From a virus (Duplodnaviria > Caudoviricetes), in the IMG/VR virus record IMGVR_UViG_3300030117_007612, positions 139,369-203,368 of that record: a DNA stretch of 64,000 nt. The stretch is one strand, 5' to 3'. How positions within the stretch are numbered: the stretch's first letter is position 1; each line of letters starts with the position of its first letter. Positions 1 to 64,000 of this stretch are shown here, piece after piece. The notes under the pieces were generated by a model. The model saw only the letters and a program-made list of their open reading frames with translations. It did not search any database and had not been told where the DNA came from. The position numbers were made by a program, and so were the translations under genes.

Positions 1-2
1 AG

Positions 3-893
3 AGAGCAATTGATACCGTGGCGGATCCAGAGTTCGTAGAGATGAATCTGGCCACCGTTCCCGGCTTAACTAACGCCCAGCTTACAACACATCTGATGAA
101 CGTATGTGAAGATCGCGGCGATGCATTAGCGGTTATTGACATCGAGAATGTATATACTGCTGACACCGAGGGCACTGAGAGTATAACAGAAAGAAAAGGT
201 ACAGTATCCAATGCTGTTTCGACACTGAGAGCCAGAAGCCTAGATAGCAGCTATGGTTGCACATTCTACCCGTGGGTTCAAATTAAAGATGAAACGTCCG
301 GACGAATATTCTGGGTACCACCATCTGTTCCGATGCTTGGTGTTTTTGCCAGTTCGGAGGCAAAATCAGAACTTTGGTTCGCACCAGCAGGATTCAATAG
401 AGGCGGCTTAAGCCAAGGCGCCGCAGGCCTACCGGTACTGTCAGTTTCCGATAGGTTGACGTCAAAAGATAGAGATAAGCTTTATGAAGCAAATATTAAT
501 CCAATTGCGTCTTTCCCATCAAATGGAATTGTAGTATTTGGACAGAAAACCCTACAAGACACTCAATCTGCACTTGATCGCATTAATGTGAGAAGGCTTA
601 CAATTTATCTCAAGAAACAGATTTCCAGAATGGCAACAAGGGTTCTTTTTGACCAAAATGTTGAAGCCACGTGGAATAGATTTATTGCATTAGTCGAGCC
701 GTTCCTTGCGAACACTAAGGCTAGATTTGGAATTTCGGAATACCGACTTATACTTGATGAGTCTACTACCACACCAGACCTGATTGATCAAAACATTTTG
801 TATGCCAAAATAATGATTAAGCCGACAAGGGCTATCGAATTTATTGCAATCGACTTCGTCGTTGCTTCAACAGGCGCATCATTTGATGATTAA
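3..893 (+). CDS. Contractile tail sheath protein, C-terminal part (5' truncated by window edge)
   Basis: Sheath C-terminal motifs (YYPW-like FYPWV, WFAPAGFNRG, INPIASFP, GQKTLQ, LDRINVRRL, IEFIAIDF); frame is open back to base 3. Confidence 0.95.
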   Translation, partial: RAIDTVADPEFVEMNLATVPGLTNAQLTTHLMNVCEDRGDALAVIDIENVYTADTEGTESITERKGTVSNAVSTLRARSLDSSYGCTFYPWVQIKDETSGRIFWVPPSVPMLGVFASSEAKSELWFAPAGFNRGGLSQGAAGLPVLSVSDRLTSKDRDKLYEANINPIASFPSNGIVVFGQKTLQDTQSALDRINVRRLTIYLKKQISRMATRVLFDQNVEATWNRFIALVEPFLANTKARFGISEYRLILDESTTTPDLIDQNILYAKIMIKPTRAIEFIAIDFVVASTGASFDD

Positions 894-924
894 TAAATAA
901 GAGGGGTCTTTTTCCTCTTGCAAC

Positions 925-932
925 ACTACTTA
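925..932 (+). promoter_or_regulatory. Putative late promoter motif ACTANTTA upstream of tail tube
   Basis: ACTACTTA just before the SD of the tube gene; same motif precedes other presumed late genes. Confidence 0.5.
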
Positions 933-956
933 TTTTAGAAAGGAGTTACAAACATA

Positions 957-1562
957 ATGGCATTTTGGGCAGAAAATTTCGGAGACGACGCTAGCCTTAG
1001 AGATCCGAAAAGAAATTTTAGATTTAAGGTTGAGTTTTCGAACGTAGACAGTAAGACGGGAGGTCCTATACTTTGGTTCGCAAAGTCGGTTAATAAGCCG
1101 AGTTTTACGGTCGCTAATGCGGAACATAAGTACCTAAACCACACCTTCTATTATCCCGGTTCAGTTACTTGGAACGAGATTACAATTGAATTGGTCGATC
1201 CGGTCGATCCAGACGTTGCCGCTACCATTAGCTCAATCGTGCAGGAGTCTGGCTATTCGCCCCCTTCCGATGTTAACTCTCTTGGTACCATGTCAAAAGC
1301 CGGCGCCGCATCTTCGCTTGGACAAGTTTTTGTTTCCCAGATTGACGGTACTGGACAAACTATTGAAAAATGGACCCTTTGGAATGCTTGGGTTCAAGAT
1401 GTGAAATATGGCGACTTAGAATATGGAAACGATGAGTTAACAAATATTTCTGTTGTGTTAAGATATGATTGGGCGCGCCTTGAGACCAACACTGCTGGTT
1501 CTGTTACAGCCGGCGGAACAGGCGTTAACAACTTCTTTACTCCTGACGGAAGCTCCGTTTAA
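957..1562 (+). CDS. Tail tube protein (T4 gp19-like)
   Basis: Directly after sheath; PKRNFRF, H.YLNH.FYYPG.V.W..I, W.L.NAW....YG.L.Y pattern. Confidence 0.9.
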   Translation: MAFWAENFGDDASLRDPKRNFRFKVEFSNVDSKTGGPILWFAKSVNKPSFTVANAEHKYLNHTFYYPGSVTWNEITIELVDPVDPDVAATISSIVQESGYSPPSDVNSLGTMSKAGAASSLGQVFVSQIDGTGQTIEKWTLWNAWVQDVKYGDLEYGNDELTNISVVLRYDWARLETNTAGSVTAGGTGVNNFFTPDGSSV

Positions 1563-1589
1563 TATGACTAACAAATTGAGAGGTGAAAT

Positions 1590-2447
1590 TTGAGTCGAAA
1601 TAACCCCGAACGCTTGGGTGCCAACATGCAAGACGCGGGAGCAGCACCCCCGAACGTTCAACAAGAAACAGAAAGTACCTTTTCTTATGTAGTTCCAACT
1701 GAATTTGTAGAATTGCCATCGAAAGGTAAACATTATCCTCCCGGCCACCCGCTACATGGGCAGCAGCACATTGAGGTGCGACATATGACCGCAAAAGAGG
1801 AAGATATTTTAACATCTAGAACTTTGCTCAAGCAAGGTGTCGCTTTGGATCGTGTTTTGAGCAATATAATTGTAAATAAGCAAATCAACATAGACAGCAT
1901 GCTGATTGGTGATAAAAATGCCATGATAGTAGCAGCCAGAGTTTCTGCATACGGCAGCGACTACAGAACGGCGGTTACATGCCCTGCCTGCTCAGAAACA
2001 ACAAAATATTCGTTCAATTTGAACCAATGCGATATTTTTGAGGGAGACCCCGATAATCCACTGGCAGTACAGCCAACAGAAAATGGAACGTTCTTACTTC
2101 AGCTTCCAACCACTGGAGTTACAGTTGAGTTTAGGCTTCTTACTGGGATGGACGAGAAACGTCTCGTCAAGGGCACCGAAATGGATCGCAAGTCAAAAAG
2201 AGGCGAAAAAAACGTGACACGACAATTAAAACAATTTGTGGTATCTGTCAACGGCAGCAACAACCCTGCTGATGTAAACGGTTTTATTGAGAATATGCCA
2301 TCCATGGACGCAAGACAAATTCGCTTGGCATATAAATTGACAGCTCCAAATGTTGATTTAACACAAAATTTCGTTTGTCCGTCCTGCGATCATGAACAGG
2401 AAATGGAGGTTCCGTTAACCGCGGACTTTTTTTGGCCTGACCGATGA
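1590..2447 (+). CDS. Tail/baseplate assembly chaperone (gp26-like hub assembly protein)
   Basis: VELPSKG..YP, MTAKEEDILT, GDKNA..VAAR...YG, CxxC motifs, ends FFWP; lies between tube and tape measure; TTG start with GAGGTG SD. Confidence 0.75.
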   Translation: MSRNNPERLGANMQDAGAAPPNVQQETESTFSYVVPTEFVELPSKGKHYPPGHPLHGQQHIEVRHMTAKEEDILTSRTLLKQGVALDRVLSNIIVNKQINIDSMLIGDKNAMIVAARVSAYGSDYRTAVTCPACSETTKYSFNLNQCDIFEGDPDNPLAVQPTENGTFLLQLPTTGVTVEFRLLTGMDEKRLVKGTEMDRKSKRGEKNVTRQLKQFVVSVNGSNNPADVNGFIENMPSMDARQIRLAYKLTAPNVDLTQNFVCPSCDHEQEMEVPLTADFFWPDR

Positions 2448-2451
2448 TTAT

Positions 2452-2667
2452 ATGCTCAATGTTTATGAGCAATTCTTTTTCCTAAAATATTCAGGAGGCT
2501 GGAGCTTTTCAGAAGCCTACAATTTACCAATTGGGCTGAGAAAGTGGTTTGTAGAAAGACTACTAAAACAGCTAGAAGATGAAAAGAAGGCAATTGAAGG
2601 AGCTTCGTCCGGACGCGGCCGCCAAACGTATACTTTGTCGCCCGAGAATCAACCAAAAATGCCATGA
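2452..2667 (+). CDS. Second tail assembly chaperone segment, probably expressed as a frameshift extension of the upstream gene
   Basis: WSFSEAYNLPIGLRKWF motif; frame open from 2419 across the T7 run at 2427-2433; no SD before ATG 2452. Confidence 0.7.
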   Translation: MLNVYEQFFFLKYSGGWSFSEAYNLPIGLRKWFVERLLKQLEDEKKAIEGASSGRGRQTYTLSPENQPKMP

Positions 2668-2671
2668 CAAT

Positions 2672-2698
2672 AAAACCCTGAAGTGTTCAGGGTTTTTT
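2672..2698 (+). terminator. Intrinsic terminator
   Basis: AAAACCCTGAA-GTG-TTCAGGGTTTTTT hairpin plus T run. Confidence 0.8.
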
Positions 2699-2710
2699 AT
2701 TACAGTTTAA

Positions 2711-2718
2711 ACTAATTA
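2711..2718 (+). promoter_or_regulatory. Putative late promoter motif ACTAATTA
   Basis: Between a terminator and the operon containing the tape measure gene. Confidence 0.55.
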
Positions 2719-2742
2719 CTACTGATTCAGGAGAATTTTAAT

Positions 2743-3069
2743 ATGTCGGATGATTTGCAACCCATTATTATCGATTTTAACGAGTGCTCGAATGACACCT
2801 TAAACGAAAGTTTTTTAAAAATGTTTGGGTTTGCTGTCAAGAGTATTCTTAAGTACATGTTCAATGATTCCCCGATCCCTGTAAAAATTAAGGGCCACCC
2901 CACTCAGGTTAAATCGTTCGTAAACGCTCTTGCGCAAGAAAAAAGATATTTGGATTCCTACAAGCAGTTTGGACTAGACGATCCAAGAACTCTCCAAGAT
3001 AAGTCAATTCTAACCCAATCAGTTAGAAAATTTGAAAGAGCAACGGGGCTAAAGTGGCCCTTTAAATAG
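2743..3069 (+). CDS. Hypothetical protein (probable virion/late protein)
   Basis: 108 aa ORF with SD, after late motif; N-terminal LNE site. Confidence 0.7.
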   Translation: MSDDLQPIIIDFNECSNDTLNESFLKMFGFAVKSILKYMFNDSPIPVKIKGHPTQVKSFVNALAQEKRYLDSYKQFGLDDPRTLQDKSILTQSVRKFERATGLKWPFK

Positions 3070-3079
3070 GAGCTAGTAA

Positions 3080-5758
3080 ATGTCGCAAATCTTTACTAAA
3101 GAAGAATTAGAAAGAACCCAAGAGCTTCTAAGCGCTTTAGAAGAGATCAAGAAAGCGAAAAAAGAAGGCGCTCAATTAGAGCAAAAACAGCTTGATCTTC
3201 TAGCGCAACACAATATCGCTGAATCGGAAGTGAACAAGTCGCTAAACGAACAGCGCGTCATTCTCCGAGAAATATTGGGCCTTCGTGAGAAGAACTCAAC
3301 AGAAATTCAAGAGCGAATAGACCAGCTTAATACACAGAAAGGAATTTTAGAGGCCCATAAAAAAAGCTTTGAAGACCTTGTTGATTTAGCAGAGGTGAAT
3401 AAAGAAATAGAAGCCTCTAAGTTGGCTAAAATTGAAGACCAGTATAAACAAGGTCAGCTGACTTACGCACAGTACCTGCAACAAATTAGGGCTGCAAAAG
3501 CTGACTTAGAAGTTGCTACTGAAAAGCTAGATGTTTTAAATGAACAAGCAGATGCCGGCACAAGAGTTGGCAACACTCTGGCTCGTGTTTTGGGTATAAG
3601 CCAAAAAACACACACATCTTTCGCCAAAGATCTTGTTTTAATGATGTTCCAAGAAAATAGCTTGAAAAAAATGTCTGCGGCGATGGGCGGTTTCGCTGGT
3701 ATCTTGGACAGTATTGGAAACAAAGGCATTGAGTCTCTTACTGCTCTCTTCATGGTGGCTGCCAAATTAGCTATATCAATATATGATGTAGGGGTAAATC
3801 TTCGAATGACAACCGGGATGAGTGCCGCTATGGCAACTGAAGCACAGAATGTGGCCAAGAGTTTTGTCGAGCTAGGTTACACCACAGAACAAGTACAGGA
3901 ATCATTTTCGGAGCTTTTCACAACCGTGAGTGAGTTTTCAATGATGACTCCAGCAGCAAGAGCACAGATACAAGATTTAGCCATGGCAGCGCAAAAAGCG
4001 GGTGTTTCTTTTGGCGACTTCTCTAAAGCAACGCAGGTCAGCGGTAGAATAATGGGCCTTTCAGGTGTGGCGGCCGCTGAGAATGCAGCACAATTAGGAC
4101 ATTACGCAGCTTCGATTGGAATGGTTCCTTCAACTATCATTGGAGCGATGGACTCGGTAGTCCCCTCAATTGCAGCGATGGGTAAAGGCATGGGCAAAGA
4201 AATGAGAGCCTTGACCCGTATTCAGAAAGCAACAGGAATTGAAATGCAAAGATTAATTTCAATTAGTGATCAATTTGATACATTTGAGGGATCAGCGAAA
4301 GCTGTAGGTAGCCTAAACGCCATGCTTGGTGGAGACTTTGTAAACGCACTAGATCTTATGATGGCGAGAAGCCCGTCAGAAAGATTTATGATGTTAAAAG
4401 ATGCTTTAGATGCTGCAGGTAAATCTTTCGATACAATGGCTTACTTTGAAAAGAAAGCGATAGCTGAAGCCATAGGGTTCTCTTCTGTTGGTGAATTGGC
4501 TATGATGATGCGCGGCGAATTTGACCTTCTCGGAGAAACGGCCAACAAAACCTCTGAAGATTGGGCCAAGTATTATCGGGAACAACAACAACTTAAAGAC
4601 TTTATGTCCGAGTTGAGAACAATTGCTATTGAGCTAGCACCAGACATGGTTAAGTTAGCCAAAGGATTTGCAAAATTTATACATTGGGTCAAACAGCCAG
4701 ATAACTTAAAAATGATGAAGGGTATGATTTTCGCCATGATAGGCATGAAAGTCGCCTCTTTTGGCCTTGCTGCTGCGCAGACAGCCGCAGCCTTAAGCTC
4801 AGGAAAAATGTACTTCACAATCGGCCTCCTCGCAGGTGCACTTGGTGGATTAGCTTATCTTATGTTTGAGAAACCTTGGGCTTCTAACATGGTTGAGGGA
4901 TTTTTTAAATTTGCGGCCGCAATATTTATATTAGGAAAAGTAGGAGACGTGGCAGGAAAAGGCCTAGCGAAGATGACTATGCCGCTGTTGGGCATAGGCG
5001 CAGCTGCAGTCTTGATGGGCGGCGGAATCGCCCTTGCAACATTAGGAATATCCAAGATGATCTCCTCATTTGCAGGCTTGGGAGAAGCCGCGGGACCAGC
5101 AGCATGGGCTGTCGGGGCCCTGATGCTTGGGTTCGTCCTCCTCGTTGGCACATTGGCAGCGATAGCCATAGCCGCAGCGCCGGCGGTTCCACTAATTTTC
5201 ATGCTTGGCGCCGCCGTCGGACTAATAGGCTTGGGAATTGGCCTTGCCGCAGCAGGAATGTCTTTATTTGTTGGAGCGCTGAGTGAATTGTTTACAAATA
5301 TTAATCCTTTGGACTTAGCAGTGGGTATCGGCGCCATGGCCGCGGCCCTACCACTCCTTGCTTATGCTGCTGGAATAGCCATCCTGCCACTGGGCGGCCT
5401 TGCTGGGGCATTCCTTGGCTTAGCCGGCGGCGTTGTAGCGCTTACTGCTGCCCTTGGAAAGCTAGAAAAACTAGAAGGCTTCCCCAACCTGCAGGCGGCA
5501 ATAGTCCAAAAAGTGATGGCGGTAACTGTGGGCGCCGGCGAAGCGGGCGGTCGTGCCGCCGCGGCAGCCGTTGTGACCGCTGGTACTGCTGCCAGATCTC
5601 TTCCCGGCGCGCCGAGTACCCGCACCGCAGCAGGGGCAGGCACCGGTAATATCGTGGTTCAATTAGATCGACAAGGAACAATAGACTTCTTGGGAGGCAA
5701 GCCAGTTACATATGAACATCTTGAAGGCCGTATCAAGCAAGGTACCGGTACTGGGTGA
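3080..5758 (+). CDS. Tail tape measure protein
   Basis: 892 aa; N-terminal coiled coil, Ala/Gly-rich helical body, hydrophobic C-terminal repeats; canonical position. Confidence 0.85.
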   Translation: MSQIFTKEELERTQELLSALEEIKKAKKEGAQLEQKQLDLLAQHNIAESEVNKSLNEQRVILREILGLREKNSTEIQERIDQLNTQKGILEAHKKSFEDLVDLAEVNKEIEASKLAKIEDQYKQGQLTYAQYLQQIRAAKADLEVATEKLDVLNEQADAGTRVGNTLARVLGISQKTHTSFAKDLVLMMFQENSLKKMSAAMGGFAGILDSIGNKGIESLTALFMVAAKLAISIYDVGVNLRMTTGMSAAMATEAQNVAKSFVELGYTTEQVQESFSELFTTVSEFSMMTPAARAQIQDLAMAAQKAGVSFGDFSKATQVSGRIMGLSGVAAAENAAQLGHYAASIGMVPSTIIGAMDSVVPSIAAMGKGMGKEMRALTRIQKATGIEMQRLISISDQFDTFEGSAKAVGSLNAMLGGDFVNALDLMMARSPSERFMMLKDALDAAGKSFDTMAYFEKKAIAEAIGFSSVGELAMMMRGEFDLLGETANKTSEDWAKYYREQQQLKDFMSELRTIAIELAPDMVKLAKGFAKFIHWVKQPDNLKMMKGMIFAMIGMKVASFGLAAAQTAAALSSGKMYFTIGLLAGALGGLAYLMFEKPWASNMVEGFFKFAAAIFILGKVGDVAGKGLAKMTMPLLGIGAAAVLMGGGIALATLGISKMISSFAGLGEAAGPAAWAVGALMLGFVLLVGTLAAIAIAAAPAVPLIFMLGAAVGLIGLGIGLAAAGMSLFVGALSELFTNINPLDLAVGIGAMAAALPLLAYAAGIAILPLGGLAGAFLGLAGGVVALTAALGKLEKLEGFPNLQAAIVQKVMAVTVGAGEAGGRAAAAAVVTAGTAARSLPGAPSTRTAAGAGTGNIVVQLDRQGTIDFLGGKPVTYEHLEGRIKQGTGTG

Positions 5759-5829
5759 ACGCATTTAAAAGACAATTTAAATTAAACAATTATTTGAAAA
5801 GATAGTAGTTATAACAGAGGGAGAGAGCC

Positions 5830-7080
5830 ATGGCAGACGAAACCATACCAAATTTTAATACGAATAAGTACGCCTCGATTACTGGCGAAGTTCATAGAAC
5901 AAACAGTACTCAGCGCCCGGGCGTGGCCACATATGCATTTAGCGATGGCTCGGATGATCTAGCGAATCTTAAACATTCAATACTTGGGTTCAAACATATC
6001 CCATCTGGAAATTCTGTATTTTTTAAAGCCTTTATAACTCAGTTTAATGAAAATTATGATTCTAGCTGGGAAAAGGCGACCGTGTTTGGTCGACCAGATC
6101 CTTTGTTGCAATTTCGCAACACACAAAGGAGCATTTCAATCGGCTGGAATATTCCGGCTGCCAGTTTAGCTGAGGGCATCGAAAACTTAGAAAAAGTTCA
6201 AAACCTTATAAGGTACCAATACCCTTCCTATAACACAACTACTGGCCCCGATAAAGATCTAGCGTACAATGCACTAGGCATGACGTCGCCACCGTTAGTG
6301 CGGCTAAAGTTTACCAACATGATAACCAACGCAGGCCCAACCAGTCCCACAGTCAGCATCGGTACTCCGCGCAATATGCGCCGGCGCCTAGGTATGCGCG
6401 CCGACCGTGCTAGCGGCGCACGTCCGGGAAGTGTTACATTTGAAACCAGCACCGATACGGGTCTTCTGGGTGTTATTTCAAGCATCACGGTTAACCATCA
6501 TGTCGAAGGAGATGCTGGCGTTTTCCATGGCGATGGAGCTATTGTTCCAAAGCTGATAGAAATAACTATGGAATTTAATCCGATTCACGAAGGCCTTCTT
6601 GGTTGGAACATGTCATCTGACAAGTGGGTTCCTGAGCGCGATAGCAACGGCAATGCCCTTCCTTCGCATAGATTACACAAATCCACCGCGATGGGTGGTT
6701 TTTCAGATTTCGACAAATCCAGATATGCTGGGTATGCCGGCAACAAGATGCAAACTTCGTTGGCTGCCCATTCTTCATTCCCGTACGGAATAGGTCCAGA
6801 TTTTGATCCAATGCTGCAAGGGGAGACTCTCGATGCCATGGCTAGCGCCCAAAGTGATAGGGTTGCCCTTCTTCAGGAGCGTGCTGATAAAGAAGCCGCC
6901 CGGCAAATTGCCCAAGTCAGGCATGCTGGCTTCATGGGGGGCGTTTTTAAACGCGCCGATGCCAAATACTATAATAAAAGAATGCGTGATCCATCTTTGA
7001 GAAGAGATCCCTATAGGATGGCGGCAGGTTATGCTGCATCCGGATATCCGTCACCCGGCGACGAAGAAGGAGGAGGATAG
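5830..7080 (+). CDS. Baseplate/tail-tube initiator-like protein, paralog 1
   Basis: FKAFIT.F.E.Y.S.W....FGR.DP, R.ISIGW, PPLVRL motifs; follows tape measure. Confidence 0.6.
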   Translation: MADETIPNFNTNKYASITGEVHRTNSTQRPGVATYAFSDGSDDLANLKHSILGFKHIPSGNSVFFKAFITQFNENYDSSWEKATVFGRPDPLLQFRNTQRSISIGWNIPAASLAEGIENLEKVQNLIRYQYPSYNTTTGPDKDLAYNALGMTSPPLVRLKFTNMITNAGPTSPTVSIGTPRNMRRRLGMRADRASGARPGSVTFETSTDTGLLGVISSITVNHHVEGDAGVFHGDGAIVPKLIEITMEFNPIHEGLLGWNMSSDKWVPERDSNGNALPSHRLHKSTAMGGFSDFDKSRYAGYAGNKMQTSLAAHSSFPYGIGPDFDPMLQGETLDAMASAQSDRVALLQERADKEAARQIAQVRHAGFMGGVFKRADAKYYNKRMRDPSLRRDPYRMAAGYAASGYPSPGDEEGGG

Positions 7081-8388
7081 ATGGCTAACTTATTTGACGC
7101 CCTTAAGTATTATACAGACACTGGAGAAATGCATTCAATTAGCACTCCGGCAGGTAGTTCTCAATTCCCGGGCATTGCCCCCATGGTCCAGCCATATATG
7201 GATGGATCCGATGCCATGGCCAACCTAAAGGGCTCTATTTTGGGATTTGAACATGTTGGAACAAATACATATATTCCTTTTAAGGCTTTTATCACCAATT
7301 TTGTGGAAACTTACAGTTCCGACTGGAATACAGAGGTTATATTCGGCAGACACGATCCAGTGTACGGCTATAAGAATACAAATAGAGAAATATCTATCGG
7401 ATGGAAGGTGCCCGCTGCTACATTAAGCGAGGCAGTAGAAAATTTAGCCAGACTTCAGGTGTTTTTAAAGATGTTATATCCGGGATATAGCGCAACACAC
7501 CATAGCGCAGGCCCCTCACGCACGCATCTGGTGCAATCTCCGCTTGTCAGAATGCAGTTTATGAACATGGTTTCAAGACACGCTTCGGGTGATCCGGGAA
7601 TCAACATTAAAAGTCACCATGGGTACCGTGTCGTTGGCCCAAGCACGCGCGGTACCGCCCGAGTAAGGTCGGCAATTTCATATGCCAGACAAACTGTCGG
7701 CCGCAGCGGAATACAGGGCGGCACACCAACTGGGCTGTTGGGTGCTATAACCAGCGTCACCGTGAATCTAAATTTAGATACAGATGTTGGTGTTTTTCAC
7801 GGCCAAGGGGCAATTATACCAAAACTAATAGAAGTCGATATAACATTTGCTCCAGTTCACGAAATACCGCTTGGATGGGACGAAAACGGAATTATTCGCA
7901 CCCCCGGTAAAGCGGGCGGCGCGCAATCAGCAGCTTTTAGTGACGGATCTAGCAATTGGCCATATGGTATAAACGATGGTGAGACTCATTTTCAAGCGGG
8001 CCTTACGCAAGATGACATAGATGGTTTAATCAATCTCGAACGCGAATTTCGCGATAAAGAAGCTGATATTTTAAATGCTCAAGCGAGATATAATGGATTA
8101 TTTGGAAGAGCGCTGGCAAAACATGATGCGGCCGCATGCGCAGGCGGAAGGTGTTCTAACATGAGAGCTTCCGCTGCCAGAGGCGCCGAAGACTATTTCA
8201 ACAGAAGAGGGAACAGCGAGACTAACCGAAGGAGCCGAGGCTCTAGTGCTGATTGGCCATACAACCGCGATCATACCGGCCAGAACAACGCGCCGTGGAG
8301 TCCCGGCTTTGGAACCAACCCCCAGAATGACTACAATACGGCCAATGCAATAAGACGAATACGAAGAAACAAGGCCAATAAAAAATAA
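7081..8388 (+). CDS. Baseplate/tail-tube initiator-like protein, paralog 2
   Basis: Shares DGSD..ANLK.SILGF.H, FKAFIT, FGR.DP, GVFHG.GAI.PKLIE blocks with the upstream gene. Confidence 0.6.
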   Translation: MANLFDALKYYTDTGEMHSISTPAGSSQFPGIAPMVQPYMDGSDAMANLKGSILGFEHVGTNTYIPFKAFITNFVETYSSDWNTEVIFGRHDPVYGYKNTNREISIGWKVPAATLSEAVENLARLQVFLKMLYPGYSATHHSAGPSRTHLVQSPLVRMQFMNMVSRHASGDPGINIKSHHGYRVVGPSTRGTARVRSAISYARQTVGRSGIQGGTPTGLLGAITSVTVNLNLDTDVGVFHGQGAIIPKLIEVDITFAPVHEIPLGWDENGIIRTPGKAGGAQSAAFSDGSSNWPYGINDGETHFQAGLTQDDIDGLINLEREFRDKEADILNAQARYNGLFGRALAKHDAAACAGGRCSNMRASAARGAEDYFNRRGNSETNRRSRGSSADWPYNRDHTGQNNAPWSPGFGTNPQNDYNTANAIRRIRRNKANKK

Positions 8389-8400
8389 AGGAAAATTGAG

Positions 8401-8736
8401 ATGGGAAGATATAGCAACAGAACAGTCGTTACGAATGACAACGAAGTTTATGACGAATTGAGAGATCGGAGAAAAATCAAAATAGTGGAACACTACAACT
8501 CCGCAAATTTAAGACACCCATCTGTATATGATCGTTCGTTGGTTAATCTAACCCCGCATGTTTGGACAGCAGGAGACAGGTTCTACAGGCTAGCCGATCA
8601 GTTTTACGGCGAAGCAGGTTTATGGTGGATAATTGCATGGTTTAATACGGCGCCAACTGAAGCTCACATGTCTCCGGGCGAAGTGATTCATATTCCAACC
8701 CCCCTTAGCAGGGTTTATGACATGCTAGGGTATTAG
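8401..8736 (+). CDS. LysM-like baseplate wedge/tail X protein
   Basis: H.WTAGDRFYRLADQFYG...LWWIIAWFN.....GEVIHIP. Confidence 0.8.
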   Translation: MGRYSNRTVVTNDNEVYDELRDRRKIKIVEHYNSANLRHPSVYDRSLVNLTPHVWTAGDRFYRLADQFYGEAGLWWIIAWFNTAPTEAHMSPGEVIHIPTPLSRVYDMLGY

Positions 8737-8738
8737 TT

Positions 8739-11700
8739 ATGAGTGATAATGGGGCACCAGTTACTTGGTCAAATATCGGGAAGAGATATAACTACGGCGC
8801 CGGCGCCGAGAAGCAGAGGCAAACGGCCCGCGAAGAAACAGAGCGCAAAAATGCGGCACGTGCCCTAGCTGATACATACCAAACAAATCTTTCCACTGCA
8901 ATCCAAAAGTACAACGGTTCTCCGAATTCTGGCTATATTGACGAGATTGCAACGGGCGATATGGGCTGGGTTGGCTACTCAGACACGCTAGCGAAAACAC
9001 GGGAACAAGTTACAGCATTAGGCATACCCGAGACAGAATCCCCACATAAAGAACTCATAGACGCAGAGAAAACCCTCGCTGCCTATGATGAAACCGTAGC
9101 CAAAAGCAACAAGGCCATGGAAGACGCAGGAATCAAGATGCTTAAGCCCGGAGAGCAACCATCTGAAGGTTATGTTCCTGCGCCTTTGTATCCGGCTTGG
9201 TATGGGGAAAAAGGCCGCCCAATGGCTGCGGCTATGGGTCTTGCGCCAAAAACGCGCCCGTCCACGGCCGCCACCGGTGCACCGGCCGGATCCCGCGCGG
9301 CATCAGGTGTTGCCGGGACAGTTGCCACGAAGACATACGGACAACAACAGAGATTCAGACAACAGTGCTATTTGTTGAGTCGCATAAAACGTTTTGCAAA
9401 ATTTAGCGCAACGCTTCATTCCGGATACGTAGTTGATGAGGTTGATCGTAGTAGAAAATTACCATATTTTGACGGAGTTTCAAATACCTCAATTCCCGTT
9501 GTAGGTGAGCCCTTTGGATTAATGAATAAACTAATCGGGAACTCAAAAAGCGAAGAATTAAATAACCTAACGACAGCACAGATATCGGCATTGATACCGT
9601 TACTGAGAATATTTAAGGTACATAGATTGCCGAATGGTACCGAACGGCATAACGAAATACTTTTTGACACACACGTAACCCGAACCGACATGACAGTCTT
9701 TGAAAGTCGCTCTGCCCGCGGTGCCGGATCCGGCCTAAACAGCTTTGACATAACCTTTGATGGTAGTAACTTTTTTACAGCCAAAAAAGCGATAAAAGCT
9801 AAGCTAAGCATGCATTTCGATTCATTTAACGACATAATTAGAATTCGAAGGAGCAATTCTGGGCAAACCTTTAGATATGTTGACTTGGCACTAAGAACCA
9901 GCAGCGCCTCCGGTGGAAGAAAAGATCCAAACCGGGACTCATTTCCTGAAAGCTACAGGATCAAAGTTATTGCTGGTTGGTCAGTACCTAGATCTGGCTT
10001 GGATAAGGAGCTGTTTAAAGATCAGGAGTTAAGAACAGCGATAGAAAACTCTTCTGTGATCTTTAATTTAACAATGGTTTCTCACACATTTAACGTTGAT
10101 GATCTGGGCAGGGTTACTTTCGATATTGATTATATGGCATATATTGATGCGGCTTTTTCAACAAAGTATGCAAATGTTCTAACAAATACCGATTTAATGG
10201 AAAAGTACTTAAAAAGAGAGTCCACCCTTAGAATAATTTCTAAATCTGACTGTACCTCGGAAGAAAAATCAAAATTGAAAAAAGAATTATCCTTGGAAGC
10301 AGAGAGAGACAAAAAGACTGCTTTGAAAACATTATTGGAAAAATTAGGAAGCGAAAAAAAGATATTTTACCACATCATACCCATGGCAGCCCTAGATAGT
10401 TTTAATAAGCTAGGCCCATGGGCTGAAGACGACTCACTTGAGATAGAAGAAGGTGAAAACTTTGTCCAAAATGATGTTGAAAAAGACATCCTTAATATAA
10501 TAGATGCCTATGATAAAAAGAAAGATTTACCTGAAAATTTAACTGGATTAATTCGTCGCCCCACATCAAACAAGGAATACATACTGCCCTTCTTTTTTCT
10601 TGGCGACTTGCTCGACGCAGGCCTTGGAAACATTTCTGAATATACCTCGGACGCACACAATATAGCATCAGGCAATCCGGATGTTGATGGAGATTTTCTA
10701 TCTTTTTCTCACTCCTTCCAAGGTTTAAGAATTCTGACCGGAGATATCGAATTAGTGGAACCAAAAACAGGCGCAATTTACAGGGCCAACATGGCAGACG
10801 TCCCGGTATCTATTGATTATTTTGTGGAATGGTTTATGGGCAAAGTAATCTCGAAAGGCGGAGAGCCTGAATATCCATTGAGTAATTTTGTCAAAGACTT
10901 GATGAATAGTATTCTTACAACTGCTGGGGATGCCGAGTGTTTTGGATCTTCAGCAATTTCAAAAGTTCATGCCCGAGTCAGTTATCTTTCTGGGCTAGCC
11001 TCAGTTCGAGGCGCCGACCCGGCCACCATGGCAGCATCCAAATCCGGCATGAAAAGAATCGACATAGATGAAATAACCCAAAAAGGTTCACGGGCTCTGA
11101 TTAGAACCTCAGATTCCGTAGATAAACTGGCCACAGAAAGCAAACCGACATACCAATATATTGTATTTTATGCTTCTCGGGCCTATCCCCACAGCAGACA
11201 AGGTCATTATGTGAACGATGCCCAAGTCGGTATTCCTCATTTTGAAATCGGCCGCGGCGAGGGTATGGTTAAAAATATACAATTTCAAAAAGCCGAACAG
11301 AAATATTTCAAAGAAATGATGCTTGAACAAGAGGGTTACGAAGGCTTGGCTCAAGTTAGGGAACCCTATGCTGTAACGATTACCATGTTTGGCAATTTAA
11401 ATTATTTTCCGGGATCGTACATATATGTTGACCCACGCGGTTTGGGTTCAATGATGGGATCACCACAAGATGATAAAGGAGACGATGGGTATGGCAGTCT
11501 CGCTTGGCAGCTCGGAATGGGCGGATATTATATGATTACAAAGACCGCCAGTAAAATCACAAGCGGAATATACGAAACAACGCTATATGCCACATGGGTT
11601 GCACGAGGCGCCCGCCATGATCCTGAATTGGCGCCGTCTGTGATGGCCGAAGCGGCAGAAGACTGCGAATCTCTACCAAAACCAATTGTCAATGTTAGCC

Positions 11701-11834
11701 TCGTCGAAAGAGGAAAGTTCGACCAGATCGGCATCTTCGTGTCGCCCAACGAGGCAAAGCCCGGCGATGTTGTTGGGTACGTCGAAAATTCGAGAACAGG
11801 CGAGAAGCGGTATACGCGCCTGCCCGATGAATAG
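8739..11834 (+). CDS. Baseplate hub protein (gp27/VgrG-like) with N-terminal extension
   Basis: 1031 aa after the LysM gene; FFFLGDLLD, FPGSYIYVDP, GGYYMITK terminal beta-strand patterns. Confidence 0.65.
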   Translation: MSDNGAPVTWSNIGKRYNYGAGAEKQRQTAREETERKNAARALADTYQTNLSTAIQKYNGSPNSGYIDEIATGDMGWVGYSDTLAKTREQVTALGIPETESPHKELIDAEKTLAAYDETVAKSNKAMEDAGIKMLKPGEQPSEGYVPAPLYPAWYGEKGRPMAAAMGLAPKTRPSTAATGAPAGSRAASGVAGTVATKTYGQQQRFRQQCYLLSRIKRFAKFSATLHSGYVVDEVDRSRKLPYFDGVSNTSIPVVGEPFGLMNKLIGNSKSEELNNLTTAQISALIPLLRIFKVHRLPNGTERHNEILFDTHVTRTDMTVFESRSARGAGSGLNSFDITFDGSNFFTAKKAIKAKLSMHFDSFNDIIRIRRSNSGQTFRYVDLALRTSSASGGRKDPNRDSFPESYRIKVIAGWSVPRSGLDKELFKDQELRTAIENSSVIFNLTMVSHTFNVDDLGRVTFDIDYMAYIDAAFSTKYANVLTNTDLMEKYLKRESTLRIISKSDCTSEEKSKLKKELSLEAERDKKTALKTLLEKLGSEKKIFYHIIPMAALDSFNKLGPWAEDDSLEIEEGENFVQNDVEKDILNIIDAYDKKKDLPENLTGLIRRPTSNKEYILPFFFLGDLLDAGLGNISEYTSDAHNIASGNPDVDGDFLSFSHSFQGLRILTGDIELVEPKTGAIYRANMADVPVSIDYFVEWFMGKVISKGGEPEYPLSNFVKDLMNSILTTAGDAECFGSSAISKVHARVSYLSGLASVRGADPATMAASKSGMKRIDIDEITQKGSRALIRTSDSVDKLATESKPTYQYIVFYASRAYPHSRQGHYVNDAQVGIPHFEIGRGEGMVKNIQFQKAEQKYFKEMMLEQEGYEGLAQVREPYAVTITMFGNLNYFPGSYIYVDPRGLGSMMGSPQDDKGDDGYGSLAWQLGMGGYYMITKTASKITSGIYETTLYATWVARGARHDPELAPSVMAEAAEDCESLPKPIVNVSLVERGKFDQIGIFVSPNEAKPGDVVGYVENSRTGEKRYTRLPDE

Positions 11835-11845
11835 GAGAATAAAAA

Positions 11846-13141
11846 ATGGCAAAATCATTTAAAGGATCAAATCGATTAGTAAACGCACGGGGTATATTCA
11901 ATGAAAAAACCATATACAACACAGACAACCTGTTGATAGACTATTCAGAAAGATATGCAAATTTTGTATTTTTCAATTTGTATGAATTTCAACTGTATGG
12001 TAGGGTTGCCAGATTGCCCGCCCCTATAATTTTGAGACCAAAAGCGCTTACCGGACCCTCACTCAAAAGCCTTGAATCCCGCAGTGAATCACAAATACGA
12101 TTGGTTAATTTTGTTGCTGATGCTTTTGCAGACTTTAAAGCAGCTTTTAGAAAAAAACAATATAAAGGTGAATTAGCCACCAATGAAACATTTTTAAGTA
12201 ATATTGTGCCATACAAGGGTCACATAAGTGCAGACGCAGAGTACGCCAAACATCGACAAAATATTTTTAATGCAATAAATCAGCATGTTTTTGATAAAAA
12301 TTTACAAATTAAAAATTTTCAAGATTTTATGAGAACTGTAGAGGGTTTATTTTATCAATTCGCCGACAAAATACCTGTCACTCGATCTGGTTTTATAAAA
12401 AGCAGATTCTGTTCGCCCTTGGTTAGTGGGCTGGTGGTCGAAATATCAAGCTTAAACTATGACGACGATCAAAGAAAGTTTGATGCATTTATTTCTAGTC
12501 CCAATTTTGAATTTTATTTAAACAATGCGCGCGAACACGGATTCTATGTTGACGCATCTGCGCCATGGCGAATGATTGCAGATCTTGGATCGACCCAGAT
12601 GGAAAGATATATGGAGAATTACGATGTGCGACCGGCTGTAAATAGTGATCTAGAGCATGTTGACATTGTGCTCACATCATATTATGATATAGCAGCACCG
12701 GACGGATTTGAGTTGCTTATTACAACGCTTGTGGGCATGTATAATTCTTTTGTTGGTCTTAATCCTTATGATACTGAGCCCTTTATGTGTTCGAATGGTG
12801 AAACGATGATTAGGGGCATAACACGCAAAGAGATAACGATTCAATATGCTACCAAGCTTTATTCAACTCATTACTGGCTGTGGTTGTATCTTAGATTGAG
12901 AAATATCGAATCAAATTCAATCTTAAATGAAGAGAATTTACACATTTTATACAACAATCTTTCAAAAATGGTTGACAAACTACCCATTAGGGATATATTA
13001 TGGATGATGGAGATTGCAATTTGTGACGTTTCCGGTGAATCTGGATCCTATCATAATTTTGCTAAAGGTCTGACCCAAGAAGAGCAATATAAACTAAACA
13101 TGGCAATTTATAGGGGTGCACGTGATATTTCAAGCTATTGA
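11846..13141 (+). CDS. Hypothetical protein, possible degenerate peptidase M15 (VanY-like) fold
   Basis: VADAF.DF helix, SGLVVEI, YLNNAREHGF....APWR resemble M15B blocks without the Zn ligands. Confidence 0.35.
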   Translation: MAKSFKGSNRLVNARGIFNEKTIYNTDNLLIDYSERYANFVFFNLYEFQLYGRVARLPAPIILRPKALTGPSLKSLESRSESQIRLVNFVADAFADFKAAFRKKQYKGELATNETFLSNIVPYKGHISADAEYAKHRQNIFNAINQHVFDKNLQIKNFQDFMRTVEGLFYQFADKIPVTRSGFIKSRFCSPLVSGLVVEISSLNYDDDQRKFDAFISSPNFEFYLNNAREHGFYVDASAPWRMIADLGSTQMERYMENYDVRPAVNSDLEHVDIVLTSYYDIAAPDGFELLITTLVGMYNSFVGLNPYDTEPFMCSNGETMIRGITRKEITIQYATKLYSTHYWLWLYLRLRNIESNSILNEENLHILYNNLSKMVDKLPIRDILWMMEIAICDVSGESGSYHNFAKGLTQEEQYKLNMAIYRGARDISSY

Positions 13142-14306
13142 TGACAACAAAAGCTGTGTTGGTGTCTATTCTGGTGGGGAGCTTATATTCAATAAGCTAC
13201 CGGAGAATTTAACCAAAACGTGGAAATACGCAGCTTATCTGGACAATATGGATGTTGAATATGCATATATTTATGCAAACGGTCAACAATTGGCCGAAGT
13301 ATGCCCCGAGCACCTGCTGGGCGATTGGAAGCGCGTGAAAAAGAAGTTTGAGGCATATTTGAAAACCTTTCAAATAGCTAAAGTTTCATTATATGACAAT
13401 TGTTTGTATGATTTGGTACCTCATGGGTTTTTGAAGGAATTCTTTAATGTTCGAAACAACATCACAAAGCATGTTTTTGAAAATTATGATAAACCCGACA
13501 ACTACGATTTCTTGAGCGAAACATACAAAACAGTATACGACATAAAACACCAGCAACTAAACATCGATTATAATTCTATTCAAAAGGCTAGCCTCTCGCA
13601 TGCTATGAAGGGCTATCTTCATAATTTGAAAAAATACGAAAAACGCTGCTCATACAACATATTCGGAACAAAAACAGGCCGGTTTACTAACACCTCAGAT
13701 TCTTTTCCAATATTGACAATGCCGAAAGCCTTGAGGGGGGTAATTAAGCCACAAAATGATTGGCTACTGGCTTTGGATTACAATGGAGCCGAGGTCAGAA
13801 CGCTGCTGTCCCTTTTGGGGGAACAACAGCCAGAGCACGACATCCATGAATGGAATGCAAAAAATATATTTGATAAAACACTCGATCGCGATGAAGCTAA
13901 AAAGAGATTTTTTGCATGGCTCTATAACCCCAAGTCTGATGATGTAAGTTCTGAATTCTACGATCGTGATAAAATTATTGAGAAGTACTGGAGCGACGGG
14001 GAGCTTCAAACCGTCTATGGCAGGCGGATCAAAGTCAACAAAGAGAAAGCATTAAATTATTGCCTGCAAAGTACGTGTGCCGACACTATATCCGATCGCA
14101 TGAATGTGATTCATAATTTTTTGAAAGATAAAAAATCAAAAATTGCATTTTCCGTGCATGATGAGATTGTGATTGATATGGCAAATGAGGAAAAAGGCCA
14201 CATACCAGAGTTAGTCGAACTGTTCTCCAATAACAAATTGGACAAGTTTTCGACAACTGTTAAGGCTGGCAAAAACTTCGGTGATTTAAGGAAACTAAAC
14301 CTATGA
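13116..14306 (+). CDS. Reduced family A DNA polymerase
   Basis: T.TGRF, motif A LALDYNGAEVRTL, motif B RDEAKKRFF, motif C VHDEIV; only 396 aa. Confidence 0.85.
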   Translation: MHVIFQAIDDNKSCVGVYSGGELIFNKLPENLTKTWKYAAYLDNMDVEYAYIYANGQQLAEVCPEHLLGDWKRVKKKFEAYLKTFQIAKVSLYDNCLYDLVPHGFLKEFFNVRNNITKHVFENYDKPDNYDFLSETYKTVYDIKHQQLNIDYNSIQKASLSHAMKGYLHNLKKYEKRCSYNIFGTKTGRFTNTSDSFPILTMPKALRGVIKPQNDWLLALDYNGAEVRTLLSLLGEQQPEHDIHEWNAKNIFDKTLDRDEAKKRFFAWLYNPKSDDVSSEFYDRDKIIEKYWSDGELQTVYGRRIKVNKEKALNYCLQSTCADTISDRMNVIHNFLKDKKSKIAFSVHDEIVIDMANEEKGHIPELVELFSNNKLDKFSTTVKAGKNFGDLRKLNL

Positions 14307-15139
14307 TCAGTGTGATTGGAGTTGGTACCGCCGGAATTAACGTAGCGGAAAAGTTCGCAGGCTACCCGCAGTATAATATTTATAAAGTTGGCGACGTCAA
14401 GGGAGAAAACAAAAACGAATATCAATGGCGACCAGATAATATGGAGCCCGAATTTATCGAAGAAAACACACCAGATTTAAAACAATTTTTTAGTGAAGTT
14501 GATAATGATATATATTTCATAATTGCTGGTGACTCTTTGCTGGCAAACGCAACGCTGGCCCTTTTAGAGCAAGTAAAAGATCACAAAATCAGCGTCTTCT
14601 TTTTACATCCCGAAGTCAAGTTGTTAACAGCCAAAAAGAAACTCCAGAACCGCGCCATATTTAATGTATTACAGGAGTATACACGTTCGGGACTGTTTGT
14701 TTCATTAAATGTAATCAATAATTACAATTTCGAAAGCATTCTTGGTTCAATTCCAATAAAAAACTATTGGGACAATATCAATAGTACAATTGTTTCTTCG
14801 ATTCACATGATGAATGTTTTTAGATTTTCAAAGCCAATGCTGGGCAAACTTCATGAATCACAAAGCATATCTAGGATCCGAACCTTTGGCATTGTTGCAA
14901 TGAAAGATTTTGAAGAAAAGTTGTTTTTTGAGCTTGACAACGTTAGGGAAAAGAGATATTATATAGGTATAAATGAAGAAACACTAGAAAGTGACGAAGG
15001 GCTGTATACTAAAATCTTGACCAATATAAGCAACAAATCAGAAGATGGCGAAATTGATGTTTCATACGCAATTTATCCAACTAAGTATGATTACGACTTA
15101 GCTTATTGTGAACATTCAACACACTTTATTCAAACATAA
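14303..15139 (+). CDS. Divergent tubulin/FtsZ-family protein
   Basis: N-terminal VIGVGTAGINVAEKF loop and Rossmann-like pattern; GGGTGSG signature absent. Confidence 0.65.
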   Translation: MISVIGVGTAGINVAEKFAGYPQYNIYKVGDVKGENKNEYQWRPDNMEPEFIEENTPDLKQFFSEVDNDIYFIIAGDSLLANATLALLEQVKDHKISVFFLHPEVKLLTAKKKLQNRAIFNVLQEYTRSGLFVSLNVINNYNFESILGSIPIKNYWDNINSTIVSSIHMMNVFRFSKPMLGKLHESQSISRIRTFGIVAMKDFEEKLFFELDNVREKRYYIGINEETLESDEGLYTKILTNISNKSEDGEIDVSYAIYPTKYDYDLAYCEHSTHFIQT

Positions 15140-15147
15140 AATAACAC

Positions 15148-15176
15148 TTTACATTACCACAAATAGTGGTTATAAT
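15148..15176 (+). promoter_or_regulatory. Sigma70-type promoter
   Basis: TTTACA-N17-TATAAT. Confidence 0.8.
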
Positions 15177-15251
15177 AGCTTTAGATATCGGGAACATTTG
15201 CTCGATATACTATACGTGCAATAGCACAAAATGACAAAAGGAGAAAATTAA

Positions 15252-16016
15252 ATGTCAATCAACATGGAACTAATGAGAGAAAAGCTCTCAACCCTTCGGG
15301 GCGAAAACGAAAACAACAAGTCGGATGTATTCTGGCGCCCACCAGAGGGCGAGTCTATCATCCGAATCGTACCAACAGACGATGGGGACCCCTTCAAGGA
15401 GGTTCACTTTCACTATAATGTGCCCAACTATAAGGGCGGCATTATGTGCCCAAAACGCAATTTCGGCGATCGTTGCCCAATTTGCGACTTTGCTTCTTCA
15501 GTGTGGCGTGAAGGCGTCGACAACAATGATGAAGAAAGCAAGAAGCTGGCCAAGTCCTTGTTTGTTCGGGCCCGATACTTTTCACCGGTAATTTCTCGCG
15601 ATGACGAGGATGCAGGCGTCAAGGTTTACGGCTACGGCAAGAAGGCTTATGAGCTTTTGCTGGGATATGTATTGGATCCCGAGTACGGAGATATCACAGA
15701 TGCCGATGAGGGCACGGACATCGCAGTGACATATACCAAGCCAACGCGCCCCGGCGCATACCCTCAAACTAGCATGAAGATGCGACGTTCAACGTCGCCA
15801 CTTCTGGAGGATCAGGAGCGAATCCCTGCCCTCTTGGATAGTGTGCCTGATATTATGGCACTATTCAAACGCTCGACTCCGGAGGAGATCGACCAAATCC
15901 TTGACGAATATTTGTCAGGAGACGCCAGTGCAGAGCAGCGATCAAGCGAGACCCACAAGTACGAAAAAGAAACAAATAGTGTGGACGCTGCTTTTGACGA
16001 GCTACTGGCTGGCTAA
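15252..16016 (+). CDS. Single-stranded DNA-binding protein (T4 gp32-like)
   Basis: FWRP..G...IRIVP, HY, C..CPIC Zn site, YGYGKK, acidic C-terminus. Confidence 0.9.
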   Translation: MSINMELMREKLSTLRGENENNKSDVFWRPPEGESIIRIVPTDDGDPFKEVHFHYNVPNYKGGIMCPKRNFGDRCPICDFASSVWREGVDNNDEESKKLAKSLFVRARYFSPVISRDDEDAGVKVYGYGKKAYELLLGYVLDPEYGDITDADEGTDIAVTYTKPTRPGAYPQTSMKMRRSTSPLLEDQERIPALLDSVPDIMALFKRSTPEEIDQILDEYLSGDASAEQRSSETHKYEKETNSVDAAFDELLAG

Positions 16017-16033
16017 TGTGCTAGTCCCGCAGG

Positions 16034-16063
16034 GAGGCACGGGGAACAGGTGCCTCATTTTTT
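16034..16063 (+). terminator. Intrinsic terminator
   Basis: GAGGCAC-N9-GTGCCTC followed by ATTTTTT. Confidence 0.65.
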
Positions 16064-16082
16064 ATACCAATTAGAGGATTTT

Positions 16083-17228
16083 ATGGCAAGAGCTAAAAAA
16101 GTAAAGGCCGGAAAGCTTTCTATGTCTGATATGCGCAAGCTCATCAACAAGAAGGCCGGCCAAAATGTAGCACATGATTTAACTGATGAGAACCCAACGT
16201 CAGTTAAGCAATGGATCCCCACCGGCTCTCGGTGGCTTGATTCAATTATTTGCCGCGGCAAACGTGCGGGTATTCCAGTAGGCAAGGTTTCGGAAATTGC
16301 CGGCCTTGAAGCGACCGGCAAGTCATACATGGCCGCGCAGATTGCTGCGAATGCTCAAAAAATGGGGATTGACGTTATCTATTTTGATTCTGAGTCGGCA
16401 ATCGACCCGGCGTTCCTTGAGCGTGCTGGTTGTGATTTAAATAGCTTGCTGTACGTTCAGGCTGTTTCTGTTGAGTTTGTACTTGAAACAATTGAGGATC
16501 TGCTAGGAAATAATGAAAATCAGATGTTATTCATCTGGGATTCACTGGCTTTGACCCCAAGTGTTTCTGATGTTGAGGGTGATTTTAATCCACAATCTTC
16601 CATGGCAGTAAAGGCAAGAATCCTTGCCAAGGGCATGTCAAAACTCACAGTGCCAATCGCGGACACTCAGTCGACTTTTTTGGTACTAAACCAATTAAAG
16701 ACGAATATTCCGCAAGGCCCAATGGCACGTATTGAGGCAATGACAACTCCATATATGACGCCCGGCGGAAAAGCGATGCATTATGCTTATTCTTTGCGAA
16801 TTTGGTTGACTGGACGAAAAGCAAAGTCATCATACATTGAGGATGAGAATGGGTTTCGCATTGGCTCCGAAGTTAAGGCCAAGATCGAAAAGTCGAGGTT
16901 TGGTACTGCCGGCCGCAACTGTAACTTTAGAATCATGTGGTCTGACAGCGTTAGAATTCTTGATGAAGAAAGTTGGTTTAACGCAATTAAGGGATCCAAG
17001 CACTTGACTTCGTCCGGCGCATGGTACACGCTTGATATGGGCAACAACACCACAAAGAAGTTTCAACCATCTCGATGGGCTGATATTATTATGAATGATG
17101 AAAATTTCAGAGAGAGGGTGTTGAGCATAATGGACGAAGAGGTGGTTCTTAAATTCGAACTGCGAGAAGGAAAAGCATCAGATTTTTACGAGGATGAATC
17201 TGCAGATCAAACAACACAAAGTGCTTGA
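16083..17228 (+). CDS. recA: RecA/UvsX recombinase
   Basis: IPTGS..LD, Walker A GLEATGKS, WDS, LNQLK, TPGGKA; start set at ATG 16083 with SD. Confidence 0.95.
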   Translation: MARAKKVKAGKLSMSDMRKLINKKAGQNVAHDLTDENPTSVKQWIPTGSRWLDSIICRGKRAGIPVGKVSEIAGLEATGKSYMAAQIAANAQKMGIDVIYFDSESAIDPAFLERAGCDLNSLLYVQAVSVEFVLETIEDLLGNNENQMLFIWDSLALTPSVSDVEGDFNPQSSMAVKARILAKGMSKLTVPIADTQSTFLVLNQLKTNIPQGPMARIEAMTTPYMTPGGKAMHYAYSLRIWLTGRKAKSSYIEDENGFRIGSEVKAKIEKSRFGTAGRNCNFRIMWSDSVRILDEESWFNAIKGSKHLTSSGAWYTLDMGNNTTKKFQPSRWADIIMNDENFRERVLSIMDEEVVLKFELREGKASDFYEDESADQTTQSA

Positions 17229-17253
17229 CTTTTGCCTCCCCCAGAGTTATAAT
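17225..17253 (+). promoter_or_regulatory. Sigma70-type promoter
   Basis: TTGACT-N17-TATAAT; the -35 overlaps the recA stop. Confidence 0.8.
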
Positions 17254-17283
17254 AATATATAACCTTGAGGGAGGTATTCGTTT

Positions 17284-18213
17284 ATGAGAAACTATGGCTA
17301 CGCATGTATTAATATGGGATTTTCAAATCGTCCCAAGTCCCAGCGCATCACAACCAATCGCACTATGATCAAGCGCACCTTTCAAGAAAAAGGTGTCGAA
17401 TATGCTTCAGAGCTAGCTCTGCAGAATTTGCGCGATTTACGCAAGATCCTTGAATGGAATCTTGCTAACGATATTTACTTTTACCGATTGTCGTCAGACA
17501 TCATTCCGTGGGCTAGCGAGTACAATTTACAGGACATGCCCAACTTTGGCGCTATCCATGCCGCGGCCCTATCCGCTGGTAATTTTGCGCGCCAACATAA
17601 CATGCGCCTTACATCACACCCCGGCCCGTTCAATAAATTAGCCTCGCCCAAGGAGCGAGTATTTCAGCTCACCAAGACTGATTTGACTGTGCATGGCGAT
17701 TTGTTTGACCTTATCGGTTTGCCACGCACGCCGTATGCCAAGCTCAATATTCACGTCGGCGCAGCCTACGGTGACAAGCCTTTTGCTCTCGACAATTTTT
17801 GTCGCAATTTTGAGCGCCTACCGGAAAATGTTCGTACCCGCCTCACCGTCGAAAACGATGACAAGCCGTCACTTTACTCCACACAGGAATTATATGACGG
17901 CGTGTACAAGCGCATTGGCATACCTATCGTGTTCGACTATCATCATCACATGCTGCATCCCGGCGGCCAGTCTGAGCAAGAGGCGCTTGAGCTAGCCCTT
18001 TCTACGTGGGGCGACATCAAGCCCGTCGTGCACTATGCTGAGTCCCGCTCCGTCGAGCACAACAATCCCAAGATCAAACCACAAGCACACTCAGACATGA
18101 TTCGCAACCCTTTTGACGACTATGGCCACGATCTCGATGTTATGATCGAGGCCAAGCACAAAGAACTTGCATTGCTAGAATATCGCAAGCTTTCATTAGA
18201 GAAGGCCGCATGA
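17284..18213 (+). CDS. uvsE: UV-damage endonuclease
   Basis: GYACIN, FYRLSSD, HPGPF, NIHVG, LTVENDDK, FDYHHH, PQAHSD, EAKHKE. Confidence 0.95.
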   Translation: MRNYGYACINMGFSNRPKSQRITTNRTMIKRTFQEKGVEYASELALQNLRDLRKILEWNLANDIYFYRLSSDIIPWASEYNLQDMPNFGAIHAAALSAGNFARQHNMRLTSHPGPFNKLASPKERVFQLTKTDLTVHGDLFDLIGLPRTPYAKLNIHVGAAYGDKPFALDNFCRNFERLPENVRTRLTVENDDKPSLYSTQELYDGVYKRIGIPIVFDYHHHMLHPGGQSEQEALELALSTWGDIKPVVHYAESRSVEHNNPKIKPQAHSDMIRNPFDDYGHDLDVMIEAKHKELALLEYRKLSLEKAA

Positions 18214-18512
18214 ATAAGATCGATCACATTGCTCTGACAACGCCTGAGCCACAAAAGTCGGCCGAATGGTATTGTGACCAATTTGGCGCAAGCCTCCTGT
18301 ATTCTGATGAGACATGGGCCGTGGTTCAATTTGAGAACATCAAGCTAGCGTTTGTAACCAAAACACAGCACCCTGCCCATATTGCATTTGAGGTTGAAGA
18401 ATTCGACCTTAATGAAAAAACCAAGAAACATAGAGACGGCACCACTTCTGTTTACAAAAGTGATCCGTGGAAAAATATTTACGAACTGATCCAATACGGA
18501 AATGAAAAATGA
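18210..18512 (+). CDS. VOC/glyoxalase-family protein
   Basis: IDHIAL, WY...FG, HIAF, DPW.N..ELI. Confidence 0.8.
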   Translation: MNKIDHIALTTPEPQKSAEWYCDQFGASLLYSDETWAVVQFENIKLAFVTKTQHPAHIAFEVEEFDLNEKTKKHRDGTTSVYKSDPWKNIYELIQYGNEK

Positions 18513-19480
18513 AAAGACTTTTAATTATCGATGGCCTAAATGCTTACCTGAGAGCCTATATCGTTGATCCTAGTTTATCTACAAATGGGCAACCAATTGG
18601 AGGTGTTAAGGGTTTCTTAAAAATCATCCAAAAGCTTATCAGAGAAATTAAGCCAGACAGTGTTTTTATTGCATGGGATGGGCCTAACGGCTCTAAAAAA
18701 CGCAAGACAATGGACAAGAACTACAAAGAGGGTCGGAAACCGATACGCCTTAATAGATCTGTGCGCAATCTTACTGAAGCGGAGGAGTTGGAAAATAAAA
18801 TCTGGCAACAAACTCGACTATTTGAGTATTTGAATTGTCTGCCCATAATTCAGGTTTTGATACCAGAAACAGAAGCAGATGATGTTATCTCCTACGTCAC
18901 ACAGCTGCCAGATTATGCAGATTGGCAAAAAGTCATAGTATCAAATGATCGAGATTTCCTACAATTGTGCGATGATAAGACTGTTTTATATCGGCCTGTT
19001 AAAAAAGAAGTTTACAACAAAAACAAGATTATTGAAGAGTATGGAATTCACCCTACAAACATGGCTCTGGCCCGGGCCATTGCTGGTGATGCTTCTGACA
19101 ATCTGCCCGGCATTAAGGGTGTCGGTATGGGCGGTATAAAAAAACGGTTGCCTTTTTTGTCAGAAGAGAAGACTTTTACGTCGGATGATGTCATTGAATT
19201 TTGTGATAGTACGGAAAGTAAGTTAAAGTTTTACCAGAACATTGCCGAAAATCAAGAGATCGTGGATCATAATTATAAAATGATGCAACTTTATTCTCCT
19301 CAATTGTCCTATCAGGGCAAAAATAAAATTAAGTATGCAGTTCGGGAATTCGAATGTGAATTCAATAAGATAGAATTTATGCGTATGATGATTGAGGATG
19401 GTTTTGGCGAGTGGGACTGGTCAGAATTGAAACTTAAGATGAATTCCTTTGTCGTTGATAGGAACAAAATGACTAGTTAA
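18509..19480 (+). CDS. 5'-3' exonuclease / RNase H (PolA 5' nuclease family)
   Basis: LIIDG.N, WDG, EADD.I, SNDRDFLQL, GDASDNLPGIKGVG. Confidence 0.92.
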   Translation: MKRLLIIDGLNAYLRAYIVDPSLSTNGQPIGGVKGFLKIIQKLIREIKPDSVFIAWDGPNGSKKRKTMDKNYKEGRKPIRLNRSVRNLTEAEELENKIWQQTRLFEYLNCLPIIQVLIPETEADDVISYVTQLPDYADWQKVIVSNDRDFLQLCDDKTVLYRPVKKEVYNKNKIIEEYGIHPTNMALARAIAGDASDNLPGIKGVGMGGIKKRLPFLSEEKTFTSDDVIEFCDSTESKLKFYQNIAENQEIVDHNYKMMQLYSPQLSYQGKNKIKYAVREFECEFNKIEFMRMMIEDGFGEWDWSELKLKMNSFVVDRNKMTS

Positions 19481-19493
19481 TCGTGTTGCATTA

Positions 19494-19523
19494 TTGACAA
19501 TCAAGCAATTAGTGTTATATAAT
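19494..19523 (+). promoter_or_regulatory. Sigma70-type promoter
   Basis: TTGACA-N18-TATAAT. Confidence 0.65.
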
Positions 19524-19543
19524 ATAATTCAAAGTGAGGGCAC

Positions 19544-20926
19544 ATGAAAGAGCAGGCTAGCTTCTCAAAATTTGGCACTTCTTTCCAAGAAGGGTTATGT
19601 CAACTTATATTCGAAGATCGACCGTTCGCAGATCAAATCATGGAAGTTTTGGATATCAATTTCCTTGAATTGGAGTATCTTCGGGTATTCGTCAGCAAGT
19701 TGTTTACGTATCGTGCAAAGTACAATCTTCATCCCGTCGCGGATACCATTGAAACAATCCTACAGACGGAATTGGAAAGTGAAAACGAGGTTACAAGACA
19801 ACAGGCGATCGAGTACTTTGCTAAGATTCAAGAGAGCGGCTTACATGATTCGGAATACATCAAAGATACCGCTCTGGATTTTTGCCGAAAGCAAAAATTA
19901 AAGGAGGCAATGCTACGTTCCGTTAATTTGCTTAAAAAGTCGTCTTTTGATGAGATATCGAAAGTAATCAATGAAGCCCTAATTTTGGGTTCTGATACTA
20001 ATTTTGGATATGATTATCTTGTCGATTTTGAGGAGAGATTCAAACCCAAGTTCAGAAACCCCGTTACAACTGGCTGGGACGAGATTGATTCCATCTGTGG
20101 GGGTGGCCTAGGGAAGAATGAATTGGGCGTAGTCATAGCCCCTACAGGCGCCGGCAAAAGCATGGTTCTTGTACACCTTGGCGCTCAAGCGGTGCTTCAA
20201 GGTAAGACTGTGATTCATTATACTTTAGAATTGCAAGATTCTGTAATCGCCAAAAGATACGATAGTTGCATAGTTGGGTACCCTCTTGGCGAATTGAGCA
20301 ATTTTAAAGATGAGATTTTTGAAAACATCAAGGACATATCAGGACAGTTGATTATCAAAGAATACCCAACCAAGAGCGCCAGCACTAATACTATAAAATC
20401 ACATCTATCGTCACTCATGAAGCGGGGCATTCAGCCCGGCATGATTATTGTTGATTACGGCGACTTGTTGCGGCCAGTTTCAATTCAAAAAGAAAAGAGA
20501 AACGAACTGGAAACAATTTACGAAGAACTACGTTGTATTGCTGGTGAATTTCAATGCCCTGTTTGGACCGCCTCTCAAACAAATCGCTCAGGCCTGAATG
20601 CCGAGGTAATAACAATGGAGTCAATTTCAGAAGCGTTTAATAAATGCTTTGTTGCCGATTTTATTTTCTCTGTATCGAGAACTATTGACGATAAAAGAGC
20701 AAATACTGGAAGAATTTTTATTGCTAAAAATAGGAATGGGCCTGACGGTGTCACATATCCAATATTTATGGACACAAGTGTTGTAAAAATTAAAGTCCTT
20801 TCAGAGAACAATAATGTAATTACATCTACGAACAATCAAACTGAAATAACTGCTGCTCCGCCATTGAGTGCGAAAGAGCAATCAGAATTATTAAAGAAGA
20901 AATACGCAAACTTTAGGAGGAAATAG
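19544..20926 (+). CDS. Replicative DNA helicase (DnaB/gp41 family)
   Basis: Walker A APTGAGKS, VDYGDL, WTASQTNR, KNRNGPDG. Confidence 0.93.
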   Translation: MKEQASFSKFGTSFQEGLCQLIFEDRPFADQIMEVLDINFLELEYLRVFVSKLFTYRAKYNLHPVADTIETILQTELESENEVTRQQAIEYFAKIQESGLHDSEYIKDTALDFCRKQKLKEAMLRSVNLLKKSSFDEISKVINEALILGSDTNFGYDYLVDFEERFKPKFRNPVTTGWDEIDSICGGGLGKNELGVVIAPTGAGKSMVLVHLGAQAVLQGKTVIHYTLELQDSVIAKRYDSCIVGYPLGELSNFKDEIFENIKDISGQLIIKEYPTKSASTNTIKSHLSSLMKRGIQPGMIIVDYGDLLRPVSIQKEKRNELETIYEELRCIAGEFQCPVWTASQTNRSGLNAEVITMESISEAFNKCFVADFIFSVSRTIDDKRANTGRIFIAKNRNGPDGVTYPIFMDTSVVKIKVLSENNNVITSTNNQTEITAAPPLSAKEQSELLKKKYANFRRK

Positions 20927-20927
20927 T

Positions 20928-22910
20928 ATGAATCTTGGTACCATAGAATCGGCGACTATTCGCCGCTTTCGTTTATCAGAAAGCTTTATTGAACAGTATA
21001 AGGAGAAAGAAGTCCCATGGGGACCCTTGGGGTATGTTACGTTTAAAAGGACGTATTCTCGCCGCTTGAGTGAATTTGATCCTGATACTTCTGGAACGGA
21101 AGAGTGGTACCAAACATGCCGACGCGTTATCGAGGGGATGTTCACTGTACAAAAGCAGCACGTGCGAACTTTAGGTCTTGAGTGGAACGATGCGAAAGCA
21201 CAAAAAACCGCCAAAGATGCATATGACAGGCTTTTTACTTTGAAGTGGACCCCTCCCGGCCGCGGCCTGTGGATGATGGGCACCAAATTTATTGAGGAAA
21301 GAACCGGCGCCGCATTGTTTAACTGTGCTTTTAGATCGACGAAGGATATAGCTACAAAGGGCGGGTACCTTTTTGCATGGATTATGGATGCCTTGATGGT
21401 GGGGATAGGTGTAGGCTTCGACACCAAGGGCGCTGACTCAGCAATTATCAAAGAGCCAGAATGGACAAGCGAACTGCACACAATCCCAGACAGCCGAGAA
21501 GGCTGGGTAGAGTCGGTCAGAATGCTGTTGGATGGCTTTTACTTTGGTGCTAAAGTGCCACAATTTGATTATTCTGCCATTAGGCCGTTCGGCGCGCCAA
21601 TCCGCGGCTTTGGTGGAACCTCAAGCGGTCATGGCCCCCTGAAAGAACTCCATGAGTCACTAACAGAACTATACAACTCTAGAGTTGGCCAGCCTATCAC
21701 TTCAACAGATCTGGTTGACACGCAAAACCTTATTGGCCGTTGCGTTGTGTCTGGCAATGTGCGCCGATCGGCCGCACTGGCCATTGGCAGTCATGATGAC
21801 ATGCAATATCTCATGATGAAGAACGATCAGGAGAAACTATATCACCATCGATGGAACTCAAACAACTCCTTCCACGCAAAAGTGGGGATGGACTATACTT
21901 GGCATGCAGAGCAAAGTCAAATCAATGGTGAGCCGGGCTATATTTGGCTAGACAACGCCAGAACTCGCGGAAGATTTAAGGACGGCACAAAATACGATGA
22001 TATTAACGTGGTTGGCTTCAATCCATGTGTTGAGCAACAATTAGAAGATGCTGAATTGTGTTGTTTGGTTGAGACTTATCCTGCAAAACATGAGGATTAT
22101 GATGATTACCTTAAGACGCTCAAGATCGCCTATCTTTATGGCAAAACTGTAACGCTAATCAACACTCACTGGCCAGAGACAAATGCGATCATGTTGAAAA
22201 ACCGAAGAATCGGATTGTCTCAGTCGGGTGTTGTTCAGGCATTTAATAAGTTCGGCCGCCGTGAAATTTTAAATTGGTGCGATAACGCCTATGATCACAT
22301 TCGCGACTTGGATAAAGAATATTCTAACTGGCTGTGTGTTCCAAGATCGATCAGGATGACTAGCATTAAACCTTCGGGCACTGTTTCCCTGTTGAATGGG
22401 TCGACCCCGGGGATTCACTTTCCTGAAAATGAATATTATATTAGACGAATTAGATTTGGAAAAGATTCAGATTTACTTGACAATTTGAAAGAAGCCGGCT
22501 ATACTATTGAAAATGATGAGTATTCTCCGAATACCGTCTGCGTGGAGTTTCCAGTGCATGAGCCATACTACGTAAAAGGTAAAAGGGATGTTTCCTTGTG
22601 GGAGCAGCTTGAAATTGCAGCACAATACCAACACTATTGGGCCGACAACTCCGTTTCAATTACTGTGACATTTAAGCCTGAAGAGGCACATAATATAAAA
22701 GAGGCACTTGAAATGTATGAGACAAGACTAAAGGCTGTATCGTTCTTGAAATATGAAGAAACGGGATACAAACAGGCGCCATATGAGCCAATTAGCAAGG
22801 AACTTTATGATAAGATGGTGAGTAGAATTAAGCCAATTAGTAGAGTTGATACCGATCAAGGCGGCGTTGGTTCCAAATTTTGCACAAATGATTCGTGCAC
22901 GATAATGTGA
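20928..22910 (+). CDS. nrdJ: Class II (B12-dependent) ribonucleotide reductase, monomeric RTPR type
   Basis: PPGRGLW, GNVRRSA, NPCVEQ.L, LCCLVE, IKPSGTVS, C-terminal FCTNDSC. Confidence 0.93.
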   Translation: MNLGTIESATIRRFRLSESFIEQYKEKEVPWGPLGYVTFKRTYSRRLSEFDPDTSGTEEWYQTCRRVIEGMFTVQKQHVRTLGLEWNDAKAQKTAKDAYDRLFTLKWTPPGRGLWMMGTKFIEERTGAALFNCAFRSTKDIATKGGYLFAWIMDALMVGIGVGFDTKGADSAIIKEPEWTSELHTIPDSREGWVESVRMLLDGFYFGAKVPQFDYSAIRPFGAPIRGFGGTSSGHGPLKELHESLTELYNSRVGQPITSTDLVDTQNLIGRCVVSGNVRRSAALAIGSHDDMQYLMMKNDQEKLYHHRWNSNNSFHAKVGMDYTWHAEQSQINGEPGYIWLDNARTRGRFKDGTKYDDINVVGFNPCVEQQLEDAELCCLVETYPAKHEDYDDYLKTLKIAYLYGKTVTLINTHWPETNAIMLKNRRIGLSQSGVVQAFNKFGRREILNWCDNAYDHIRDLDKEYSNWLCVPRSIRMTSIKPSGTVSLLNGSTPGIHFPENEYYIRRIRFGKDSDLLDNLKEAGYTIENDEYSPNTVCVEFPVHEPYYVKGKRDVSLWEQLEIAAQYQHYWADNSVSITVTFKPEEAHNIKEALEMYETRLKAVSFLKYEETGYKQAPYEPISKELYDKMVSRIKPISRVDTDQGGVGSKFCTNDSCTIM

Positions 22911-22918
22911 GGTGTTAG

Positions 22919-23152
22919 TTGGGAAATTTTAATCATTTGATGGACGCGAGGTTTTTAAAGAGAAGGTGCAAGGCAAATGGAAACGAGTGTTACTGGATTC
23001 CTGCAGGAAACGTAAGGTCAACTCAAGGCAACAATGTACACATGACCATGTACTGCAGGCATTGTAATACCAGAGAAGATATCTTTTTGACTCAAAAAGA
23101 ATATAAGATACACGAAAACACAATTTTAAAAGAGGTAAAAAATGAAATTTAA
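22919..23152 (+). CDS. Hypothetical Cys-containing protein
   Basis: 77 aa ORF, CxxC motif. Confidence 0.55.
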   Translation: MGNFNHLMDARFLKRRCKANGNECYWIPAGNVRSTQGNNVHMTMYCRHCNTREDIFLTQKEYKIHENTILKEVKNEI

Positions 23153-23432
23153 TCCTGTAAACAGACATGTTTGGGTAGAGGTGCAACAGGAAGCAGCTAG
23201 TCCCGAACAAAGCGATATTTTACTCCCGGAGGAATACACGCAAAAAAAGACCCCCTTTACAACTTGTAGGGTTTTAAAATCTGCCCTAGACTGTAATTTG
23301 ATGTTGTTGGAGGGCGATCTTGTGATTGTTGATACTAACATGGTCCAAGAACTGAAAAATGGCTCCGACGTTTTTACAGTTGTTTTGGAAAACTATGTCT
23401 ATGGTGTGCTGCAAGATGTGGCCCAATCATGA
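23142..23432 (+). CDS. groES: Co-chaperonin GroES-like protein
   Basis: F.PVNRHVWV, ILLP, GD.VIV, V.ENYVYGV pattern. Confidence 0.75.
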   Translation: MKFNPVNRHVWVEVQQEAASPEQSDILLPEEYTQKKTPFTTCRVLKSALDCNLMLLEGDLVIVDTNMVQELKNGSDVFTVVLENYVYGVLQDVAQS

Positions 23433-23650
23433 AATTAAGTTTTACAAAGTTGATAATTGAATATGACTCCGAGGCCCACGGAAGAAGGATACTGGACCTG
23501 CTTGATTCTATTAACATTGTAAAATTTCAGGCAAGCATCGAGGCCCCCTCGACTAAGGGTTATTTTTGTATAGGTGGAACCGATCCTTCCACCTTAACAG
23601 ATGCCATCTCTTCGATTATCGACCACAAGAAAGAAATTGAGGGTGAATAG
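23429..23650 (+). CDS. Hypothetical protein
   Basis: 73 aa ORF coupled to both neighbours. Confidence 0.6.
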   Translation: MKLSFTKLIIEYDSEAHGRRILDLLDSINIVKFQASIEAPSTKGYFCIGGTDPSTLTDAISSIIDHKKEIEGE

Positions 23651-24527
23651 TACCCTACATAATTTATTCTACGATGAAATAGTGATCGGAGCCTCTCTGG
23701 GTGCACTGATGTATTCTTTCACCACAGGCGCCCCAGTGTTTTCTGTGGGCAACAATAAGCCACACAAATTTGATTATTTTAAAGATAAACAAGATATAGA
23801 TTTTTTACTGGATCCGCCAAGAACCCTTAACACCCCGTCGGGGCCTCTCTCGCTAGGTCAGCAAAAATTGGCCCTGTGGGAGAAGCTGTATTTTATATTG
23901 AATCTTTGTGGGCTTATGCCGACGGCTCACATTGCAGATTCGCTAAGATTCACGGAAAACGAACTGAAGATATTTAACGAATACTCAAAAATCACAACAG
24001 TCAATTTTAACAAAGCAGTTGTGTTTGACGGTCAAAAAACTAATCTAAAAATTAAGAAAGAGCCAAATCGTTTTTTGATACTTGATTGGATATCTATACA
24101 CTCAGGCGGCCGCCATGATGTTGATTTGATTGAGACGGAAGATCAATTTGTTTCAAAACTTTGGTTTTATGATTCAGCAAGGGTGCCGTCAAAAATTAAA
24201 GATATGTGCGCCATTTCATTTATTGACGAAAGCGACCTTGATGCTTTTGAATGCTCAGATACATATGCAAGATTTAAGGCGGAAGATGTAATGAAAAAAC
24301 ATGGAATGCGCGGTGCCTCAAATGGAGTCGATAAGAAAACAGGCAAAAATAAATATTATGCGATTAAGACATCATGCTTAAGACGCGATAGGTTCCCACT
24401 TAATTCGCCGGACATTGTGGAAAGTGCATCAATAGTAAATAATAAAAAATCTGAATCTGATCTACTCATAGGCATGGCGCCAGCAAATGATAAAATTGCA
24501 AATACTGTGAGAAAATTATGCATTTAG
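23643..24527 (+). CDS. Hypothetical protein with degenerate Rossmann (FAD-oxidoreductase-like) N-terminus
   Basis: YDEIVIGASLGAL resembles D..VIG.G..G; start set at GTG 23643. Confidence 0.45.
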   Translation: MNSTLHNLFYDEIVIGASLGALMYSFTTGAPVFSVGNNKPHKFDYFKDKQDIDFLLDPPRTLNTPSGPLSLGQQKLALWEKLYFILNLCGLMPTAHIADSLRFTENELKIFNEYSKITTVNFNKAVVFDGQKTNLKIKKEPNRFLILDWISIHSGGRHDVDLIETEDQFVSKLWFYDSARVPSKIKDMCAISFIDESDLDAFECSDTYARFKAEDVMKKHGMRGASNGVDKKTGKNKYYAIKTSCLRRDRFPLNSPDIVESASIVNNKKSESDLLIGMAPANDKIANTVRKLCI

Positions 24528-25393
24528 CGGGTATTGTGCCAGTCGCCGGCGCAAAATTTAACTTTGGCTTCGATTGGCACGATTGCTTGATGCCCCTCGA
24601 TCAAAACTACACAGCGATTGAGAGGGCAGTTTACGAGTGCGCCATGGCCGGATGTCAGACAATTTGGGTGGTTGCAAATAATGATATGCAACCGCTTATT
24701 AAAAGCAGGGTGGGCGAATGGATTCAAGATCCGGTTTGGTATGGCCGCACACATGATCGATATCCGACCGAATCTAGAAAAGAGATTCCAATCTACTACG
24801 TGCCGGTCCACCCAAAAGATCGTGATCGTCGCGACAGCCTAGGCTGGAGCATACTTTATGGGGCATATGTGTCATACACCACCTCTAATTCTATTAGTAA
24901 CTGGCTAACTCCCCATAAGTATTATTGCGCTTTTCCTTACGGAGTTTATGAGCCAAATGAAATAAGGTCATACCGTGCGCAAATAATAGATCCAGAAACA
25001 AACGTGATTATAAATTATAACGGAAAGACGGTAAAAGATAACGAATATCTTGGATTTACGTTTAATGGCGAGGACTTTAAAAGATGCAGGAGCCACGTCA
25101 ACGACAGCACCACTAGAAGCTATCACCCGCCAGCGCCCGGCGATAAGTATCCGACCCAGCGCCTCTCTGCGGAAGAAAGGTGGTCTGCTAGAAATTTTGA
25201 TCTCAAAACCGTCTTTAATGAGCTAACATTGGAAAAAAAAGAAATTATTTCTCTCCCGTGGTACTTCCCTATCGATTCTTGGAGTAATTATAGAGAGTAC
25301 ATCGCTAGTGAATGCAGTATTGCTCTCCCTAGCGAATCTTTTAGGAAGACAACAAAGAGAAATAAATTACATGAAAAAGTTTCAGAAAGGTGA
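24518..25393 (+). CDS. Sugar-phosphate nucleotidyltransferase-like protein (degenerate)
   Basis: LAGIVPVAG...LMPL...IERAV.EC..AGCQTIWVV; GxGTRL and catalytic Lys not conserved. Confidence 0.6.
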   Translation: MHLAGIVPVAGAKFNFGFDWHDCLMPLDQNYTAIERAVYECAMAGCQTIWVVANNDMQPLIKSRVGEWIQDPVWYGRTHDRYPTESRKEIPIYYVPVHPKDRDRRDSLGWSILYGAYVSYTTSNSISNWLTPHKYYCAFPYGVYEPNEIRSYRAQIIDPETNVIINYNGKTVKDNEYLGFTFNGEDFKRCRSHVNDSTTRSYHPPAPGDKYPTQRLSAEERWSARNFDLKTVFNELTLEKKEIISLPWYFPIDSWSNYREYIASECSIALPSESFRKTTKRNKLHEKVSER

Positions 25394-25622
25394 TCTTGTC
25401 AGGTTCCCGGCCCCGATGGGCCTTCCTGACGTATTTCCAATCAATGAAACAAAAGTAGGTATACTCATAAAAAAGGTTGACAAGTTGCCCGAAAAAGGAT
25501 ATTATCTATATGATAGATGGGTTGTTCTCTGCGGGGATGAAGAACACATCGTAACGGAATCACTCCTCGAAAATTTAAACCCAGTTAATAAAAAAAAGAA
25601 ACAGGAAAAAGATGAAGAATAG
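25371..25622 (+). CDS. SH3/KOW-like small protein
   Basis: FQKGDLV...GILIK...W.V pattern shared with the array family. Confidence 0.55.
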   Translation: MKKFQKGDLVRFPAPMGLPDVFPINETKVGILIKKVDKLPEKGYYLYDRWVVLCGDEEHIVTESLLENLNPVNKKKKQEKDEE

Positions 25623-28600
25623 AACCAATTCAGAAATAAAGTTTGTAGGACTACACGCCCACAGTGTTGCCGGCTCGCTTTTTGATGCTATCGGATATCC
25701 GCAGGCCCATATGGATTTTGCATACGATAATGGCTGTGATGCCTTGGCTCTCACTGACCATGGTAACATGAATGGTTTGGCATATCAAGTGTTGCATGCC
25801 AAGAAGATGCAAGAGGCCGGCAAGAAATTTAAGCCTATTTTTGGATGCGAAGCGTACTTTACGCCGTCGATATCTGAGTGGCGTGAAGCGTATGAACAAG
25901 CCATGGAAGACAAGAAGGCAGCTCGCTCAATAAAGAAAGACGAACAATCCGGCGCAACCGTCGAAGATGAGGGCAACAGCAAAAAAACACAAGACATTTT
26001 GCGCCGCCGTCGCCACCTTGTTCTGTTGGCGCAGAACCAGACTGGATTAAACAACCTATTTAAATTAGTATCGGAATCTTACAAGGCTGAGAATTTTTAT
26101 CGATATCCCCGTATTGATTATGCGCTTCTTAAAAAATACAATGAAGGTATCATTGCTTCCTCTGCTTGTCTTGGCGGGGTGTACGCTGGAAACTATTGGG
26201 AAAATAGAGAAGAGGGCCCTGAAGCAGTGCTCGACGCTATGCGTGAGTCCACTCGACGTATGGTCGACATTTTCGGTGATAGGTGGTATGCCGAGATACA
26301 ATGGAACAACATCAACGAGCAGCATGAACTTAATCAATTTGTAATTCAAGTTGCTCAAGAGTTTGGCGTTGGACTGATCACAACAGCCGACAGCCATTAC
26401 CCCAACCCTGACGCTTGGAAGGACAGAGAGCTTTACAAGCGTCTTGGTTGGCTTGGTAAAGGCCGGCCCTCATGGGCCGATGAGGAATCTGAACTTCCGG
26501 ATGGAGTTGAAGAAATTGGATATGAGCTTTATCCAAAGAATGGCGATCAAATATGGCAAAGTTATAAAGATTACTCAAAGTCAACCGGGTTTGAGTATGA
26601 TGACGATGTTGTGTTGAGCAGCATCCAAGAGACGCATCGAATTGCGTTCGATAGAATCGAAGACTTCCTGCCAGACAACACGGTACGATTGCCTGAATTT
26701 GTTGTGCCGGCAGGATTTACAGCTACACAGGCGCTTGTAAACTTTGCACTTGAGGGCTTGAAAGAGAGGGGTCTACATAAAAACAAGAAATACACTGACC
26801 GCCTTAAGATGGAATTGAACACGATTGATGAGCGTGGCTTTTCAAAATACTTTTTAACAATGAAATCTATCGCCGATGTGGCTGCCAGCATGATGCTAGC
26901 CGGCCCGGGCCGCGGCTCAGCCGCAGGTTCTCTTGTTGCCTATGCGCTGGGCATCACCCAAATTGATCCAATCAAGCATGGCCTTCTATTCTCAAGATTT
27001 TTACGCTCTGATGCGACCGATTATCCTGATATTGACTATGATGTATCCGACAGCATGGCACTCAAAGAGAGGCTGGTTGAAATGTGGGGCGAAGACTGTG
27101 TAGCTCCAATTTCCAATTGGAACACATTGCAGCTCAAAAGTTTAATTAAGGATATCTCAAAATTATATGGAATTCCGTTTACGGAGGTCAACACCGTCAC
27201 CTCTGTTATGATCCGTGAAGCCACGCCCGAGGCCAAGAGAAAGCATGGTGTTCGTGCTGGTGTCTATAACCCAACTTGGGAAGAGGTCATGGAGTTTTCC
27301 CCATCACTGCAGGCATACTTACAGAAGTATCCTGCCGTTAAATCTCACGTTGAGGGATTGGTTGGTCAGGTCCGCTCTTGTTCTAGACATGCCGGCGGTG
27401 TTGTTATCGCTGAAGATCTGGACCAAAGCATGCCGCTCATTAACTCAGGCGGTGTGCGACAGGCGCCATGGTCAGAGGGCCAGAACGTCCGACACCTTGA
27501 GCCAATGGGTTTTATTAAATTTGATTTGCTTGGGTTGTCGACCCTTAAGATGATGGAGGGCTGCATTGAACACATCCTTCGTCGTCATCACAATATCGAA
27601 AATCCCACGTTTGAAGACGTTAGCAATTACTATGCAGAGAATCTCCACCCGGATGTGTTGAATTTTGATAATCAAGAGGTATATGAAAACATCTTTCATG
27701 CCGGCAAGTGGGCTGGTATCTTCCAGTTTACCGAGCAGGGCGCCCAGAAATTTTGCACCAGAGTTAAGCCACGCAATATTATCGACTTGTCTGCCATCAC
27801 CTCTATCTATCGCCCCGGCCCATTAGCTGCCGGTGTGCATGATGAATATTTGGAAGCAAAAGAAAACCCACAATACATTAAGTATCTGACCGACGAGGCA
27901 AGAGACATCACGCAGGAGACGTTCGGATTCCTAATCTTTCAGGAGCAAATTGCGCTATTGGCAAACAAGCTTGGTGGCCTAAGTTTGGATGAAGGCAACA
28001 TGCTGAGAAAGGTGTTGACCAAGAAGGGAACAGGTAAGGGAGGAGTAAAAGATCAGCTTAGGATCAAGTTCACTAGCGGCTGCGCAAAGAAAGATATCAG
28101 GCTAGACGACGCAACTTCATTGTGGAATAAATTTGAATATTTCTCTGGCTACGGCTTTAACAAGTCGCATGCGGTTTCATACAGTGTAATATCGTTTCAA
28201 TGCGCATGGTTGTGGAATTACTATCCTGCCGAATGGATGGCAGCATTCTTGGACAAGGAGCCCGAGGTTCGAAAAGAAAAGGCAATAAATATTGCCCAGA
28301 AGTATGGTTTTGATATTGCGCCCTTGGATATTAACAAGTCCGGTACCGTATGGGAAATCAGCGATGATGGCAAGACTCTGATCCAACCATTAACATCCAT
28401 TAAGGGTTTGGGCTTGTCCGCTATTGAGCAAATTCTTAATTGTCGCCCTTTTAATGATGCAGAGTCTCTGCTGTTTAACGACGAGGTTGTCTATAGCAAA
28501 CTAAATAAGAAATCTCTTGATGCTCTGTGTCGAGGCGGGGCACTTGATAACCTTATGGACGAGAGATTCACAGGCAGAAAGCACTTCTGGTCAGCATGTG

Positions 28601-29046
28601 TGGTTGACAGACCAAAGAATCTTAAGAAGCTTGGCGAAAATATAGAAACATATCGACCCGAAGGTGATTTTAGCGAAGAGGAGATTATACAATTTAAAAC
28701 CGATTTGACGGGCATATTCCCAATCAATCTTGTAATCGGTGCTGACACAATTGAGCGACTCAATGAGAAATTTGTCCCACCAATTTCTGAGTTCGACGAA
28801 GATCTTCAGGTGTGTTGGTTTATACCTCGAAAAATTATACCAAGAAAAACAAAGAATGGCAAACTGTATTGGATTGTTGAAGTTATCGACAGCAACAATA
28901 ATTTGACAAAGATTCGCTGTTGGGGAGTGAAGCCCGAAAAAGATAAGATTAATTTAAATCGACCTTACATGGCGAGATTAAATTACGATGAAAATTGGGG
29001 CTTTTCAACCTACGCGATTGGCAAAACATTTAGACTATTAGCATAA
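25612..29046 (+). CDS. dnaE: DNA polymerase III alpha subunit
   Basis: PHP domain (HAHS, TDHG, HL.LLA, DSHY), GRGSAAGSL, PDIDYD, HAGG, KFDLLGL, FNKSHA; no intein seen. Confidence 0.97.
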   Translation: MKNRTNSEIKFVGLHAHSVAGSLFDAIGYPQAHMDFAYDNGCDALALTDHGNMNGLAYQVLHAKKMQEAGKKFKPIFGCEAYFTPSISEWREAYEQAMEDKKAARSIKKDEQSGATVEDEGNSKKTQDILRRRRHLVLLAQNQTGLNNLFKLVSESYKAENFYRYPRIDYALLKKYNEGIIASSACLGGVYAGNYWENREEGPEAVLDAMRESTRRMVDIFGDRWYAEIQWNNINEQHELNQFVIQVAQEFGVGLITTADSHYPNPDAWKDRELYKRLGWLGKGRPSWADEESELPDGVEEIGYELYPKNGDQIWQSYKDYSKSTGFEYDDDVVLSSIQETHRIAFDRIEDFLPDNTVRLPEFVVPAGFTATQALVNFALEGLKERGLHKNKKYTDRLKMELNTIDERGFSKYFLTMKSIADVAASMMLAGPGRGSAAGSLVAYALGITQIDPIKHGLLFSRFLRSDATDYPDIDYDVSDSMALKERLVEMWGEDCVAPISNWNTLQLKSLIKDISKLYGIPFTEVNTVTSVMIREATPEAKRKHGVRAGVYNPTWEEVMEFSPSLQAYLQKYPAVKSHVEGLVGQVRSCSRHAGGVVIAEDLDQSMPLINSGGVRQAPWSEGQNVRHLEPMGFIKFDLLGLSTLKMMEGCIEHILRRHHNIENPTFEDVSNYYAENLHPDVLNFDNQEVYENIFHAGKWAGIFQFTEQGAQKFCTRVKPRNIIDLSAITSIYRPGPLAAGVHDEYLEAKENPQYIKYLTDEARDITQETFGFLIFQEQIALLANKLGGLSLDEGNMLRKVLTKKGTGKGGVKDQLRIKFTSGCAKKDIRLDDATSLWNKFEYFSGYGFNKSHAVSYSVISFQCAWLWNYYPAEWMAAFLDKEPEVRKEKAINIAQKYGFDIAPLDINKSGTVWEISDDGKTLIQPLTSIKGLGLSAIEQILNCRPFNDAESLLFNDEVVYSKLNKKSLDALCRGGALDNLMDERFTGRKHFWSACVVDRPKNLKKLGENIETYRPEGDFSEEEIIQFKTDLTGIFPINLVIGADTIERLNEKFVPPISEFDEDLQVCWFIPRKIIPRKTKNGKLYWIVEVIDSNNNLTKIRCWGVKPEKDKINLNRPYMARLNYDENWGFSTYAIGKTFRLLA

Positions 29047-29055
29047 GGAGAAACA

Positions 29056-29205
29056 ATGTCGTCTAAGAAAAATCATGATAGAAAAAACAACAAGAAGAAA
29101 AAGAAGACAAGCATCGGCTCAAGTCAATTAACAAAATATGGCACACCCGGGCCCCATGGTGGTAACAAGAAATACAAAAAGAGGTACCGAGGCCAAGGAA
29201 AATGA
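29056..29205 (+). CDS. Small highly basic protein (49 aa)
   Basis: Manually translated MSSKKNHDRKNNKKKKK...KKYKKRYRGQGK; AAGGAG SD. Confidence 0.7.
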   Translation: MSSKKNHDRKNNKKKKKTSIGSSQLTKYGTPGPHGGNKKYKKRYRGQGK

Positions 29206-29327
29206 GAGGCCTTAAGGACAGAATTACTTCATCTTTTATATTTGCATATGTCGCCGCGGCGGTTATATTAGGAATAGGAATAGAAATAATTGCTGAAAAT
29301 TTTAGAAATGCCAAGGAGGCAAAATGA
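29202..29327 (+). CDS. Small single-TM membrane protein (41 aa)
   Basis: Manually translated MRGLKDRITSSFIFAYVAAAVILGIGIEII...; ATGA overlaps at both ends. Confidence 0.55.
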   Translation: MRGLKDRITSSFIFAYVAAAVILGIGIEIIAENFRNAKEAK

Positions 29328-29818
29328 ATGATAAAACACAGAAGATCATGTTCAGCTCAAAGTCAAACGAATGGGAGACTCCGAAAGATTTTTTTGAAAA
29401 ACTAAATTGGAGATTTGGGCCCTTCACCCTTGATCCGTGCGCTAGCGAGGAGACTGCTAAGTGTGTAAAATATTACACTGCCAATGATGACGGACTTAGC
29501 AAAGATTGGGAAAATAACACGGTTTTTGTAAACCCACCCTACGGCAGGGAAATCAACAGTTGGATCAAGAAAGCTTTTGACGAGAGCAAAAATGAAAACA
29601 CAACAGTTGTAATGTTAATCCCTGCGAGAACGGATACTCGATACTGGCATGATTATGTGATGAAGGCAAAGGAAGTACACTTTGTTAAAGGCCGGCTCAA
29701 ATTTGGCGACTCAAGTAATTCAGCGCCATTTCCATCGGCAGTCGTGGTGTTCAGCAACACCGCCGACTCCGGAAGCAACTACGGCGATTATCCTAAAACA
29801 TATACGATGAGTCGCTGA
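29324..29818 (+). CDS. Phage DNA N6-adenine methyltransferase
   Basis: EWETP, F.LDPCA, DGL..DW, VFVNPPYG, LIPARTDT.YWH, GRLKF. Confidence 0.9.
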   Translation: MNDKTQKIMFSSKSNEWETPKDFFEKLNWRFGPFTLDPCASEETAKCVKYYTANDDGLSKDWENNTVFVNPPYGREINSWIKKAFDESKNENTTVVMLIPARTDTRYWHDYVMKAKEVHFVKGRLKFGDSSNSAPFPSAVVVFSNTADSGSNYGDYPKTYTMSR

Positions 29819-29823
29819 TTGTA

Positions 29824-30531
29824 ATGTCTTTTGTTTCGCAGAATCACAAGTTGTGCTTCATACACGTTCCAAAAGCCGGCGGCAGCAGTATATCTGAGGC
29901 GTTAAAAAAATCCGTGCCGGCTGTAATTTATTCACGTAAACGACAATTTGGATCTGAATACCCGGATCCTTATCGTTGGTCGGGTAGTGGCCATCATACA
30001 ATTCTTGATTATCAACAAGAATTTAAAAGATCGCCCGACTGGTCCTTTGCGATTATTAGAAATCCCTATGAGAGATGCGTGTCCGCATTTATGGTGCATT
30101 CTGATTATGGAAAGAAATATTATTCACAAGGTGCTACTGATGAAAGAATGTTGCATGAATGGGAAAAATATTTGATATTTTGTGAAAACTGGAACAAATC
30201 AAGGTCAAAAATTTTCCGGCGCAATAATAGTACGTTGGATTCATCTTATGGATTCTTTCATTCTGGCCCGGCAATTCATATGCTGCCATCTCATTATATG
30301 ATATCAATCGAGGATAAAATTGCAGTCAACAAATTGGTGGCTATGAGGGATATACATAAAATACCATCAATCGTTGAACATCATACGGGAATTAAAATTT
30401 TTAATATTCTTCACGAGAACAAATCTGATTCAAAAAACTTTTATGATTTATTTTTAACTAATGAAAATAAAAGAATCATTGAAAGGATTTATGGGAAAGA
30501 TTTTGAACTTTACGAGAGAGCACATGAATAG
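29824..30531 (+). CDS. Sulfotransferase family 2 protein
   Basis: 5'-PSB loop FIHVPKAGGSSI, RNPYERCVS, Y..DFELY. Confidence 0.85.
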   Translation: MSFVSQNHKLCFIHVPKAGGSSISEALKKSVPAVIYSRKRQFGSEYPDPYRWSGSGHHTILDYQQEFKRSPDWSFAIIRNPYERCVSAFMVHSDYGKKYYSQGATDERMLHEWEKYLIFCENWNKSRSKIFRRNNSTLDSSYGFFHSGPAIHMLPSHYMISIEDKIAVNKLVAMRDIHKIPSIVEHHTGIKIFNILHENKSDSKNFYDLFLTNENKRIIERIYGKDFELYERAHE

Positions 30532-30769
30532 AGCACAAAAAAGAAAACTTAAAAAGCAGGCAAAGAATAGTGAGATGCTAGCCGAACAGATGAGCCTTTT
30601 TGAGAAATTACCAATTAAATGTAATGTTTGTGAAAAATCATTTGACAAAACCGATAGAGAAATGGTATTCTCTTGGAAGGTTGTCGTGAAAGAAAAGGAA
30701 CAGGTCGTCAGACTATTTTGCCCCGACTGTCATGACATTGCAACAAAGGTTGTAAACAATGCTGATTGA
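30524..30769 (+). CDS. Hypothetical zinc-finger protein
   Basis: CNVC...CPDC; start set at ATG 30524. Confidence 0.65.
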   Translation: MNRAQKRKLKKQAKNSEMLAEQMSLFEKLPIKCNVCEKSFDKTDREMVFSWKVVVKEKEQVVRLFCPDCHDIATKVVNNAD

Positions 30770-31118
30770 AAATTTAGATTTAAAAACATTTAAAAACTTA
30801 AGAAGTGATGGCACCCCTTCCCTAATAAAGTTTTATAGCAATGGTTGTCACTATTGTCACAAGTTGTCCGGCCTATTGGAAGGCATTGCGGAAAATTTTC
30901 CAGATTTAAAATTCTACAAAATCAACATTGACAAATATCCAACAATGCCCAAGGCACTAGGCTTCAGCGGTGTGCCGACAATATTGCTTTATAATGTTGT
31001 TCCGAACAAAAAATATTATTTTTTTGAAGAACCAGATTTTCCAAACAACCACACATGGTATAGCAAACTATACATCGAAAGAAATATAAAAAAATATTAT
31101 GGAGAAATACAAAAATGA
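30759..31118 (+). CDS. Thioredoxin-like protein
   Basis: IKFYSNGCHYC, KINID, GVPTI. Confidence 0.85.
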   Translation: MLIENLDLKTFKNLRSDGTPSLIKFYSNGCHYCHKLSGLLEGIAENFPDLKFYKINIDKYPTMPKALGFSGVPTILLYNVVPNKKYYFFEEPDFPNNHTWYSKLYIERNIKKYYGEIQK

Positions 31119-31354
31119 AATTAAATTTATATTACGCTGCAACAAACCACTACCGCTCAAAAGCACAAGAAGCTTTGGTCGCACTGGAGCTGTTCTTCAA
31201 TGATCCGACAGCAGTTAGCGGACATACAGATTATGTTGCAGAAATCCAAAAATGGACCAACACTTTAACTGACTGTGAACGCGCCTTGGAAACTCTTAAC
31301 AAGTACTTCGGCGCACAAGTAGAGGCGGCTCAAAACCCGCCACAGGACGATTAA
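31115..31354 (+). CDS. Hypothetical protein
   Basis: 79 aa helical ORF in operon. Confidence 0.65.
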   Translation: MKLNLYYAATNHYRSKAQEALVALELFFNDPTAVSGHTDYVAEIQKWTNTLTDCERALETLNKYFGAQVEAAQNPPQDD

Positions 31355-32391
31355 TGAAACTCACAGAGTGTTTAAGTTATGATGATGTCTTGTTGGTGCC
31401 TCAGTACTCTGACATTCAATCTAGATCTGAAATTAACATCGGCGTGAATCTCGACGGGCATCATGTTTTTTCACTGCCAATAGTTGCCTCACCGATGGAT
31501 ACGGTTACTGAGGCGGCCATGGCCATTAAGATGGGCAAACTTGGAGGCATGGCTATCCTACATCGATATAATACCATTGAGGAACAAGTCGAATTAGTAA
31601 GAAACGTACGCGCAGAACTCCCGGCAGATTTGCCAGTGGCTGCAGCAGTCGGTGTTACTGGTGATTATCTTGAACGCGCCACCGCTATAGTTGATAATGG
31701 CGCCAGCATATTATGTCTAGATATAGCTCATGGCCACCATTCTTTAATGAAGGATGCGCTGTTTACACTTAAGACAAATTTAAGCGATGATGTACATATT
31801 ATGGCCGGCAATGTTGCAACAAGGGAAGCCTTTGAAGACTTGGTAGTCTGGGGCGCAGACAGCGTGCGTGTGGGGATAGGCGGCGGCTCAATATGCTCAA
31901 CAAGAATACAAACTGGCCATGGAGTATCAACGCTGCAGTCCATTATAGATTGTTCGAAAGCCAGCCACTCTAGTGGCGTTGCGATTATTGCAGACGGCGG
32001 TATTAAGAACTCTGGCGACATGGTAAAAGCTTTGGCTGCTGGTGCTCACATGGTTATGGTTGGCTCTTTGCTGGCCGGAACAACCGAGACACCGGGAGAG
32101 ATTATCAAAAACAAGGATGGTAGGGAATACAAGGTATATCGTGGCATGGCCAGCAAGGAAGCTCAAATGAAGTGGCGTGGTAAGACTAGTTCACTGGAGG
32201 GAATCTCAGCATTTGTCGCCAGCAAGGGCCCGCTAGCGCAGGTCGTCAACGAACTAGAGACGGGCATAAGATCGGGGTTTTCTTATTCGGGCGCCCGCTG
32301 CCTGAATGAATTACACGCAAACGTTAAATTCATCAAACAAACAAACGCCAGCATCAGTGAAAGCAGCACGCATATTTTGAAGAGTAACTAA
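31354..32391 (+). CDS. IMP dehydrogenase / GMP reductase family protein (no CBS domains)
   Basis: YDDVLLVP, SPMDTV, DIAHGH, GNVAT, GIGGGSICSTR, ADGGIK, YRGMAS. Confidence 0.92.
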   Translation: MKLTECLSYDDVLLVPQYSDIQSRSEINIGVNLDGHHVFSLPIVASPMDTVTEAAMAIKMGKLGGMAILHRYNTIEEQVELVRNVRAELPADLPVAAAVGVTGDYLERATAIVDNGASILCLDIAHGHHSLMKDALFTLKTNLSDDVHIMAGNVATREAFEDLVVWGADSVRVGIGGGSICSTRIQTGHGVSTLQSIIDCSKASHSSGVAIIADGGIKNSGDMVKALAAGAHMVMVGSLLAGTTETPGEIIKNKDGREYKVYRGMASKEAQMKWRGKTSSLEGISAFVASKGPLAQVVNELETGIRSGFSYSGARCLNELHANVKFIKQTNASISESSTHILKSN

Positions 32392-32726
32392 TGTCAGATA
32401 TTGAATATGGCAAGCAACAAAAAAGAATTATATTCAACGAGTCGGATCATCGACATGCGAAGCTAAAAATTCAATTGAAGCATGATGGCATGTCCCAAGC
32501 GACATTTTTTCGATCAATTATTACAGGCTACCTCAATAAAGATTCTAGAATTATTGATTTTATTGAGGATTATAGAAAGGAAAACAAAATACAAAGCAAG
32601 GACAATATCAAAAAATCAAGAAAATTAATTGACGAAGGTATTGAAAATGCGAAAAAATTCTCATTTGAGGATAGTGAAATAGAAAACATATTCGATCTAA
32701 TAGAAAAGGAGTATCCAGAATTATGA
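32391..32726 (+). CDS. Hypothetical protein
   Basis: 111 aa ORF coupled to upstream stop. Confidence 0.65.
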   Translation: MSDIEYGKQQKRIIFNESDHRHAKLKIQLKHDGMSQATFFRSIITGYLNKDSRIIDFIEDYRKENKIQSKDNIKKSRKLIDEGIENAKKFSFEDSEIENIFDLIEKEYPEL

Positions 32727-33001
32727 ATAAGATAGGTGAAATTGTAGCACATTTTTCAAAGAAAAACGACATCATCAACTTTGGTGTCATTGTCAATCAA
32801 GAAAAGAGAGAAGAGACCGATTGGATTAAAGTCAAGTGGACCAACAGAGAATTCAGCCCAGATGACGACATTCTGTCCGAGGAGTTGTGGATCTCAAAAG
32901 GTGATGTGGAGATTGTCGAACCGTTTGGCCTGATTAGTGATTTGCATTTAGCAATGATTGAGCAGGCTAAGGTACATTTTGTAAGAAATGAAAGGCAATA
33001 G
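32723..33001 (+). CDS. Hypothetical protein, possibly SH3-like
   Basis: KIGEIV...GVIV...VKW pattern. Confidence 0.5.
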   Translation: MNKIGEIVAHFSKKNDIINFGVIVNQEKREETDWIKVKWTNREFSPDDDILSEELWISKGDVEIVEPFGLISDLHLAMIEQAKVHFVRNERQ

Positions 33002-33260
33002 ATCTGTGGACGGCCTTCGGCCTTGTTCACGAAAATGTATATCTTCGAAAGTGTCCTGTCCCGCTAAAGACTGCCGGCAGTGGATAGATTATGAGGAAGA
33101 TTATAACTGTTGTCTCATAACAGTTTTTAATCACGGCCCCCTCACCTTAAGAGAGGTTTCTCTAAGAGTTGGTGTCACCTTTGCTAGGATCAAACAAATT
33201 GAATCCAAGGCGTTAAAAAAAATTAAAAACATTCTATCTGACGAAAACCCGTTTTTTTAG
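32988..33260 (+). CDS. Stand-alone sigma70 region 4 HTH protein with Cys-rich N-terminus
   Basis: LTLREVSLRVGVTFARIKQIESKALKKIK; six Cys in the N-terminal half. Confidence 0.8.
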   Translation: MKGNRSVDGLRPCSRKCISSKVSCPAKDCRQWIDYEEDYNCCLITVFNHGPLTLREVSLRVGVTFARIKQIESKALKKIKNILSDENPFF

Positions 33261-33278
33261 CTTTTTAAACATGGGGAC

Positions 33279-33286
33279 ACTATTTA
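33279..33286 (+). promoter_or_regulatory. Putative late promoter motif ACTATTTA
   Basis: Upstream of acidic scaffold-like gene. Confidence 0.55.
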
Positions 33287-33318
33287 ATACAGAACACGTT
33301 AAAGGAGTTTTAAATATT

Positions 33319-33915
33319 ATGAGTAAAAAGTTATTAAGCGAAGCAGAATTTAGAAAATTCGCTAAATTAGCTAATCTCGAAACACTTGCCGAGAAGAAGA
33401 TTGATGAAATCTATGCGGCAGACGAGGAGCCTGTTGAGGAAGAAGTTTCATTCGACGATGAGGAGACTCTCGAAGAAGAAGAAGAACTTGAGACCGAGGA
33501 GATGGACCTTGATGCCGATCTTGGGGGAATGGAAGAAGAGCCGCCAGTTGATGATGTGCCTGAGCCTGTGGATGATTTAGATGCAGGTGGTGAGGTTATG
33601 CTGTCGACAGAAGATGCTCAAAGCGTTGCCGCGGCATTGCCGGCAATGGAAAAAATTGCTGCAGCAGTAGGCGAAGGCGAGGATGAATTGCCCGGCGAGC
33701 CAGAAGCTGAAGTAGATTTGGATGCGGAACTTGGAGGGGGTGAGGAAGAAGAAGTTCCCATGCAAGAAGAAGAAAGCGACGAAGTAGAACTCAACGAAGA
33801 AGATTTAATCGAAGTTGTAGCCCAACGGGTGGCACAGCGTCTCCAAAAAGAAAAGAACATGGAAGACGTGGTATCACAACTTGCAGAGAGAATTCTTAAA
33901 AAGTTGGAAAATTAA
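33319..33915 (+). CDS. Highly acidic protein, prohead core/scaffold-like
   Basis: Glu/Asp-rich centre, several L-x-E sites, helical ends; start set at ATG 33319 with AAGGAG SD. Confidence 0.55.
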   Translation: MSKKLLSEAEFRKFAKLANLETLAEKKIDEIYAADEEPVEEEVSFDDEETLEEEEELETEEMDLDADLGGMEEEPPVDDVPEPVDDLDAGGEVMLSTEDAQSVAAALPAMEKIAAAVGEGEDELPGEPEAEVDLDAELGGGEEEEVPMQEEESDEVELNEEDLIEVVAQRVAQRLQKEKNMEDVVSQLAERILKKLEN

Positions 33916-33941
33916 TTTGTCAATCAATTAACGTGTTATAG

Positions 33942-33976
33942 ATGCCACTGTTTTTGCTTGACAGTGGCATTTTTTT
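33942..33976 (+). terminator. Intrinsic terminator overlapping a promoter
   Basis: ATGCCACTG-N11-CAGTGGCAT followed by T run. Confidence 0.65.
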
Positions 33977-33986
33977 ATGATATAAT
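33958..33986 (+). promoter_or_regulatory. Sigma70-type promoter
   Basis: TTGACA-N17-TATAAT. Confidence 0.75.
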
Positions 33987-34379
33987 GTGCTAGCTATGGA
34001 AATGTTTTTATATACTGTTTTGGTTTTTATTTTTGGTATTGTCACCGCTAAAGTTTTTGGTGGATTATTTTCTCTAGGACTGTCGGTTGCGATCATAAGA
34101 AACGCAGTAGAGACCTCTTTGAGGCTGCTGGGCGCCGCCGCTGTTGATATGGCATACATCAAGCAAATTAAATATAAAACCTTGATAGAGTGCGGCGAGT
34201 CAGAGAAAAATATTGACGCGCTTTGCCATATTCAAGAAGAAGAATTTAGCCGCTGGAAAAGGCAAAGCATTCAGAATATAAAGTCTACCTTATCTGACAG
34301 ATATGAATTTATGGCCGATTTTAGCGACTGGGAACAAGCAATGGAGAAGCTGAGTGAGATTTATAAAAAAAACAATTAA
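33987..34379 (+). CDS. Hypothetical membrane protein
   Basis: N-terminal hydrophobic segment of about 35 aa. Confidence 0.6.
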   Translation: MLAMEMFLYTVLVFIFGIVTAKVFGGLFSLGLSVAIIRNAVETSLRLLGAAAVDMAYIKQIKYKTLIECGESEKNIDALCHIQEEEFSRWKRQSIQNIKSTLSDRYEFMADFSDWEQAMEKLSEIYKKNN

Positions 34380-35031
34380 AGATATTATAAAAGAAGTATT
34401 GGAGGACAACGGAGCCCAAAAGGAAACTAAAGCTGATGATGAGAAGAAAATATCTATCGTAACAGCCGGCGACTTGTTGGGGGATTTAAAAATAACAGAC
34501 GACGCAGTACACAGAATCGGGCTATTTTCTGATTTAGATGCTGAAAAGACAGCAGACATTGTGTACTCGCTACTACAATTCATGCCAACGGAAAATAAGA
34601 AAGAAGAAGAAAGGAAGCCAATCGAATTTCACATTTCAACATACGGCGGCTGCGCTGACGATATGTTTGCAATTTATGATCTTATGAAAAAGGTGCAGGA
34701 CTTGGAACAAGAGATTCACACCACTGGCTGGGGCAAGGTTATGTCAGCCGGGGTGCTTCTATTGGCTTCTGGTACAAAGGGTAAGCGCCAAATAGGCAAA
34801 AACTGTAGGGTCATGATTCATGCTGTTAATGCGGGAAATGCTGGCGCCTTGCACGATCTTGTTAACGAGATGGAGGCGATCCAAAACATTCAAGAGATGT
34901 ACATCGATGCACTTGTTAACGAAACTACGATGACAAAAACTCAGCTAAAAAAGCTGATTGAGAAAAAGGTGAATGTTTATTTGTCTGCCGAAGAGGCTGT
35001 TGAGTTGGGTATCGCTGACGTGATTGTTTAG
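34354..35031 (+). CDS. clpP: ClpP-family protease
   Basis: ISTYGG...FAIYD, GKVMSAG (Ser), VMIH (His), YLSAEEAVELG.AD. Confidence 0.88.
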   Translation: MRFIKKTIKDIIKEVLEDNGAQKETKADDEKKISIVTAGDLLGDLKITDDAVHRIGLFSDLDAEKTADIVYSLLQFMPTENKKEEERKPIEFHISTYGGCADDMFAIYDLMKKVQDLEQEIHTTGWGKVMSAGVLLLASGTKGKRQIGKNCRVMIHAVNAGNAGALHDLVNEMEAIQNIQEMYIDALVNETTMTKTQLKKLIEKKVNVYLSAEEAVELGIADVIV

Positions 35032-35037
35032 GAGGAT

Positions 35038-35673
35038 ATGGCAATGGCAACTATTAAGGGATGGCATGCTTCTTTAATTGTAGATAAGATTAAAAGAACA
35101 TTTGATGAGAAGGGGTATGTTTTTTTTGACGGAAATATTTCATGGAACGTTAATATTGTGGGTGTGAGGAATTCAAACCCAAAAGCCAATAGGTTTGATG
35201 ACATGCTATTGGCTATATACCGCAATGGTCGCAAAAAATGGGAAGTGCGAACCTATCAAATAACGACGGATCCCGGTAAATACTGGCTAAAGAAGCCGAT
35301 GAATGTTGCCGGCACAGCAATTGTCGTTCCGAATCAATACAGATCAATTTATAAAATTGGCAAGCACAGGGGAGTTTATGAAGCACTTGTGCAAACCGGC
35401 GGCCCTATATCTGTATATCGCGACTCAGATAAGGATGAAATTCTAGACATGGAGCCAGATACAGTAACTAGTGGGTACTATGGAGTGAATATCCATAAAT
35501 CCGGCCGTGTCGAATCGACTAAGGTAGAAAAATGGTCTGCCGGATGTCAAGTTTTTGCGAGAGCTTCTGAGTTCTCTGATTTTATGAAACTAATTAAGAA
35601 GTCTGGAAGTTTATATGGTGACACTTTTTCTTACACCCTAATTACTGAAGAAGATTGGAGTATGATAGCGTGA
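35038..35673 (+). CDS. L,D-transpeptidase (YkuD)-like protein, candidate cell-wall enzyme
   Basis: H-x14-S-x-G-C catalytic motif: NIHKSGRVESTKVEKWSAGCQV. Confidence 0.6.
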   Translation: MAMATIKGWHASLIVDKIKRTFDEKGYVFFDGNISWNVNIVGVRNSNPKANRFDDMLLAIYRNGRKKWEVRTYQITTDPGKYWLKKPMNVAGTAIVVPNQYRSIYKIGKHRGVYEALVQTGGPISVYRDSDKDEILDMEPDTVTSGYYGVNIHKSGRVESTKVEKWSAGCQVFARASEFSDFMKLIKKSGSLYGDTFSYTLITEEDWSMIA

Positions 35674-37190
35674 GTCTTGAAGAATTAATATTAAAACATC
35701 ACGGTAAAGACTTTACGCTCAATCAATTAATTGAAATGGTCGAGCAGGTCGTTGACTCGGGCTTGATTACGGAGCGAGAGCCAGCACCCGAGAAGATTCA
35801 AGACAAAGAATTGTCCGTAACGATGCCCATTATTCGAATATCAGAAAAGATGTGGGGTAAGGAAGGTTCACAAGATCGGGAAATTATCCAAAAGCTCCTA
35901 GGAAGAATTGTTCAATACGGCACAACTCTAAAGGATAAGATTGATTTAATTAACGATTTCCTAACCAACCCGCCACAAACAGATGATGTTTCCGAAATTT
36001 TAACTAACATTGTCCTGTTGGACACCTTGACCAATATTATGGTGCACTTCAATGCATCTGCTGCCGGTTTTACATTTGAAGGATTTTTGTCGGCGCTCTT
36101 GTCCGGACAGCAGGTGCCGGCAGGTACTGCTGGAATTCAAGACCTAATCGACGCAGACGATAATCCGATAAGCTTGAAGCTGTTGACCGAGAAGCCGGGC
36201 GATGTACACGGCAGCTATAGAGATCTGGTGGATCACTTCATTGATCCCGGCGCCGCCAAGCAAGATCCGGAGAGCGGCCAATATGTTGGTAGCGCCGGCG
36301 CCGAGGGCAAGATGACCTATGTTGTCGCCCTTAAGTCGTTTAGGGAAAAAGAGGCAGGAGAAAAACTAAAAGGAAAAGAATACATCAGATTTTTCCAATT
36401 TGATTTTACCGCAGAAACATTCTTTGAATCGCTGGTTAGCAACAAAAACAATGTGCCCCTGCTTCTTTTGCCGAAAGATCTGAATGCTGCCCCTGAAATT
36501 GGTGGCGAGATGGAGACAGAACAAAATGTCGATTTCCTCTCTGATGAACAAGTAGCCAACCTTCATGGAACATCAAAGAAGGTGTATAATTATCTCGTAT
36601 CGGTGTATGATGCAAGCTATTTGAATCAGGTTCTGCCCACGATTGAACTTAAGCCATCTGCCGGCGGCAAAAAGATGATAATCGTGTCCAAAGAGACAGG
36701 CGAGCCACTCAAAAGAAGTGACGTTGAGCTGCCACCAGCGGATCCACGCAGAAAGCAAGTAGCACAAAGGGGACACGAAGGATACAGGTCTTATGCCGAA
36801 TCGGTGAACATATTAAAAGCCGCCCTCGCGCGAAACAAGAATGAATTTTGGACTCTTATTTCTAAAACTTCTGGCTATACCGGTGCAGCCGGCGAAACGC
36901 AATTTATTATTGGCGCAAACTACTATAAAGAAAAGGGCTATGATAAAGATGGCTTTGGCTATGTTGGAATTATCTACGTCGGCCGTCAAGCGGTCACAGA
37001 ATTAGCCGAGAGATATGCTGATGTTCTTAACCAGCAGATTTTTGATCTATTCTCAAAAGTGCAAAATCTCTCAGAGCAGATCAATGCCTATTTTGTCGCC
37101 GGCGACAAATCAGAGGGCATTGCCGCGGCAAACACAGCAGGCACAATTAAGTCAGAAACTGAAGATTATATGAAAAAAACTAAATCATAG
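35670..37190 (+). CDS. Hypothetical protein with possible PD-(D/E)xK nuclease-like core
   Basis: GFTFEGFL...QDL...ISLK; start set at GTG 35670 (GTGA overlap, GGAG SD); CTAATTA late-like motifs at 35589 and 35638. Confidence 0.45.
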   Translation: MSLEELILKHHGKDFTLNQLIEMVEQVVDSGLITEREPAPEKIQDKELSVTMPIIRISEKMWGKEGSQDREIIQKLLGRIVQYGTTLKDKIDLINDFLTNPPQTDDVSEILTNIVLLDTLTNIMVHFNASAAGFTFEGFLSALLSGQQVPAGTAGIQDLIDADDNPISLKLLTEKPGDVHGSYRDLVDHFIDPGAAKQDPESGQYVGSAGAEGKMTYVVALKSFREKEAGEKLKGKEYIRFFQFDFTAETFFESLVSNKNNVPLLLLPKDLNAAPEIGGEMETEQNVDFLSDEQVANLHGTSKKVYNYLVSVYDASYLNQVLPTIELKPSAGGKKMIIVSKETGEPLKRSDVELPPADPRRKQVAQRGHEGYRSYAESVNILKAALARNKNEFWTLISKTSGYTGAAGETQFIIGANYYKEKGYDKDGFGYVGIIYVGRQAVTELAERYADVLNQQIFDLFSKVQNLSEQINAYFVAGDKSEGIAAANTAGTIKSETEDYMKKTKS

Positions 37191-37193
37191 TTC

Positions 37194-37222
37194 TTGACAT
37201 TGTTGCATTATTTGATTATAAT
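37194..37222 (+). promoter_or_regulatory. Sigma70-type promoter
   Basis: TTGACA-N17-TATAAT. Confidence 0.8.
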
Positions 37223-37242
37223 ACTTATACCACGGAGGGAAA

Positions 37243-38814
37243 GTGCCACAAGTAAAATATGATAATGAGGAATCTCTACAAAAAAAGATTCTCGAAGGCG
37301 CAAACGTTCTTGCAGATAACGTTGCTGCCACCCTAGGTCCTCGCGGCCGAAACGTAATTCTACAAGAGAAGAACAAGGCACCGTTCATCACAAAAGATGG
37401 AGTTACTGTTGCCAAATTCGTGTTCTTTGATGATTTGATTACGAATTCAGGCGCACAAATTATTAAACAAGCGGCCATTAAAACCAATTCTGATGCCGGT
37501 GATGGTACTACGACATCAACCGTAATTACACGCTCTTTGTTGAACAATGCTCAAAAGTATATTACATCCGGTGTTTCTCCAATTGAACTCAAGCGTGGCA
37601 TGGATCTCGCTAGTCACGCCATTTGCGATCGATTGACTGAGCTATCTCAACCCATAAAGAGCGTTAATGACATTTCGCACATTGCAACTATTTCCGCCAA
37701 CAATGATAAATCAATCGGCGATTTGGTCGCCATGGCAGTCGATCGTGTTGGTAAGGATGGCTCCGTAACCATTCAAGAGGCCAGAGCCGTCGAGACAACT
37801 TTGGATATTGCCGAAGGCTTCAATTTCGATGCCGGGTACTGTGCTGGTGCGTTTGTTACCGACGAACGCAGAGGGGTGATGAGTTATGTAGATCCGCTCA
37901 TACTCGTCACGGATGCTAAAATCTCAACGGTCGAACAGATTTTGCCAACCCTTGAGTTGATTTCGCGTGAAGGCCGGCCCCTAATTATAGTGGCCGAAGA
38001 CATTGAGGGTCAGGCATTGGCCGCGCTAATTATGAATGCAATGCGTGGCACTCTACAGGTTGCTGCGATTAAGGCTCCGCGCTACGGCGAAGAGCGCAGA
38101 AACATTCTGAGCGATTTGGCGTTGTCTGTGAATGCGGAATTTATCACAAGAGAGTCCGGTATCAAGCTAAGTGAAGTTAAACTAAAGCATTTCGGATCTG
38201 CTGATAGCATTGAATCAACAAAATATAATACTACAATCGTAGGTGCAAATAGCGATCATGTCAAGGTCGATGAAAGAATCCAAATCTTAAAAAAAGAACT
38301 AAACGAGACCGAATCAATTCATGAGTGCGAGGCAATTCAAGACAGAATCACAAGATTGGCATCAGGCGTGGCGGTAATTTATGTTGGCGCTCACACTGAA
38401 ATTGAGATGATTGAAAAGAAACACAGAATTGAAGATGCTCTGGAGGCAGTTAAGTCTGCTCAAGCCGAGGGCGTTGTTTCTGGTGGTGGCACTGCGCTCA
38501 TTCGCGCATGTAAAGATCTAGACATCGAAGTAGAGAACGAAGAGCAGCGGCTTGGCGTTAATATCGTGCTGGAGTCGGCCTTTAGTCCGATCCGTCAGAT
38601 GGCAGCTAATGCTGGCGAATCGGCTGATTTAATTATTAAGGAAATTGAAGTATCGGATGTTGAATCTGGTTATGATTTCCGAAGCAGGAAAATGGTAAAC
38701 ATGGTTGAGTCGGGGATTATTGATCCGGTCAAGGTTACAAGGTGCGCACTGCAAAATGCAATTTCAGTTGCCGGCACACTAATCACGACAAACCACGCCA
38801 TTGTTCAAGTGTAG
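37243..38814 (+). CDS. groEL: Chaperonin GroEL
   Basis: TLGPRGRNV, ITKDGVTVAK, AGDGTTT, ATISAN, GVVSGGGTAL, IIDPVKVTR. Confidence 0.97.
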   Translation: MPQVKYDNEESLQKKILEGANVLADNVAATLGPRGRNVILQEKNKAPFITKDGVTVAKFVFFDDLITNSGAQIIKQAAIKTNSDAGDGTTTSTVITRSLLNNAQKYITSGVSPIELKRGMDLASHAICDRLTELSQPIKSVNDISHIATISANNDKSIGDLVAMAVDRVGKDGSVTIQEARAVETTLDIAEGFNFDAGYCAGAFVTDERRGVMSYVDPLILVTDAKISTVEQILPTLELISREGRPLIIVAEDIEGQALAALIMNAMRGTLQVAAIKAPRYGEERRNILSDLALSVNAEFITRESGIKLSEVKLKHFGSADSIESTKYNTTIVGANSDHVKVDERIQILKKELNETESIHECEAIQDRITRLASGVAVIYVGAHTEIEMIEKKHRIEDALEAVKSAQAEGVVSGGGTALIRACKDLDIEVENEEQRLGVNIVLESAFSPIRQMAANAGESADLIIKEIEVSDVESGYDFRSRKMVNMVESGIIDPVKVTRCALQNAISVAGTLITTNHAIVQV

Positions 38815-38831
38815 GAGCCAAGGAGGTATCG

Positions 38832-39062
38832 ATGAAAATAGGAGACTTATATTACGTACCGCAGAACGTCACGCTAATGCAATTTGAAGAAACCAGTAAC
38901 AAGGACGCCACCCCAATCGCATATTATAAAACTGATAAACCAATTAAAGTGGTGGTGGTTGAAAGATACGATAATGATATCGCCGAAGTGTTTTATAATG
39001 GCCAAAGGTGGTGCGTCAAGGGTAAAAATTTATATTTATTGGAGGAAAAATGCCCGTTGTAA
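38832..39062 (+). CDS. SH3/KOW-like small protein
   Basis: MKIGDLYYV start with AGGAGG SD. Confidence 0.6.
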   Translation: MKIGDLYYVPQNVTLMQFEETSNKDATPIAYYKTDKPIKVVVVERYDNDIAEVFYNGQRWCVKGKNLYLLEEKCPL

Positions 39063-39346
39063 AATTTACTGAGATAGCGAAAGATTTAAATATTACCGAA
39101 GGTAGAACATATAAACTTAGAGAGGTTTATATCAACTCTGAGCATGTTGTACTCATGCGCGAGGATGATCATTCTTTGAAACTTTTGAATGAAGATCAAC
39201 TGCCTTCTGGCCTCGACAGAAGGCAGAGGTTTACACGAATTTCTTTGCAAAAGGGCTCTTCCGGTCAAGAAATTGTTGTCGTCGGAACACCCGAGATGGT
39301 AGAGAAAAAGCTCTTCTCGGCCGGAAAGAAGGTCATCAGGGGGTAA
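39050..39346 (+). CDS. Hypothetical protein (weak resemblance to FlbD-like small beta proteins)
   Basis: YINSEHV, T.ISL..G...VVGTPEMV pattern. Confidence 0.45.
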   Translation: MPVVKFTEIAKDLNITEGRTYKLREVYINSEHVVLMREDDHSLKLLNEDQLPSGLDRRQRFTRISLQKGSSGQEIVVVGTPEMVEKKLFSAGKKVIRG

Positions 39347-39347
39347 T

Positions 39348-39692
39348 ATGTCAAACCAAAGATTAACAGTCCAATATTCGATACGCGCCGATGAGATGGA
39401 CGCAGAAATTAAAAGACTCATGATAAGGTCTCTGTCTAAACTATCCAAACTTGTTGAAGATTTTGATGATCATGTTCCAAAAATTAATGAACTTGTTGAC
39501 AACAACAACATTTCTGGCCTCATGCTGCTTATAGGTAGTATTAGGGATAGCTTGGCCGAAGTTGATTTTTCGCTAAATGAATGCTCTTCTGTCGCATATG
39601 GACACCATGATTATTTAATGAAGCAGCGGATATCTTCATTGCAAGATATTAATTTGCCCGAGTCGGATACGCCCACTGAAGATGAAAAATAA
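39348..39692 (+). CDS. Hypothetical protein
   Basis: 114 aa helical ORF. Confidence 0.6.
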   Translation: MSNQRLTVQYSIRADEMDAEIKRLMIRSLSKLSKLVEDFDDHVPKINELVDNNNISGLMLLIGSIRDSLAEVDFSLNECSSVAYGHHDYLMKQRISSLQDINLPESDTPTEDEK

Positions 39693-39975
39693 ATATTACC
39701 ATATCTTTGCTAATACCGTTTGTCCTTTTTGTGTACGCGCAATTAATCTGCTTAATGAGTCAGAGGCTGAATATGTCTTGACCTTAATTGATAACTCTCC
39801 AAATTATCTAGAAAGCTTAAAAAAAGAACACGGCTGGGAAACTATTCCAATAATTTTCGAATGTGATAGTGAGACTAAGGAGGAAAGATTAATTGGCGGA
39901 CATGCCGATTTAATGGATTATTTTTTAACACCAAGAGAAGAGGAACATGAAGACGCCACTAAGATTGTTGAATAA
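39682..39975 (+). CDS. Glutaredoxin
   Basis: CPFC, TIPIIF, IGGHADL. Confidence 0.88.
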   Translation: MKNKYYHIFANTVCPFCVRAINLLNESEAEYVLTLIDNSPNYLESLKKEHGWETIPIIFECDSETKEERLIGGHADLMDYFLTPREEEHEDATKIVE

Positions 39976-40714
39976 TCGCTCCGGAGCATTTTCCGCAGTT
40001 TTTAATTCGCTGCCTGACGAGTATGATACTATACATTTTCCATTCTTTGTAAACGGCGGCCTTGAATTGCGGATGTGCATGGAAGATCGAAATATTGTAG
40101 GCCACACTCACCACTGGTGTGTTTATGAATTTTGGGATTGCCTGAAGCAAGATCCGCAACGCTTGATTCAGAACATTAAGTTTACACTCGAATATGAACA
40201 TCTTGAGGAGAGATTCTACTATCACATGCAGGAGAATTTTCAAAAAAATCCTGATGTATTTGTTCGCTCTGCGCAGTTTTACGCTCTCAATCGTTGCAAC
40301 GCGGAGGGTCAAATATTCGGTGGCAAATGGATTGGCTTGAAGCATGTCAATGATTTAAATTACTACAACATGAAAAATTTAGATTTGCTAAATTTGGAAC
40401 CTAAAATGCACGATGATATATTGCCGATAAATATTATCGACGCTATTCCCGACGACGAGTACATTATCGCAACCCCGCCCAAATTTTCATATCGCTTGCT
40501 GCCAGATGCTCAAGCTGATACAGTTATTAATCCCAACATAGATCACTGGGAGCTTAAAGAAAAAATGGCTGATAGAAAAAAATGGATAATCGTTTGTAGC
40601 TATCATAAGAAATTACACGACATCTACAAGGAGTTTGAAATAAAATATTTCAGCAGAAACTGGACCGAAACCACACAAGAAAAAGCAGAGGAAATGTTAA
40701 TTGTTAAGTCGTGA
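39947..40714 (+). CDS. Dam/D12-class adenine methyltransferase-like protein, catalytically degenerate
   Basis: PFFVNGG (motif I remnant), A.FY.LNR, TPPKF replacing DPPY, WI..Y. Confidence 0.6.
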   Translation: MKTPLRLLNNRSGAFSAVFNSLPDEYDTIHFPFFVNGGLELRMCMEDRNIVGHTHHWCVYEFWDCLKQDPQRLIQNIKFTLEYEHLEERFYYHMQENFQKNPDVFVRSAQFYALNRCNAEGQIFGGKWIGLKHVNDLNYYNMKNLDLLNLEPKMHDDILPINIIDAIPDDEYIIATPPKFSYRLLPDAQADTVINPNIDHWELKEKMADRKKWIIVCSYHKKLHDIYKEFEIKYFSRNWTETTQEKAEEMLIVKS

Positions 40715-41051
40715 TTTATTGATTGCATGTTTACTTTTTAGCCTAGGCCACGTTCTCGCATGGTTTCAGCTTAACTCGCAATACATTTGGGATTGGTGGC
40801 GCGACCATCCTGTTACCACTGTCGCTATATATTCTTTCCCGTGTGGTCTACTTTTTTATTTTGGATGGAGACATGCTACCGTTGCACTTGAATCTATCTG
40901 GAGTGCCCGCCTATTAACCTTTGGAATTTCATTTTTGGTATTTCCCCTATTGACTTGGTATTTGTTAAATGAAAGCATGTTTAGGCCCAAAACGTTAGTT
41001 TGCGTCATCTTGTCCATAATTATTATATTGATACAAGTATTATGGGAGTAG
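40701..41051 (+). CDS. Four-TM small membrane protein (SMR/DMT-like)
   Basis: 116 aa with four hydrophobic segments. Confidence 0.55.
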   Translation: MLSRDLLIACLLFSLGHVLAWFQLNSQYIWDWWRDHPVTTVAIYSFPCGLLFYFGWRHATVALESIWSARLLTFGISFLVFPLLTWYLLNESMFRPKTLVCVILSIIIILIQVLWE

Positions 41052-41052
41052 T

Positions 41053-41451
41053 ATGGTTATGACAACATCTAATAGTTCAACCGAATATAGATCAGCATGG
41101 AGAACCAAGTCGATAAAGACTGAAAAAGAATGGGGCTGGGAAACCTCATGGGCGGCAATGTCCACAATTGTTGGCAAGATTCTACATATTAATGCTGGAA
41201 ACAGCACAAGTTTTAAGTACTACAAAAACAAAAACGAAACTTTGTATATCATGAGCGGACTGGTCGAAATTACGTATGGATCTGAACTTTTTCAGGAGGA
41301 TCCTGTGCAGCACCCGATGAAAACGGAGTTATTTGCGGCCGGCGATGCAATAAACATTCAATCGAATTGTCCCTACAAGTTGACAGCGATTGAGCAAAGC
41401 GAGGTTCTTGAAATCGGCGACAACTCAAGATCAGACTATGTAAGAGTATAA
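41053..41451 (+). CDS. Cupin protein (type II PMI C-terminal-like), His ligands lost
   Basis: KEWGWE, GKILHI..G.STS.KYY..K.ET.YI.SG. Confidence 0.65.
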   Translation: MVMTTSNSSTEYRSAWRTKSIKTEKEWGWETSWAAMSTIVGKILHINAGNSTSFKYYKNKNETLYIMSGLVEITYGSELFQEDPVQHPMKTELFAAGDAINIQSNCPYKLTAIEQSEVLEIGDNSRSDYVRV

Positions 41452-41471
41452 GTTAAATTTCGGGAGACTAT

Positions 41472-42230
41472 GTGGGAATTATTTATTTGTTCGACGTTGA
41501 TGGCACACTGACGGACGCCAAGCAAAAAATCGAACCTAAGTTTGCGAAACAATTCTTACAATGGATGCAGGACAAAGAGGTTTATATTGTCTCCGGAGGC
41601 TCATTTGTTAGAATATTGAACCAGCTTGGAATGGAAATACTCGATTGCTGCTCGGGTGTTTTTGCTTGTATGGGTAATATATTTTATCAAAAAATCGAGA
41701 GCATTAATGATGTTGGCTATAGTCAGTGGGAGATAGTTTATGAAAATAAATTTGTACCGCCAAAAGGGCTCTATCGAGACTTGGACAATCTTGTTAAAAC
41801 TTCCGATTACCACACTAAGACCGGCCGCCATTACGAAGAAAGAGTCGGAATGGTAAACTTTTCGATTGTGGGAAGAAAAGCGACAGCCGAACAAAGACAA
41901 GAATATGTAGACTTCGATGAAGAAAACAGAGAGAGAGAAGAGATAGTTTCTCTGTTAAAGGAGAGGTACACGTCACTGGACTTTGCAATTGGCGGCGCCG
42001 TTAGTATTGATATATTCAACCTAGGCGATGACAAGTCGCAAGTAATTGAGAAATATTTTAACGAAGCGATCGAGCAAAATAAGATTATATTTTTTGGTGA
42101 TCGAATTCCATTTCCCGGCAATGATTACCCGCTCGCGGTTGCCCTTGAGCAAAGCGCCAATGGACAAGCTATCGAGGTCGATGGGTGGGCGGAAACGTCT
42201 GAATTACTAAAGAGTGGGCAATTTGCGTAG
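41472..42230 (+). CDS. Phosphomannomutase, eukaryote-type (HAD IIB)
   Basis: FDVDGTLT, VSGG, ER.GMVNFSIVGR, GG.VSIDIF, DKSQ, FFGDR...GNDY. Confidence 0.88.
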   Translation: MGIIYLFDVDGTLTDAKQKIEPKFAKQFLQWMQDKEVYIVSGGSFVRILNQLGMEILDCCSGVFACMGNIFYQKIESINDVGYSQWEIVYENKFVPPKGLYRDLDNLVKTSDYHTKTGRHYEERVGMVNFSIVGRKATAEQRQEYVDFDEENREREEIVSLLKERYTSLDFAIGGAVSIDIFNLGDDKSQVIEKYFNEAIEQNKIIFFGDRIPFPGNDYPLAVALEQSANGQAIEVDGWAETSELLKSGQFA

Positions 42231-42245
42231 ATAGTCGTAAAAATG

Positions 42246-42253
42246 ACTATTTA
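42246..42253 (+). promoter_or_regulatory. Putative late promoter motif ACTATTTA
   Basis: 17 nt before ATG of the 1177-aa gene. Confidence 0.55.
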
Positions 42254-42270
42254 CTGTATGGAGATTATTA

Positions 42271-45200
42271 ATGGATATTTCAACCGCGAGTTGGTTTAAT
42301 TATTTACATGAAGAAGTTTTAACAGAAGGCCTGCGAGACATAGGCCTCCCCGAATTTGTCATCGACTACTTAGAAGACGCGATGCCGGACACATCTGAGA
42401 AGGCTCGCATGTATATCGCGAATAATTGGAAGAAGTCCCGCGGTGGAATGGCTGATGCTACCATGGTAGACAACCTTCAATGGGAGGTGGCTCAGTTTCT
42501 TATTGATGATGTGTTTAGAAACTACGTTATAACTAACAATTCTTATGAGCACGGCACAAACTTATATACAAGAGATCCAGTTGCTCGGGTAGTGGCGCCT
42601 TATGATTTAAATCAAGGATCTAATCAGCCTCGCGACTTTTACGACGAAGAAAGGATGGAACAAAATAAGAGAGTGGCCTTTGTCATCGCGAACATCCGTA
42701 ACGCACTGGGCAAGCCCCAAGGTACATGGCGCAAGGCATTTATGAAGGCAGTCAAGGCGTTGAGCAAGGCCGGCCTTCCAAGCGAGAAGGTGGAGAGCTT
42801 CAAAGAGTACCTACGCAGCCTCGCCGGTAAGAACTTCCACTACTGGTTGAATCAATACTCTGAGCTTGTTAGCTTTCTCAATGATGACCCGACCAACTAC
42901 GAACTTATCAAAGATGAATACAGTATTCAGGACGCTCAAAACAAGGCACTTGAATATCTTGCGAACAAAGAAGACCCAGAGTTCATTATCCACACATTTG
43001 ATGACGGCTCTTACTGGTACAACCTAGATGTGTCATCCTGCGATGTTGAAGCGTCACGAATGGGACACTGTGGATCTGACAGTCGCGGCACATTAGTATC
43101 TCTCCGCAAGAAGCAAGGCAAGCGACGTGAGTCATCATCGTATGTTACGATGACTTACAGCGAGTTTGAGAATACAATCTATCAAATCAAGGGACGACAA
43201 AACGACGCACCGCCTGAAGAGGTTTGGGATCACATCGCTTGGTTCATCAACAATTATGATGTTACTAGTGTAGAAGAGACAGGCGAGCACTCAGGCGATC
43301 AGGAAGGCATACGAGATATGATTGAGTATCTCAGCCAAGAAACCAACGCAAACTTCCACGGCTCTATTGAGGACCGCTTGGAGAAAGCAGAAGATTACTG
43401 TGCAGGTCAAATAGAACGCTACACCGACAACCGAGACGAGCTTGAACATGGTGACGTTGGTTACAATCTTGAAGAAGAGATGAATGACATTTACTGCTAT
43501 GCCAGCGCAAGATATGAATTTCAGATTGATCTTGGTTGGACAGGTTATAGCGCGACGGACACGGGCTACATAGCTGACAATCCGCAAGATTTTGAAGAGA
43601 TCCCACGTGATTACAGCGGAATGCGCGAGTTCGCTAGTGAACTTGACATTGACGACATGACGTATGAAATGCCGGGTGACGATGGCGACTGGGACGTCAG
43701 CCTAAGAAACCTAGTCGGTGTTCAGCCCGATGACGTTCCCGCAGGCTCTGAAAGACCAACGACCCACTTAATCATTACACTGTTTAGCAATGAAACACTT
43801 TCAGTCGATGAAGATGGAGATGTGCCAGAGTTTGACGAATTTGTTGACAACATGCTGGCGTTTGAGGAAGACAACGCGCCTACCTACAAAGAGCAAATCA
43901 GACAGAACCTTGCTGCTGGCGGCTACATGGCGAAGAGTGCCTACGACCGATCCCGAGAAGAGCTGATGAAGCTCACACACCTTGACAAGTGGCACGTCAA
44001 GCAGGACAAAGGTGGTCTTGAATTTGATTGGACAGCAGACGACGGACAGCCGCTTCATACCTATACAGGCAAGTTTGACTCTGCGAGAGCACAGATGTAT
44101 GGAACAGGAACAGGTAACCGTATGGGTGTGAACCCTGACGCTGTGTTCGCTGAGATATTTGGGTACGGACCAAGGTTTAGTTTTGCCAACATGCGAGGAA
44201 CAAACGACTACTCAATTCAATTCGCGAGAGAGCTATCCAAAAACATCACAACCCACTTAAAGTCTAAGGCTAGCGCGCCCGGACAACAGAAACTTGACTT
44301 CGGTGATAAGTATGGGGGTGCTGATCCGACGATGGTCTTAGCAGACGACACTGACTTCGTTGTGTTCCAAGATGTAAACTACCGCCCAGACGGCAATCGG
44401 GAAAGATATCCTCTTATAAAAATCAAGTGGCTGTATCGCATGCGTGTCAACCCTCAATCACCCCCAGAAGAGTTTGAGATTATCCAAGAGATTGCAGCGT
44501 TCTTGAACGAGAACGAAGAACTTGTGACTGCTGCTGCTGACAAGATTATCGGTATGGCTCTTGAAGGTCATAGCGAGAAGATTAACAAACGCAGAGATAA
44601 AATAATGGATAACTATCAGCTTCAAATCCAGATCAACAATGCCAAAAAGATATACGGCGACGTACTGGATCAATATGGAGACGAAGAGGGATATGGCTCT
44701 ACCGCAGAGATAGCAAGGAAAGTATATGCTATCATTACATGGTTTGAAGATAATTATGCGGATATGGGCGAAGCCGAAAGATACATCATGGCAACCAAGT
44801 TTATTATTCCCATGCTACAAAACAACTTCCGCTCTTATTCGGAGATGGGAGAGATTGACAGAAACACCGGTGCGCCCGTTATGTTTGGCGAGCTTGTACC
44901 CCACCAAGTAGCAAAGATGGGTGGGCAGCCTGTTAACATGATCACGAGAAACCAAGCGCCATCGGCCACCGGCACAATGGGCGCCCCAAGACCAGCGCAG
45001 GAAAACAAAAAAACATGGAACAGCGACTCAGAGCGCGACAGATTAATTGAAGAAGCCCTGAGCATTATTAACGAAAGAGATCCTTCATACGATTTGAGAA
45101 TTTACCAGATACTAATTAAATGCTCCATGTCAAAACAGCGTGGCGGCCAGCGCGGCGAGACTGAAACGGAAATTCGTGGAATCGATGGCGTCACGGTTGT

Positions 45201-45804
45201 TAGTGGGGTAACTTTCCGTGAAGACGCACAAAATTGGTACTCGACATTAAAAATTAAATTCGAATTGTTGGGTCGCCAATCCCGCGATGATTACATGAAA
45301 TTGGTGCTTTTGCCATCATTGTTAAAAATAAAGGGATTCAAGATTGTCCCCGGAGGCATGGGCAAAGCCGAACTGGTATCCAAGGAACTTAGCGAAGTTG
45401 CTGGATTTGGGGGGATGACTGCTGGTGCGGCCAATGCGCCGCGTCAAGGCCCGTTTGTTCCCACACCAACACCCTCAATCCAAGACTTGATAGATGCGTG
45501 GGTAAGCAGCGGCGAGAGGGTCTACGATATACCCACTGACAATAATGAAATGTCATATCACACAATGGTGAATGTCGAGGAGTTGTGGGGGCTTATTACT
45601 TCACCATTTTATCGAAACACCACAAGGGAATTCGATAGTGTTAAAAAGAACATAATCAATCACGGCACTTATAATCCAATTGTGGTGGCAATAGGAAAAA
45701 ACGGGAGAGCAAAAATTACAGGCGGCATTGATATTGTCTTTGCCGCTAAAGATTTAGGACTGAGAGAGCTGCCTACAATATTTATGTATCAGCATCAAGT
45801 TTAA
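42271..45804 (+). CDS. Large multidomain protein (PcfJ-like domain, C-terminal ParB/Srx-like domain)
   Basis: EASRMGHCG..LVSLR..QIKGRQN (PcfJ-like); YNPIVVAIG...ITGG...FAAKDLG..ELP (ParB-like). Confidence 0.55.
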   Translation: MDISTASWFNYLHEEVLTEGLRDIGLPEFVIDYLEDAMPDTSEKARMYIANNWKKSRGGMADATMVDNLQWEVAQFLIDDVFRNYVITNNSYEHGTNLYTRDPVARVVAPYDLNQGSNQPRDFYDEERMEQNKRVAFVIANIRNALGKPQGTWRKAFMKAVKALSKAGLPSEKVESFKEYLRSLAGKNFHYWLNQYSELVSFLNDDPTNYELIKDEYSIQDAQNKALEYLANKEDPEFIIHTFDDGSYWYNLDVSSCDVEASRMGHCGSDSRGTLVSLRKKQGKRRESSSYVTMTYSEFENTIYQIKGRQNDAPPEEVWDHIAWFINNYDVTSVEETGEHSGDQEGIRDMIEYLSQETNANFHGSIEDRLEKAEDYCAGQIERYTDNRDELEHGDVGYNLEEEMNDIYCYASARYEFQIDLGWTGYSATDTGYIADNPQDFEEIPRDYSGMREFASELDIDDMTYEMPGDDGDWDVSLRNLVGVQPDDVPAGSERPTTHLIITLFSNETLSVDEDGDVPEFDEFVDNMLAFEEDNAPTYKEQIRQNLAAGGYMAKSAYDRSREELMKLTHLDKWHVKQDKGGLEFDWTADDGQPLHTYTGKFDSARAQMYGTGTGNRMGVNPDAVFAEIFGYGPRFSFANMRGTNDYSIQFARELSKNITTHLKSKASAPGQQKLDFGDKYGGADPTMVLADDTDFVVFQDVNYRPDGNRERYPLIKIKWLYRMRVNPQSPPEEFEIIQEIAAFLNENEELVTAAADKIIGMALEGHSEKINKRRDKIMDNYQLQIQINNAKKIYGDVLDQYGDEEGYGSTAEIARKVYAIITWFEDNYADMGEAERYIMATKFIIPMLQNNFRSYSEMGEIDRNTGAPVMFGELVPHQVAKMGGQPVNMITRNQAPSATGTMGAPRPAQENKKTWNSDSERDRLIEEALSIINERDPSYDLRIYQILIKCSMSKQRGGQRGETETEIRGIDGVTVVSGVTFREDAQNWYSTLKIKFELLGRQSRDDYMKLVLLPSLLKIKGFKIVPGGMGKAELVSKELSEVAGFGGMTAGAANAPRQGPFVPTPTPSIQDLIDAWVSSGERVYDIPTDNNEMSYHTMVNVEELWGLITSPFYRNTTREFDSVKKNIINHGTYNPIVVAIGKNGRAKITGGIDIVFAAKDLGLRELPTIFMYQHQV

Positions 45805-45817
45805 GGAGGCATTTAGT

Positions 45818-46597
45818 TTGCGACGTATTATTGATTTCAAGAAACACTTACGTTTGTCAATAATTGCGGTATTCGCGATCATAATGTTTTCTATCTCCCT
45901 CTTTATACAAAGTAAACTTGAGAGAAGCTACTTTCCAAATATATCTTTTGGCGAACAATCACATGAAAACATTTCAAGCAACCTGCCCAATCGAGAAAGA
46001 AAAACAATCTTTAAGTCTAGAAATTCAACAGTTAAAATATTCTCTATGATTAGTTTTGATGCGCCACCGTTTTTCTCCCCGGCAATTGCTACCGGAACAT
46101 ATGTGACCTATAAAGACAAGCCCTACATCTTAACAGCAGCGCATGTCGGTAACGATTGCGATACAATGATGTTTATTGCCGCCTCGGAGGAAACCGCGCC
46201 CTGTGCCGGGTTCGTTTATGTCGACCCGGATATGGATGTTATGTTGATTCAGCTTGAAGATAAATTGCTTACAAAAATCCCCATCAAACTCAATCCTAAT
46301 CTTAATTTATCAAAAGACTATTCTATCGGAGAGAGGGTTTATTATTCTGGGTACCCAAATGATTCAGCCCTACTAACAATCAAGGGCCACATATCAGGCT
46401 ATGTTTATGATAAGTTTTTGCTTCAATCATACGCATGGAATGGGGCATCGGGCTCTGGCATATTTAACTTGGATGGAGAACTGATAGGTGTTTTAAGCGC
46501 CATCCAGATTTCATATAGTGGCGACAATTACGGCCTTATCGATAGTATTGTTTATGTTGCACCTATTGCCGAGATTGACTTCACCTCTATCGAATAA
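45818..46597 (+). CDS. Trypsin-like serine protease with N-terminal membrane anchor
   Basis: LTAAHV, D, GYP, GASGSG catalytic motifs. Confidence 0.88.
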   Translation: MRRIIDFKKHLRLSIIAVFAIIMFSISLFIQSKLERSYFPNISFGEQSHENISSNLPNRERKTIFKSRNSTVKIFSMISFDAPPFFSPAIATGTYVTYKDKPYILTAAHVGNDCDTMMFIAASEETAPCAGFVYVDPDMDVMLIQLEDKLLTKIPIKLNPNLNLSKDYSIGERVYYSGYPNDSALLTIKGHISGYVYDKFLLQSYAWNGASGSGIFNLDGELIGVLSAIQISYSGDNYGLIDSIVYVAPIAEIDFTSIE

Positions 46598-46601
46598 TCA
46601 C

Positions 46602-46630
46602 TTGACAACCAATTAGACATTGGTTATACT
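46602..46630 (+). promoter_or_regulatory. Sigma70-type promoter
   Basis: TTGACA-N17-TATACT. Confidence 0.75.
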
Positions 46631-46674
46631 ATATACTTGGTAGGCTTTATGCTCTATCAAATGGAGAACAATAA

Positions 46675-47016
46675 ATGGAAAACAATGATCCAAAAACAAC
46701 AGAGGAAGATTCGCCCGAAGCTGCCGAACTTAAACCAAAACCACCACCAAAATTGGCCCCGCGCGGCATTCGTACATTTACCGTGTGTCGCCAAAGCGAC
46801 GAGACGGGTGTGTCCGGTGAGGGCGTGGTAATCGAAGGAGTTGAATTGGCTTCAGGTCACTGTATCATTCACTGGCTATATCCACCACCGAGAGGAGGTA
46901 TTGCAATTTTTGATTCTCTCGGTGATTTCCTGAAAGTTCACGTCCTCCCCCATCCCGATAATAAAACAATATTCACATTTGAAGATGGCGAGCAAATTAC
47001 ATATCCAACCAACTAA
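46675..47016 (+). CDS. Hypothetical protein
   Basis: 113 aa; RTF...R..DETGVSG.G.V.EGV motif. Confidence 0.7.
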   Translation: MENNDPKTTEEDSPEAAELKPKPPPKLAPRGIRTFTVCRQSDETGVSGEGVVIEGVELASGHCIIHWLYPPPRGGIAIFDSLGDFLKVHVLPHPDNKTIFTFEDGEQITYPTN

Positions 47017-47019
47017 TTA
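47012..47019 (+). promoter_or_regulatory. Putative late promoter motif ACTAATTA
   Basis: Upstream of nucleotidyltransferase gene. Confidence 0.55.
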
Positions 47020-47035
47020 CTACAGAGGTTAGAAT

Positions 47036-47965
47036 ATGAACGATGTCATATGGGATGATTTCTTAACAACAATTGATGAAATATCCAAATATCAAAAGAG
47101 GGTGAGAAAGGGACATAAAAAAAAGAAAGCCATGTATGTATCTGGTGGTAAACAAAAAAATACCCCACCTTTTACAAAGCGAGCTAGCACAAGTAGATCT
47201 AAGAGCGCGCCCGGCGGTTTTGGGGCGCTTGAGGAAGTTGCGCCTGAAGACGTGACCGTCGACGGATTTGACACGCAGGACGAACTGGCGCCATCTCTGT
47301 GGGATAATAAAAAGCTACTCCCTGAAGTTAGGGAAAGGCTCTTACAGATAGCACAAGACTTTATTGATAGCCTTGAAATGGGAATAAATATAATCGATGT
47401 GAGACTAACTGGCTCATTAGCCAACTATAACTGGTCAAAATATTCTGATGTTGATTTACACATTGTTGTTGACTTTGCGACAATTGATGATAACACTGAA
47501 ATCGTGAAGGGCTTCTTTGACGCTAAAAGAGTTAATTGGAACTACTCGCATGAGATTATGATTGATCAATATGAAGTTGAAATATATGTTGAAGATGATG
47601 ATGAAGATCATATCTCAACCGGCATCTATTCGGTCACCAACGACAAGTGGACGATTGAGCCCGGCCCTAGCGAACAGATTTTTGAAATTGACGAGGGAAA
47701 TGTTAAGAAAAAAGCAGCATCGATAATGACGCAGATCGAATTTGCCGAAGATGAGATGGAGGAAGATCCCAAAAAAGCATACGAAATGTCAGACCGACTG
47801 AAAGAGAAGATCAGAAACATGCGCGCTAGCGGATTGAAAACTTCACAGGGTCAGTATTCAATAGAAAACGTAGCCTTCAAGGTTCTGAGACGCACAGACT
47901 ACCTTCAGAGATTGTCTGATTTAAAAACAAAGTCGTACGATAAAATGATGTCGATGGAGCAATGA
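47036..47965 (+). CDS. Pol-beta-superfamily nucleotidyltransferase
   Basis: LTGSLANYNWSKYSDVDLHIVVD, VEIYVED. Confidence 0.8.
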   Translation: MNDVIWDDFLTTIDEISKYQKRVRKGHKKKKAMYVSGGKQKNTPPFTKRASTSRSKSAPGGFGALEEVAPEDVTVDGFDTQDELAPSLWDNKKLLPEVRERLLQIAQDFIDSLEMGINIIDVRLTGSLANYNWSKYSDVDLHIVVDFATIDDNTEIVKGFFDAKRVNWNYSHEIMIDQYEVEIYVEDDDEDHISTGIYSVTNDKWTIEPGPSEQIFEIDEGNVKKKAASIMTQIEFAEDEMEEDPKKAYEMSDRLKEKIRNMRASGLKTSQGQYSIENVAFKVLRRTDYLQRLSDLKTKSYDKMMSMEQ

Positions 47966-48189
47966 GCAAATTTGATCAATTTAAGTTGTTTTGCACGATT
48001 CAATTGCAAAATATCGATCAGCGCGAAATTCAACTCCGCAGAGAACTCCAAGAACTAAACATCCAGAGGGAATATCTTGTTGAATTCTTACAAGACTTAC
48101 AAAGCAATTTCAGCCCTAGCTCGTCAGAATTTAGTGAAAGCGAGATCCAATTATTCAGAACTTTGTTGATAAAAACAGAAATAGAATAA
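47962..48189 (+). CDS. Hypothetical coiled-coil protein
   Basis: 75 aa, ATGA overlap. Confidence 0.55.
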   Translation: MSKFDQFKLFCTIQLQNIDQREIQLRRELQELNIQREYLVEFLQDLQSNFSPSSSEFSESEIQLFRTLLIKTEIE

Positions 48190-48196
48190 TTACTAT

Positions 48197-48436
48197 GTGT
48201 ACCAAAAGCAACCAAAGGTCGGCGATTTAATCAGATGGATAGTCGAATACACATCTTTTTTGGCAGGTACGTGTAGTTCTAACGTAAAACCCTACAACCC
48301 TGTCTATGAGTATGGAATTGTTCTCGATATATCATCTCAAGATCCCTGCTCTGTCATTGTCTCAATGTTAAGTTGTGGTCAACTGCATGTCCTCCATCAA
48401 ATACAAGACGGTTTTGAAATTTTAAGCGAATCTTGA
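48197..48436 (+). CDS. SH3/KOW-like small protein
   Basis: PKVGDLIRW...YGIVLDI...FEILSES. Confidence 0.6.
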   Translation: MYQKQPKVGDLIRWIVEYTSFLAGTCSSNVKPYNPVYEYGIVLDISSQDPCSVIVSMLSCGQLHVLHQIQDGFEILSES

Positions 48437-48457
48437 GACTCTCTCTGCACTTTTTAC

Positions 48458-48486
48458 TTGACTTGTCTAGATTCCGGTGCTATATT
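48458..48486 (+). promoter_or_regulatory. Sigma70-type promoter for tRNA cluster
   Basis: TTGACT-N17-TATATT, 8 nt before tRNA-Leu. Confidence 0.75.
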
Positions 48487-48494
48487 ATATGAAT

Positions 48495-48580
48495 GGCTGA
48501 ATGGTGGAATTGGTATACACATCAGACTTAAAATCTGACGCCCATGGGGCTTGCGGGTTCGAGTCCCGCTTCAGCTACCA
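48495..48580 (+). tRNA. trnL: tRNA-Leu(TAA)
   Basis: Acceptor GGCTGAA/TTCAGCT, anticodon arm TCAGA-CTTAAAA-TCTGA, long variable arm, TTCGA T-loop, encoded CCA. Confidence 0.95.
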
Positions 48581-48585
48581 TTTGC

Positions 48586-48660
48586 GGGTCAATAGCTCAA
48601 TGGTAGAGCACCGGGCTTTTAACCCGTAGGCTCTGGGTTCGAATCCCAGTTGACCCACCA
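48586..48660 (+). tRNA. trnK: tRNA-Lys(TTT)
   Basis: Acceptor GGGTCAA/TTGACCC, loop CTTTTAA, TTCGAAT T-loop, encoded CCA. Confidence 0.95.
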
Positions 48661-48677
48661 TCTTAAAAGGAGAAGAA

Positions 48678-48770
48678 ATGAGCAAACTTAAACAGTGGGC
48701 CATAAAAGTATTTGAATGGTTGCGGGGTTTTGAAAATCCTCGTGATCGATTCCGACGTGGGGATAAATGA
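48678..48770 (+). CDS. Small hypothetical protein (30 aa)
   Basis: AAGGAG SD; MSKLKQWAIKVFEWLRGFENPRDRFRRGDK; ATGA overlap with mgtC. Confidence 0.5.
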   Translation: MSKLKQWAIKVFEWLRGFENPRDRFRRGDK

Positions 48771-49447
48771 TTGACACGGCTGCATTTGGAGTTAATGCAT
48801 TGGTTGCGCTCGGATTGAGCGCAGCGGTTGGGATTGAGCGGGAAATTCACAGCCAGCCCGCAGGTCTTCGCACTCATATTATTCTTGGTATGGGTGCGTG
48901 CCTTGCATCGGCGCTATCAATATCGTTCTCCCACGACTTTTCATCGCCACAATTTCAGAGCGATCCGGCACGAATTGTTGCACAAGTCGTGAGCGGTGTT
49001 GGTTTTTTGGGCGCTGGAGCAATTATGCGTTTTGGCGTTAACGTCAAAGGAATCACCACTGCTTCATCACTGTGGACAACAGCCATTATTGGCATCGCAT
49101 GCGGCGCAGGCTATCACGCGGCCGCAACGATAATTACAGGATTTGTTCTGTTCGCATTGGAAGTTATTAGCCGACCCGTTCGTTGGCTCTTTAAGCCTAA
49201 AAGAGTGAGAGAGTTGAAGGTGCGGTTAAACGATCGCCCTCGTATCCTCAATGATTTGCGAACCATTCTGGAATCAAAGAAGGTTAAAATTATTTCAATC
49301 TCTACGCACATCAAAGATAAGAGAAAACTTGAACTTGATTTGATTATTCAGTTGCCAAGCGACTTGCAACTTGATACATTAATTAATGTTCTAAATACAA
49401 TCCAAGACGATGAATTTTCAATGTTTATCGGAAAAGAGGAAACATAG
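48767..49447 (+). CDS. mgtC: MgtC/SapB family membrane protein
   Basis: GIERE...PAGLRTH, DPARIVAQVVSGVGFLGAGAI, GITTASSLWTTA.IG.ACG. Confidence 0.92.
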   Translation: MIDTAAFGVNALVALGLSAAVGIEREIHSQPAGLRTHIILGMGACLASALSISFSHDFSSPQFQSDPARIVAQVVSGVGFLGAGAIMRFGVNVKGITTASSLWTTAIIGIACGAGYHAAATIITGFVLFALEVISRPVRWLFKPKRVRELKVRLNDRPRILNDLRTILESKKVKIISISTHIKDKRKLELDLIIQLPSDLQLDTLINVLNTIQDDEFSMFIGKEET

Positions 49448-49523
49448 GGCTCTTAGCTCAGTTGGTCAGAGCACCCGGCTCATAACCGGATGGTCCTCGG
49501 TTCAAGCCCGAGAGAGCCCACCA
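49447..49523 (+). tRNA. tRNA with CAT anticodon (Ile2-like, or elongator Met)
   Basis: Acceptor GGGCTCT/AGAGCCC, GGCTCATAACC anticodon arm typical of tRNA-Ile2, encoded CCA; G1 paired so not an initiator. Confidence 0.9.
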
Positions 49524-49529
49524 TTTATT

Positions 49530-49772
49530 ATGAAAAACAAACCCGGCGATATTATTTCGGTACGCTCATTTGCATTGGCTGATAGTGAGTATGTTCGCGT
49601 TAAACTTATTAAGCGAGTATTAAAGCCAAAAGATTTTTGGGGTGCTGATGGCTGGGATGCCCAAGTGATTCACAAAAAAGATGTTGATAAATTAATCAAG
49701 CATGGCGTACCTTATAAGAGGGGAGACAAGCCTTTCGTTTGGGTATTTGATTTTCAAATTGTAAAAAAATGA
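49530..49772 (+). CDS. Hypothetical protein, SH3-like
   Basis: KPGDII start; start set at ATG 49530 after the tRNA. Confidence 0.55.
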   Translation: MKNKPGDIISVRSFALADSEYVRVKLIKRVLKPKDFWGADGWDAQVIHKKDVDKLIKHGVPYKRGDKPFVWVFDFQIVKK

Positions 49773-49876
49773 TACTATCTGCTTGACAAAATCTTGCATT
49801 TTGTTATACTAGTTGAGTACGATATAGTTTCGTACGCAAGTCAAATTTATATAAATTAAATTAATAGGAGAATATA

Positions 49877-51025
49877 ATGTCTAGACTTAAACCACAATAT
49901 ACGTCCGCAGTGACAAAACAATACAAGCAAGCGACCGCTAAAAAGCGAGTTCGCTATACCGTCGATCAGAACATCAAGGACCATCAAGATGTTGTTGACG
50001 AATTTAACGAATGGAAGGCCAAGAAAGGCCCAACCGCTGTACCATCATTTGGTGGCATATACCATGCCAGTTATGTACCAACTCTCTTTGACATACGAAA
50101 AGCAGAGATCAGAGAGGACTGGGGCCAGCGCAACTGCCTGACCGATCGCACTCGCAAGCGCAAGATCATTGGGATCGCTAAGAAATTCGATCCGATGCAG
50201 TTCCAACCACTCGATATTGATTACATTTTAGATGAGGATGTTTTCATTATTCGTGATGGTGGTGGTCGAGCCACCGCAGCTTTTTTGAACAACGTGTTCA
50301 TGGTTCCAGCATCTATCAGGATTGTGAAGAGTGTTGATGAGAGTCGTAAGCTATTCAACGCCCAAGATAAGTTCAACGCTGCCATCTCATCATACGACAA
50401 GTTCCTTCAGCAGCTACTTGACAACAAACACTCGCGTCACAAGATGGCTTGCGACACGTGGAGCATCGCCAACTCAAGCGGATTCTGTTTGGATCATCTC
50501 AACAAGAGCGCCGAAACACCACTTGTCGAAGGAATATCAACACTACAGCGCGTTATTCGCACTGTCGGTGGAGATCACAAAGACGTTGCATGGGGCAAAA
50601 AGTCTGCGCCGAACATTTCGACCGCAATTGACTTGATTAAGGCTACCTTTCAGGGTATCGACGAGATTCCCGTCTCTGCTCTTGAAGCAATCACAGCCTT
50701 TATTCACGTTAGCAAAAATCGAATACCTAACGGCGAGGAAGGACTAGCTCGACTGAAGGAATTTATGGCGCTCATACGCGATAGTTCGCCTCAGTTAAGC
50801 AAGTTAAAGAACTGGTCAACTGAGTTGTTCTTTGATTCTTCAAATAACTATGCCACTTATGGTGCGGCTGCACTCATGGCAAAGTGGAACGAGGTATTCA
50901 AGAACAAGAACAAGGGACGCACCAATTCGTATCGTTACGTCAAATGGGATAGCGATGAAATTGAGATTATCAAATACAAGATCATGCAATTTTCACGTGA
51001 CGACTCACTTTATCCTGATGCATAA
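49877..51025 (+). CDS. Hypothetical protein with ParB-like N-terminal domain
   Basis: F.P....PL.I......F.IRDGGGRA.AA...VPA; preceded by TTGACA-N16-TATACT at 49783. Confidence 0.5.
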   Translation: MSRLKPQYTSAVTKQYKQATAKKRVRYTVDQNIKDHQDVVDEFNEWKAKKGPTAVPSFGGIYHASYVPTLFDIRKAEIREDWGQRNCLTDRTRKRKIIGIAKKFDPMQFQPLDIDYILDEDVFIIRDGGGRATAAFLNNVFMVPASIRIVKSVDESRKLFNAQDKFNAAISSYDKFLQQLLDNKHSRHKMACDTWSIANSSGFCLDHLNKSAETPLVEGISTLQRVIRTVGGDHKDVAWGKKSAPNISTAIDLIKATFQGIDEIPVSALEAITAFIHVSKNRIPNGEEGLARLKEFMALIRDSSPQLSKLKNWSTELFFDSSNNYATYGAAALMAKWNEVFKNKNKGRTNSYRYVKWDSDEIEIIKYKIMQFSRDDSLYPDA

Positions 51026-51038
51026 TCAACCCCCGAAT

Positions 51039-51120
51039 GGGGGTGTATCTCCGCCGTCTTATAAGCGGTGCATTGTGGAGTAACTGGTGCATGCGGGTTC
51101 AAGTCCCGTCGCCCCTACCA
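51039..51120 (+). tRNA. Non-canonical tRNA-like RNA, anticodon TAT, lacking a D-arm
   Basis: Acceptor GGGGGTG/CGCCCCT + A + CCA; GCCGT-CTTATAA-GCGGT; T arm GCGGG-TTCAAGT-CCCGT; only 7 nt between acceptor and anticodon stems; 23-nt extra arm. Confidence 0.75.
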
Positions 51121-51263
51121 TATCAGCATGTGTGATGCTGACCCTGCATGCAAGGGAAATTAATGGTTGCAAACATTGGAATCACTACGGAGGATACGGC
51201 ACTTCGGAAATCATGGGCAAGGAGACCCCTTGTCAACGCCGCAATTTACTACTGGAGAACAAG

Positions 51264-51533
51264 ATGAGTTATCACGATGGATATGATCCGCGCCGAGCAG
51301 GCAACAAAAGCAGTTCAAAAGAAAATTACTATGATGAATTAAACTTTTGGATCACTAAGTGTAAAAACCTACAGGCCCTCTTATCAGATGCTCGCGATCA
51401 CATTTTTGATTATGAAATGTTGCTGTCTGTATTTGTCAAGAGCTTGGAGGGGCATGAATTCGACGAGGAACATCACGAAGATGTTCAAAGGTTTTTAAGA
51501 ATTTTAGAACAAGAAATGGGAGAGAGGAAGTAA
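51264..51533 (+). CDS. Hypothetical protein
   Basis: Start set at ATG 51264 with GGAG SD. Confidence 0.65.
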   Translation: MSYHDGYDPRRAGNKSSSKENYYDELNFWITKCKNLQALLSDARDHIFDYEMLLSVFVKSLEGHEFDEEHHEDVQRFLRILEQEMGERK

Positions 51534-51544
51534 ATAAATTGCTC

Positions 51545-51589
51545 TTTACATTTTCTTGACTTGATTTTTTACCCATATGGTACTATATT
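51545..51589 (+). promoter_or_regulatory. Early promoter module, 11/5 variant
   Basis: TTTACA(51545), TTGACT(51556), TTGATT(51561)-N17-TATATT. Confidence 0.65.
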
Positions 51590-51609
51590 ATAAGCATGGA
51601 GGAAGAAAA

Positions 51610-51765
51610 ATGGATTTCAACTTAGGCGACCTTGTTCAAAATCAAACCGATGGATCTGTAGGCACCGTTGAGCTTGTTGACGGCACTGCCATATGGGTTC
51701 GATGGTTTTGTGGTAGAATTAATCATCACAATTTCTTTTCACTTAAAGTTTTGGAGACAGCATGA
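51610..51765 (+). CDS. SH3/KOW-like array protein 1
   Basis: FNLGDLV...GTV...VRW...LKVLE. Confidence 0.7.
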   Translation: MDFNLGDLVQNQTDGSVGTVELVDGTAIWVRWFCGRINHHNFFSLKVLETA

Positions 51766-52016
51766 AAATTTTAACTACGTTTATTCTTGTGGGCATGGTT
51801 GACTCATTTGATAAACAGTTTGCCAGTGTTGAAATCAACACTAACCCTGCCACCAACGGCGGCCCTGCGATGGCTGTCATGCCTGTCGCTGCTTTTCCGT
51901 GTGAAATTTATGAAGGTAAAGTATTTTACGTCGTAAAGTTGCATGAAGAGCAGGATGCCGTGGTGGTATGTCAGGAGGATGTCAAAAATGAGCCCAGACA
52001 TGGAGAAACTGATTGA
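51762..52016 (+). CDS. Hypothetical protein
   Basis: 84 aa, ATGA overlap. Confidence 0.6.
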   Translation: MKILTTFILVGMVDSFDKQFASVEINTNPATNGGPAMAVMPVAAFPCEIYEGKVFYVVKLHEEQDAVVVCQEDVKNEPRHGETD

Positions 52017-52161
52017 CGAATGCATAGAAGCACACTATAATATGATTAAGCACCATAGAAGACAGATTATTGATCTCTGTAGGCGCAAGGCTACTGAAGA
52101 TAGAATTTGCATGGAGTGTTTCGATTTTGATATTATCGGCAAAAAGAAGAGCGACAAATGA
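51988..52161 (+). CDS. Hypothetical protein
   Basis: AGGAGG SD; CxxC near C-terminus. Confidence 0.5.
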   Translation: MSPDMEKLIDECIEAHYNMIKHHRRQIIDLCRRKATEDRICMECFDFDIIGKKKSDK

Positions 52162-52331
52162 AAATTGGCGATTTGGTACACAGTATTCACGATCATTCGC
52201 ACCGTGGAATTGTGCTGCAAGTAAGCAGATCCGAAGAACTTGTTGTTCGTGTTAAATGGTTTGATGGCGACGAGACACTTGAATATGGTAGGATGCTAGA
52301 GCATGTTGAGGTTTTGAGTGAAAGTCGGTGA
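52158..52331 (+). CDS. SH3/KOW-like array protein 2
   Basis: MKIGDLV...GIV...VKW..G...VEVLSESR (manual translation). Confidence 0.75.
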   Translation: MKIGDLVHSIHDHSHRGIVLQVSRSEELVVRVKWFDGDETLEYGRMLEHVEVLSESR

Positions 52332-52476
52332 TTTAGTCAAGAATAAAGTCACGGGACAAATTTGTGTTGTCATTTGGGTATATGAAACATATGGTACACA
52401 TTTTAGACTATCCGGGTTTCCTTCCAATCAAGTATTCACATCGCGCCCATGGGAGATTATAAGTGAAGGTGGGTGA
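52318..52476 (+). CDS. SH3/KOW-like array protein 3
   Basis: GTG start; MKVGDLVKNK...WEIISEGG (manual translation). Confidence 0.75.
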   Translation: MKVGDLVKNKVTGQICVVIWVYETYGTHFRLSGFPSNQVFTSRPWEIISEGG

Positions 52477-52645
52477 TTTGGTGAGGGTAAGAAATGATCC
52501 TGATGGGTGGCTTGGCATTGGTATCGTTCTTGATATTCTTCCGACCACCAAACAAGTTAAAGTGCATTGGGTTGATGAGTGGGAAGAGTGTCCGATTGAT
52601 TGGAGCACCATGTGGACATTGGAGGTTATAAGTGAAAGTAGGTGA
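52463..52645 (+). CDS. SH3/KOW-like array protein 4
   Basis: MKVGDLV...GIGIV...VHW...LEVISESR. Confidence 0.8.
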   Translation: MKVGDLVRVRNDPDGWLGIGIVLDILPTTKQVKVHWVDEWEECPIDWSTMWTLEVISESR

Positions 52646-52835
52646 CATGGTAAAAATCCAAGACTTTGATTACGATATAAACCTGCACCAAACTGAGGCA
52701 GTGGCCCGTGGAATTATTTTAGAATTTTCGCGTACCGGCCACCACACGCTTTCGGCAAAAGTGGTTTTTAATGATGGACAAGTTAAGTGGTTTGATACAT
52801 CAAGATTGGAGGTTCTAAGTGAAGGTGGGCGATAA
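52632..52835 (+). CDS. SH3/KOW-like array protein 5
   Basis: MKVGDMV...GII...LEVLSEGGR. Confidence 0.8.
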   Translation: MKVGDMVKIQDFDYDINLHQTEAVARGIILEFSRTGHHTLSAKVVFNDGQVKWFDTSRLEVLSEGGR

Positions 52836-52998
52836 AGTCAGAATGTCTCCTATGTGGAAATATGACGAGGCAACCGGCGTGATTGAAAAAATTACAGCGG
52901 ATAATTATGTAATTGTCAAATGGGATGGGATCCCCGGCCAATGGCATTACACTGAGGAACAATCAAAAAGACTGGAGAACATAAATGAAACAGAATAA
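52819..52998 (+). CDS. SH3/KOW-like array protein 6
   Basis: MKVGDKV...GVI...VKWDG...LENINE (manual translation). Confidence 0.75.
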   Translation: MKVGDKVRMSPMWKYDEATGVIEKITADNYVIVKWDGIPGQWHYTEEQSKRLENINETE

Positions 52999-53110
52999 GA
53001 ATACTTTTAAGAATGACATTACCGTATCTGAGTGTATAGCTTTAAGTGTGAGCGTGGTGGGTATAATTTCGGCACTTGGATGTATTGCATTTGCACTGTG
53101 GAGCATCTAA
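52985..53110 (+). CDS. Small single-TM protein (41 aa)
   Basis: Manual translation MKQNKNTFKNDITVSECIALSVSVVGIISALGCIAFALWSI; GGAG SD. Confidence 0.5.
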   Translation: MKQNKNTFKNDITVSECIALSVSVVGIISALGCIAFALWSI

Positions 53111-53319
53111 TGCTAAGAATTGGAGATTTGGTGCGTTACGAGAACCACACAGCAGTTGTTTTAGAAATATATCAAAGCAAGTGTTGGCGTACTGACGTGT
53201 TTGGCTCGTCTATTAGTTGGGGCAATATCGATCCTGAGCCGTTTGCGCGCATTCTCGTTGACGGCATTTTGAGAGGCGTGCCACAGACAGATTTGGAGTT
53301 GATTGGTGAAGGTCGGTGA
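53110..53319 (+). CDS. SH3/KOW-like array protein 7
   Basis: MLRIGDLV...LELIGEGR; TAATG overlap. Confidence 0.75.
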   Translation: MLRIGDLVRYENHTAVVLEIYQSKCWRTDVFGSSISWGNIDPEPFARILVDGILRGVPQTDLELIGEGR

Positions 53320-53467
53320 TCTTGTGCGACCAAAGAGCTACCAATTCCGTGATCAGATCGGAATAGTGATTGCTGTGGGTTTTATGGGAGGTGTTGGCGT
53401 GCGCTTAATGTGCGGGAGAATAGCCACCTACAACAAGGGCTCACTGGTGATTATAAGCGAAGTATAG
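53306..53467 (+). CDS. SH3/KOW-like array protein 8
   Basis: MKVGDLV...GIVI...LVIISEV (manual translation). Confidence 0.75.
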   Translation: MKVGDLVRPKSYQFRDQIGIVIAVGFMGGVGVRLMCGRIATYNKGSLVIISEV

Positions 53468-53471
53468 CGGC

Positions 53472-53516
53472 TTGACATTTTTCTGACTTGACATATGGAT
53501 CCCGCGTGACTATATT
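53472..53516 (+). promoter_or_regulatory. Early promoter module, 11/5 variant
   Basis: TTGACA(53472), CTGACT(53483), TTGACA(53488)-N17-TATATT. Confidence 0.75.
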
Positions 53517-53522
53517 ATTATT

Positions 53523-53618
53523 ATGAACACAAAAATGAAAGGATTATTGATAACAATTGGCATGATGATTGCAATTTTTGCAGTCTCATTTGCTACCACT
53601 TGGATGCTCACAACATAA
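53523..53618 (+). CDS. Small single-TM peptide (31 aa)
   Basis: MNTKMKGLLITIGMMIAIFAVSFATTWMLTT, near-leaderless after the promoter. Confidence 0.45.
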   Translation: MNTKMKGLLITIGMMIAIFAVSFATTWMLTT

Positions 53619-53626
53619 GGAAAAAC

Positions 53627-53932
53627 ATGAAACTTGTCAGAGACAACATACCGCAATTAATCAGGGGCGACGGTAAATGGTGTATAACTCGCACTGTTTG
53701 CGATTCAAACGAACACATGCAGCACCTACGAGACAAAATTATTGAGGAAGCCGATGAATTTCTCGCTCACCCATGTCACGAAGAGGCAGCCGATATGCTT
53801 GAGGTCTTGTGGGCCTTTTGCGATCTCAATAATTTTAATTGGTCTGAGGTGGTTAGAGTTGCTGAAGACAAACGACAAACGCACGGCGGGTTTGCTCGTG
53901 GGATTGTGCTACAGGAAGTAGGTGAAAAATGA
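53627..53932 (+). CDS. MazG-like nucleoside triphosphate pyrophosphohydrolase
   Basis: MKLVRDNIP, KIIEEADE, EEAADMLEV, KRQ.HGGF..G. Confidence 0.85.
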   Translation: MKLVRDNIPQLIRGDGKWCITRTVCDSNEHMQHLRDKIIEEADEFLAHPCHEEAADMLEVLWAFCDLNNFNWSEVVRVAEDKRQTHGGFARGIVLQEVGEK

Positions 53933-54204
53933 AAGTAGGTGATCTGGTCACGTTATCGACATATTCTTTACAAACCGCAGCGATGTGGAAATGGAAGCAA
54001 ATGATATGGAGTGAAAAAAAGAATCTTGTTGGTTTAATTGTTCGTATTGAGGATAATCCATGGAATCGCAAACATACGTCCAAGAATGAAAAGAAATTTT
54101 ATTATGTAAGGTGGATTCAAGATGGCCCCGGTAGTAGATTTGGAAGGACTTACCACGCTACGGACGGCTACTTTCTCAGAAACGACTTAAAGTTTTTCAA
54201 ATGA
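53929..54204 (+). CDS. SH3/KOW-like array protein 9
   Basis: MKVGDLV...GLIV...VRW. Confidence 0.75.
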   Translation: MKVGDLVTLSTYSLQTAAMWKWKQMIWSEKKNLVGLIVRIEDNPWNRKHTSKNEKKFYYVRWIQDGPGSRFGRTYHATDGYFLRNDLKFFK

Positions 54205-54563
54205 AGGATAAAATAAAAATGAATGTGAACGAGTTTTTTAAGGCCGCTGGTGCCTCTCGAAACAGACGGCTGGTGTGTGCTGATGGTTTTGAAATGAGCG
54301 TTCAAGCGCACGATGGAGCATATTGTTCTCCGCGTATTGACAATGCGGAAAAGTATACGCACGTCGAGGTTGGCTTTCCAAGCAAGAGAGAGCCGATATT
54401 GATGGATTGGGCCGAAGAAGCCAACGATCCGACAGGTACAGTGTATGGCTACGTGCCAGTGCAAGCAGTGACGAACGTGATTGCTAAACACGGGGGGATT
54501 GTCGAAGGCCAAGTGCCTCGCGGAGTGGCCCCAATTCCCGCAAACTTTACTGCTGACAAATAG
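54201..54563 (+). CDS. Hypothetical protein
   Basis: 120 aa; SVQA...YC.PR, VEVGFPS, VYGYVP motifs. Confidence 0.7.
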   Translation: MKDKIKMNVNEFFKAAGASRNRRLVCADGFEMSVQAHDGAYCSPRIDNAEKYTHVEVGFPSKREPILMDWAEEANDPTGTVYGYVPVQAVTNVIAKHGGIVEGQVPRGVAPIPANFTADK

Positions 54564-54607
54564 TTGACAACTTGAGGGTTGCAATCTGCAATAGTCAATG
54601 CTATATT
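54553..54607 (+). promoter_or_regulatory. Early promoter module, 11/15 type
   Basis: CTGACA(54553), TTGACA(54564), TTGCAA(54579)-N17-TATATT. Confidence 0.7.
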
Positions 54608-54626
54608 ATAAGAGTAAGGAGAAAAA

Positions 54627-55001
54627 ATGGGTTATCGTTCTGAAGTTATCTTGGCTGTTGGGCCTGAAGTTATGCCACAATTCATGGTTACAATGGCAAG
54701 GTGCCCCGAGGCGCGCCAAATGTGCTGGGGCGAACATGATGAAATGATCAAAGACTATTGCGGTATTAAGGGCGCGTTTCTATTCCGTTGGGATCATATC
54801 AAGTGGTACGACACCTTTGAAGAAGTTCAAGCCATCCAAGATTTTATAAGCTGGTGTGAAGATGAGCAGATTGAAGTTGATGGCAAGGAAGCCGATGCAT
54901 GCAACTATTACCGCTTTGTCCGCATCGGTGAGGAAACCGACGACAACGAGACACAGGGGTGGGGATTTGATATCCATATCGAGAGGTCAGCGACGTATTA
55001 A
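54627..55001 (+). CDS. Hypothetical protein
   Basis: MGYRSEV start, IKWY, FVRIGEE.DD.E; AAGGAG SD. Confidence 0.75.
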   Translation: MGYRSEVILAVGPEVMPQFMVTMARCPEARQMCWGEHDEMIKDYCGIKGAFLFRWDHIKWYDTFEEVQAIQDFISWCEDEQIEVDGKEADACNYYRFVRIGEETDDNETQGWGFDIHIERSATY

Positions 55002-55002
55002 A

Positions 55003-55215
55003 ATGAGTAAAGTTTTCAAAACTGGAGACTTGGTTAGGTTCACTGGTGGTGGTGGTATGTATCCAGCCGGAATGGGCCTGATTGTTAAGCGCGTGTATTC
55101 GCTGTTGCACTATACCTCTTCTCATCCCGAAGAGACGGATCTTTATGAGGTGCTGCTATCCAACGGCCATAAGATTTCAGTTCACAAAATGTACCTTCAA
55201 TTGGCTACTGAGTGA
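55003..55215 (+). CDS. SH3/KOW-like array protein 10
   Basis: FKTGDLV...GLIV...LQLATE. Confidence 0.7.
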   Translation: MSKVFKTGDLVRFTGGGGMYPAGMGLIVKRVYSLLHYTSSHPEETDLYEVLLSNGHKISVHKMYLQLATE

Positions 55216-55218
55216 ATT

Positions 55219-55494
55219 ATGAAAAAGCCACAAATTATACTTGATGATATTAATGATGAAAGGCCAAAATTCAAGGTTGGTGATCTGGTTAAGGCCAAGG
55301 CGGGGGCGATCGGCTCCGCACATGTGCCCCCGGTAAAATCAAATTGGCAGATTGGCCTAATTCTTGAAGTCGATGAATACTCAAGCAGTGAGCCGGGTCG
55401 CCGCTATTTTAAGTGGAGATATTTGGTCGCATGGCCTGATGGAACCAAGGCAAAGTATTCGGCTGGAGCCCTCGTTCCCGTCAACCGTAGATGA
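55219..55494 (+). CDS. SH3/KOW-like array protein 11
   Basis: FKVGDLV...GLI...VAWPDG. Confidence 0.7.
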   Translation: MKKPQIILDDINDERPKFKVGDLVKAKAGAIGSAHVPPVKSNWQIGLILEVDEYSSSEPGRRYFKWRYLVAWPDGTKAKYSAGALVPVNRR

Positions 55495-55545
55495 CATTTT
55501 CCTAACAAATTTATCCTTGATCTCGATAACAAACTCTGTTATATT
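55491..55545 (+). promoter_or_regulatory. Early promoter module, 11/15 type
   Basis: ATGACA(55491), CTAACA(55502), TTGATC(55517)-N17-TATATT. Confidence 0.65.
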
Positions 55546-55567
55546 ATATTTATAAAAGGGGAAAGAA

Positions 55568-56164
55568 ATGAATCGCAACTTTACAACCGAAATTGAAAAG
55601 CTGCAATTAATTGTTGAAGATAATTCATGGGCTCAGGGCTTTCTTGATAGCTTGCATTCTCAAATTAAGAACTCAAGACGTTCTCTTTCAAAAAGACAGA
55701 TTGAGGTTCTCGATAAGATCAAGGGTGAGTATACCGCCGAGGCCATGGCCGCAAAGGCAAGGTGGAATGAGGAATACCAGAACCATCACAAGACAGATGC
55801 GATCGTTGTGGCAACGTATTATGCTCACACGGGCTACTTTAAGCATGCTGCGGACTCTATTTTGAATGATGAGAGCTACGTGCCGCCTCTGAATTTGTTT
55901 AACAAGATGTGCAAAAACAAGTATGCTGTTAAGGTTCTGAGTGCATGGCATGCCCCGCCGAAATATCCTGCGGGCACCGCTGTTATGTCCCGCGCAGGCC
56001 AAAGCTGGGCACTACGTGATGGCGGCGTTGTTATCGGAACAGATGAGCCAATCATCAGCGCATCGAAGGGATGCAAGCGTTATAAGGTTTTGCCTTATGG
56101 GGCTCCCCGCCCAGTTATGTGCGAAGAGAAGTACATTAAACTTTTCCGTAAGAAGATCAAATGA
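55568..56164 (+). CDS. Hypothetical protein with C-terminal SH3-like segment
   Basis: 198 aa; helical N-terminus, KYPAG.AV...GVVI C-terminus. Confidence 0.7.
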   Translation: MNRNFTTEIEKLQLIVEDNSWAQGFLDSLHSQIKNSRRSLSKRQIEVLDKIKGEYTAEAMAAKARWNEEYQNHHKTDAIVVATYYAHTGYFKHAADSILNDESYVPPLNLFNKMCKNKYAVKVLSAWHAPPKYPAGTAVMSRAGQSWALRDGGVVIGTDEPIISASKGCKRYKVLPYGAPRPVMCEEKYIKLFRKKIK

Positions 56165-56523
56165 ATCAGTTTTACTTTGCAAAAGCATCAATTCCCCGAA
56201 GAGTGAAGGGGGCAAAATCATTACGCGAGGCCCTTGGACTATGGGGCACTGATCGCTTGCTACACGTTGCTAATTCGTGCGAATCGGCAGTTGATGATTC
56301 ATATCGGTTTGAATACGGAAGAATTCACAAACGGTATGCGAATTTTTCTTTCCTCATATCGGAAGCAATCGCCCACAATGTGATTGAATACACGGCAGAG
56401 ACTTTGTTGCTTTGGATGAAGGAGGATTTTGACGCCGCCACATCGGGAGCACAAAAAGATGCAGCAGGCATATGTGGCGCAGAACTCGCGCTAATCATTA
56501 AGAATTTTACAGACGCAGCCTGA
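56161..56523 (+). CDS. Hypothetical protein
   Basis: 120 aa, ATGA overlap. Confidence 0.55.
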   Translation: MNQFYFAKASIPRRVKGAKSLREALGLWGTDRLLHVANSCESAVDDSYRFEYGRIHKRYANFSFLISEAIAHNVIEYTAETLLLWMKEDFDAATSGAQKDAAGICGAELALIIKNFTDAA

Positions 56524-56570
56524 TCGCGCGATTTTTTTCGCCAAATTTTTCCTTTTCAGGAGACTAAACC

Positions 56571-56855
56571 ATGAAAATGACAATCGTAATTGATTCCGAG
56601 GACGGGGACGGCATTAAAAATGCGCTTGAGATTGCACGCCTGATGCACGTTAGATATGTTGGTGGTGGGGGATTCAATGGAAACAAAGAATCATTCGGAA
56701 AGATTGAGTTTATCAAGGTGCTCCGCAAATTCATGAAGGAATCTGTGGCACACCTGAAGGATGAAAAAGACGGACAAGTCAAGAGCATTGAAGATTTGGC
56801 AAACCTCCGTAATGCCAAACGATTTGCTGACCGTATCTTTTTGGGGGAGCGATGA
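56571..56855 (+). CDS. Hypothetical protein
   Basis: 94 aa, AGGAG SD. Confidence 0.7.
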   Translation: MKMTIVIDSEDGDGIKNALEIARLMHVRYVGGGGFNGNKESFGKIEFIKVLRKFMKESVAHLKDEKDGQVKSIEDLANLRNAKRFADRIFLGER

Positions 56856-57040
56856 TAAAAATAGGCGATCTGGTGACAATGCCTACCTTTGAAACGGGAC
56901 TCGTCGGCATTGTTGTTGACAAGGAACCGGCGGGCGATGGTTTTATCAAACAACAGATAGGTATACAATGGATTGGAGGATCCGGCAAAGTTGAATGGGA
57001 ACCCGAAGGCTGGATAGAGGTAATTAGTGAAAGTCGGTGA
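56852..57040 (+). CDS. SH3/KOW-like array protein 12
   Basis: MIKIGDLV...GIVV...IQW...IEVISESR. Confidence 0.8.
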   Translation: MIKIGDLVTMPTFETGLVGIVVDKEPAGDGFIKQQIGIQWIGGSGKVEWEPEGWIEVISESR

Positions 57041-57212
57041 TCTTATATCGTTCAAGCCGATTAACTTTGGTCTGGAGGATTGGTCAAATCCGTGTATTGT
57101 TATGAGCGAGTACGAAAGCCCTAACGAAGGGCTGTGGTCTGTTTGGTGCGATGGAGTCTTTTGCGTTATAGATGACACCAACTATGAAATACTGTACTTG
57201 ACAACTTCTTGA
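57027..57212 (+). CDS. SH3/KOW-like array protein 13
   Basis: MKVGDLI...CIV...VWCDG; ends inside a promoter module (LTTS*). Confidence 0.8.
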   Translation: MKVGDLISFKPINFGLEDWSNPCIVMSEYESPNEGLWSVWCDGVFCVIDDTNYEILYLTTS

Positions 57213-57252
57213 CAAGGAAAAACTTGCCGTAACCGCTTCGCGGTGTTATATT
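57198..57252 (+). promoter_or_regulatory. Early promoter module, 11/15 type
   Basis: TTGACA(57198), TTGACA(57209), TTGCCG(57224)-N17-TATATT. Confidence 0.75.
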
Positions 57253-57274
57253 ATATACATAAGAAGGAGAAATC

Positions 57275-57433
57275 ATGAAGGTGGGTGATCTGATCTGGGA
57301 TGAGGCTTATGGATCCGGTATTGTTATTGGCGTCAATGAACGAGGGGCGCAGATTGTTTTTGAAAATAATCGCATGTGCCATCTTGACCACAATCTGTTC
57401 CACACGGTAGAGGTGGTCAGTGAAAGTCGGTGA
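57275..57433 (+). CDS. SH3/KOW-like array protein 14
   Basis: MKVGDLI...GIVI...VEVVSESR (manual translation). Confidence 0.8.
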   Translation: MKVGDLIWDEAYGSGIVIGVNERGAQIVFENNRMCHLDHNLFHTVEVVSESR

Positions 57434-57581
57434 CTTGGTACGCACCAGAGCATTCCACAACTCTGGTGACACGTGGCTTGTGCTCGAAATTTCATCGAAA
57501 GTGCGCGTGCAAAGCGTTGCAACTGGTCGATGCCGCTGGATTGTGGCCTCACTACTGGAGGTGATTAGTGAAAGTGGGTGA
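57420..57581 (+). CDS. SH3/KOW-like array protein 15
   Basis: MKVGDLV...LEVISESG (manual translation). Confidence 0.8.
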   Translation: MKVGDLVRTRAFHNSGDTWLVLEISSKVRVQSVATGRCRWIVASLLEVISESG

Positions 57582-57756
57582 TTTGGTATCATTCCCTAAC
57601 TCTGTCGCAGCGCCACAAACAGGTATTGTTCTGCGAACGGAGCCGGATGGCATCGATCGCGGAACATCGCACATTCGCGTTAAAATCTATTGGTTCGAAG
57701 ATGCAGAGGTATCATGGGAGCCTGTTAAATGGTTGGAGGTTATAAATCCTTCTTGA
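57568..57756 (+). CDS. SH3/KOW-like array protein 16
   Basis: MKVGDLV...GIV...IYW...LEVINPS. Confidence 0.8.
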   Translation: MKVGDLVSFPNSVAAPQTGIVLRTEPDGIDRGTSHIRVKIYWFEDAEVSWEPVKWLEVINPS

Positions 57757-57806
57757 CATTCTCCTGACACAATCCTGATTGACTTTACCTGTGAGAATGT
57801 TATAAT
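57753..57806 (+). promoter_or_regulatory. Early promoter module, 11/15 type
   Basis: TTGACA(57753), CTGACA(57764), TTGACT(57779)-N16-TATAAT. Confidence 0.75.
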
Positions 57807-57826
57807 ATAAGGGTAAGGAGAGAGAT

Positions 57827-57982
57827 ATGAAAGTCGGCAGCTTGGTGCGTGAGACTATGGATGGCAACATTGGGGTCATCTTGGCGTGGGAGAGTGACGG
57901 CTGGCTCGTCAGCTTCCCGAAGCATGGCATGGTTTTCCACATGCTGCCGAAACTCTTGGAGGTGGTTGATGAAGCCCGGTGA
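57827..57982 (+). CDS. SH3/KOW-like array protein 17
   Basis: MKVGSLV...GVI...LEVVDEAR (manual translation). Confidence 0.8.
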   Translation: MKVGSLVRETMDGNIGVILAWESDGWLVSFPKHGMVFHMLPKLLEVVDEAR

Positions 57983-58136
57983 TTTGGTGACATGGCGCGG
58001 GGGCGTGGGAATCCTTCTCAAGCTCATATCTGACGATCCTATTGTCCGTGAAAGATACTGGCTTGTTCAGTGGTCTGATGGGGTTCGCGACACAATCCGC
58101 GAGCGTTTCTTGGAGGTGGCCAATGCAAGTCGGTGA
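57969..58136 (+). CDS. SH3/KOW-like array protein 18
   Basis: MKPGDLV...GIL...VQWSDG...LEVANASR. Confidence 0.8.
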   Translation: MKPGDLVTWRGGVGILLKLISDDPIVRERYWLVQWSDGVRDTIRERFLEVANASR

Positions 58137-58302
58137 TCTGGTAAGGTGTAAGGTAACAAAAGACCCGAATACTGTGGGGGTTGTTGTCGCTATCATCAGC
58201 GAGCCGCGATCAATTACAGGATCGCGTGTGGAAGTTCTGACGAAAGGCAAAACCCATCAGTGGTCGCCAATGCGATTGGAGGTGCTCAGTGCAAGTCGGT
58301 GA
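58123..58302 (+). CDS. SH3/KOW-like array protein 19
   Basis: MQVGDLV...GVVV...LEVLSASR. Confidence 0.8.
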   Translation: MQVGDLVRCKVTKDPNTVGVVVAIISEPRSITGSRVEVLTKGKTHQWSPMRLEVLSASR

Positions 58303-58468
58303 TCTGGTAAAAGTCAGGCGCATGTCTGGACTATACGCGCCTTTGTTTGGTACAATTGTAAAGATCAATGAGTTCGAGGATTATCGCGTGGCTATCGTTA
58401 AACCTTTCTCTGGCCCGATACAGCCCGCGCATTCGAGCGACGTGGAGGTGATAAGTGCAAGTCGGTGA
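58289..58468 (+). CDS. SH3/KOW-like array protein 20
   Basis: MQVGDLV...GTIV...VEVISASR (manual translation). Confidence 0.8.
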   Translation: MQVGDLVKVRRMSGLYAPLFGTIVKINEFEDYRVAIVKPFSGPIQPAHSSDVEVISASR

Positions 58469-58616
58469 TTTAGTTAGAGAGCCGGGTACAAATATCCTTG
58501 GCATCGTTATTGGTGAGGTATTACAAGGCTTTGATCGTTGGTTCATTAAGTGGAATAACGGAGATATGTATTCAATGAATAGTAGGCAGGTGGAATTAGT
58601 CAATGAAAGTAGGTGA
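58455..58616 (+). CDS. SH3/KOW-like array protein 21
   Basis: MQVGDLV...GIVI...IKWNNG...VELVNESR (manual translation). Confidence 0.8.
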   Translation: MQVGDLVREPGTNILGIVIGEVLQGFDRWFIKWNNGDMYSMNSRQVELVNESR

Positions 58617-58758
58617 TATTGTTGTGCAAAAAATGTGGGAAGCTGATGGTGTCGGTATCGTCATAGAGGTATGCGACGACTTTGCTGCCGTCATGTGGCC
58701 CGATGGAAAACTAAATATGTTGTTCAGCGATCTGGAGATTATCAATGCAAGTAGGTGA
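58603..58758 (+). CDS. SH3/KOW-like array protein 22
   Basis: MKVGDIV...GIVI...VMWPDG...LEIINASR (manual translation). Confidence 0.8.
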   Translation: MKVGDIVVQKMWEADGVGIVIEVCDDFAAVMWPDGKLNMLFSDLEIINASR

Positions 58759-58927
58759 TATTGTAAAGCACAAGCATGGTACGCTGCAAGGCTGGGGTGT
58801 TGTACTCAATTTGCGTGATTTGGGTCCATCGAGAGGTTGGGTACGCTCCGCATGGACCGCGCACGGTCAAACAAAGGTGCATGAACTGGCGAGCCACTAT
58901 CTGGAGGTGGTCAGTGAAAGTCGGTGA
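58745..58927 (+). CDS. SH3/KOW-like array protein 23
   Basis: MQVGDIV...GVV...SAW...LEVVSESR. Confidence 0.8.
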   Translation: MQVGDIVKHKHGTLQGWGVVLNLRDLGPSRGWVRSAWTAHGQTKVHELASHYLEVVSESR

Positions 58928-59102
58928 TCTGGTTAAGCATTTTCTGACCGAGCAGATCGGTATTGTGATGACCATTCACAACGCAGATTCAAGCCTTGGA
59001 TCTATTCAAGTGCTGTGGACAACACAGGGCGAATCTCTGTTCGGTCCCGGTCGCAAAGAGTGGTGCTGCAAAAATAGTTTAACGCTCTTGACAATTCCTT
59101 GA
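58914..59102 (+). CDS. SH3/KOW-like array protein 24
   Basis: GTG start; MKVGDLV...GIV...VLW; ends inside a promoter module (LTIP*). Confidence 0.8.
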   Translation: MKVGDLVKHFLTEQIGIVMTIHNADSSLGSIQVLWTTQGESLFGPGRKEWCCKNSLTLLTIP

Positions 59103-59141
59103 CAAAGTTTAACTTGACCTGAGCCGTCAGGTTGTTATATT
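59088..59141 (+). promoter_or_regulatory. Early promoter module, 11/15 type
   Basis: TTGACA(59088), TTGACA(59099), TTGACC(59114)-N16-TATATT. Confidence 0.8.
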
Positions 59142-59166
59142 ATAGGTATAGAAAGGAGAAAAAATT

Positions 59167-60057
59167 ATGTCTTGGTCTGGTACTGTCACTTGCTCGCACT
59201 GCTACAAAACCGGTCACAACAAGCGCAGTTGTCCCACACTCTCCGAGCAGATTAAGGGGCGTTATCATGGTAACGTGCGTGCTGCTGCGACGGAGCGCAG
59301 CAAAGGCAACGAAAACGATGCCAAGTGGTATGAGCAACGTGCTGAAGAATACCGGCAGCAATACATCAAGCGTACCAAGATCGATCTTTTTACCGGTGAG
59401 AAGGTTACCAACAAGGCGGCTAAAGCTGAACGCATGAAGAAAGTGACTTGCGGGTACTGCGGCGATCGCGGACACACGCGCCGTACCTGCCCTGTCGTCA
59501 AGCGCGATAAGCAGGTGTTCATCGAAGAATCCCGCCGCGCACGTGCCGCGGCATTTGAAGCTGCCGCCAATTTGGGTATCGGTGTCGGTTCGATGTTGCC
59601 TATCCGCACGAACGGATGGGGGCCTAATCAGGAGTACGGTACATTCACAAGGCCCCGCTATATCAAGTCTGTGGATTGGGATGCGTGCGATAATCGCCGT
59701 CCTAACTTATACGTCTATCACATCGACGCTCGCAAGTTGGGATTATCCCAGCATGCGCAAGACACAGCACGCGACACGATCGACAATCTTAAAGAGGCTT
59801 TCGGTGAAGCCCGTCAACATGCCCTCGCAGAACAACAGAGGCCCCCGATGGTTTCGCTCATTCCTACTCTTGACCCACCGAAAGGCTGGATGGAACCGAC
59901 TGAGCAGAGCATGAAAGCCAACCTTAAACGCGAGTTTCCGACGACAGGAAACGAGTATGATAAGGCGCGCAACTGGCAGTATAGATACCCTGAAGGCAGC
60001 ACCGTTGAGGTCATCAAGGCTCTCGGACTGCAAGAACACTATGAAAACTTATCTTGA
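59167..60057 (+). CDS. Protein with two CCHC zinc knuckles
   Basis: CSHCYKTGHNKRSC and CGYCGDRGHTRRTC (C-x2-C-x4-H-x4-C). Confidence 0.8.
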   Translation: MSWSGTVTCSHCYKTGHNKRSCPTLSEQIKGRYHGNVRAAATERSKGNENDAKWYEQRAEEYRQQYIKRTKIDLFTGEKVTNKAAKAERMKKVTCGYCGDRGHTRRTCPVVKRDKQVFIEESRRARAAAFEAAANLGIGVGSMLPIRTNGWGPNQEYGTFTRPRYIKSVDWDACDNRRPNLYVYHIDARKLGLSQHAQDTARDTIDNLKEAFGEARQHALAEQQRPPMVSLIPTLDPPKGWMEPTEQSMKANLKREFPTTGNEYDKARNWQYRYPEGSTVEVIKALGLQEHYENLS

Positions 60058-60108
60058 CATTCACTTGACAACTCTCGCCTTGACGGGCGAGGGTAGATCA
60101 GCTATAAT
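60054..60108 (+). promoter_or_regulatory. Early promoter module, 11/15 type
   Basis: TTGACA(60054), TTGACA(60065), TTGACG(60080)-N17-TATAAT. Confidence 0.8.
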
Positions 60109-60156
60109 ATAGAAGTAAGTAAAAGAAGCCAATTGTCATCAGATAATAAAAACCTC

Positions 60157-60211
60157 TTAACATTTACTTGACAAAAGAAACCTTGACCTAAAGACCTTTC
60201 GGTGCTATATT
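60157..60211 (+). promoter_or_regulatory. Early promoter module, 11/15 type (second of a tandem pair)
   Basis: TTAACA(60157), TTGACA(60168), TTGACC(60183)-N17-TATATT. Confidence 0.8.
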
Positions 60212-60255
60212 TATAGTGTAAGGCAAAGAAACAAACCTCTGACGGAGAAAACATC

Positions 60256-61335
60256 ATGGCAGTCGATTTCGCAACATTCCTAAACACAGCACCTCACATC
60301 CTCAACATTGGCCTGCCTGTGCTGCTCCGTGGCCGTCACGGCGTCGGCAAATCGCAAGTGGTCTATCAAATCGCTGCTAGCCGCGATCTTCCGGTTGTTG
60401 AGCGACGGGCATCCCAAATGACAGAGGGCGATCTTCTCGGTTTGCCTGACACGGCAGACACCGAGATCAATGGTCGCAAGGCGACCACTTGGAACGCCCC
60501 TGATTGGCTGGTTGTCGCCTGTACTCAGCCCGTGCTGTTGTTCTTGGATGAGGTTGATCGTGCAACCCCGGAGGTTCGCCAAGGTCTTTTCGAGTTGACC
60601 GACAGCCGCAAGATTAATGGCTGGCACCTTCACGCGGATACGCTTGTCGTTGCTGCTGTGAACGGCGGCGAGCACGGCGCACAATACCAAGTTGGCGAAA
60701 TGGACCCGGCAGAACTCGACCGCTGGACCGTGTTCGATGTAGAGCCGTCAATCGAAGACTGGCTCAAGTGGGCCGATGGCCAAATCTCCAGCATCGTTTG
60801 GGACTTTATTAACCAGAACCATAACCACCTTGAGCATCAGGGCGAGTTTGAGCCTAACAAGGTATACCCTTCTCGCCGCTCTTGGGAGCGATTCGATAAC
60901 ACTGCTGCCCCGGCTGGTGTCTTTGAAGAGGATGGCGATCTGAATCTTCTTTTCAATCTCGCCACCGCTTTCGTTGGCTTTGAGGCAGCGGTAGCACTCA
61001 AGGATTTCGTTGAAAAGTACGAGTGGCAGGTTACAATTGAGGAACTGATTGATGAGGGCAAGATCGAGCGTGTTGCTGACTGGGGTATCAATGACCACTC
61101 GGCCATGATTGAGAAGATGCAGGCGTCAAACATCTTTGCAGATGAACTGACTGACGAGCAGGTTAATAACCTCGCTGCATACTTCGTCATCCTTCCATCC
61201 GAAGTGGCGATGAAGCTGTGGACAGTCGTTGGTGACAGTGACATTGTTGACAACTGCATCAAGCTGCACAAGGCAGAGGTTGATGGGCTCAAGGTGAGCG
61301 ATCATCTGGTGCGGATCTTGGGTGGGGCTGAGTAA
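60256..61335 (+). CDS. MoxR-type AAA+ ATPase
   Basis: Walker A GRHGVGKS, Walker B LFLDEVDR, AAVN, DPAELDRW, PSRRSW. Confidence 0.9.
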   Translation: MAVDFATFLNTAPHILNIGLPVLLRGRHGVGKSQVVYQIAASRDLPVVERRASQMTEGDLLGLPDTADTEINGRKATTWNAPDWLVVACTQPVLLFLDEVDRATPEVRQGLFELTDSRKINGWHLHADTLVVAAVNGGEHGAQYQVGEMDPAELDRWTVFDVEPSIEDWLKWADGQISSIVWDFINQNHNHLEHQGEFEPNKVYPSRRSWERFDNTAAPAGVFEEDGDLNLLFNLATAFVGFEAAVALKDFVEKYEWQVTIEELIDEGKIERVADWGINDHSAMIEKMQASNIFADELTDEQVNNLAAYFVILPSEVAMKLWTVVGDSDIVDNCIKLHKAEVDGLKVSDHLVRILGGAE

Positions 61336-61345
61336 TCAGTCACCC

Positions 61346-61399
61346 TTGACACTTCCTTGACAAACTTTCCATTGACCTTTTCCGCAGAGCGGTTATATT
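61346..61399 (+). promoter_or_regulatory. Early promoter module, 11/15 type
   Basis: TTGACA(61346), TTGACA(61357), TTGACC(61372)-N16-TATATT. Confidence 0.8.
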
Positions 61400-61419
61400 T
61401 ATAGAGTAAGGAGACAGAA

Positions 61420-62649
61420 ATGCCAGACACCAAAAAACCATTTGATCTCAACATGCACACCGCTCGCCTTCTGATGAATGAGCCTTTCTTTGCCGCGCTC
61501 TCGCGGAGCATTGAGAAGGTTCCATCAACATCGGTGCCAACGGCGGGGGTTCGTGTCAACCCTGACACGGCCCGCTTTGAACTGATGTTCAATCCTGAGT
61601 TCATGGGTGCTCTCTCTGATGCTCACAAGCTGGGTGTGCTCAAGCATGAGTTTTATCACATCATTCTGGAGCACGTGACGGGCCGGAAACCTGCTGGTGG
61701 ACTCAAGCGGATTGATAATATCGCGATGGATCTGGCCATCAATTGTCACATCGCCAACGAACTACCTAACGAGGCCAACCCCGGCCCCGTCATCAATGGT
61801 GAGCCCATGAAGGCATGCATCCCCGGCGAGGGCCTGTTCAGCCACCTGCCCCCTAACCAGACTTACGAATGGTACAGGGCCAAGCTGGAAGATGAAATGA
61901 AAGAGAGCGAAGATGGTGAAGGCGGCGAGGGCGGCGAGGGCGGCGAGCCACAGTGGGCCGATGCCGATTCGCTTGATTCGCATGACAACTTTGGCGATAG
62001 CGAGGGTACAACTAAAGAAATCGCTAAGGAGCGACTTCGCGAGTCGGTCAAGAAGGCTGCACAAGAGGCAGAGAAGGCCCGCAACTGGGGCACCGTCTCA
62101 TCCTCCATGCGTCAGTCCATCATGGAGCGCATATCTACTAAAGTAGATTGGCGCAAAGTTCTTCGATACTTCATCAAGACCTCGCAACGCTCTGACCGCA
62201 TGAGTACGCCACGCCGACTCAACAAGCGGTTCCCCAAGATTCACCCCGGCAAGCGTGTGCGTCGTCACGCCAAGATTGCAATCTCTATCGATCAGTCTGG
62301 ATCCGTCGATGATGGCATGCTGACCGCGTTCTTTTCGGAATTGAACAAGCTGGCAGAAATCGCTGAGTTTACCGTTGTGCCCTTCGATACTCGCGTGGCC
62401 GAGGATAAGGTATATACATGGAAGAAAGGCCAGTCACGGGCCACTGAGCGCGTTCTAACGGGCGGTACATGCTTCAACGCGCCAACAAAGTACGTCAATG
62501 AGCGCAATTTTGATGGTCACATCGTTCTGACCGATATGTGCGCTCCCAAGCCTATCGCAAGTCGCTGCCAACGCATGTGGATGACCACCAGCGCCTACGC
62601 ATCGCGGCCATACTTCGCAACTACCGAGCGAGTTATCTCGGTTGATTGA
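61420..62649 (+). CDS. Metallopeptidase-like plus vWA domain protein (DUF2201-type)
   Basis: HEFYH (HExxH), N.A.D..IN, acidic EGGEGGEGGE linker, MIDAS DQSGS, GGT, LTD. Confidence 0.85.
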   Translation: MPDTKKPFDLNMHTARLLMNEPFFAALSRSIEKVPSTSVPTAGVRVNPDTARFELMFNPEFMGALSDAHKLGVLKHEFYHIILEHVTGRKPAGGLKRIDNIAMDLAINCHIANELPNEANPGPVINGEPMKACIPGEGLFSHLPPNQTYEWYRAKLEDEMKESEDGEGGEGGEGGEPQWADADSLDSHDNFGDSEGTTKEIAKERLRESVKKAAQEAEKARNWGTVSSSMRQSIMERISTKVDWRKVLRYFIKTSQRSDRMSTPRRLNKRFPKIHPGKRVRRHAKIAISIDQSGSVDDGMLTAFFSELNKLAEIAEFTVVPFDTRVAEDKVYTWKKGQSRATERVLTGGTCFNAPTKYVNERNFDGHIVLTDMCAPKPIASRCQRMWMTTSAYASRPYFATTERVISVD

Positions 62650-62700
62650 CATTTCCTTGACAGCAGAGGCATTGACTTGTGCCTCTGCTTTTGTTATATT
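62646..62700 (+). promoter_or_regulatory. Early promoter module, 11/15 type, overlapping a hairpin
   Basis: TTGACA(62646), TTGACA(62657), TTGACT(62672)-N17-TATATT; GCAGAGGC/GCCTCTGC inverted repeat plus TTTT. Confidence 0.8.
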
Positions 62701-62723
62701 ATATGTATAGAAAGGAGAAAGAA

Positions 62724-63068
62724 ATGGCATATCTACAAAAAGACGATCTGGTAATCATTCGCAACCCTGACGGTACGATTCAGGCGCGAGTGGTTGACAT
62801 GCAATTCCGTCGCTTCCGTCGTAGCTGGAAAGACAAGAAGACCGGCGAGACAAAAAGTCGTTGGAAATCAGTGCCTTACGCGATCTGCGAATGCTTCATT
62901 GGCGCGCCCGCCGGGACAGAATTTTTGATCCCCGGCTACAAGCTGAAGAACGAAACGAAAGACGGCGAACGGCTTCTTGTCCTCCGCGACAAATACGCGG
63001 CAGAGTTTAACGGCGAGTGGGTCAGCAAAATGTTGGCCGACAGCAAACAGAAGAGGGCCAGCGCGTGA
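62724..63068 (+). CDS. Hypothetical basic beta-rich protein
   Basis: Start set at MAYLQKDDLV with AAGGAG SD. Confidence 0.7.
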   Translation: MAYLQKDDLVIIRNPDGTIQARVVDMQFRRFRRSWKDKKTGETKSRWKSVPYAICECFIGAPAGTEFLIPGYKLKNETKDGERLLVLRDKYAAEFNGEWVSKMLADSKQKRASA

Positions 63069-63397
63069 GGGTTTGGGTGCTGCAAGGCAGCTATGAAAAT
63101 GAGTTGTTTAGTTCGGTCCACTTGACGGAGAAGGGTTGCGTCCTCGCATGCATCTCTGATGTGTTGGATTTCTTGGGCGTCGATAACGAAGAGTGCGCGC
63201 GCCGAGTGATGAATGATCACCTGACCCATTTAGACAAACAACCGCCAGAACTGATTGAGTGGGATTTTGAGAAAATGAGTTCAATGACCCGCAAGCAGCT
63301 CTGGAGAATCTTTCATGACTGGACTGAAACTGTATGGGACACGATGTGCGATCGGTCTTATTACATCGACGCTGGGCCTTATACAATTCAGGCTTGA
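63065..63397 (+). CDS. Hypothetical protein
   Basis: GTGA overlap; VRVWVLQGSYE...; stop lies within the next promoter module. Confidence 0.65.
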   Translation: MRVWVLQGSYENELFSSVHLTEKGCVLACISDVLDFLGVDNEECARRVMNDHLTHLDKQPPELIEWDFEKMSSMTRKQLWRIFHDWTETVWDTMCDRSYYIDAGPYTIQA

Positions 63398-63448
63398 CAT
63401 TCACTTGACAACTTAAACCTTGACTTCTACCGGCGCTGATGCTATATT
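63394..63448 (+). promoter_or_regulatory. Early promoter module, 11/15 type
   Basis: TTGACA(63394), TTGACA(63405), TTGACT(63420)-N17-TATATT. Confidence 0.8.
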
Positions 63449-63471
63449 ATAAGGGTAGAAAGGAGAAGCAA

Positions 63472-63600
63472 ATGGGCAAAACAGCCATTCAACTCGGGCG
63501 CAATCATATGATGATTGGCATGATCATCGCTGACCTCACATGCTGGTCAACTCTTATTTTTCTCGCCTTTAAGTGGGCGACTTGCACGTGCGGAGGTTAA
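63472..63600 (+). CDS. Small single-TM protein (42 aa)
   Basis: AAGGAG SD; MGKTAIQLGRNHMMIGMIIADLTCWSTLIFLAFKWATCTCGG. Confidence 0.5.
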   Translation: MGKTAIQLGRNHMMIGMIIADLTCWSTLIFLAFKWATCTCGG

Positions 63601-63601
63601 A

Positions 63602-63772
63602 GTGGATCTGACCACCGATGAAATCATCGACCTGATCGACTGCGTGAACAACCGCATCGACGATCTCACAGACTGCGCCATGTTTGGCGATGCCGATGAG
63701 ATTGAGGGCGAAATCGAGAGGATGAGCGCCCTGATCGTTAAACTTGAGGATGAGGTAAGCCATGAACATTGA
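63602..63772 (+). CDS. Small acidic helical protein
   Basis: GTG start with GGAGG SD; MDLTTDEIIDLIDCVNNRIDDL... Confidence 0.6.
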   Translation: MDLTTDEIIDLIDCVNNRIDDLTDCAMFGDADEIEGEIERMSALIVKLEDEVSHEH

Positions 63773-64000
63773 TTTAACCGAGCGCGAGATTCAACTTTTG
63801 ATGATGTGTATCGAAACCAACATCGAAACCATCAAGCGCAGACACAACGAGAACGATCCAGAAATTGCTGATTTAATTTTCGAATTGCAGGACTTGGATA
63901 TGGATCTTTGGGAATTGACGGCTCGACCTTGCCAGACTCGGCCCGATCCAGACCTCGATACCACCGATCTGGATTTGGTTGGCCGCACTTTTGAAGTCGC
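63762..64000 (+). CDS. Small acidic helical protein, paralog-like to the upstream gene (3' truncated)
   Basis: GAGGT SD; MNIDLTEREIQLLMMCIETNI...; shares DLT..EI..L..C...I. Confidence 0.55.
   Translation, partial: MNIDLTEREIQLLMMCIETNIETIKRRHNENDPEIADLIFELQDLDMDLWELTARPCQTRPDPDLDTTDLDLVGRTFEV

What the first reader, a model, noticed from the sequence alone, without database searches (positions are those of the whole stretch)
51039..51120. D-armless tRNA(UAU)-like gene with a D-loop-like element placed after the anticodon arm
Seen: a fully paired 7-bp acceptor stem (two G-T pairs), A discriminator and CCA, a canonical T arm (TTCAAGT) and a canonical anticodon arm (CT-TAT-AA). Only 7 nt (TATCTCC, 51046-51052) lie where the ~19-nt D region should be. 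A 23-nt extra arm (51070-51092) can form GCATTG/TGGTGC and contains GGAGTAACTGGT, which resembles a D-loop. CTCC in the short linker is complementary to GGAG in that loop, so a pseudoknot could rebuild a D-stem equivalent. Established: D-armless tRNAs are mainly known from animal mitochondria, and bacteria normally read AUA with lysidine-modified tRNA-Ile2 rather than a UAU anticodon. Inference: a re-wired tRNA that reads AUA without TilS, escapes anticodon nucleases, or acts as a decoy.
Basis: partly seen in the sequence, partly recalled or inferred. Interest (0 to 1): 0.8.

Follow-up and report, generated by a model that had tools for sequence, protein, structure and literature searches.

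The report
Rewired phage isoleucine tRNA (UAU)
This 82-base phage gene is a conserved transfer RNA for the isoleucine codon AUA whose D-arm is not missing but rebuilt from two pieces on either side of the anticodon arm, a non-cloverleaf layout that tRNA finders miss and that I could not find in any paper.

Summary
It has a 7-bp acceptor stem, a 7-nt linker, a canonical anticodon arm (UAU), a 23-nt region holding a D-loop-like motif, a canonical T arm, discriminator A and CCA. ARAGORN misses it, and the Rfam tRNA model gives 27.3 bits against a threshold of 29.

It is not a decayed gene. The same layout recurs in more than 200 viral contigs and 270 cultured-phage records, usually inside tRNA arrays.

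The linker triplet pairs with the triplet just 5' of TAAYTGG (here CTCC with GGAG). Covariation for this pairing is strong: 18 triplet combinations, and 97-98% of cells paired against 12-39% in slid controls. A second 3-bp helix (GCA:UGC) covaries within the UAU class, so the fold is a pseudoknot.

Three features vary with the anticodon or co-vary as in normal tRNAs. The base after GG is A in every Arg-anticodon member and U or C in all but one Ile member. The discriminator is A in all Ile members. The R15:Y48 positions co-vary.

The phage uses AUA for 27% of its Ile codons.

Most likely this is a working tRNA-Ile(UAU). Expression and charging were not tested. The scan found this family before on other DNA.

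The parts
51039..51045 (+). Acceptor stem, 5' strand (GGGGGTG).
   Evidence: Pairs with 51110-51116. This helix is 97-99% paired with changes on both sides at all 7 pairs across the family.
51046..51048 (+). U8, A9 and U10. I read them as the equivalents of U8, A21 and position 22 of a normal tRNA.
   Evidence: T8 and A9 are invariant and T10 is at least 90% conserved in 69 family members. The role assignment is inference.
51049..51052 (+). Stem A, 5' strand (CTCC). This is one strand of the rebuilt D stem.
   Evidence: C51049-G51080, T51050-A51079, C51051-G51078 and C51052-G51077. The three core pairs are 96.6% and 98.2% paired with many compensatory changes. The fourth pair forms only in some members.
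51053..51069 (+). Anticodon arm: 5-bp stem and loop CTTATAA, with anticodon TAT (UAU) at 51060-51062.
   Evidence: C32, U33, A37 and A38 are conserved in the family.
51070..51072 (+). Stem B, 5' strand (GCA).
   Evidence: Pairs with TGC at 51088-51090. It covaries within the UAU class as GCA:TGC, CCA:TGG, GGA:TCC and GCG:TGC.
51073..51076 (+). Spacer (TTGT).
   Evidence: Its length and sequence vary among homologs, from 4 to 12 nt.
51077..51080 (+). Stem A, 3' strand (GGAG). This is the other strand of the rebuilt D stem.
   Evidence: The nearest relatives have TGGG opposite CCCA instead, which is a change on both sides.
51081..51088 (+). D-loop equivalent TAACTGG plus T. I read it as U13, A14, A15, C16, U17, G18, G19 and U20.
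   Evidence: TAAYTGG is conserved. R15 co-varies with the base before the T stem: A:T in 66 members and G:C in 3. The base after GG tracks the anticodon class.
51088..51090 (+). Stem B, 3' strand (TGC).
   Evidence: pair 33:70 is CG in 17 and GC in 3; pair 32:71 is GC in 16 and CG in 6.
51091..51092 (+). AT before the T stem. The T is the position-48 equivalent.
   Evidence: At least 90% conserved. Co-varies with R15.
51093..51109 (+). T arm: 5-bp stem and loop TTCAAGT.
   Evidence: In the grammar-parsed set, TTCAA occurs in 18 of 24 UAU-class members and in none of the 38 UCU-class members.
51110..51120 (+). Acceptor stem 3' strand (CGCCCCT), discriminator A (51117) and encoded CCA (51118-51120).
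   Evidence: The discriminator is A in 25 of 25 and in 52 of 52 Ile-anticodon members.
49447..49523 (+). Canonical tRNA with anticodon CAT. It is probably a lysidine-type tRNA-Ile2 and so a second AUA decoder.
   Evidence: ARAGORN and Rfam call it. Its best E. coli matches are annotated tRNA-Ile and carry a CAT anticodon.

Best explanation
The element is a phage gene for a working tRNA-Ile with anticodon UAU. It supplies decoding of AUA, a codon this 42%-GC, 203-kb phage uses heavily.

It belongs to a large, almost purely viral family of Arg and Ile tRNAs that are not cloverleaves. [quoted passage not shown] The D stem, however, is formed between the 7-nt linker (CUC, here CUCC) and a triplet lying after the anticodon arm (GAG, here GGAG). 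That triplet is followed directly by a D-loop equivalent (U-A14-A15-Y-U-G18-G19-N20).

In effect, segment 10-20 of a normal tRNA (one D-stem strand plus the D loop) sits in the variable region. The rebuilt D stem therefore closes around the anticodon arm. It can still stack on that arm and still present GG to the T loop, giving an L shape.

In the UAU class, a further 3-bp helix (GCA:UGC) joins the start and the end of this region and makes the fold a pseudoknot.

**Shown:** conservation, covariation of both helices, and class-specific identity features.

**Inferred:** the three-dimensional arrangement, expression, processing, charging by host IleRS and decoding of AUA.
For: **1. The same architecture recurs widely.**
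- It is found in 49, 101 and at least 118 viral contigs by three pattern scans.
- The UCU class is in 270 cultured-phage records.
- 48 of 69 members lie within 500 nt of a canonical tRNA, often 2-11 nt away.

**2. Stem A covaries.**
- On a MAFFT alignment, 96.6% of cells pair, against 74.4% in shuffles (0 of 500 reach the observed value) and 12-39% when the partner is slid.
- On a second set of 57 distinct sequences, 98.2% pair. Pair 13:50 is CG 27, GC 13, UA 13, AU 2.
- There are 18 triplet combinations in that set.
- The nearest relatives of the window gene carry CCCA:TGGG where the window has CTCC:GGAG.

**3. Stem B covaries in the UAU class**.

**4. The motif behaves as a D loop.**
- The R15 and N48 equivalents co-vary: A:T in 66 members, G:C in 3, none mixed.
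- In the second set they are A:T in 55 members, with one A:C exception.

**5. Identity features track the anticodon.**
- The base after GG is A in 44 of 44 Arg-anticodon members. A20 is a known identity element for bacterial arginyl-tRNA synthetase (established knowledge).
- The base after GG is T or C in 25 of 25 Ile-anticodon members, and T in 51 of 52 in the second set.
- The discriminator is A in every Ile-anticodon member.

**6. The ends and loop are tRNA-like.** The anticodon loop is canonical, the acceptor/T stack is 7/5, and CCA is encoded.

**7. Genome context fits.**
- ATA is 27% of Ile codons, 17.8 per 1000 codons.
- The phage's other tRNAs also read A-ending codons: AGA, UUA and AAA.
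- The gene is co-oriented with its neighbours in a gap of about 190 nt.
Against: - No expression, processing, aminoacylation or decoding data exist for this gene.
- RNAalifold predicts only the three canonical stems, not stem A.
- The whole-molecule z-score is only -0.8.
- Stem A is only 3-4 bp.
- E. coli-type IleRS is reported to charge UAU-anticodon tRNA-Ile poorly (my recollection of work on Mycoplasma mobile; not checked here). The host is unknown.
- The phage probably already has a tRNA-Ile2(CAU), so this gene may be redundant.
- In this genome the gene is 1.5 kb from the nearest tRNA rather than inside an array.
- The acceptor, anticodon and T-stem pairing in my first alignment was imposed by my own filter.
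Confidence: 0.66

Rival explanations
1. It is a conserved tRNA-like RNA that is not used for decoding. It could be a decoy or sponge for a host tRNA-targeting nuclease or a modification enzyme. It could also be a processing or regulatory element that mimics a tRNA.
For: - The non-cloverleaf core could impair binding to synthetases, EF-Tu or the ribosome.
- Many UCU-class members have acceptor helices extended to 13-20 bp and no CCA (seen), which is unusual for a tRNA gene.
- The phage probably already carries another AUA decoder.
- No functional data exist.
Against: - A decoy would not need synthetase identity elements that switch with the anticodon, yet the base after GG and the discriminator do so.
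- The family is restricted to a few anticodons that match heavily used phage codons.
- The 7/5 acceptor/T stack, the canonical anticodon loop and the encoded CCA are all kept.
Confidence: 0.2
2. It is a working tRNA, but the rewiring changes its meaning. It could be charged with an amino acid other than Ile, or read AUG as well as AUA.
For: - A UAU anticodon with unmodified or unusually modified U34 can also read AUG (general knowledge).
- The Ile and Arg classes of the family are similar overall. A UAU-class member aligns at about 80% identity over 93% of its length with UCU-class genes, so anticodon switching has happened in this lineage.
Against: - UAU-class members lack the A after GG that marks the Arg classes.
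- They have discriminator A and mostly a TTCAA T loop like the tRNA-Ile2-type gene.
- Nothing in the phage's reading frames needed a non-standard code.
Confidence: 0.08
3. It is a decayed tRNA pseudogene or an assembly deletion that removed the D arm.
For: ARAGORN does not call it and Rfam scores it below threshold.
Against: - The same layout is present in hundreds of independent contigs and isolates.
- All helices show compensatory changes, and the motifs are invariant.
- An independent contig (L044) carries the identical gene.
Confidence: 0.02

Closest known systems
Canonical bacterial and phage tRNA-Ile (Rfam RF00005), in particular AUA decoders: lysidine tRNA-Ile2(CAU) and the rare tRNA-Ile(UAU) of Mycoplasma mobile and a few other bacteria
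   Same: A 7-bp acceptor stem, a 5-bp T stem with a GTTCAAGT-type loop, an anticodon loop of C-U-NNN-A-A, discriminator A, CCA, and equivalents of U8, A14, R15:Y48 and G18G19.
   Different: There is no D hairpin between positions 10 and 25. One D-stem strand and the D loop lie after the anticodon arm, so the D stem encloses the anticodon arm. In this class a pseudoknot also forms. It scores below the Rfam threshold and ARAGORN misses it.
D-armless mitochondrial tRNA-Ser(AGY/UCU) of animals (reviewed in PMC4013460 and PMC7609411)
   Same: Only a short connector lies between the acceptor and anticodon stems.
   Different: Mitochondrial D-armless tRNAs have lost the D stem and the GG/T-loop elbow, are flexible, and use adapted factors. 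Here the D stem and D loop are kept and conserved, the T loop is canonical, and the RNA must work with bacterial machinery.
allo-tRNAs and (8/4) or (9/3) tRNAs, including allo-tRNA(UAU) (Mukai et al., PMC5389517)
   Same: Non-standard bacterial and phage tRNAs found by metagenome mining, with UAU among the frequent anticodons and a long variable region.
   Different: allo-tRNAs have an 8/4 or 9/3 acceptor/T stack and a normal, long D stem-loop with a tetraloop. This gene has a 7/5 stack and no D hairpin.
Circularly permuted tRNA genes of Cyanidioschyzon merolae (PMC3978253)
   Same: The order of tRNA segments along the gene differs from the standard one.
   Different: Those genes are processed through a circular intermediate into a normal cloverleaf tRNA. 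Here both acceptor strands are at the ends of the gene and no processing could restore the normal order, so the mature RNA itself must be rewired.
The same rewired phage tRNA family as noted earlier in this scan on other genomes (Arg UCU, ACG, CCU and UCG, Ile UAU and Tyr GUA classes)
   Same: Same linker, same D-loop motif after the anticodon arm, and same covarying long-range helix. The UAU class was noted on two other genomes.
   Different: In this member stem A is CUCC:GGAG, where its nearest relatives have CCCA:UGGG. It also stands alone in an intergenic gap rather than inside a tRNA array.

Membership tests
Canonical tRNA (Rfam RF00005; ARAGORN model) | Score at or above the Rfam gathering threshold of 29 bits, and a call by ARAGORN. 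| tested here: not met
   It scores 27.3 bits with the D arm deleted. It is absent at the gathering threshold. ARAGORN does not call it and calls only 5 of 69 family members.
Canonical tRNA (Rfam RF00005; ARAGORN model) | A D arm that is a local hairpin between positions 10 and 25. | tested here: not met
   Only 7 nt lie between the acceptor and anticodon stems. The partner strand lies 3' of the anticodon arm.
Canonical tRNA (Rfam RF00005; ARAGORN model) | Acceptor stem of 7 bp, anticodon arm of 5 bp with a 7-nt loop, T arm of 5 bp with a GTTCRA loop, discriminator and CCA. | tested here: met
   All three stems covary in the family.
Canonical tRNA (Rfam RF00005; ARAGORN model) | Aminoacylation and decoding on the ribosome. 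| not testable with these tools
   Only indirect evidence: identity features that switch with the anticodon and codon usage.
   It scores 78.6 bits, E = 1.7e-21. The window sequence was in the training alignment, but the identical layout is seen in independent contigs.
Mitochondrial-type D-armless tRNA | Loss of both the D stem and the D-loop/T-loop interaction motifs. | tested here: not met
   The GG motif, the R15:Y48 co-variation and a canonical T loop are all conserved.
allo-tRNA and (8/4) or (9/3) tRNA | An 8/4 or 9/3 acceptor/T stack with a long D stem and tetraloop. | tested here: not met
   The stack is 7/5 and there is no D hairpin. The family definition was read in PMC5389517.
tRNA-Ile identity (bacterial IleRS substrates) | Discriminator A73, an NAU anticodon with A37 and A38, a C29-G41 pair and a U12-A23 pair (identity set recalled from the E. 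coli literature). | tested here: inconclusive
   A73, UAU, A37, A38, C29-G41 (C51055-G51067) and a U-A pair in the middle of stem A (T51050-A51079) are all present. Whether IleRS accepts U34 and the rewired core cannot be tested here.

The most novel reading that the evidence does not exclude
Phages have evolved and spread a second, non-cloverleaf tRNA architecture that the bacterial translation machinery accepts. Its altered core would make these tRNAs poor substrates for host enzymes that recognise the normal D-arm region, such as tRNA-cleaving defence nucleases. The UAU member would also give the phage AUA decoding that does not depend on host TilS.
Probability: 0.2. Interest if true: 0.92.

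Novelty: new variant of a known kind. Interest (0 to 1): 0.78.

Why it matters
Outside animal mitochondria, tRNAs are taken to be cloverleaves without exception. Gene finders, covariance models and structural accounts of synthetases, RNase P, EF-Tu and the ribosome all build on that.

A large phage family in which the D stem is made from distant strands, and closes around the anticodon arm, would show that the L shape can be reached by a different chain topology. It would also mean that tRNA inventories of phages are systematically incomplete: ARAGORN missed 64 of 69 members here.

It also gives a natural test case for which core contacts the bacterial translation machinery really needs. For this phage it points to a dedicated supply of the AUA decoder.

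Tried and rejected
- **Phage identity.** Megablast of the surrounding 2.2 kb against cultured phages gave no match. So did tblastn of the upstream 382-aa ORF. The phage has no close cultured relative and the host stays unknown. An RNR gene gave only matches of 46% identity or less.
- **Neighbouring ORFs.** The two flanking ORFs have no Pfam or PHROG hit.
- **UAU class in cultured phages.** BLAST with three different UAU-class members found no UAU-class gene in the cultured-phage collection. Only the UCU class is represented there.
- **Bacterial genomes.** My pattern was too loose.
- **Model R1.** It was built with a structure string shifted by one column and was discarded. R2 replaces it.
- **Thermodynamic prediction.** Single-sequence energies cannot choose between them.
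- **Promoters and terminators.** Promoter-like sites are no more frequent than in shuffles. One weak site ends 13 nt before the gene. No terminator-like site follows it.
- **Phage-encoded helpers.** No phage-encoded TilS, class-II CCA-adding enzyme or IleRS was found.
- **Literature.** Eight searches found no description of this layout, including one for the conserved motif as a literal string. The library lacks most subscription journals, so this is not proof of absence.
- **Readings rejected.**
  - Pseudogene.
  - Assembly artefact.
  - Mitochondrial-type D-armless tRNA.
  - allo-tRNA.
  - Permuted gene restored by processing.

Full report
**What is in the sequence.**

Window 51039-51120(+) reads, in order:
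- acceptor 5' strand GGGGGTG
- linker TATCTCC
- anticodon arm GCCGT / CTTATAA / GCGGT
- a 23-nt region, GCATTGTGGAGTAACTGGTGCAT
- T arm GCGGG / TTCAAGT / CCCGT
- acceptor 3' strand CGCCCCT
- discriminator A and CCA

ARAGORN finds three ordinary tRNAs in the window but not this one. The Rfam tRNA model aligns it with the D arm deleted and a long insertion, at 27.3 bits against a threshold of 29. No other Rfam family matches.

The gene lies between the stop of a 382-aa ORF (51025) and the next ORF, whose first in-frame ATG is at 51213. It is on the same strand as nearly all genes of this genome.

**It is a family, not a wreck.**

A sensitive BLAST against cultured phages found unannotated sequences with the same layout and a UCU anticodon in Asteriusvirus and Vequintavirinae phages.

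Three pattern scans of viral metagenome contigs returned 49, 101 and at least 118 stretches. The second scan left the linker and its partner triplet unconstrained. The third left the region after the anticodon arm unconstrained.

A simple grammar parse gave 69 distinct members with a 7-nt linker. Their anticodons were:

| Anticodon | Members |
|---|---|
| UCU | 38 |
| UAU | 24 |
| ACG | 3 |
| CCU | 2 |
| UCG | 1 |
| GAU | 1 |

All of these are Arg or Ile anticodons.

A covariance model built from them (R2) scores the window gene at 78.6 bits, against 28 bits or less for the window's normal tRNAs. The same model found 73 hits (57 distinct) in the loci of the second scan. These include a 77-nt UAU subclass that my grammar had missed.

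The UCU class occurs in 270 cultured-phage records, including Felixounavirus, phi92-like, rV5-like, Asteriusvirus, Klebsiella and Streptomyces phages. Nearly all are unannotated, and a few are labelled 'tRNA-OTHER'.

Of 80 bacterial-genome loci returned by a loose pattern, only two (both metagenome-assembled genomes) are real members.

Members sit in tRNA arrays. 48 of 69 are within 500 nt of a canonical tRNA, often 2-11 nt away. ARAGORN calls only 5 of 69.

**Secondary structure.**

*Stem A.* On the MAFFT alignment A1, linker positions 4-6 pair with the three bases immediately 5' of the conserved TAAYTGG.
- 96.6% of cells pair, against 74.4% in shuffles (0 of 500 reach the observed value) and 12-39% when the partner is slid by 1-3 columns.
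- The middle pair is UA 43, CG 12, GC 11, AU 2 and UG 1, with none unpaired.
- On the second set (A2), the helix is 98.2% paired with 18 different triplet combinations. A2 was fitted to the model, but flanking invariant motifs anchor its register.
- In the window the helix is CTCC:GGAG. The closest relatives of this gene share its anticodon arm, stem B and T arm but carry CCCA:TGGG, which is a change on both sides at two pairs.
- The fourth pair is not general: it is unpaired in 54 of 69 members.

*Stem B.* A second short helix joins the first three bases after the anticodon arm to the three bases after GG. In the window it is GCA:TGC. It covaries within the UAU class as CCA:TGG, GGA:TCC and GCG:TGC. 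The common UCU class does not have it.

Its inner three pairs are G-U or U-G pairs with the conserved GG and never change on both sides.

*Limits of the thermodynamic methods.* They do not help:
- RNAalifold predicts only the three canonical stems.
- The two alternative folds differ by 0.3 kcal/mol.
- The single-sequence z-score is -0.8.

The case for stem A therefore rests on covariation.

**What the rewiring amounts to (inference).**

The linker U-A-U-C-U-C-N closely resembles the canonical 8-14 segment. The partner triplet is followed by U-A-A-Y-U-G-G, which matches 13-A14-R15-Y16-Y17-G18-G19.

Two observations show that this is more than a likeness:
- The second purine of the motif co-varies with the base just before the T stem, exactly as the R15:Y48 pair does in normal tRNAs. 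It is A:T in 66 members and G:C in 3, with none mixed. The second set has 55 A:T and one A:C exception.
- The base after GG behaves as position 20 (see the next section).

I therefore read the molecule as a tRNA in which segment 10-20 (one D-stem strand plus the D loop) lies in the variable region. On this reading the linker supplies U8, an A21 equivalent and the other D-stem strand.

The D stem then continues the anticodon stem as in a normal tRNA. It contributes 3-4 layers plus a U-U or A-U layer, but it closes around the anticodon arm instead of forming its own hairpin. How stem B fits in three dimensions I cannot say.

**Identity.**

- The base after GG is A in all 44 Arg-anticodon members. 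A20 is the classic D-loop identity element of bacterial ArgRS (established knowledge).
- That base is T or C in all 25 Ile-anticodon members, and T in 51 of 52 in the second set.
- The discriminator is A in every Ile-anticodon member and is variable in the Arg classes.
- The T loop is TTCAA in 18 of 24 UAU members and in none of the 38 UCU members.

Features that switch with the anticodon are what synthetase recognition predicts. They are hard to explain for a decoy.

**Genome context.**

The window is the last 64 kb of a 203,368-bp viral record with 42% GC. This is the record's only member of the family.

ARAGORN finds these RNA genes in the record:
- a tmRNA
- canonical tRNAs Arg(UCU), Asn and Gly, near 31 kb
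- tRNAs Leu(UAA), Lys(UUU) and a CAU tRNA, in the window

The CAU tRNA best matches E. coli prophage genes annotated tRNA-Ile with a CAT anticodon. It is therefore probably a lysidine-type tRNA-Ile2.

In 150 long ORFs, ATA is 27% of Ile codons (17.8 per 1000 codons) and AGA is 40% of Arg codons. No phage TilS, IleRS or CCA-adding enzyme of the PolyA_pol family was found, so the RNA would depend on host enzymes.

**Comparison with what is known.**

- **Mitochondrial D-armless tRNA:** it is not one, because those have lost the elbow motifs.
- **allo-tRNA:** it is not one, because those have an 8/4 or 9/3 stack and a normal long D stem.
- **Permuted gene:** it is not one, because both acceptor strands are at the ends of the gene, so processing could not restore the normal order.

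Eight literature searches, one of them for the motif as a literal string, found no description. The library misses most subscription journals.

The scan's own notes show that other agents met this family on other genomes and read it the same way. One later check priced the 'working rewired tRNA' claim at about 55%. I reached my reading before opening those notes and tested it on my own alignments.

**Verdict.**

The functional ideas of decoy and nuclease escape remain untested.

The best explanation is a working, rewired tRNA-Ile(UAU) for AUA. I put this at about two in three, because expression, charging and decoding are inferred and not shown.

Noticed in passing
window 49447-49523 (+): The tRNA that ARAGORN calls Met(CAT) best matches E. 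coli prophage genes annotated tRNA-Ile with a CAT anticodon (81.7% identity over 92%). It is probably a lysidine-type tRNA-Ile2, so the phage may carry two different AUA decoders 1.5 kb apart.
   Followed up: partly
window 48767-49447 (+): A 226-aa MgtC-family protein with a C-terminal ACT domain (Pfam E = 7e-36) is encoded between the tRNA genes. Its ORF ends where the CAU tRNA begins.
   Followed up: no
window 47036-47965 (+): A 309-aa ORF just upstream of the tRNA cluster has weak nucleotidyltransferase-fold hits below the Pfam cut-offs (NTP_transf_2, MTPAP-like) and matches PHROG 36119, of unknown function. It could be an RNA-end-modifying enzyme.
   Followed up: no
G000:C1:26533-26865 (outside the window): The phage genome encodes a tmRNA, with tag peptide ANNNLHFEQRLAA by ARAGORN, about 5 kb upstream of a second small tRNA cluster (Arg UCU, Asn, Gly).
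   Followed up: no
window 51030-51043 and 51123-51156 (+): The 5' leader CCCCC-GAAT pairs with the first five G of the tRNA, an alternative hairpin that competes with the acceptor stem. Two hairpins (TCAGCAT/ATGCTGA and CCCT/AGGG) follow directly after the CCA. None has a T tract.
   Followed up: no
L008, L026, L013, L003, L002, L010, L018 (UCU-class loci; flanks printed): Many UCU-class members have no CCA. Their 5' and 3' flanks are complementary, which extends the acceptor helix to 13-20 bp. This is unusual for tRNA genes and implies a different 3'-end processing route, or another role for the precursor.
   Followed up: no
A2 rows such as L120:3124-3200, L054:513-589 and L098:5695-5771: A 77-nt UAU subclass has a fixed A-GAAA spacer and a U-U mismatch at the top of the anticodon stem; the pair equivalent to 27:43 is unpaired in 37 of 57 sequences. 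The bases after GG (TTAC or TGAC) seem able to pair with the end of the anticodon stem.
   Followed up: partly
L003:1601-1960 and several rows: HNH endonuclease genes lie directly beside or over UCU-class members in cultured phages (Salmonella phage SSBI34 and several Felixounavirus records). This suggests homing endonucleases that target this gene or its flank.
   Followed up: no
L253:4746-4822 and L265:1630-1706: Two metagenome-assembled bacterial genomes (Blastocatellia, Omnitrophota) carry family members at 72.8 and 66.8 bits. I did not check whether these are prophages, mis-binned phage contigs or true cellular genes.
   Followed up: no
window 37243-38814, 20928-22910 and 19544-20926 (+): The phage encodes a GroEL-like chaperonin, a ribonucleotide reductase (at most 46% identical to any cultured-phage homolog) and a DnaB-like helicase. 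No close cultured relative of this phage was found.
   Followed up: partly

What the first reader, a model, noticed from the sequence alone, without database searches (positions are those of the whole stretch)
51610..59102. Cassette-like library of 24 tiny SH3/KOW-type genes joined by a conserved dual-coding repeat
Seen: 24 ORFs, mostly 50-70 aa, follow M(K/Q)VGDLV-x-G(I/V)V-x-VxW-x-LEV(I/V)SE and have very different interiors. Many are missing from the supplied ORF track. Fifteen junctions share a ~31-nt repeat that does four jobs at once: it encodes the last strand of gene n (EVISESR*), carries the Shine-Dalgarno (GGAGGT inside the LEV codons), holds the next RTG start, and encodes the first strand of gene n+1 (MKVGDLV) in a fixed 14-nt overlap. 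At 57827-59102 eight genes run back to back with periods of 142-169 nt, giving a repeat/unique-spacer architecture in which the spacers are protein loops. Inference: crossover inside the repeat would add, delete or swap whole cassettes while keeping fold, frame and translational coupling. That would make an expandable library of small binding scaffolds, expressed from early promoters and plausibly aimed at host or defence proteins. The genome encodes RecA, which could drive this. At least four more family-like genes lie elsewhere (25371, 38832, 48197, 49530). Constraint from the protein ends plus the overlap could also explain the repeat without any shuffling.
Basis: partly seen in the sequence, partly recalled or inferred. 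Interest (0 to 1): 0.88.

Follow-up and report, generated by a model that had tools for sequence, protein, structure and literature searches.

The report
Shuffled array of mini SH3-like phage genes
An uncultured marine giant phage carries 24 tiny genes for one small beta-barrel protein type, joined by a short dual-purpose DNA junction. Related phages show that this junction is also where whole genes are added, lost and swapped; what the proteins do is still unknown.

Summary
Window 51610-59102 holds 24 co-oriented genes of 51-91 aa from one family. Fifteen junctions carry the ~33-nt repeat TTGGAGGTGATCAATGAAAGTCGGTGATTTGGT; fourteen overlap by 14 nt and one by 17 nt.

The window is the last 64 kb of a 203-kb IMG/VR phage record. 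Eighty related marine phage loci hold 768 more members, all on the coding strand, in 460 clusters.

AlphaFold models (pLDDT 90) give a five-strand SH3-like barrel, closest to the Spt5 KOW domain (Z 9.4). There is no Pfam hit. Orthologous cassettes are under purifying selection (median dN/dS 0.23).

The tail (S/N)(E/A)SR is a by-product of the next gene's first codons. The Glu codon in LEV is GAG 196:5 before an overlapped gene and 84:37 in terminal cassettes, which points to an embedded Shine-Dalgarno.

Three single-cassette indels between near-identical contigs break inside the repeat. The same cassette meets many different neighbours through the exact 14-nt junction. Similarity blocks end at junctions.

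So shuffling at the junction is supported. Recent in-place amplification is not: only 22 of 683 members have their best hit in the same locus. Early expression, translation and host or defence targets remain inference.

The closest known mechanism is PeSL-mediated shuffling in T4-type phages. The scan noted the same array type on another genome (e1-5378483).

The parts
51610..51765 (+). family gene 1 (51 aa, MDFNLGDLV start), first after a promoter-like site
   Evidence: profile hit E 1.9e-13; alignment A1
52158..52331 (+). family gene 2 (57 aa)
52318..52476 (+). family gene 3 (52 aa), 14-nt overlap with gene 2
52463..52645 (+). family gene 4 (60 aa), 14-nt overlap
52632..52835 (+). family gene 5 (67 aa), 14-nt overlap
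52819..52998 (+). family gene 6 (59 aa), 17-nt overlap; ends its sub-array with a non-consensus tail
53110..53319 (+). family gene 7 (69 aa, MLRIGDLV)
53306..53467 (+). family gene 8 (53 aa), 14-nt overlap
53929..54204 (+). family gene 9 (91 aa), barrel with a helical insert in the first loop; 4-nt overlap with the preceding 110-aa ORF, which has only a sub-threshold PRA-PH/MazG-type Pfam hit
   Evidence: orthologues in L019, L020, L024 and L053; Pfam on the 110-aa ORF
55003..55215 (+). family gene 10 (70 aa, MSKVFKTGDLV)
55219..55494 (+). family gene 11 (91 aa; family domain starts at about 55270)
56852..57040 (+). family gene 12 (62 aa); modelled, pLDDT 89.6
57027..57212 (+). family gene 13 (61 aa), 14-nt overlap
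57275..57433 (+). family gene 14 (52 aa), first after a promoter-like site
57420..57581 (+). family gene 15 (53 aa), 14-nt overlap
57568..57756 (+). family gene 16 (62 aa), 14-nt overlap
57827..57982 (+). family gene 17 (51 aa), first of the eight-gene run
   Evidence: 88% nt orthologue in L011
57969..58136 (+). family gene 18 (55 aa), 14-nt overlap
58123..58302 (+). family gene 19 (59 aa), 14-nt overlap
58289..58468 (+). family gene 20 (59 aa), 14-nt overlap
58455..58616 (+). family gene 21 (53 aa), 14-nt overlap
58603..58758 (+). family gene 22 (51 aa), 14-nt overlap
58745..58927 (+). family gene 23 (60 aa), 14-nt overlap
58914..59102 (+). family gene 24 (62 aa), 14-nt overlap; the most widely shared cassette (14-15 loci), usually last before the downstream 296-aa gene
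48197..48436 (+). outlying family member (79 aa)
   Evidence: 24.8 bits; E 5.5e-6
51561..51589 (+). sigma-70-like promoter match before gene 1
   Evidence: consensus scan only
54579..54607 (+). sigma-70-like promoter match with TG-extended -10
   Evidence: repeat D10
55517..55545 (+). sigma-70-like promoter match with TG-extended -10
   Evidence: repeat D6
57224..57252 (+). sigma-70-like promoter match; a short stem-loop (57232-57244) lies in its spacer
   Evidence: repeats D6 and D16
57779..57806 (+). sigma-70-like promoter match (11 of 12, TG-extended) before the eight-gene run
   Evidence: repeat D10
59114..59141 (+). sigma-70-like promoter match after the array, before the 296-aa gene
   Evidence: repeat D6

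Best explanation
The region is a set of short operons in the accessory part of an uncultured marine ~200-kb phage. Each operon starts at a sigma-70-type promoter match. Each carries a string of independent mini-genes for one SH3-like (KOW/Tudor-type) five-strand beta-barrel, with a conserved core and very different loops and surfaces.

Consecutive genes are welded by a ~33-nt junction. Its left half encodes the last strand (L-E-V-I) and is also the GGAGGT Shine-Dalgarno of the next gene. Its middle holds the next ATG or GTG. The upstream stop TGA sits inside the next gene's GGT-GAT (Gly-Asp) codons, which gives the fixed 14-nt overlap. This layout should couple translation along the string (inferred).

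Every cassette carries the same 17-24 nt of near-identical sequence at both ends. Homologous or microhomology-guided crossover there, probably by the phage's own RecA/gp32 machinery (inferred), deletes, inserts or exchanges whole cassettes. Frame, fold, SD and overlap are all kept.

Across the phage clade this has produced a pan-genomic pool of old cassette lineages, each under purifying selection, dealt out in different numbers and orders to different genomes.

The proteins are most likely small binding modules made early in infection against host or defence components. This last step is inference only.
For: Family and fold:
- 24 members align. The profile finds 26 hits in the 203-kb record and 768 in 80 related loci, with none on the minus strand.
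- AF2 models have pLDDT 89.6 and 90.1 and five strands.
- VIA gives Z 9.4, rmsd 1.6 A over 57 residues to the Spt5 KOW domain, then PsaE, R67 DHFR and Tudor.
- 4538 clusters at 50% identity match at E<=1e-3 in 1.8 billion representatives.

Real genes:
- Median dN/dS is 0.23 over 74 orthologue clusters, and no cluster median exceeds 1.

Junction function:
- 295 of 689 consecutive pairs overlap by exactly 14 nt.
- The Gly codon is GGT in 260 of 262 members with an upstream overlap.
- The tail residues follow from the next gene's codons.
- The Glu codon in LEV is GAG 196:5 before an overlapped gene and 84:37 in terminal cassettes (Fisher p 5e-13). Glu itself falls from about 82% to about 43%.
- An SD core is present at 231 of 269 overlapped starts. 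GTG starts are 49% there and about 19% at stand-alone starts.

Recombination at the junction:
- Single-cassette indels occur between near-identical contigs: L019/L070, 176 nt, flanked by a perfect 20-nt direct repeat; L042/L055, 148 nt, with a 20-nt repeat; L011/L061, 150 nt, with the crossover in GGAG|GT.
- One cassette cluster is joined by the exact 14-nt junction to many different neighbours: 8 distinct of 9, 7 of 9, 6 of 8.
- 87% of left ends and 72% of right ends of inter-genome similarity blocks fall at the junction, against 19% and 16% expected.
- Synonymous bias persists without an upstream overlap (GGT 72% against 33% background).
- RecA (PF00154, E 9e-34) and a gp32-like SSB are encoded.
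- The record has no integrase and no reverse transcriptase.
Against: - Transcription, translation and coupling were not observed.
- The promoters are consensus matches only: 26 found against 15.3 +/- 3.8 in shuffles.
- All relatives are metagenome assemblies. Some apparent recombinants could be chimeric assemblies of co-occurring strains.
- Selection for intact overlapping genes would by itself place surviving breakpoints at junctions. So the block-boundary and neighbour statistics do not prove that homology guides the crossover.
- Exact in-register matches between junctions inside the window are short: median 7 nt, maximum 24 nt.
- One cassette insertion (L054/L055, 209 nt) has no flanking repeat.
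- A second sample holds a 5.3-kb contig collinear with the window at 98.5%. The order is therefore stable over short times.
- Nothing bears on the targets of the proteins. Their pI is spread widely, with 35% below 6 and 36% above 8.5.
Confidence: 0.7

Rival explanations
1. Constraint only. The repeat exists because every gene must end with the last strand plus the SD of the next gene and begin with MKVGDLV. Cassette turnover comes from illegitimate recombination, and selection keeps only products with intact junctions. The repeat is not a recombination substrate.
For: Almost every position of the 14-nt overlap is non-synonymous in one of the two frames, and the tail residues are passengers. 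Exact matches between junctions are short, with a median of 7 nt. One cassette insertion lacks a flanking repeat.
Against: Two of the three mapped indels between near-identical contigs are flanked by 20-nt direct repeats (one perfect, one imperfect). The third crosses over inside the SD segment, and all three remove exactly one period. Random breaks would rarely restore an exact 14-nt overlap, yet dozens of different neighbour pairs have it. Synonymous codons of the motif stay biased where no overlap constrains them.
Confidence: 0.2
2. The proteins are nucleic-acid or ribosome/RNA-polymerase accessory factors that serve the phage's own gene expression, like KOW, Tudor or Sm-type domains. They are not a repertoire aimed at host or defence proteins. 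The array structure itself is as described.
For: The best structural matches are the Spt5/NusG KOW domains and the UvrD/PcrA Tudor domain, which binds RNA polymerase. 36% of members are basic, with pI above 8.5.
Against: No KOW or Tudor sequence model matches. 35% of members are acidic, and surfaces differ greatly between cassettes. Gene content differs strongly between phages whose anchor gene (window 60256-61335 homologue) is 75-80% identical, which is unusual for a core expression factor.
Confidence: 0.2
3. Assembly artefact. The apparent shuffling and indels come from metagenome assemblers jumping between co-occurring strains at the repeated junction.
For: All comparison genomes are metagenome contigs. 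Contigs of other runs fragment and show loose ends exactly at junctions.
Against: The shared exact stretch is only 17-24 nt, which from my own knowledge is shorter than the k-mers most assemblers end with. Cassettes are intact and under purifying selection. Partly conserved orders recur in contigs from many independent samples. The flanks of the three indel pairs are 93-100% identical over kilobases.
Confidence: 0.05

Closest known systems
PeSL (promoter-early stem-loop) cassettes of T4-type phages (Arbiol et al. 2010, PMC2839356; Comeau et al. 2014, PMC4122927)
   Same: Short conserved repeats bound small non-essential genes in hyperplastic regions. Insertions, deletions and replacements between close phages map to recombination between the repeats. 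This clade also has promoter repeats that bound an indel: a 57-nt repeat around a 561-nt insert, L056 against L055.
   Different: PeSLs are intergenic promoter-plus-terminator modules that flank unrelated ORFans. Here the main repeat lies inside coding sequence, is read in two frames, carries SD, start and stop, and joins members of a single protein family. Mini-circles have not been looked for.
Stand-alone SH3-like small beta-barrel proteins: Spt5/NusG KOW domain (4zn3, 2xhc), PsaE, R67 DfrB dihydrofolate reductase (1vie), Tudor domains, the UvrD/PcrA C-terminal Tudor domain (5dma), SPbeta prophage YorP (2heq)
   Same: A five-strand barrel of 50-65 residues. Z is 9.4, 8.8, 8.2 and 8.1 for the top four hits, and Foldseek TM is 0.6-0.8.
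   Different: No sequence-level membership: there is no Pfam hit at E<=1 for KOW, Tudor or SH3 models, and the profile against PDB gives only weak hits (best E 7e-4, HERC2). None of those proteins is known as a tandem multigene array with a fixed overlap.
Integron gene-cassette arrays
   Same: Strings of small promoterless genes behind a promoter, with cassettes gained, lost and reordered at a repeated boundary element.
   Different: The 203-kb record has no tyrosine recombinase. The boundary is a direct coding repeat, not an attC hairpin. All cassettes belong to one fold family.
Multigene families and gene accordions of large DNA viruses (poxvirus K3L amplification, ASFV MGFs; from my own knowledge)
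   Same: Tandem paralogues in accessory genome regions, thought to serve host-virus conflict, with copy number changed by recombination.
   Different: There are no recent high-identity duplicates here. No two window members share a 55% cluster, and only 22 of 683 members have their best hit in the same locus. The units are single-domain genes with a dual-coded junction.

Membership tests
SH3-like small beta-barrel fold (KOW/Tudor/PsaE type) | five antiparallel strands forming a small barrel of about 50-65 residues | tested here: met
   AF2 pLDDT 89.6 and 90.1 with five strands. Z 9.4, rmsd 1.6 A over 57 residues to Spt5 KOW; PsaE 8.8; R67 DHFR 8.2; Tudor 8.1.
KOW domain family (Pfam KOW and relatives) | match to the KOW sequence model | tested here: not met
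   No KOW, Tudor or SH3 model at E<=1 for ten members. The profile against PDB gives only marginal Spt5/NusG hits, E 0.002-0.08.
PeSL-type shuffling cassettes | indels and replacements between close phages bounded by the repeat | tested here: met
   Three one-cassette indels have breakpoints in the junction repeat, and one 561-nt indel is bounded by a 57-nt promoter repeat.
PeSL-type shuffling cassettes | the repeat is an intergenic sigma-70 promoter plus a terminator stem-loop | tested here: not met
   The junction repeat is coding and holds SD, start and stop but no promoter. Promoter-like repeats occur only at sub-array starts. Terminator-like sites are not enriched: 4 found against 7.3 expected.
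PeSL-type shuffling cassettes | excised mini-circles | not testable with these tools
   This needs PCR or long reads on phage DNA.
Integron | IntI tyrosine recombinase | tested here: not met
   PF00589 has no match in the 203-kb record, while the controls were positive.
Integron | attC imperfect inverted-repeat recombination sites | not tested
   The boundary found is a direct repeat. I made no dedicated attC search.
Diversity-generating retroelement | reverse transcriptase with a template/variable repeat pair | tested here: not met
   PF00078 has no match. The variation consists of old lineages under purifying selection, not targeted mutation.
Gene accordion / recent tandem amplification | near-identical tandem copies within one genome | tested here: not met
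   No two window members share a cluster at 55% identity. The closest tandem pair in any locus is 84% identical at the nucleotide level.

The most novel reading that the evidence does not exclude
These abundant marine phages keep an integrase-free cassette system. It is a pan-genomic pool of thousands of mini SH3-like binders, exchanged and re-dealt by homologous crossover at a dual-coding junction that also ensures each newly placed cassette is translated. The system serves as a fast-changing counter-defence or host-takeover repertoire, and amounts to a natural combinatorial scaffold library.
Probability: 0.3. Interest if true: 0.85.

Novelty: new variant of a known kind. Interest (0 to 1): 0.7.

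Why it matters
- It shows one short sequence serving at once as protein end, ribosome-binding site, start, stop, protein beginning and recombination site. That explains how a phage can re-deal whole genes without breaking expression.
- It defines a very large protein family with no name in any source (4538 clusters at 50% identity; no Pfam model) in a clade of phages common in ocean metagenomes.
- If the proteins are binders of host or defence factors, the pool is a ready source of small natural inhibitors and of a compact, loop-tolerant scaffold.
- It extends the PeSL idea of boundary-repeat shuffling from intergenic regulatory modules to coding, dual-frame junctions.

Tried and rejected
- Megablast of the array and tblastn of one member against INPHARED phages found nothing. 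Core genes reach only 26-31% identity to cultured phages.
- Pfam gave no hit for members. PHROGs gave only weak hits to families of unknown function.
- Pfam and PHROGs left the interspersed non-family genes unnamed.
- The search for related loci could not use alignment A1. The 198-aa internal gene gave no relatives.
- The upstream 382-aa gene proved a poor anchor, because it sits elsewhere in relatives.
- In read laying on four marine runs, most joints have sides of 20-33 letters. These are the junction repeat matching other phages' cassettes, so I do not count them as recombinants.
- No RNA holder was listed in either run search.
- The host search with the MgtC-like gene in genome contigs found nothing.
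- Two literature searches for a described family or array of this kind found none. Two marine jumbo-phage papers do not mention it.
- Rejected readings: integron (no integrase); DGR (no RT); recent gene accordion; minus-strand ORFs such as 56564-57181 as real genes (no profile hit on that strand, and purifying selection acts in the plus frames).

Full report
WHAT IS THERE

The window is the last 64 kb of a 203,368-bp IMG/VR virus record, rated 100% complete by CheckV. All long ORFs lie on the plus strand. The phage encodes:
- a DnaE-type polymerase, a DnaB-like helicase, a class II ribonucleotide reductase and GroEL;
- RecA, a gp32-like SSB, UvdE and a flap endonuclease.

It has no close cultured relative.

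Between 51610 and 59102 the ORF list and repeat finder show 24 plus-strand ORFs of 51-91 aa and a 35-nt direct-repeat family of 16 copies. The 24 align with the pattern MKVGDLV, G-I-V, V-x-W, G, L-E-V-I at 18-33% pairwise identity. A profile built from them recovers each at E 1e-8 to 1e-17. It finds two weaker members elsewhere in the record and none on the minus strand.

Fifteen junctions overlap, fourteen by 14 nt and one by 17 nt. The run at 57827-59102 holds eight genes with periods of 142-169 nt. Of its four extra members only 48197 is clear and 25371 is marginal.

THE FAMILY IS LARGE, REAL AND UNNAMED

A conserved MoxR-like ATPase gene just downstream (60256-61335) fetched 80 related IMG/VR loci at 59-80% protein identity. 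Many come from contigs of 185-205 kb. The profile finds 768 members in them, every one on the coding strand. They fall into 460 clusters at 55% identity or more.

A full scan of 1.8 billion representative proteins gives 4538 clusters at E<=1e-3. Most are stand-alone proteins of 50-70 aa. Where a source names a member at all, it is only 'hypothetical protein', from marine metagenomes. Pfam has no model for the family.

Orthologous cassettes have a median dN/dS of 0.23 over 74 clusters. No cluster median exceeds 1, and mean dS is about 1. These are protein-coding genes in old lineages, not hypermutating loops.

FOLD

AlphaFold2 with family alignments gives pLDDT 89.6 for the 62-aa member and 90.1 for the 91-aa member. 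Both have the same five strands. The longer one adds a helix in the first loop.

The exhaustive structural search puts the Spt5 KOW domain first (Z 9.4, rmsd 1.6 A, 57 residues). PsaE, R67 dihydrofolate reductase and a Tudor domain follow. Foldseek adds HspQ, the UvrD/PcrA Tudor domain and prophage YorP. The best viral matches are unnamed small proteins. The fold claim holds, but membership of the KOW sequence family does not.

HOW THE JUNCTION IS BUILT

Across the clade 295 of 689 consecutive pairs overlap by exactly 14 nt. The consensus is TTGGAGGTGATCAATGAAAGTCGGTGATTTGGT.

- The upstream stop TGA lies in the next gene's GGT-GAT. With an upstream overlap the Gly codon is GGT in 260 of 262 cases.
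- The tail residues are the other-frame reading of the next gene's start codons. S or N follows from GTG or ATG. E or A follows from AAA or CAA. S or G follows from AAA or AAG. R or G follows from the Val codon's third base. Accordingly, cassettes with no family gene overlapping them by exactly 14 nt downstream carry much more varied tails.
- The Glu codon of L-E-V is GAG 196:5 when an overlapped gene follows and 84:37 in terminal cassettes (p 5e-13). Glu itself is then much less frequent. The background ratio is 57:43. This is direct sequence evidence that GGAGGT is kept as a Shine-Dalgarno.
- An SD core precedes 231 of 269 overlapped starts. GTG is as common as ATG there but rare at stand-alone starts, which fits coupled re-initiation.

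Some nucleotide conservation is left unexplained. Members with no upstream family gene still use GGT (72% against 33% background), GTC (52% against 24%), AAA (77% against 33%) and G/A-ending Leu codons.

IS THE JUNCTION A RECOMBINATION SITE?

Four lines of comparison bear on this.

(1) Near-identical contig pairs differ by single cassettes.
- L019 has 176 nt more than L070. The insert is flanked by a perfect 20-nt direct repeat that begins at the start codon, and L070 keeps one copy.
- L042 has 148 nt more than L055, with a 20-nt repeat across the SD and start.
- L011 has 150 nt more than L061, with the crossover inside GGAG|GT.
- A fourth cassette insertion (L054) has no repeat. A 561-nt non-family insert is bounded by 57-nt promoter repeats.

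(2) Ordered cluster strings show a partly conserved backbone (3 .. 14 .. 2 .. 5 .. 36 .. 1 next to the downstream 296-aa gene), with cassettes inserted, missing or replaced. The window carries six cassettes where relatives carry cluster 5.

(3) The same cluster is joined through the exact 14-nt overlap to almost as many different neighbours as there are genomes: 8 of 9, 7 of 9 and 6 of 8.

(4) Ends of similarity blocks between genomes pile up at the junction: 87% and 72%, against 19% and 16% expected.

No integrase and no reverse transcriptase are present. RecA is present.

Together these make crossover within the repeat the best explanation. Selection for intact overlapping genes would produce lines 3 and 4 as well. 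All the genomes are metagenome assemblies.

WHAT THE DATA DO NOT SUPPORT

- Rapid in-place expansion is not seen. No two window members share a cluster. Only 22 of 683 members have their best hit in the same locus. The closest tandem duplicates are 84% and 72% identical.
- Cassette order is stable over short times. A second sample holds a 5.3-kb contig collinear with 52240-57587 at 98.5%.

The 'library' therefore exists mainly at the level of the phage pan-genome.

EXPRESSION AND FUNCTION

Sigma-70-like matches with a TG-extended -10 precede each sub-array. They are consensus matches only, and no RNA data were available.

Family pI ranges widely, and loops differ in sequence and length. This fits diverse binding surfaces. 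The accessory location, the high turnover between close phages and the purifying selection on each lineage resemble early host-takeover or counter-defence genes. This is inference, at about 40% confidence.

COMPARISON WITH KNOWN SYSTEMS

The nearest mechanism is PeSL-mediated modular shuffling in T4-type phages (PMC2839356, PMC4122927). The difference is that the repeat here is a dual-frame coding junction within one protein family. Integrons, DGRs and gene accordions each fail a defining test.

The scan's first readers noted the same array in this genome (e1-5411281) and in another genome (e1-5378483).

VERDICT

This is a new variant of a known kind. Interest 0.7.

Noticed in passing
window 48767-49447: The phage encodes an MgtC-family protein with a C-terminal ACT domain (PF02308, E 7e-36), next to a tRNA cluster (Leu-TAA and Lys-TTT at 48495-48660; Met at 49447-49523).
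   Followed up: partly
window 49877-51025; L006:10001-11149: This 382-aa ORFan sits between the gp32-like SSB and RecA in a 75%-identical relative. In the window it lies about 34 kb away from those genes. It is either a moved gene or a genome rearrangement.
   Followed up: partly
L056:298-915 versus L055:9895-9951: A 561-nt insert of non-family small ORFs is bounded by a 57-nt direct repeat that is itself a promoter (two TTGACA boxes plus TGTGGTATAAT). This is a PeSL-like cassette in the same phage clade.
   Followed up: partly
L048:3181-3411 versus L047:3404-3411: A 223-nt indel is bounded by the 8-nt repeat TTTACATT. It carries a 38-aa ORF and what looks like the 3' end of a tRNA (GTTCGATTC ... 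CCA).
   Followed up: no
P0001, P0002, P0003, P0008, P0019: Relatives exist as multi-domain proteins. One has 2380 aa and 14 family-like stretches. One of 370 aa has five tandem domains with acidic linkers. Several two-domain proteins of about 127 aa read as in-frame fusions across a former junction.
   Followed up: partly
window 60256-62649: A MoxR-like AAA ATPase (PF07728) is followed by a DUF2201 VWA-like metallopeptidase. The ATPase has more than 4000 close protein clusters in marine data, and one of them is filed under a Euryarchaeota MAG.
   Followed up: partly
window 52000-58000: GC skew is markedly higher in the array (0.15-0.24) than in the first 30 kb of the window (0.02-0.12). A second high-skew stretch (0.18-0.20) lies at 32-36 kb, outside the array.
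   Followed up: no
family start codons across all loci: Leu and Val codons after the overlap (GAT-YTR-GTN) are strongly biased, although no second frame constrains them. GGTGATC also matches the complement of the 16S rRNA 3' end (my own knowledge).
   Followed up: partly
window 51039-51120: ARAGORN did not call the D-armless tRNA-like element that another first-reader note describes here.
   Followed up: partly
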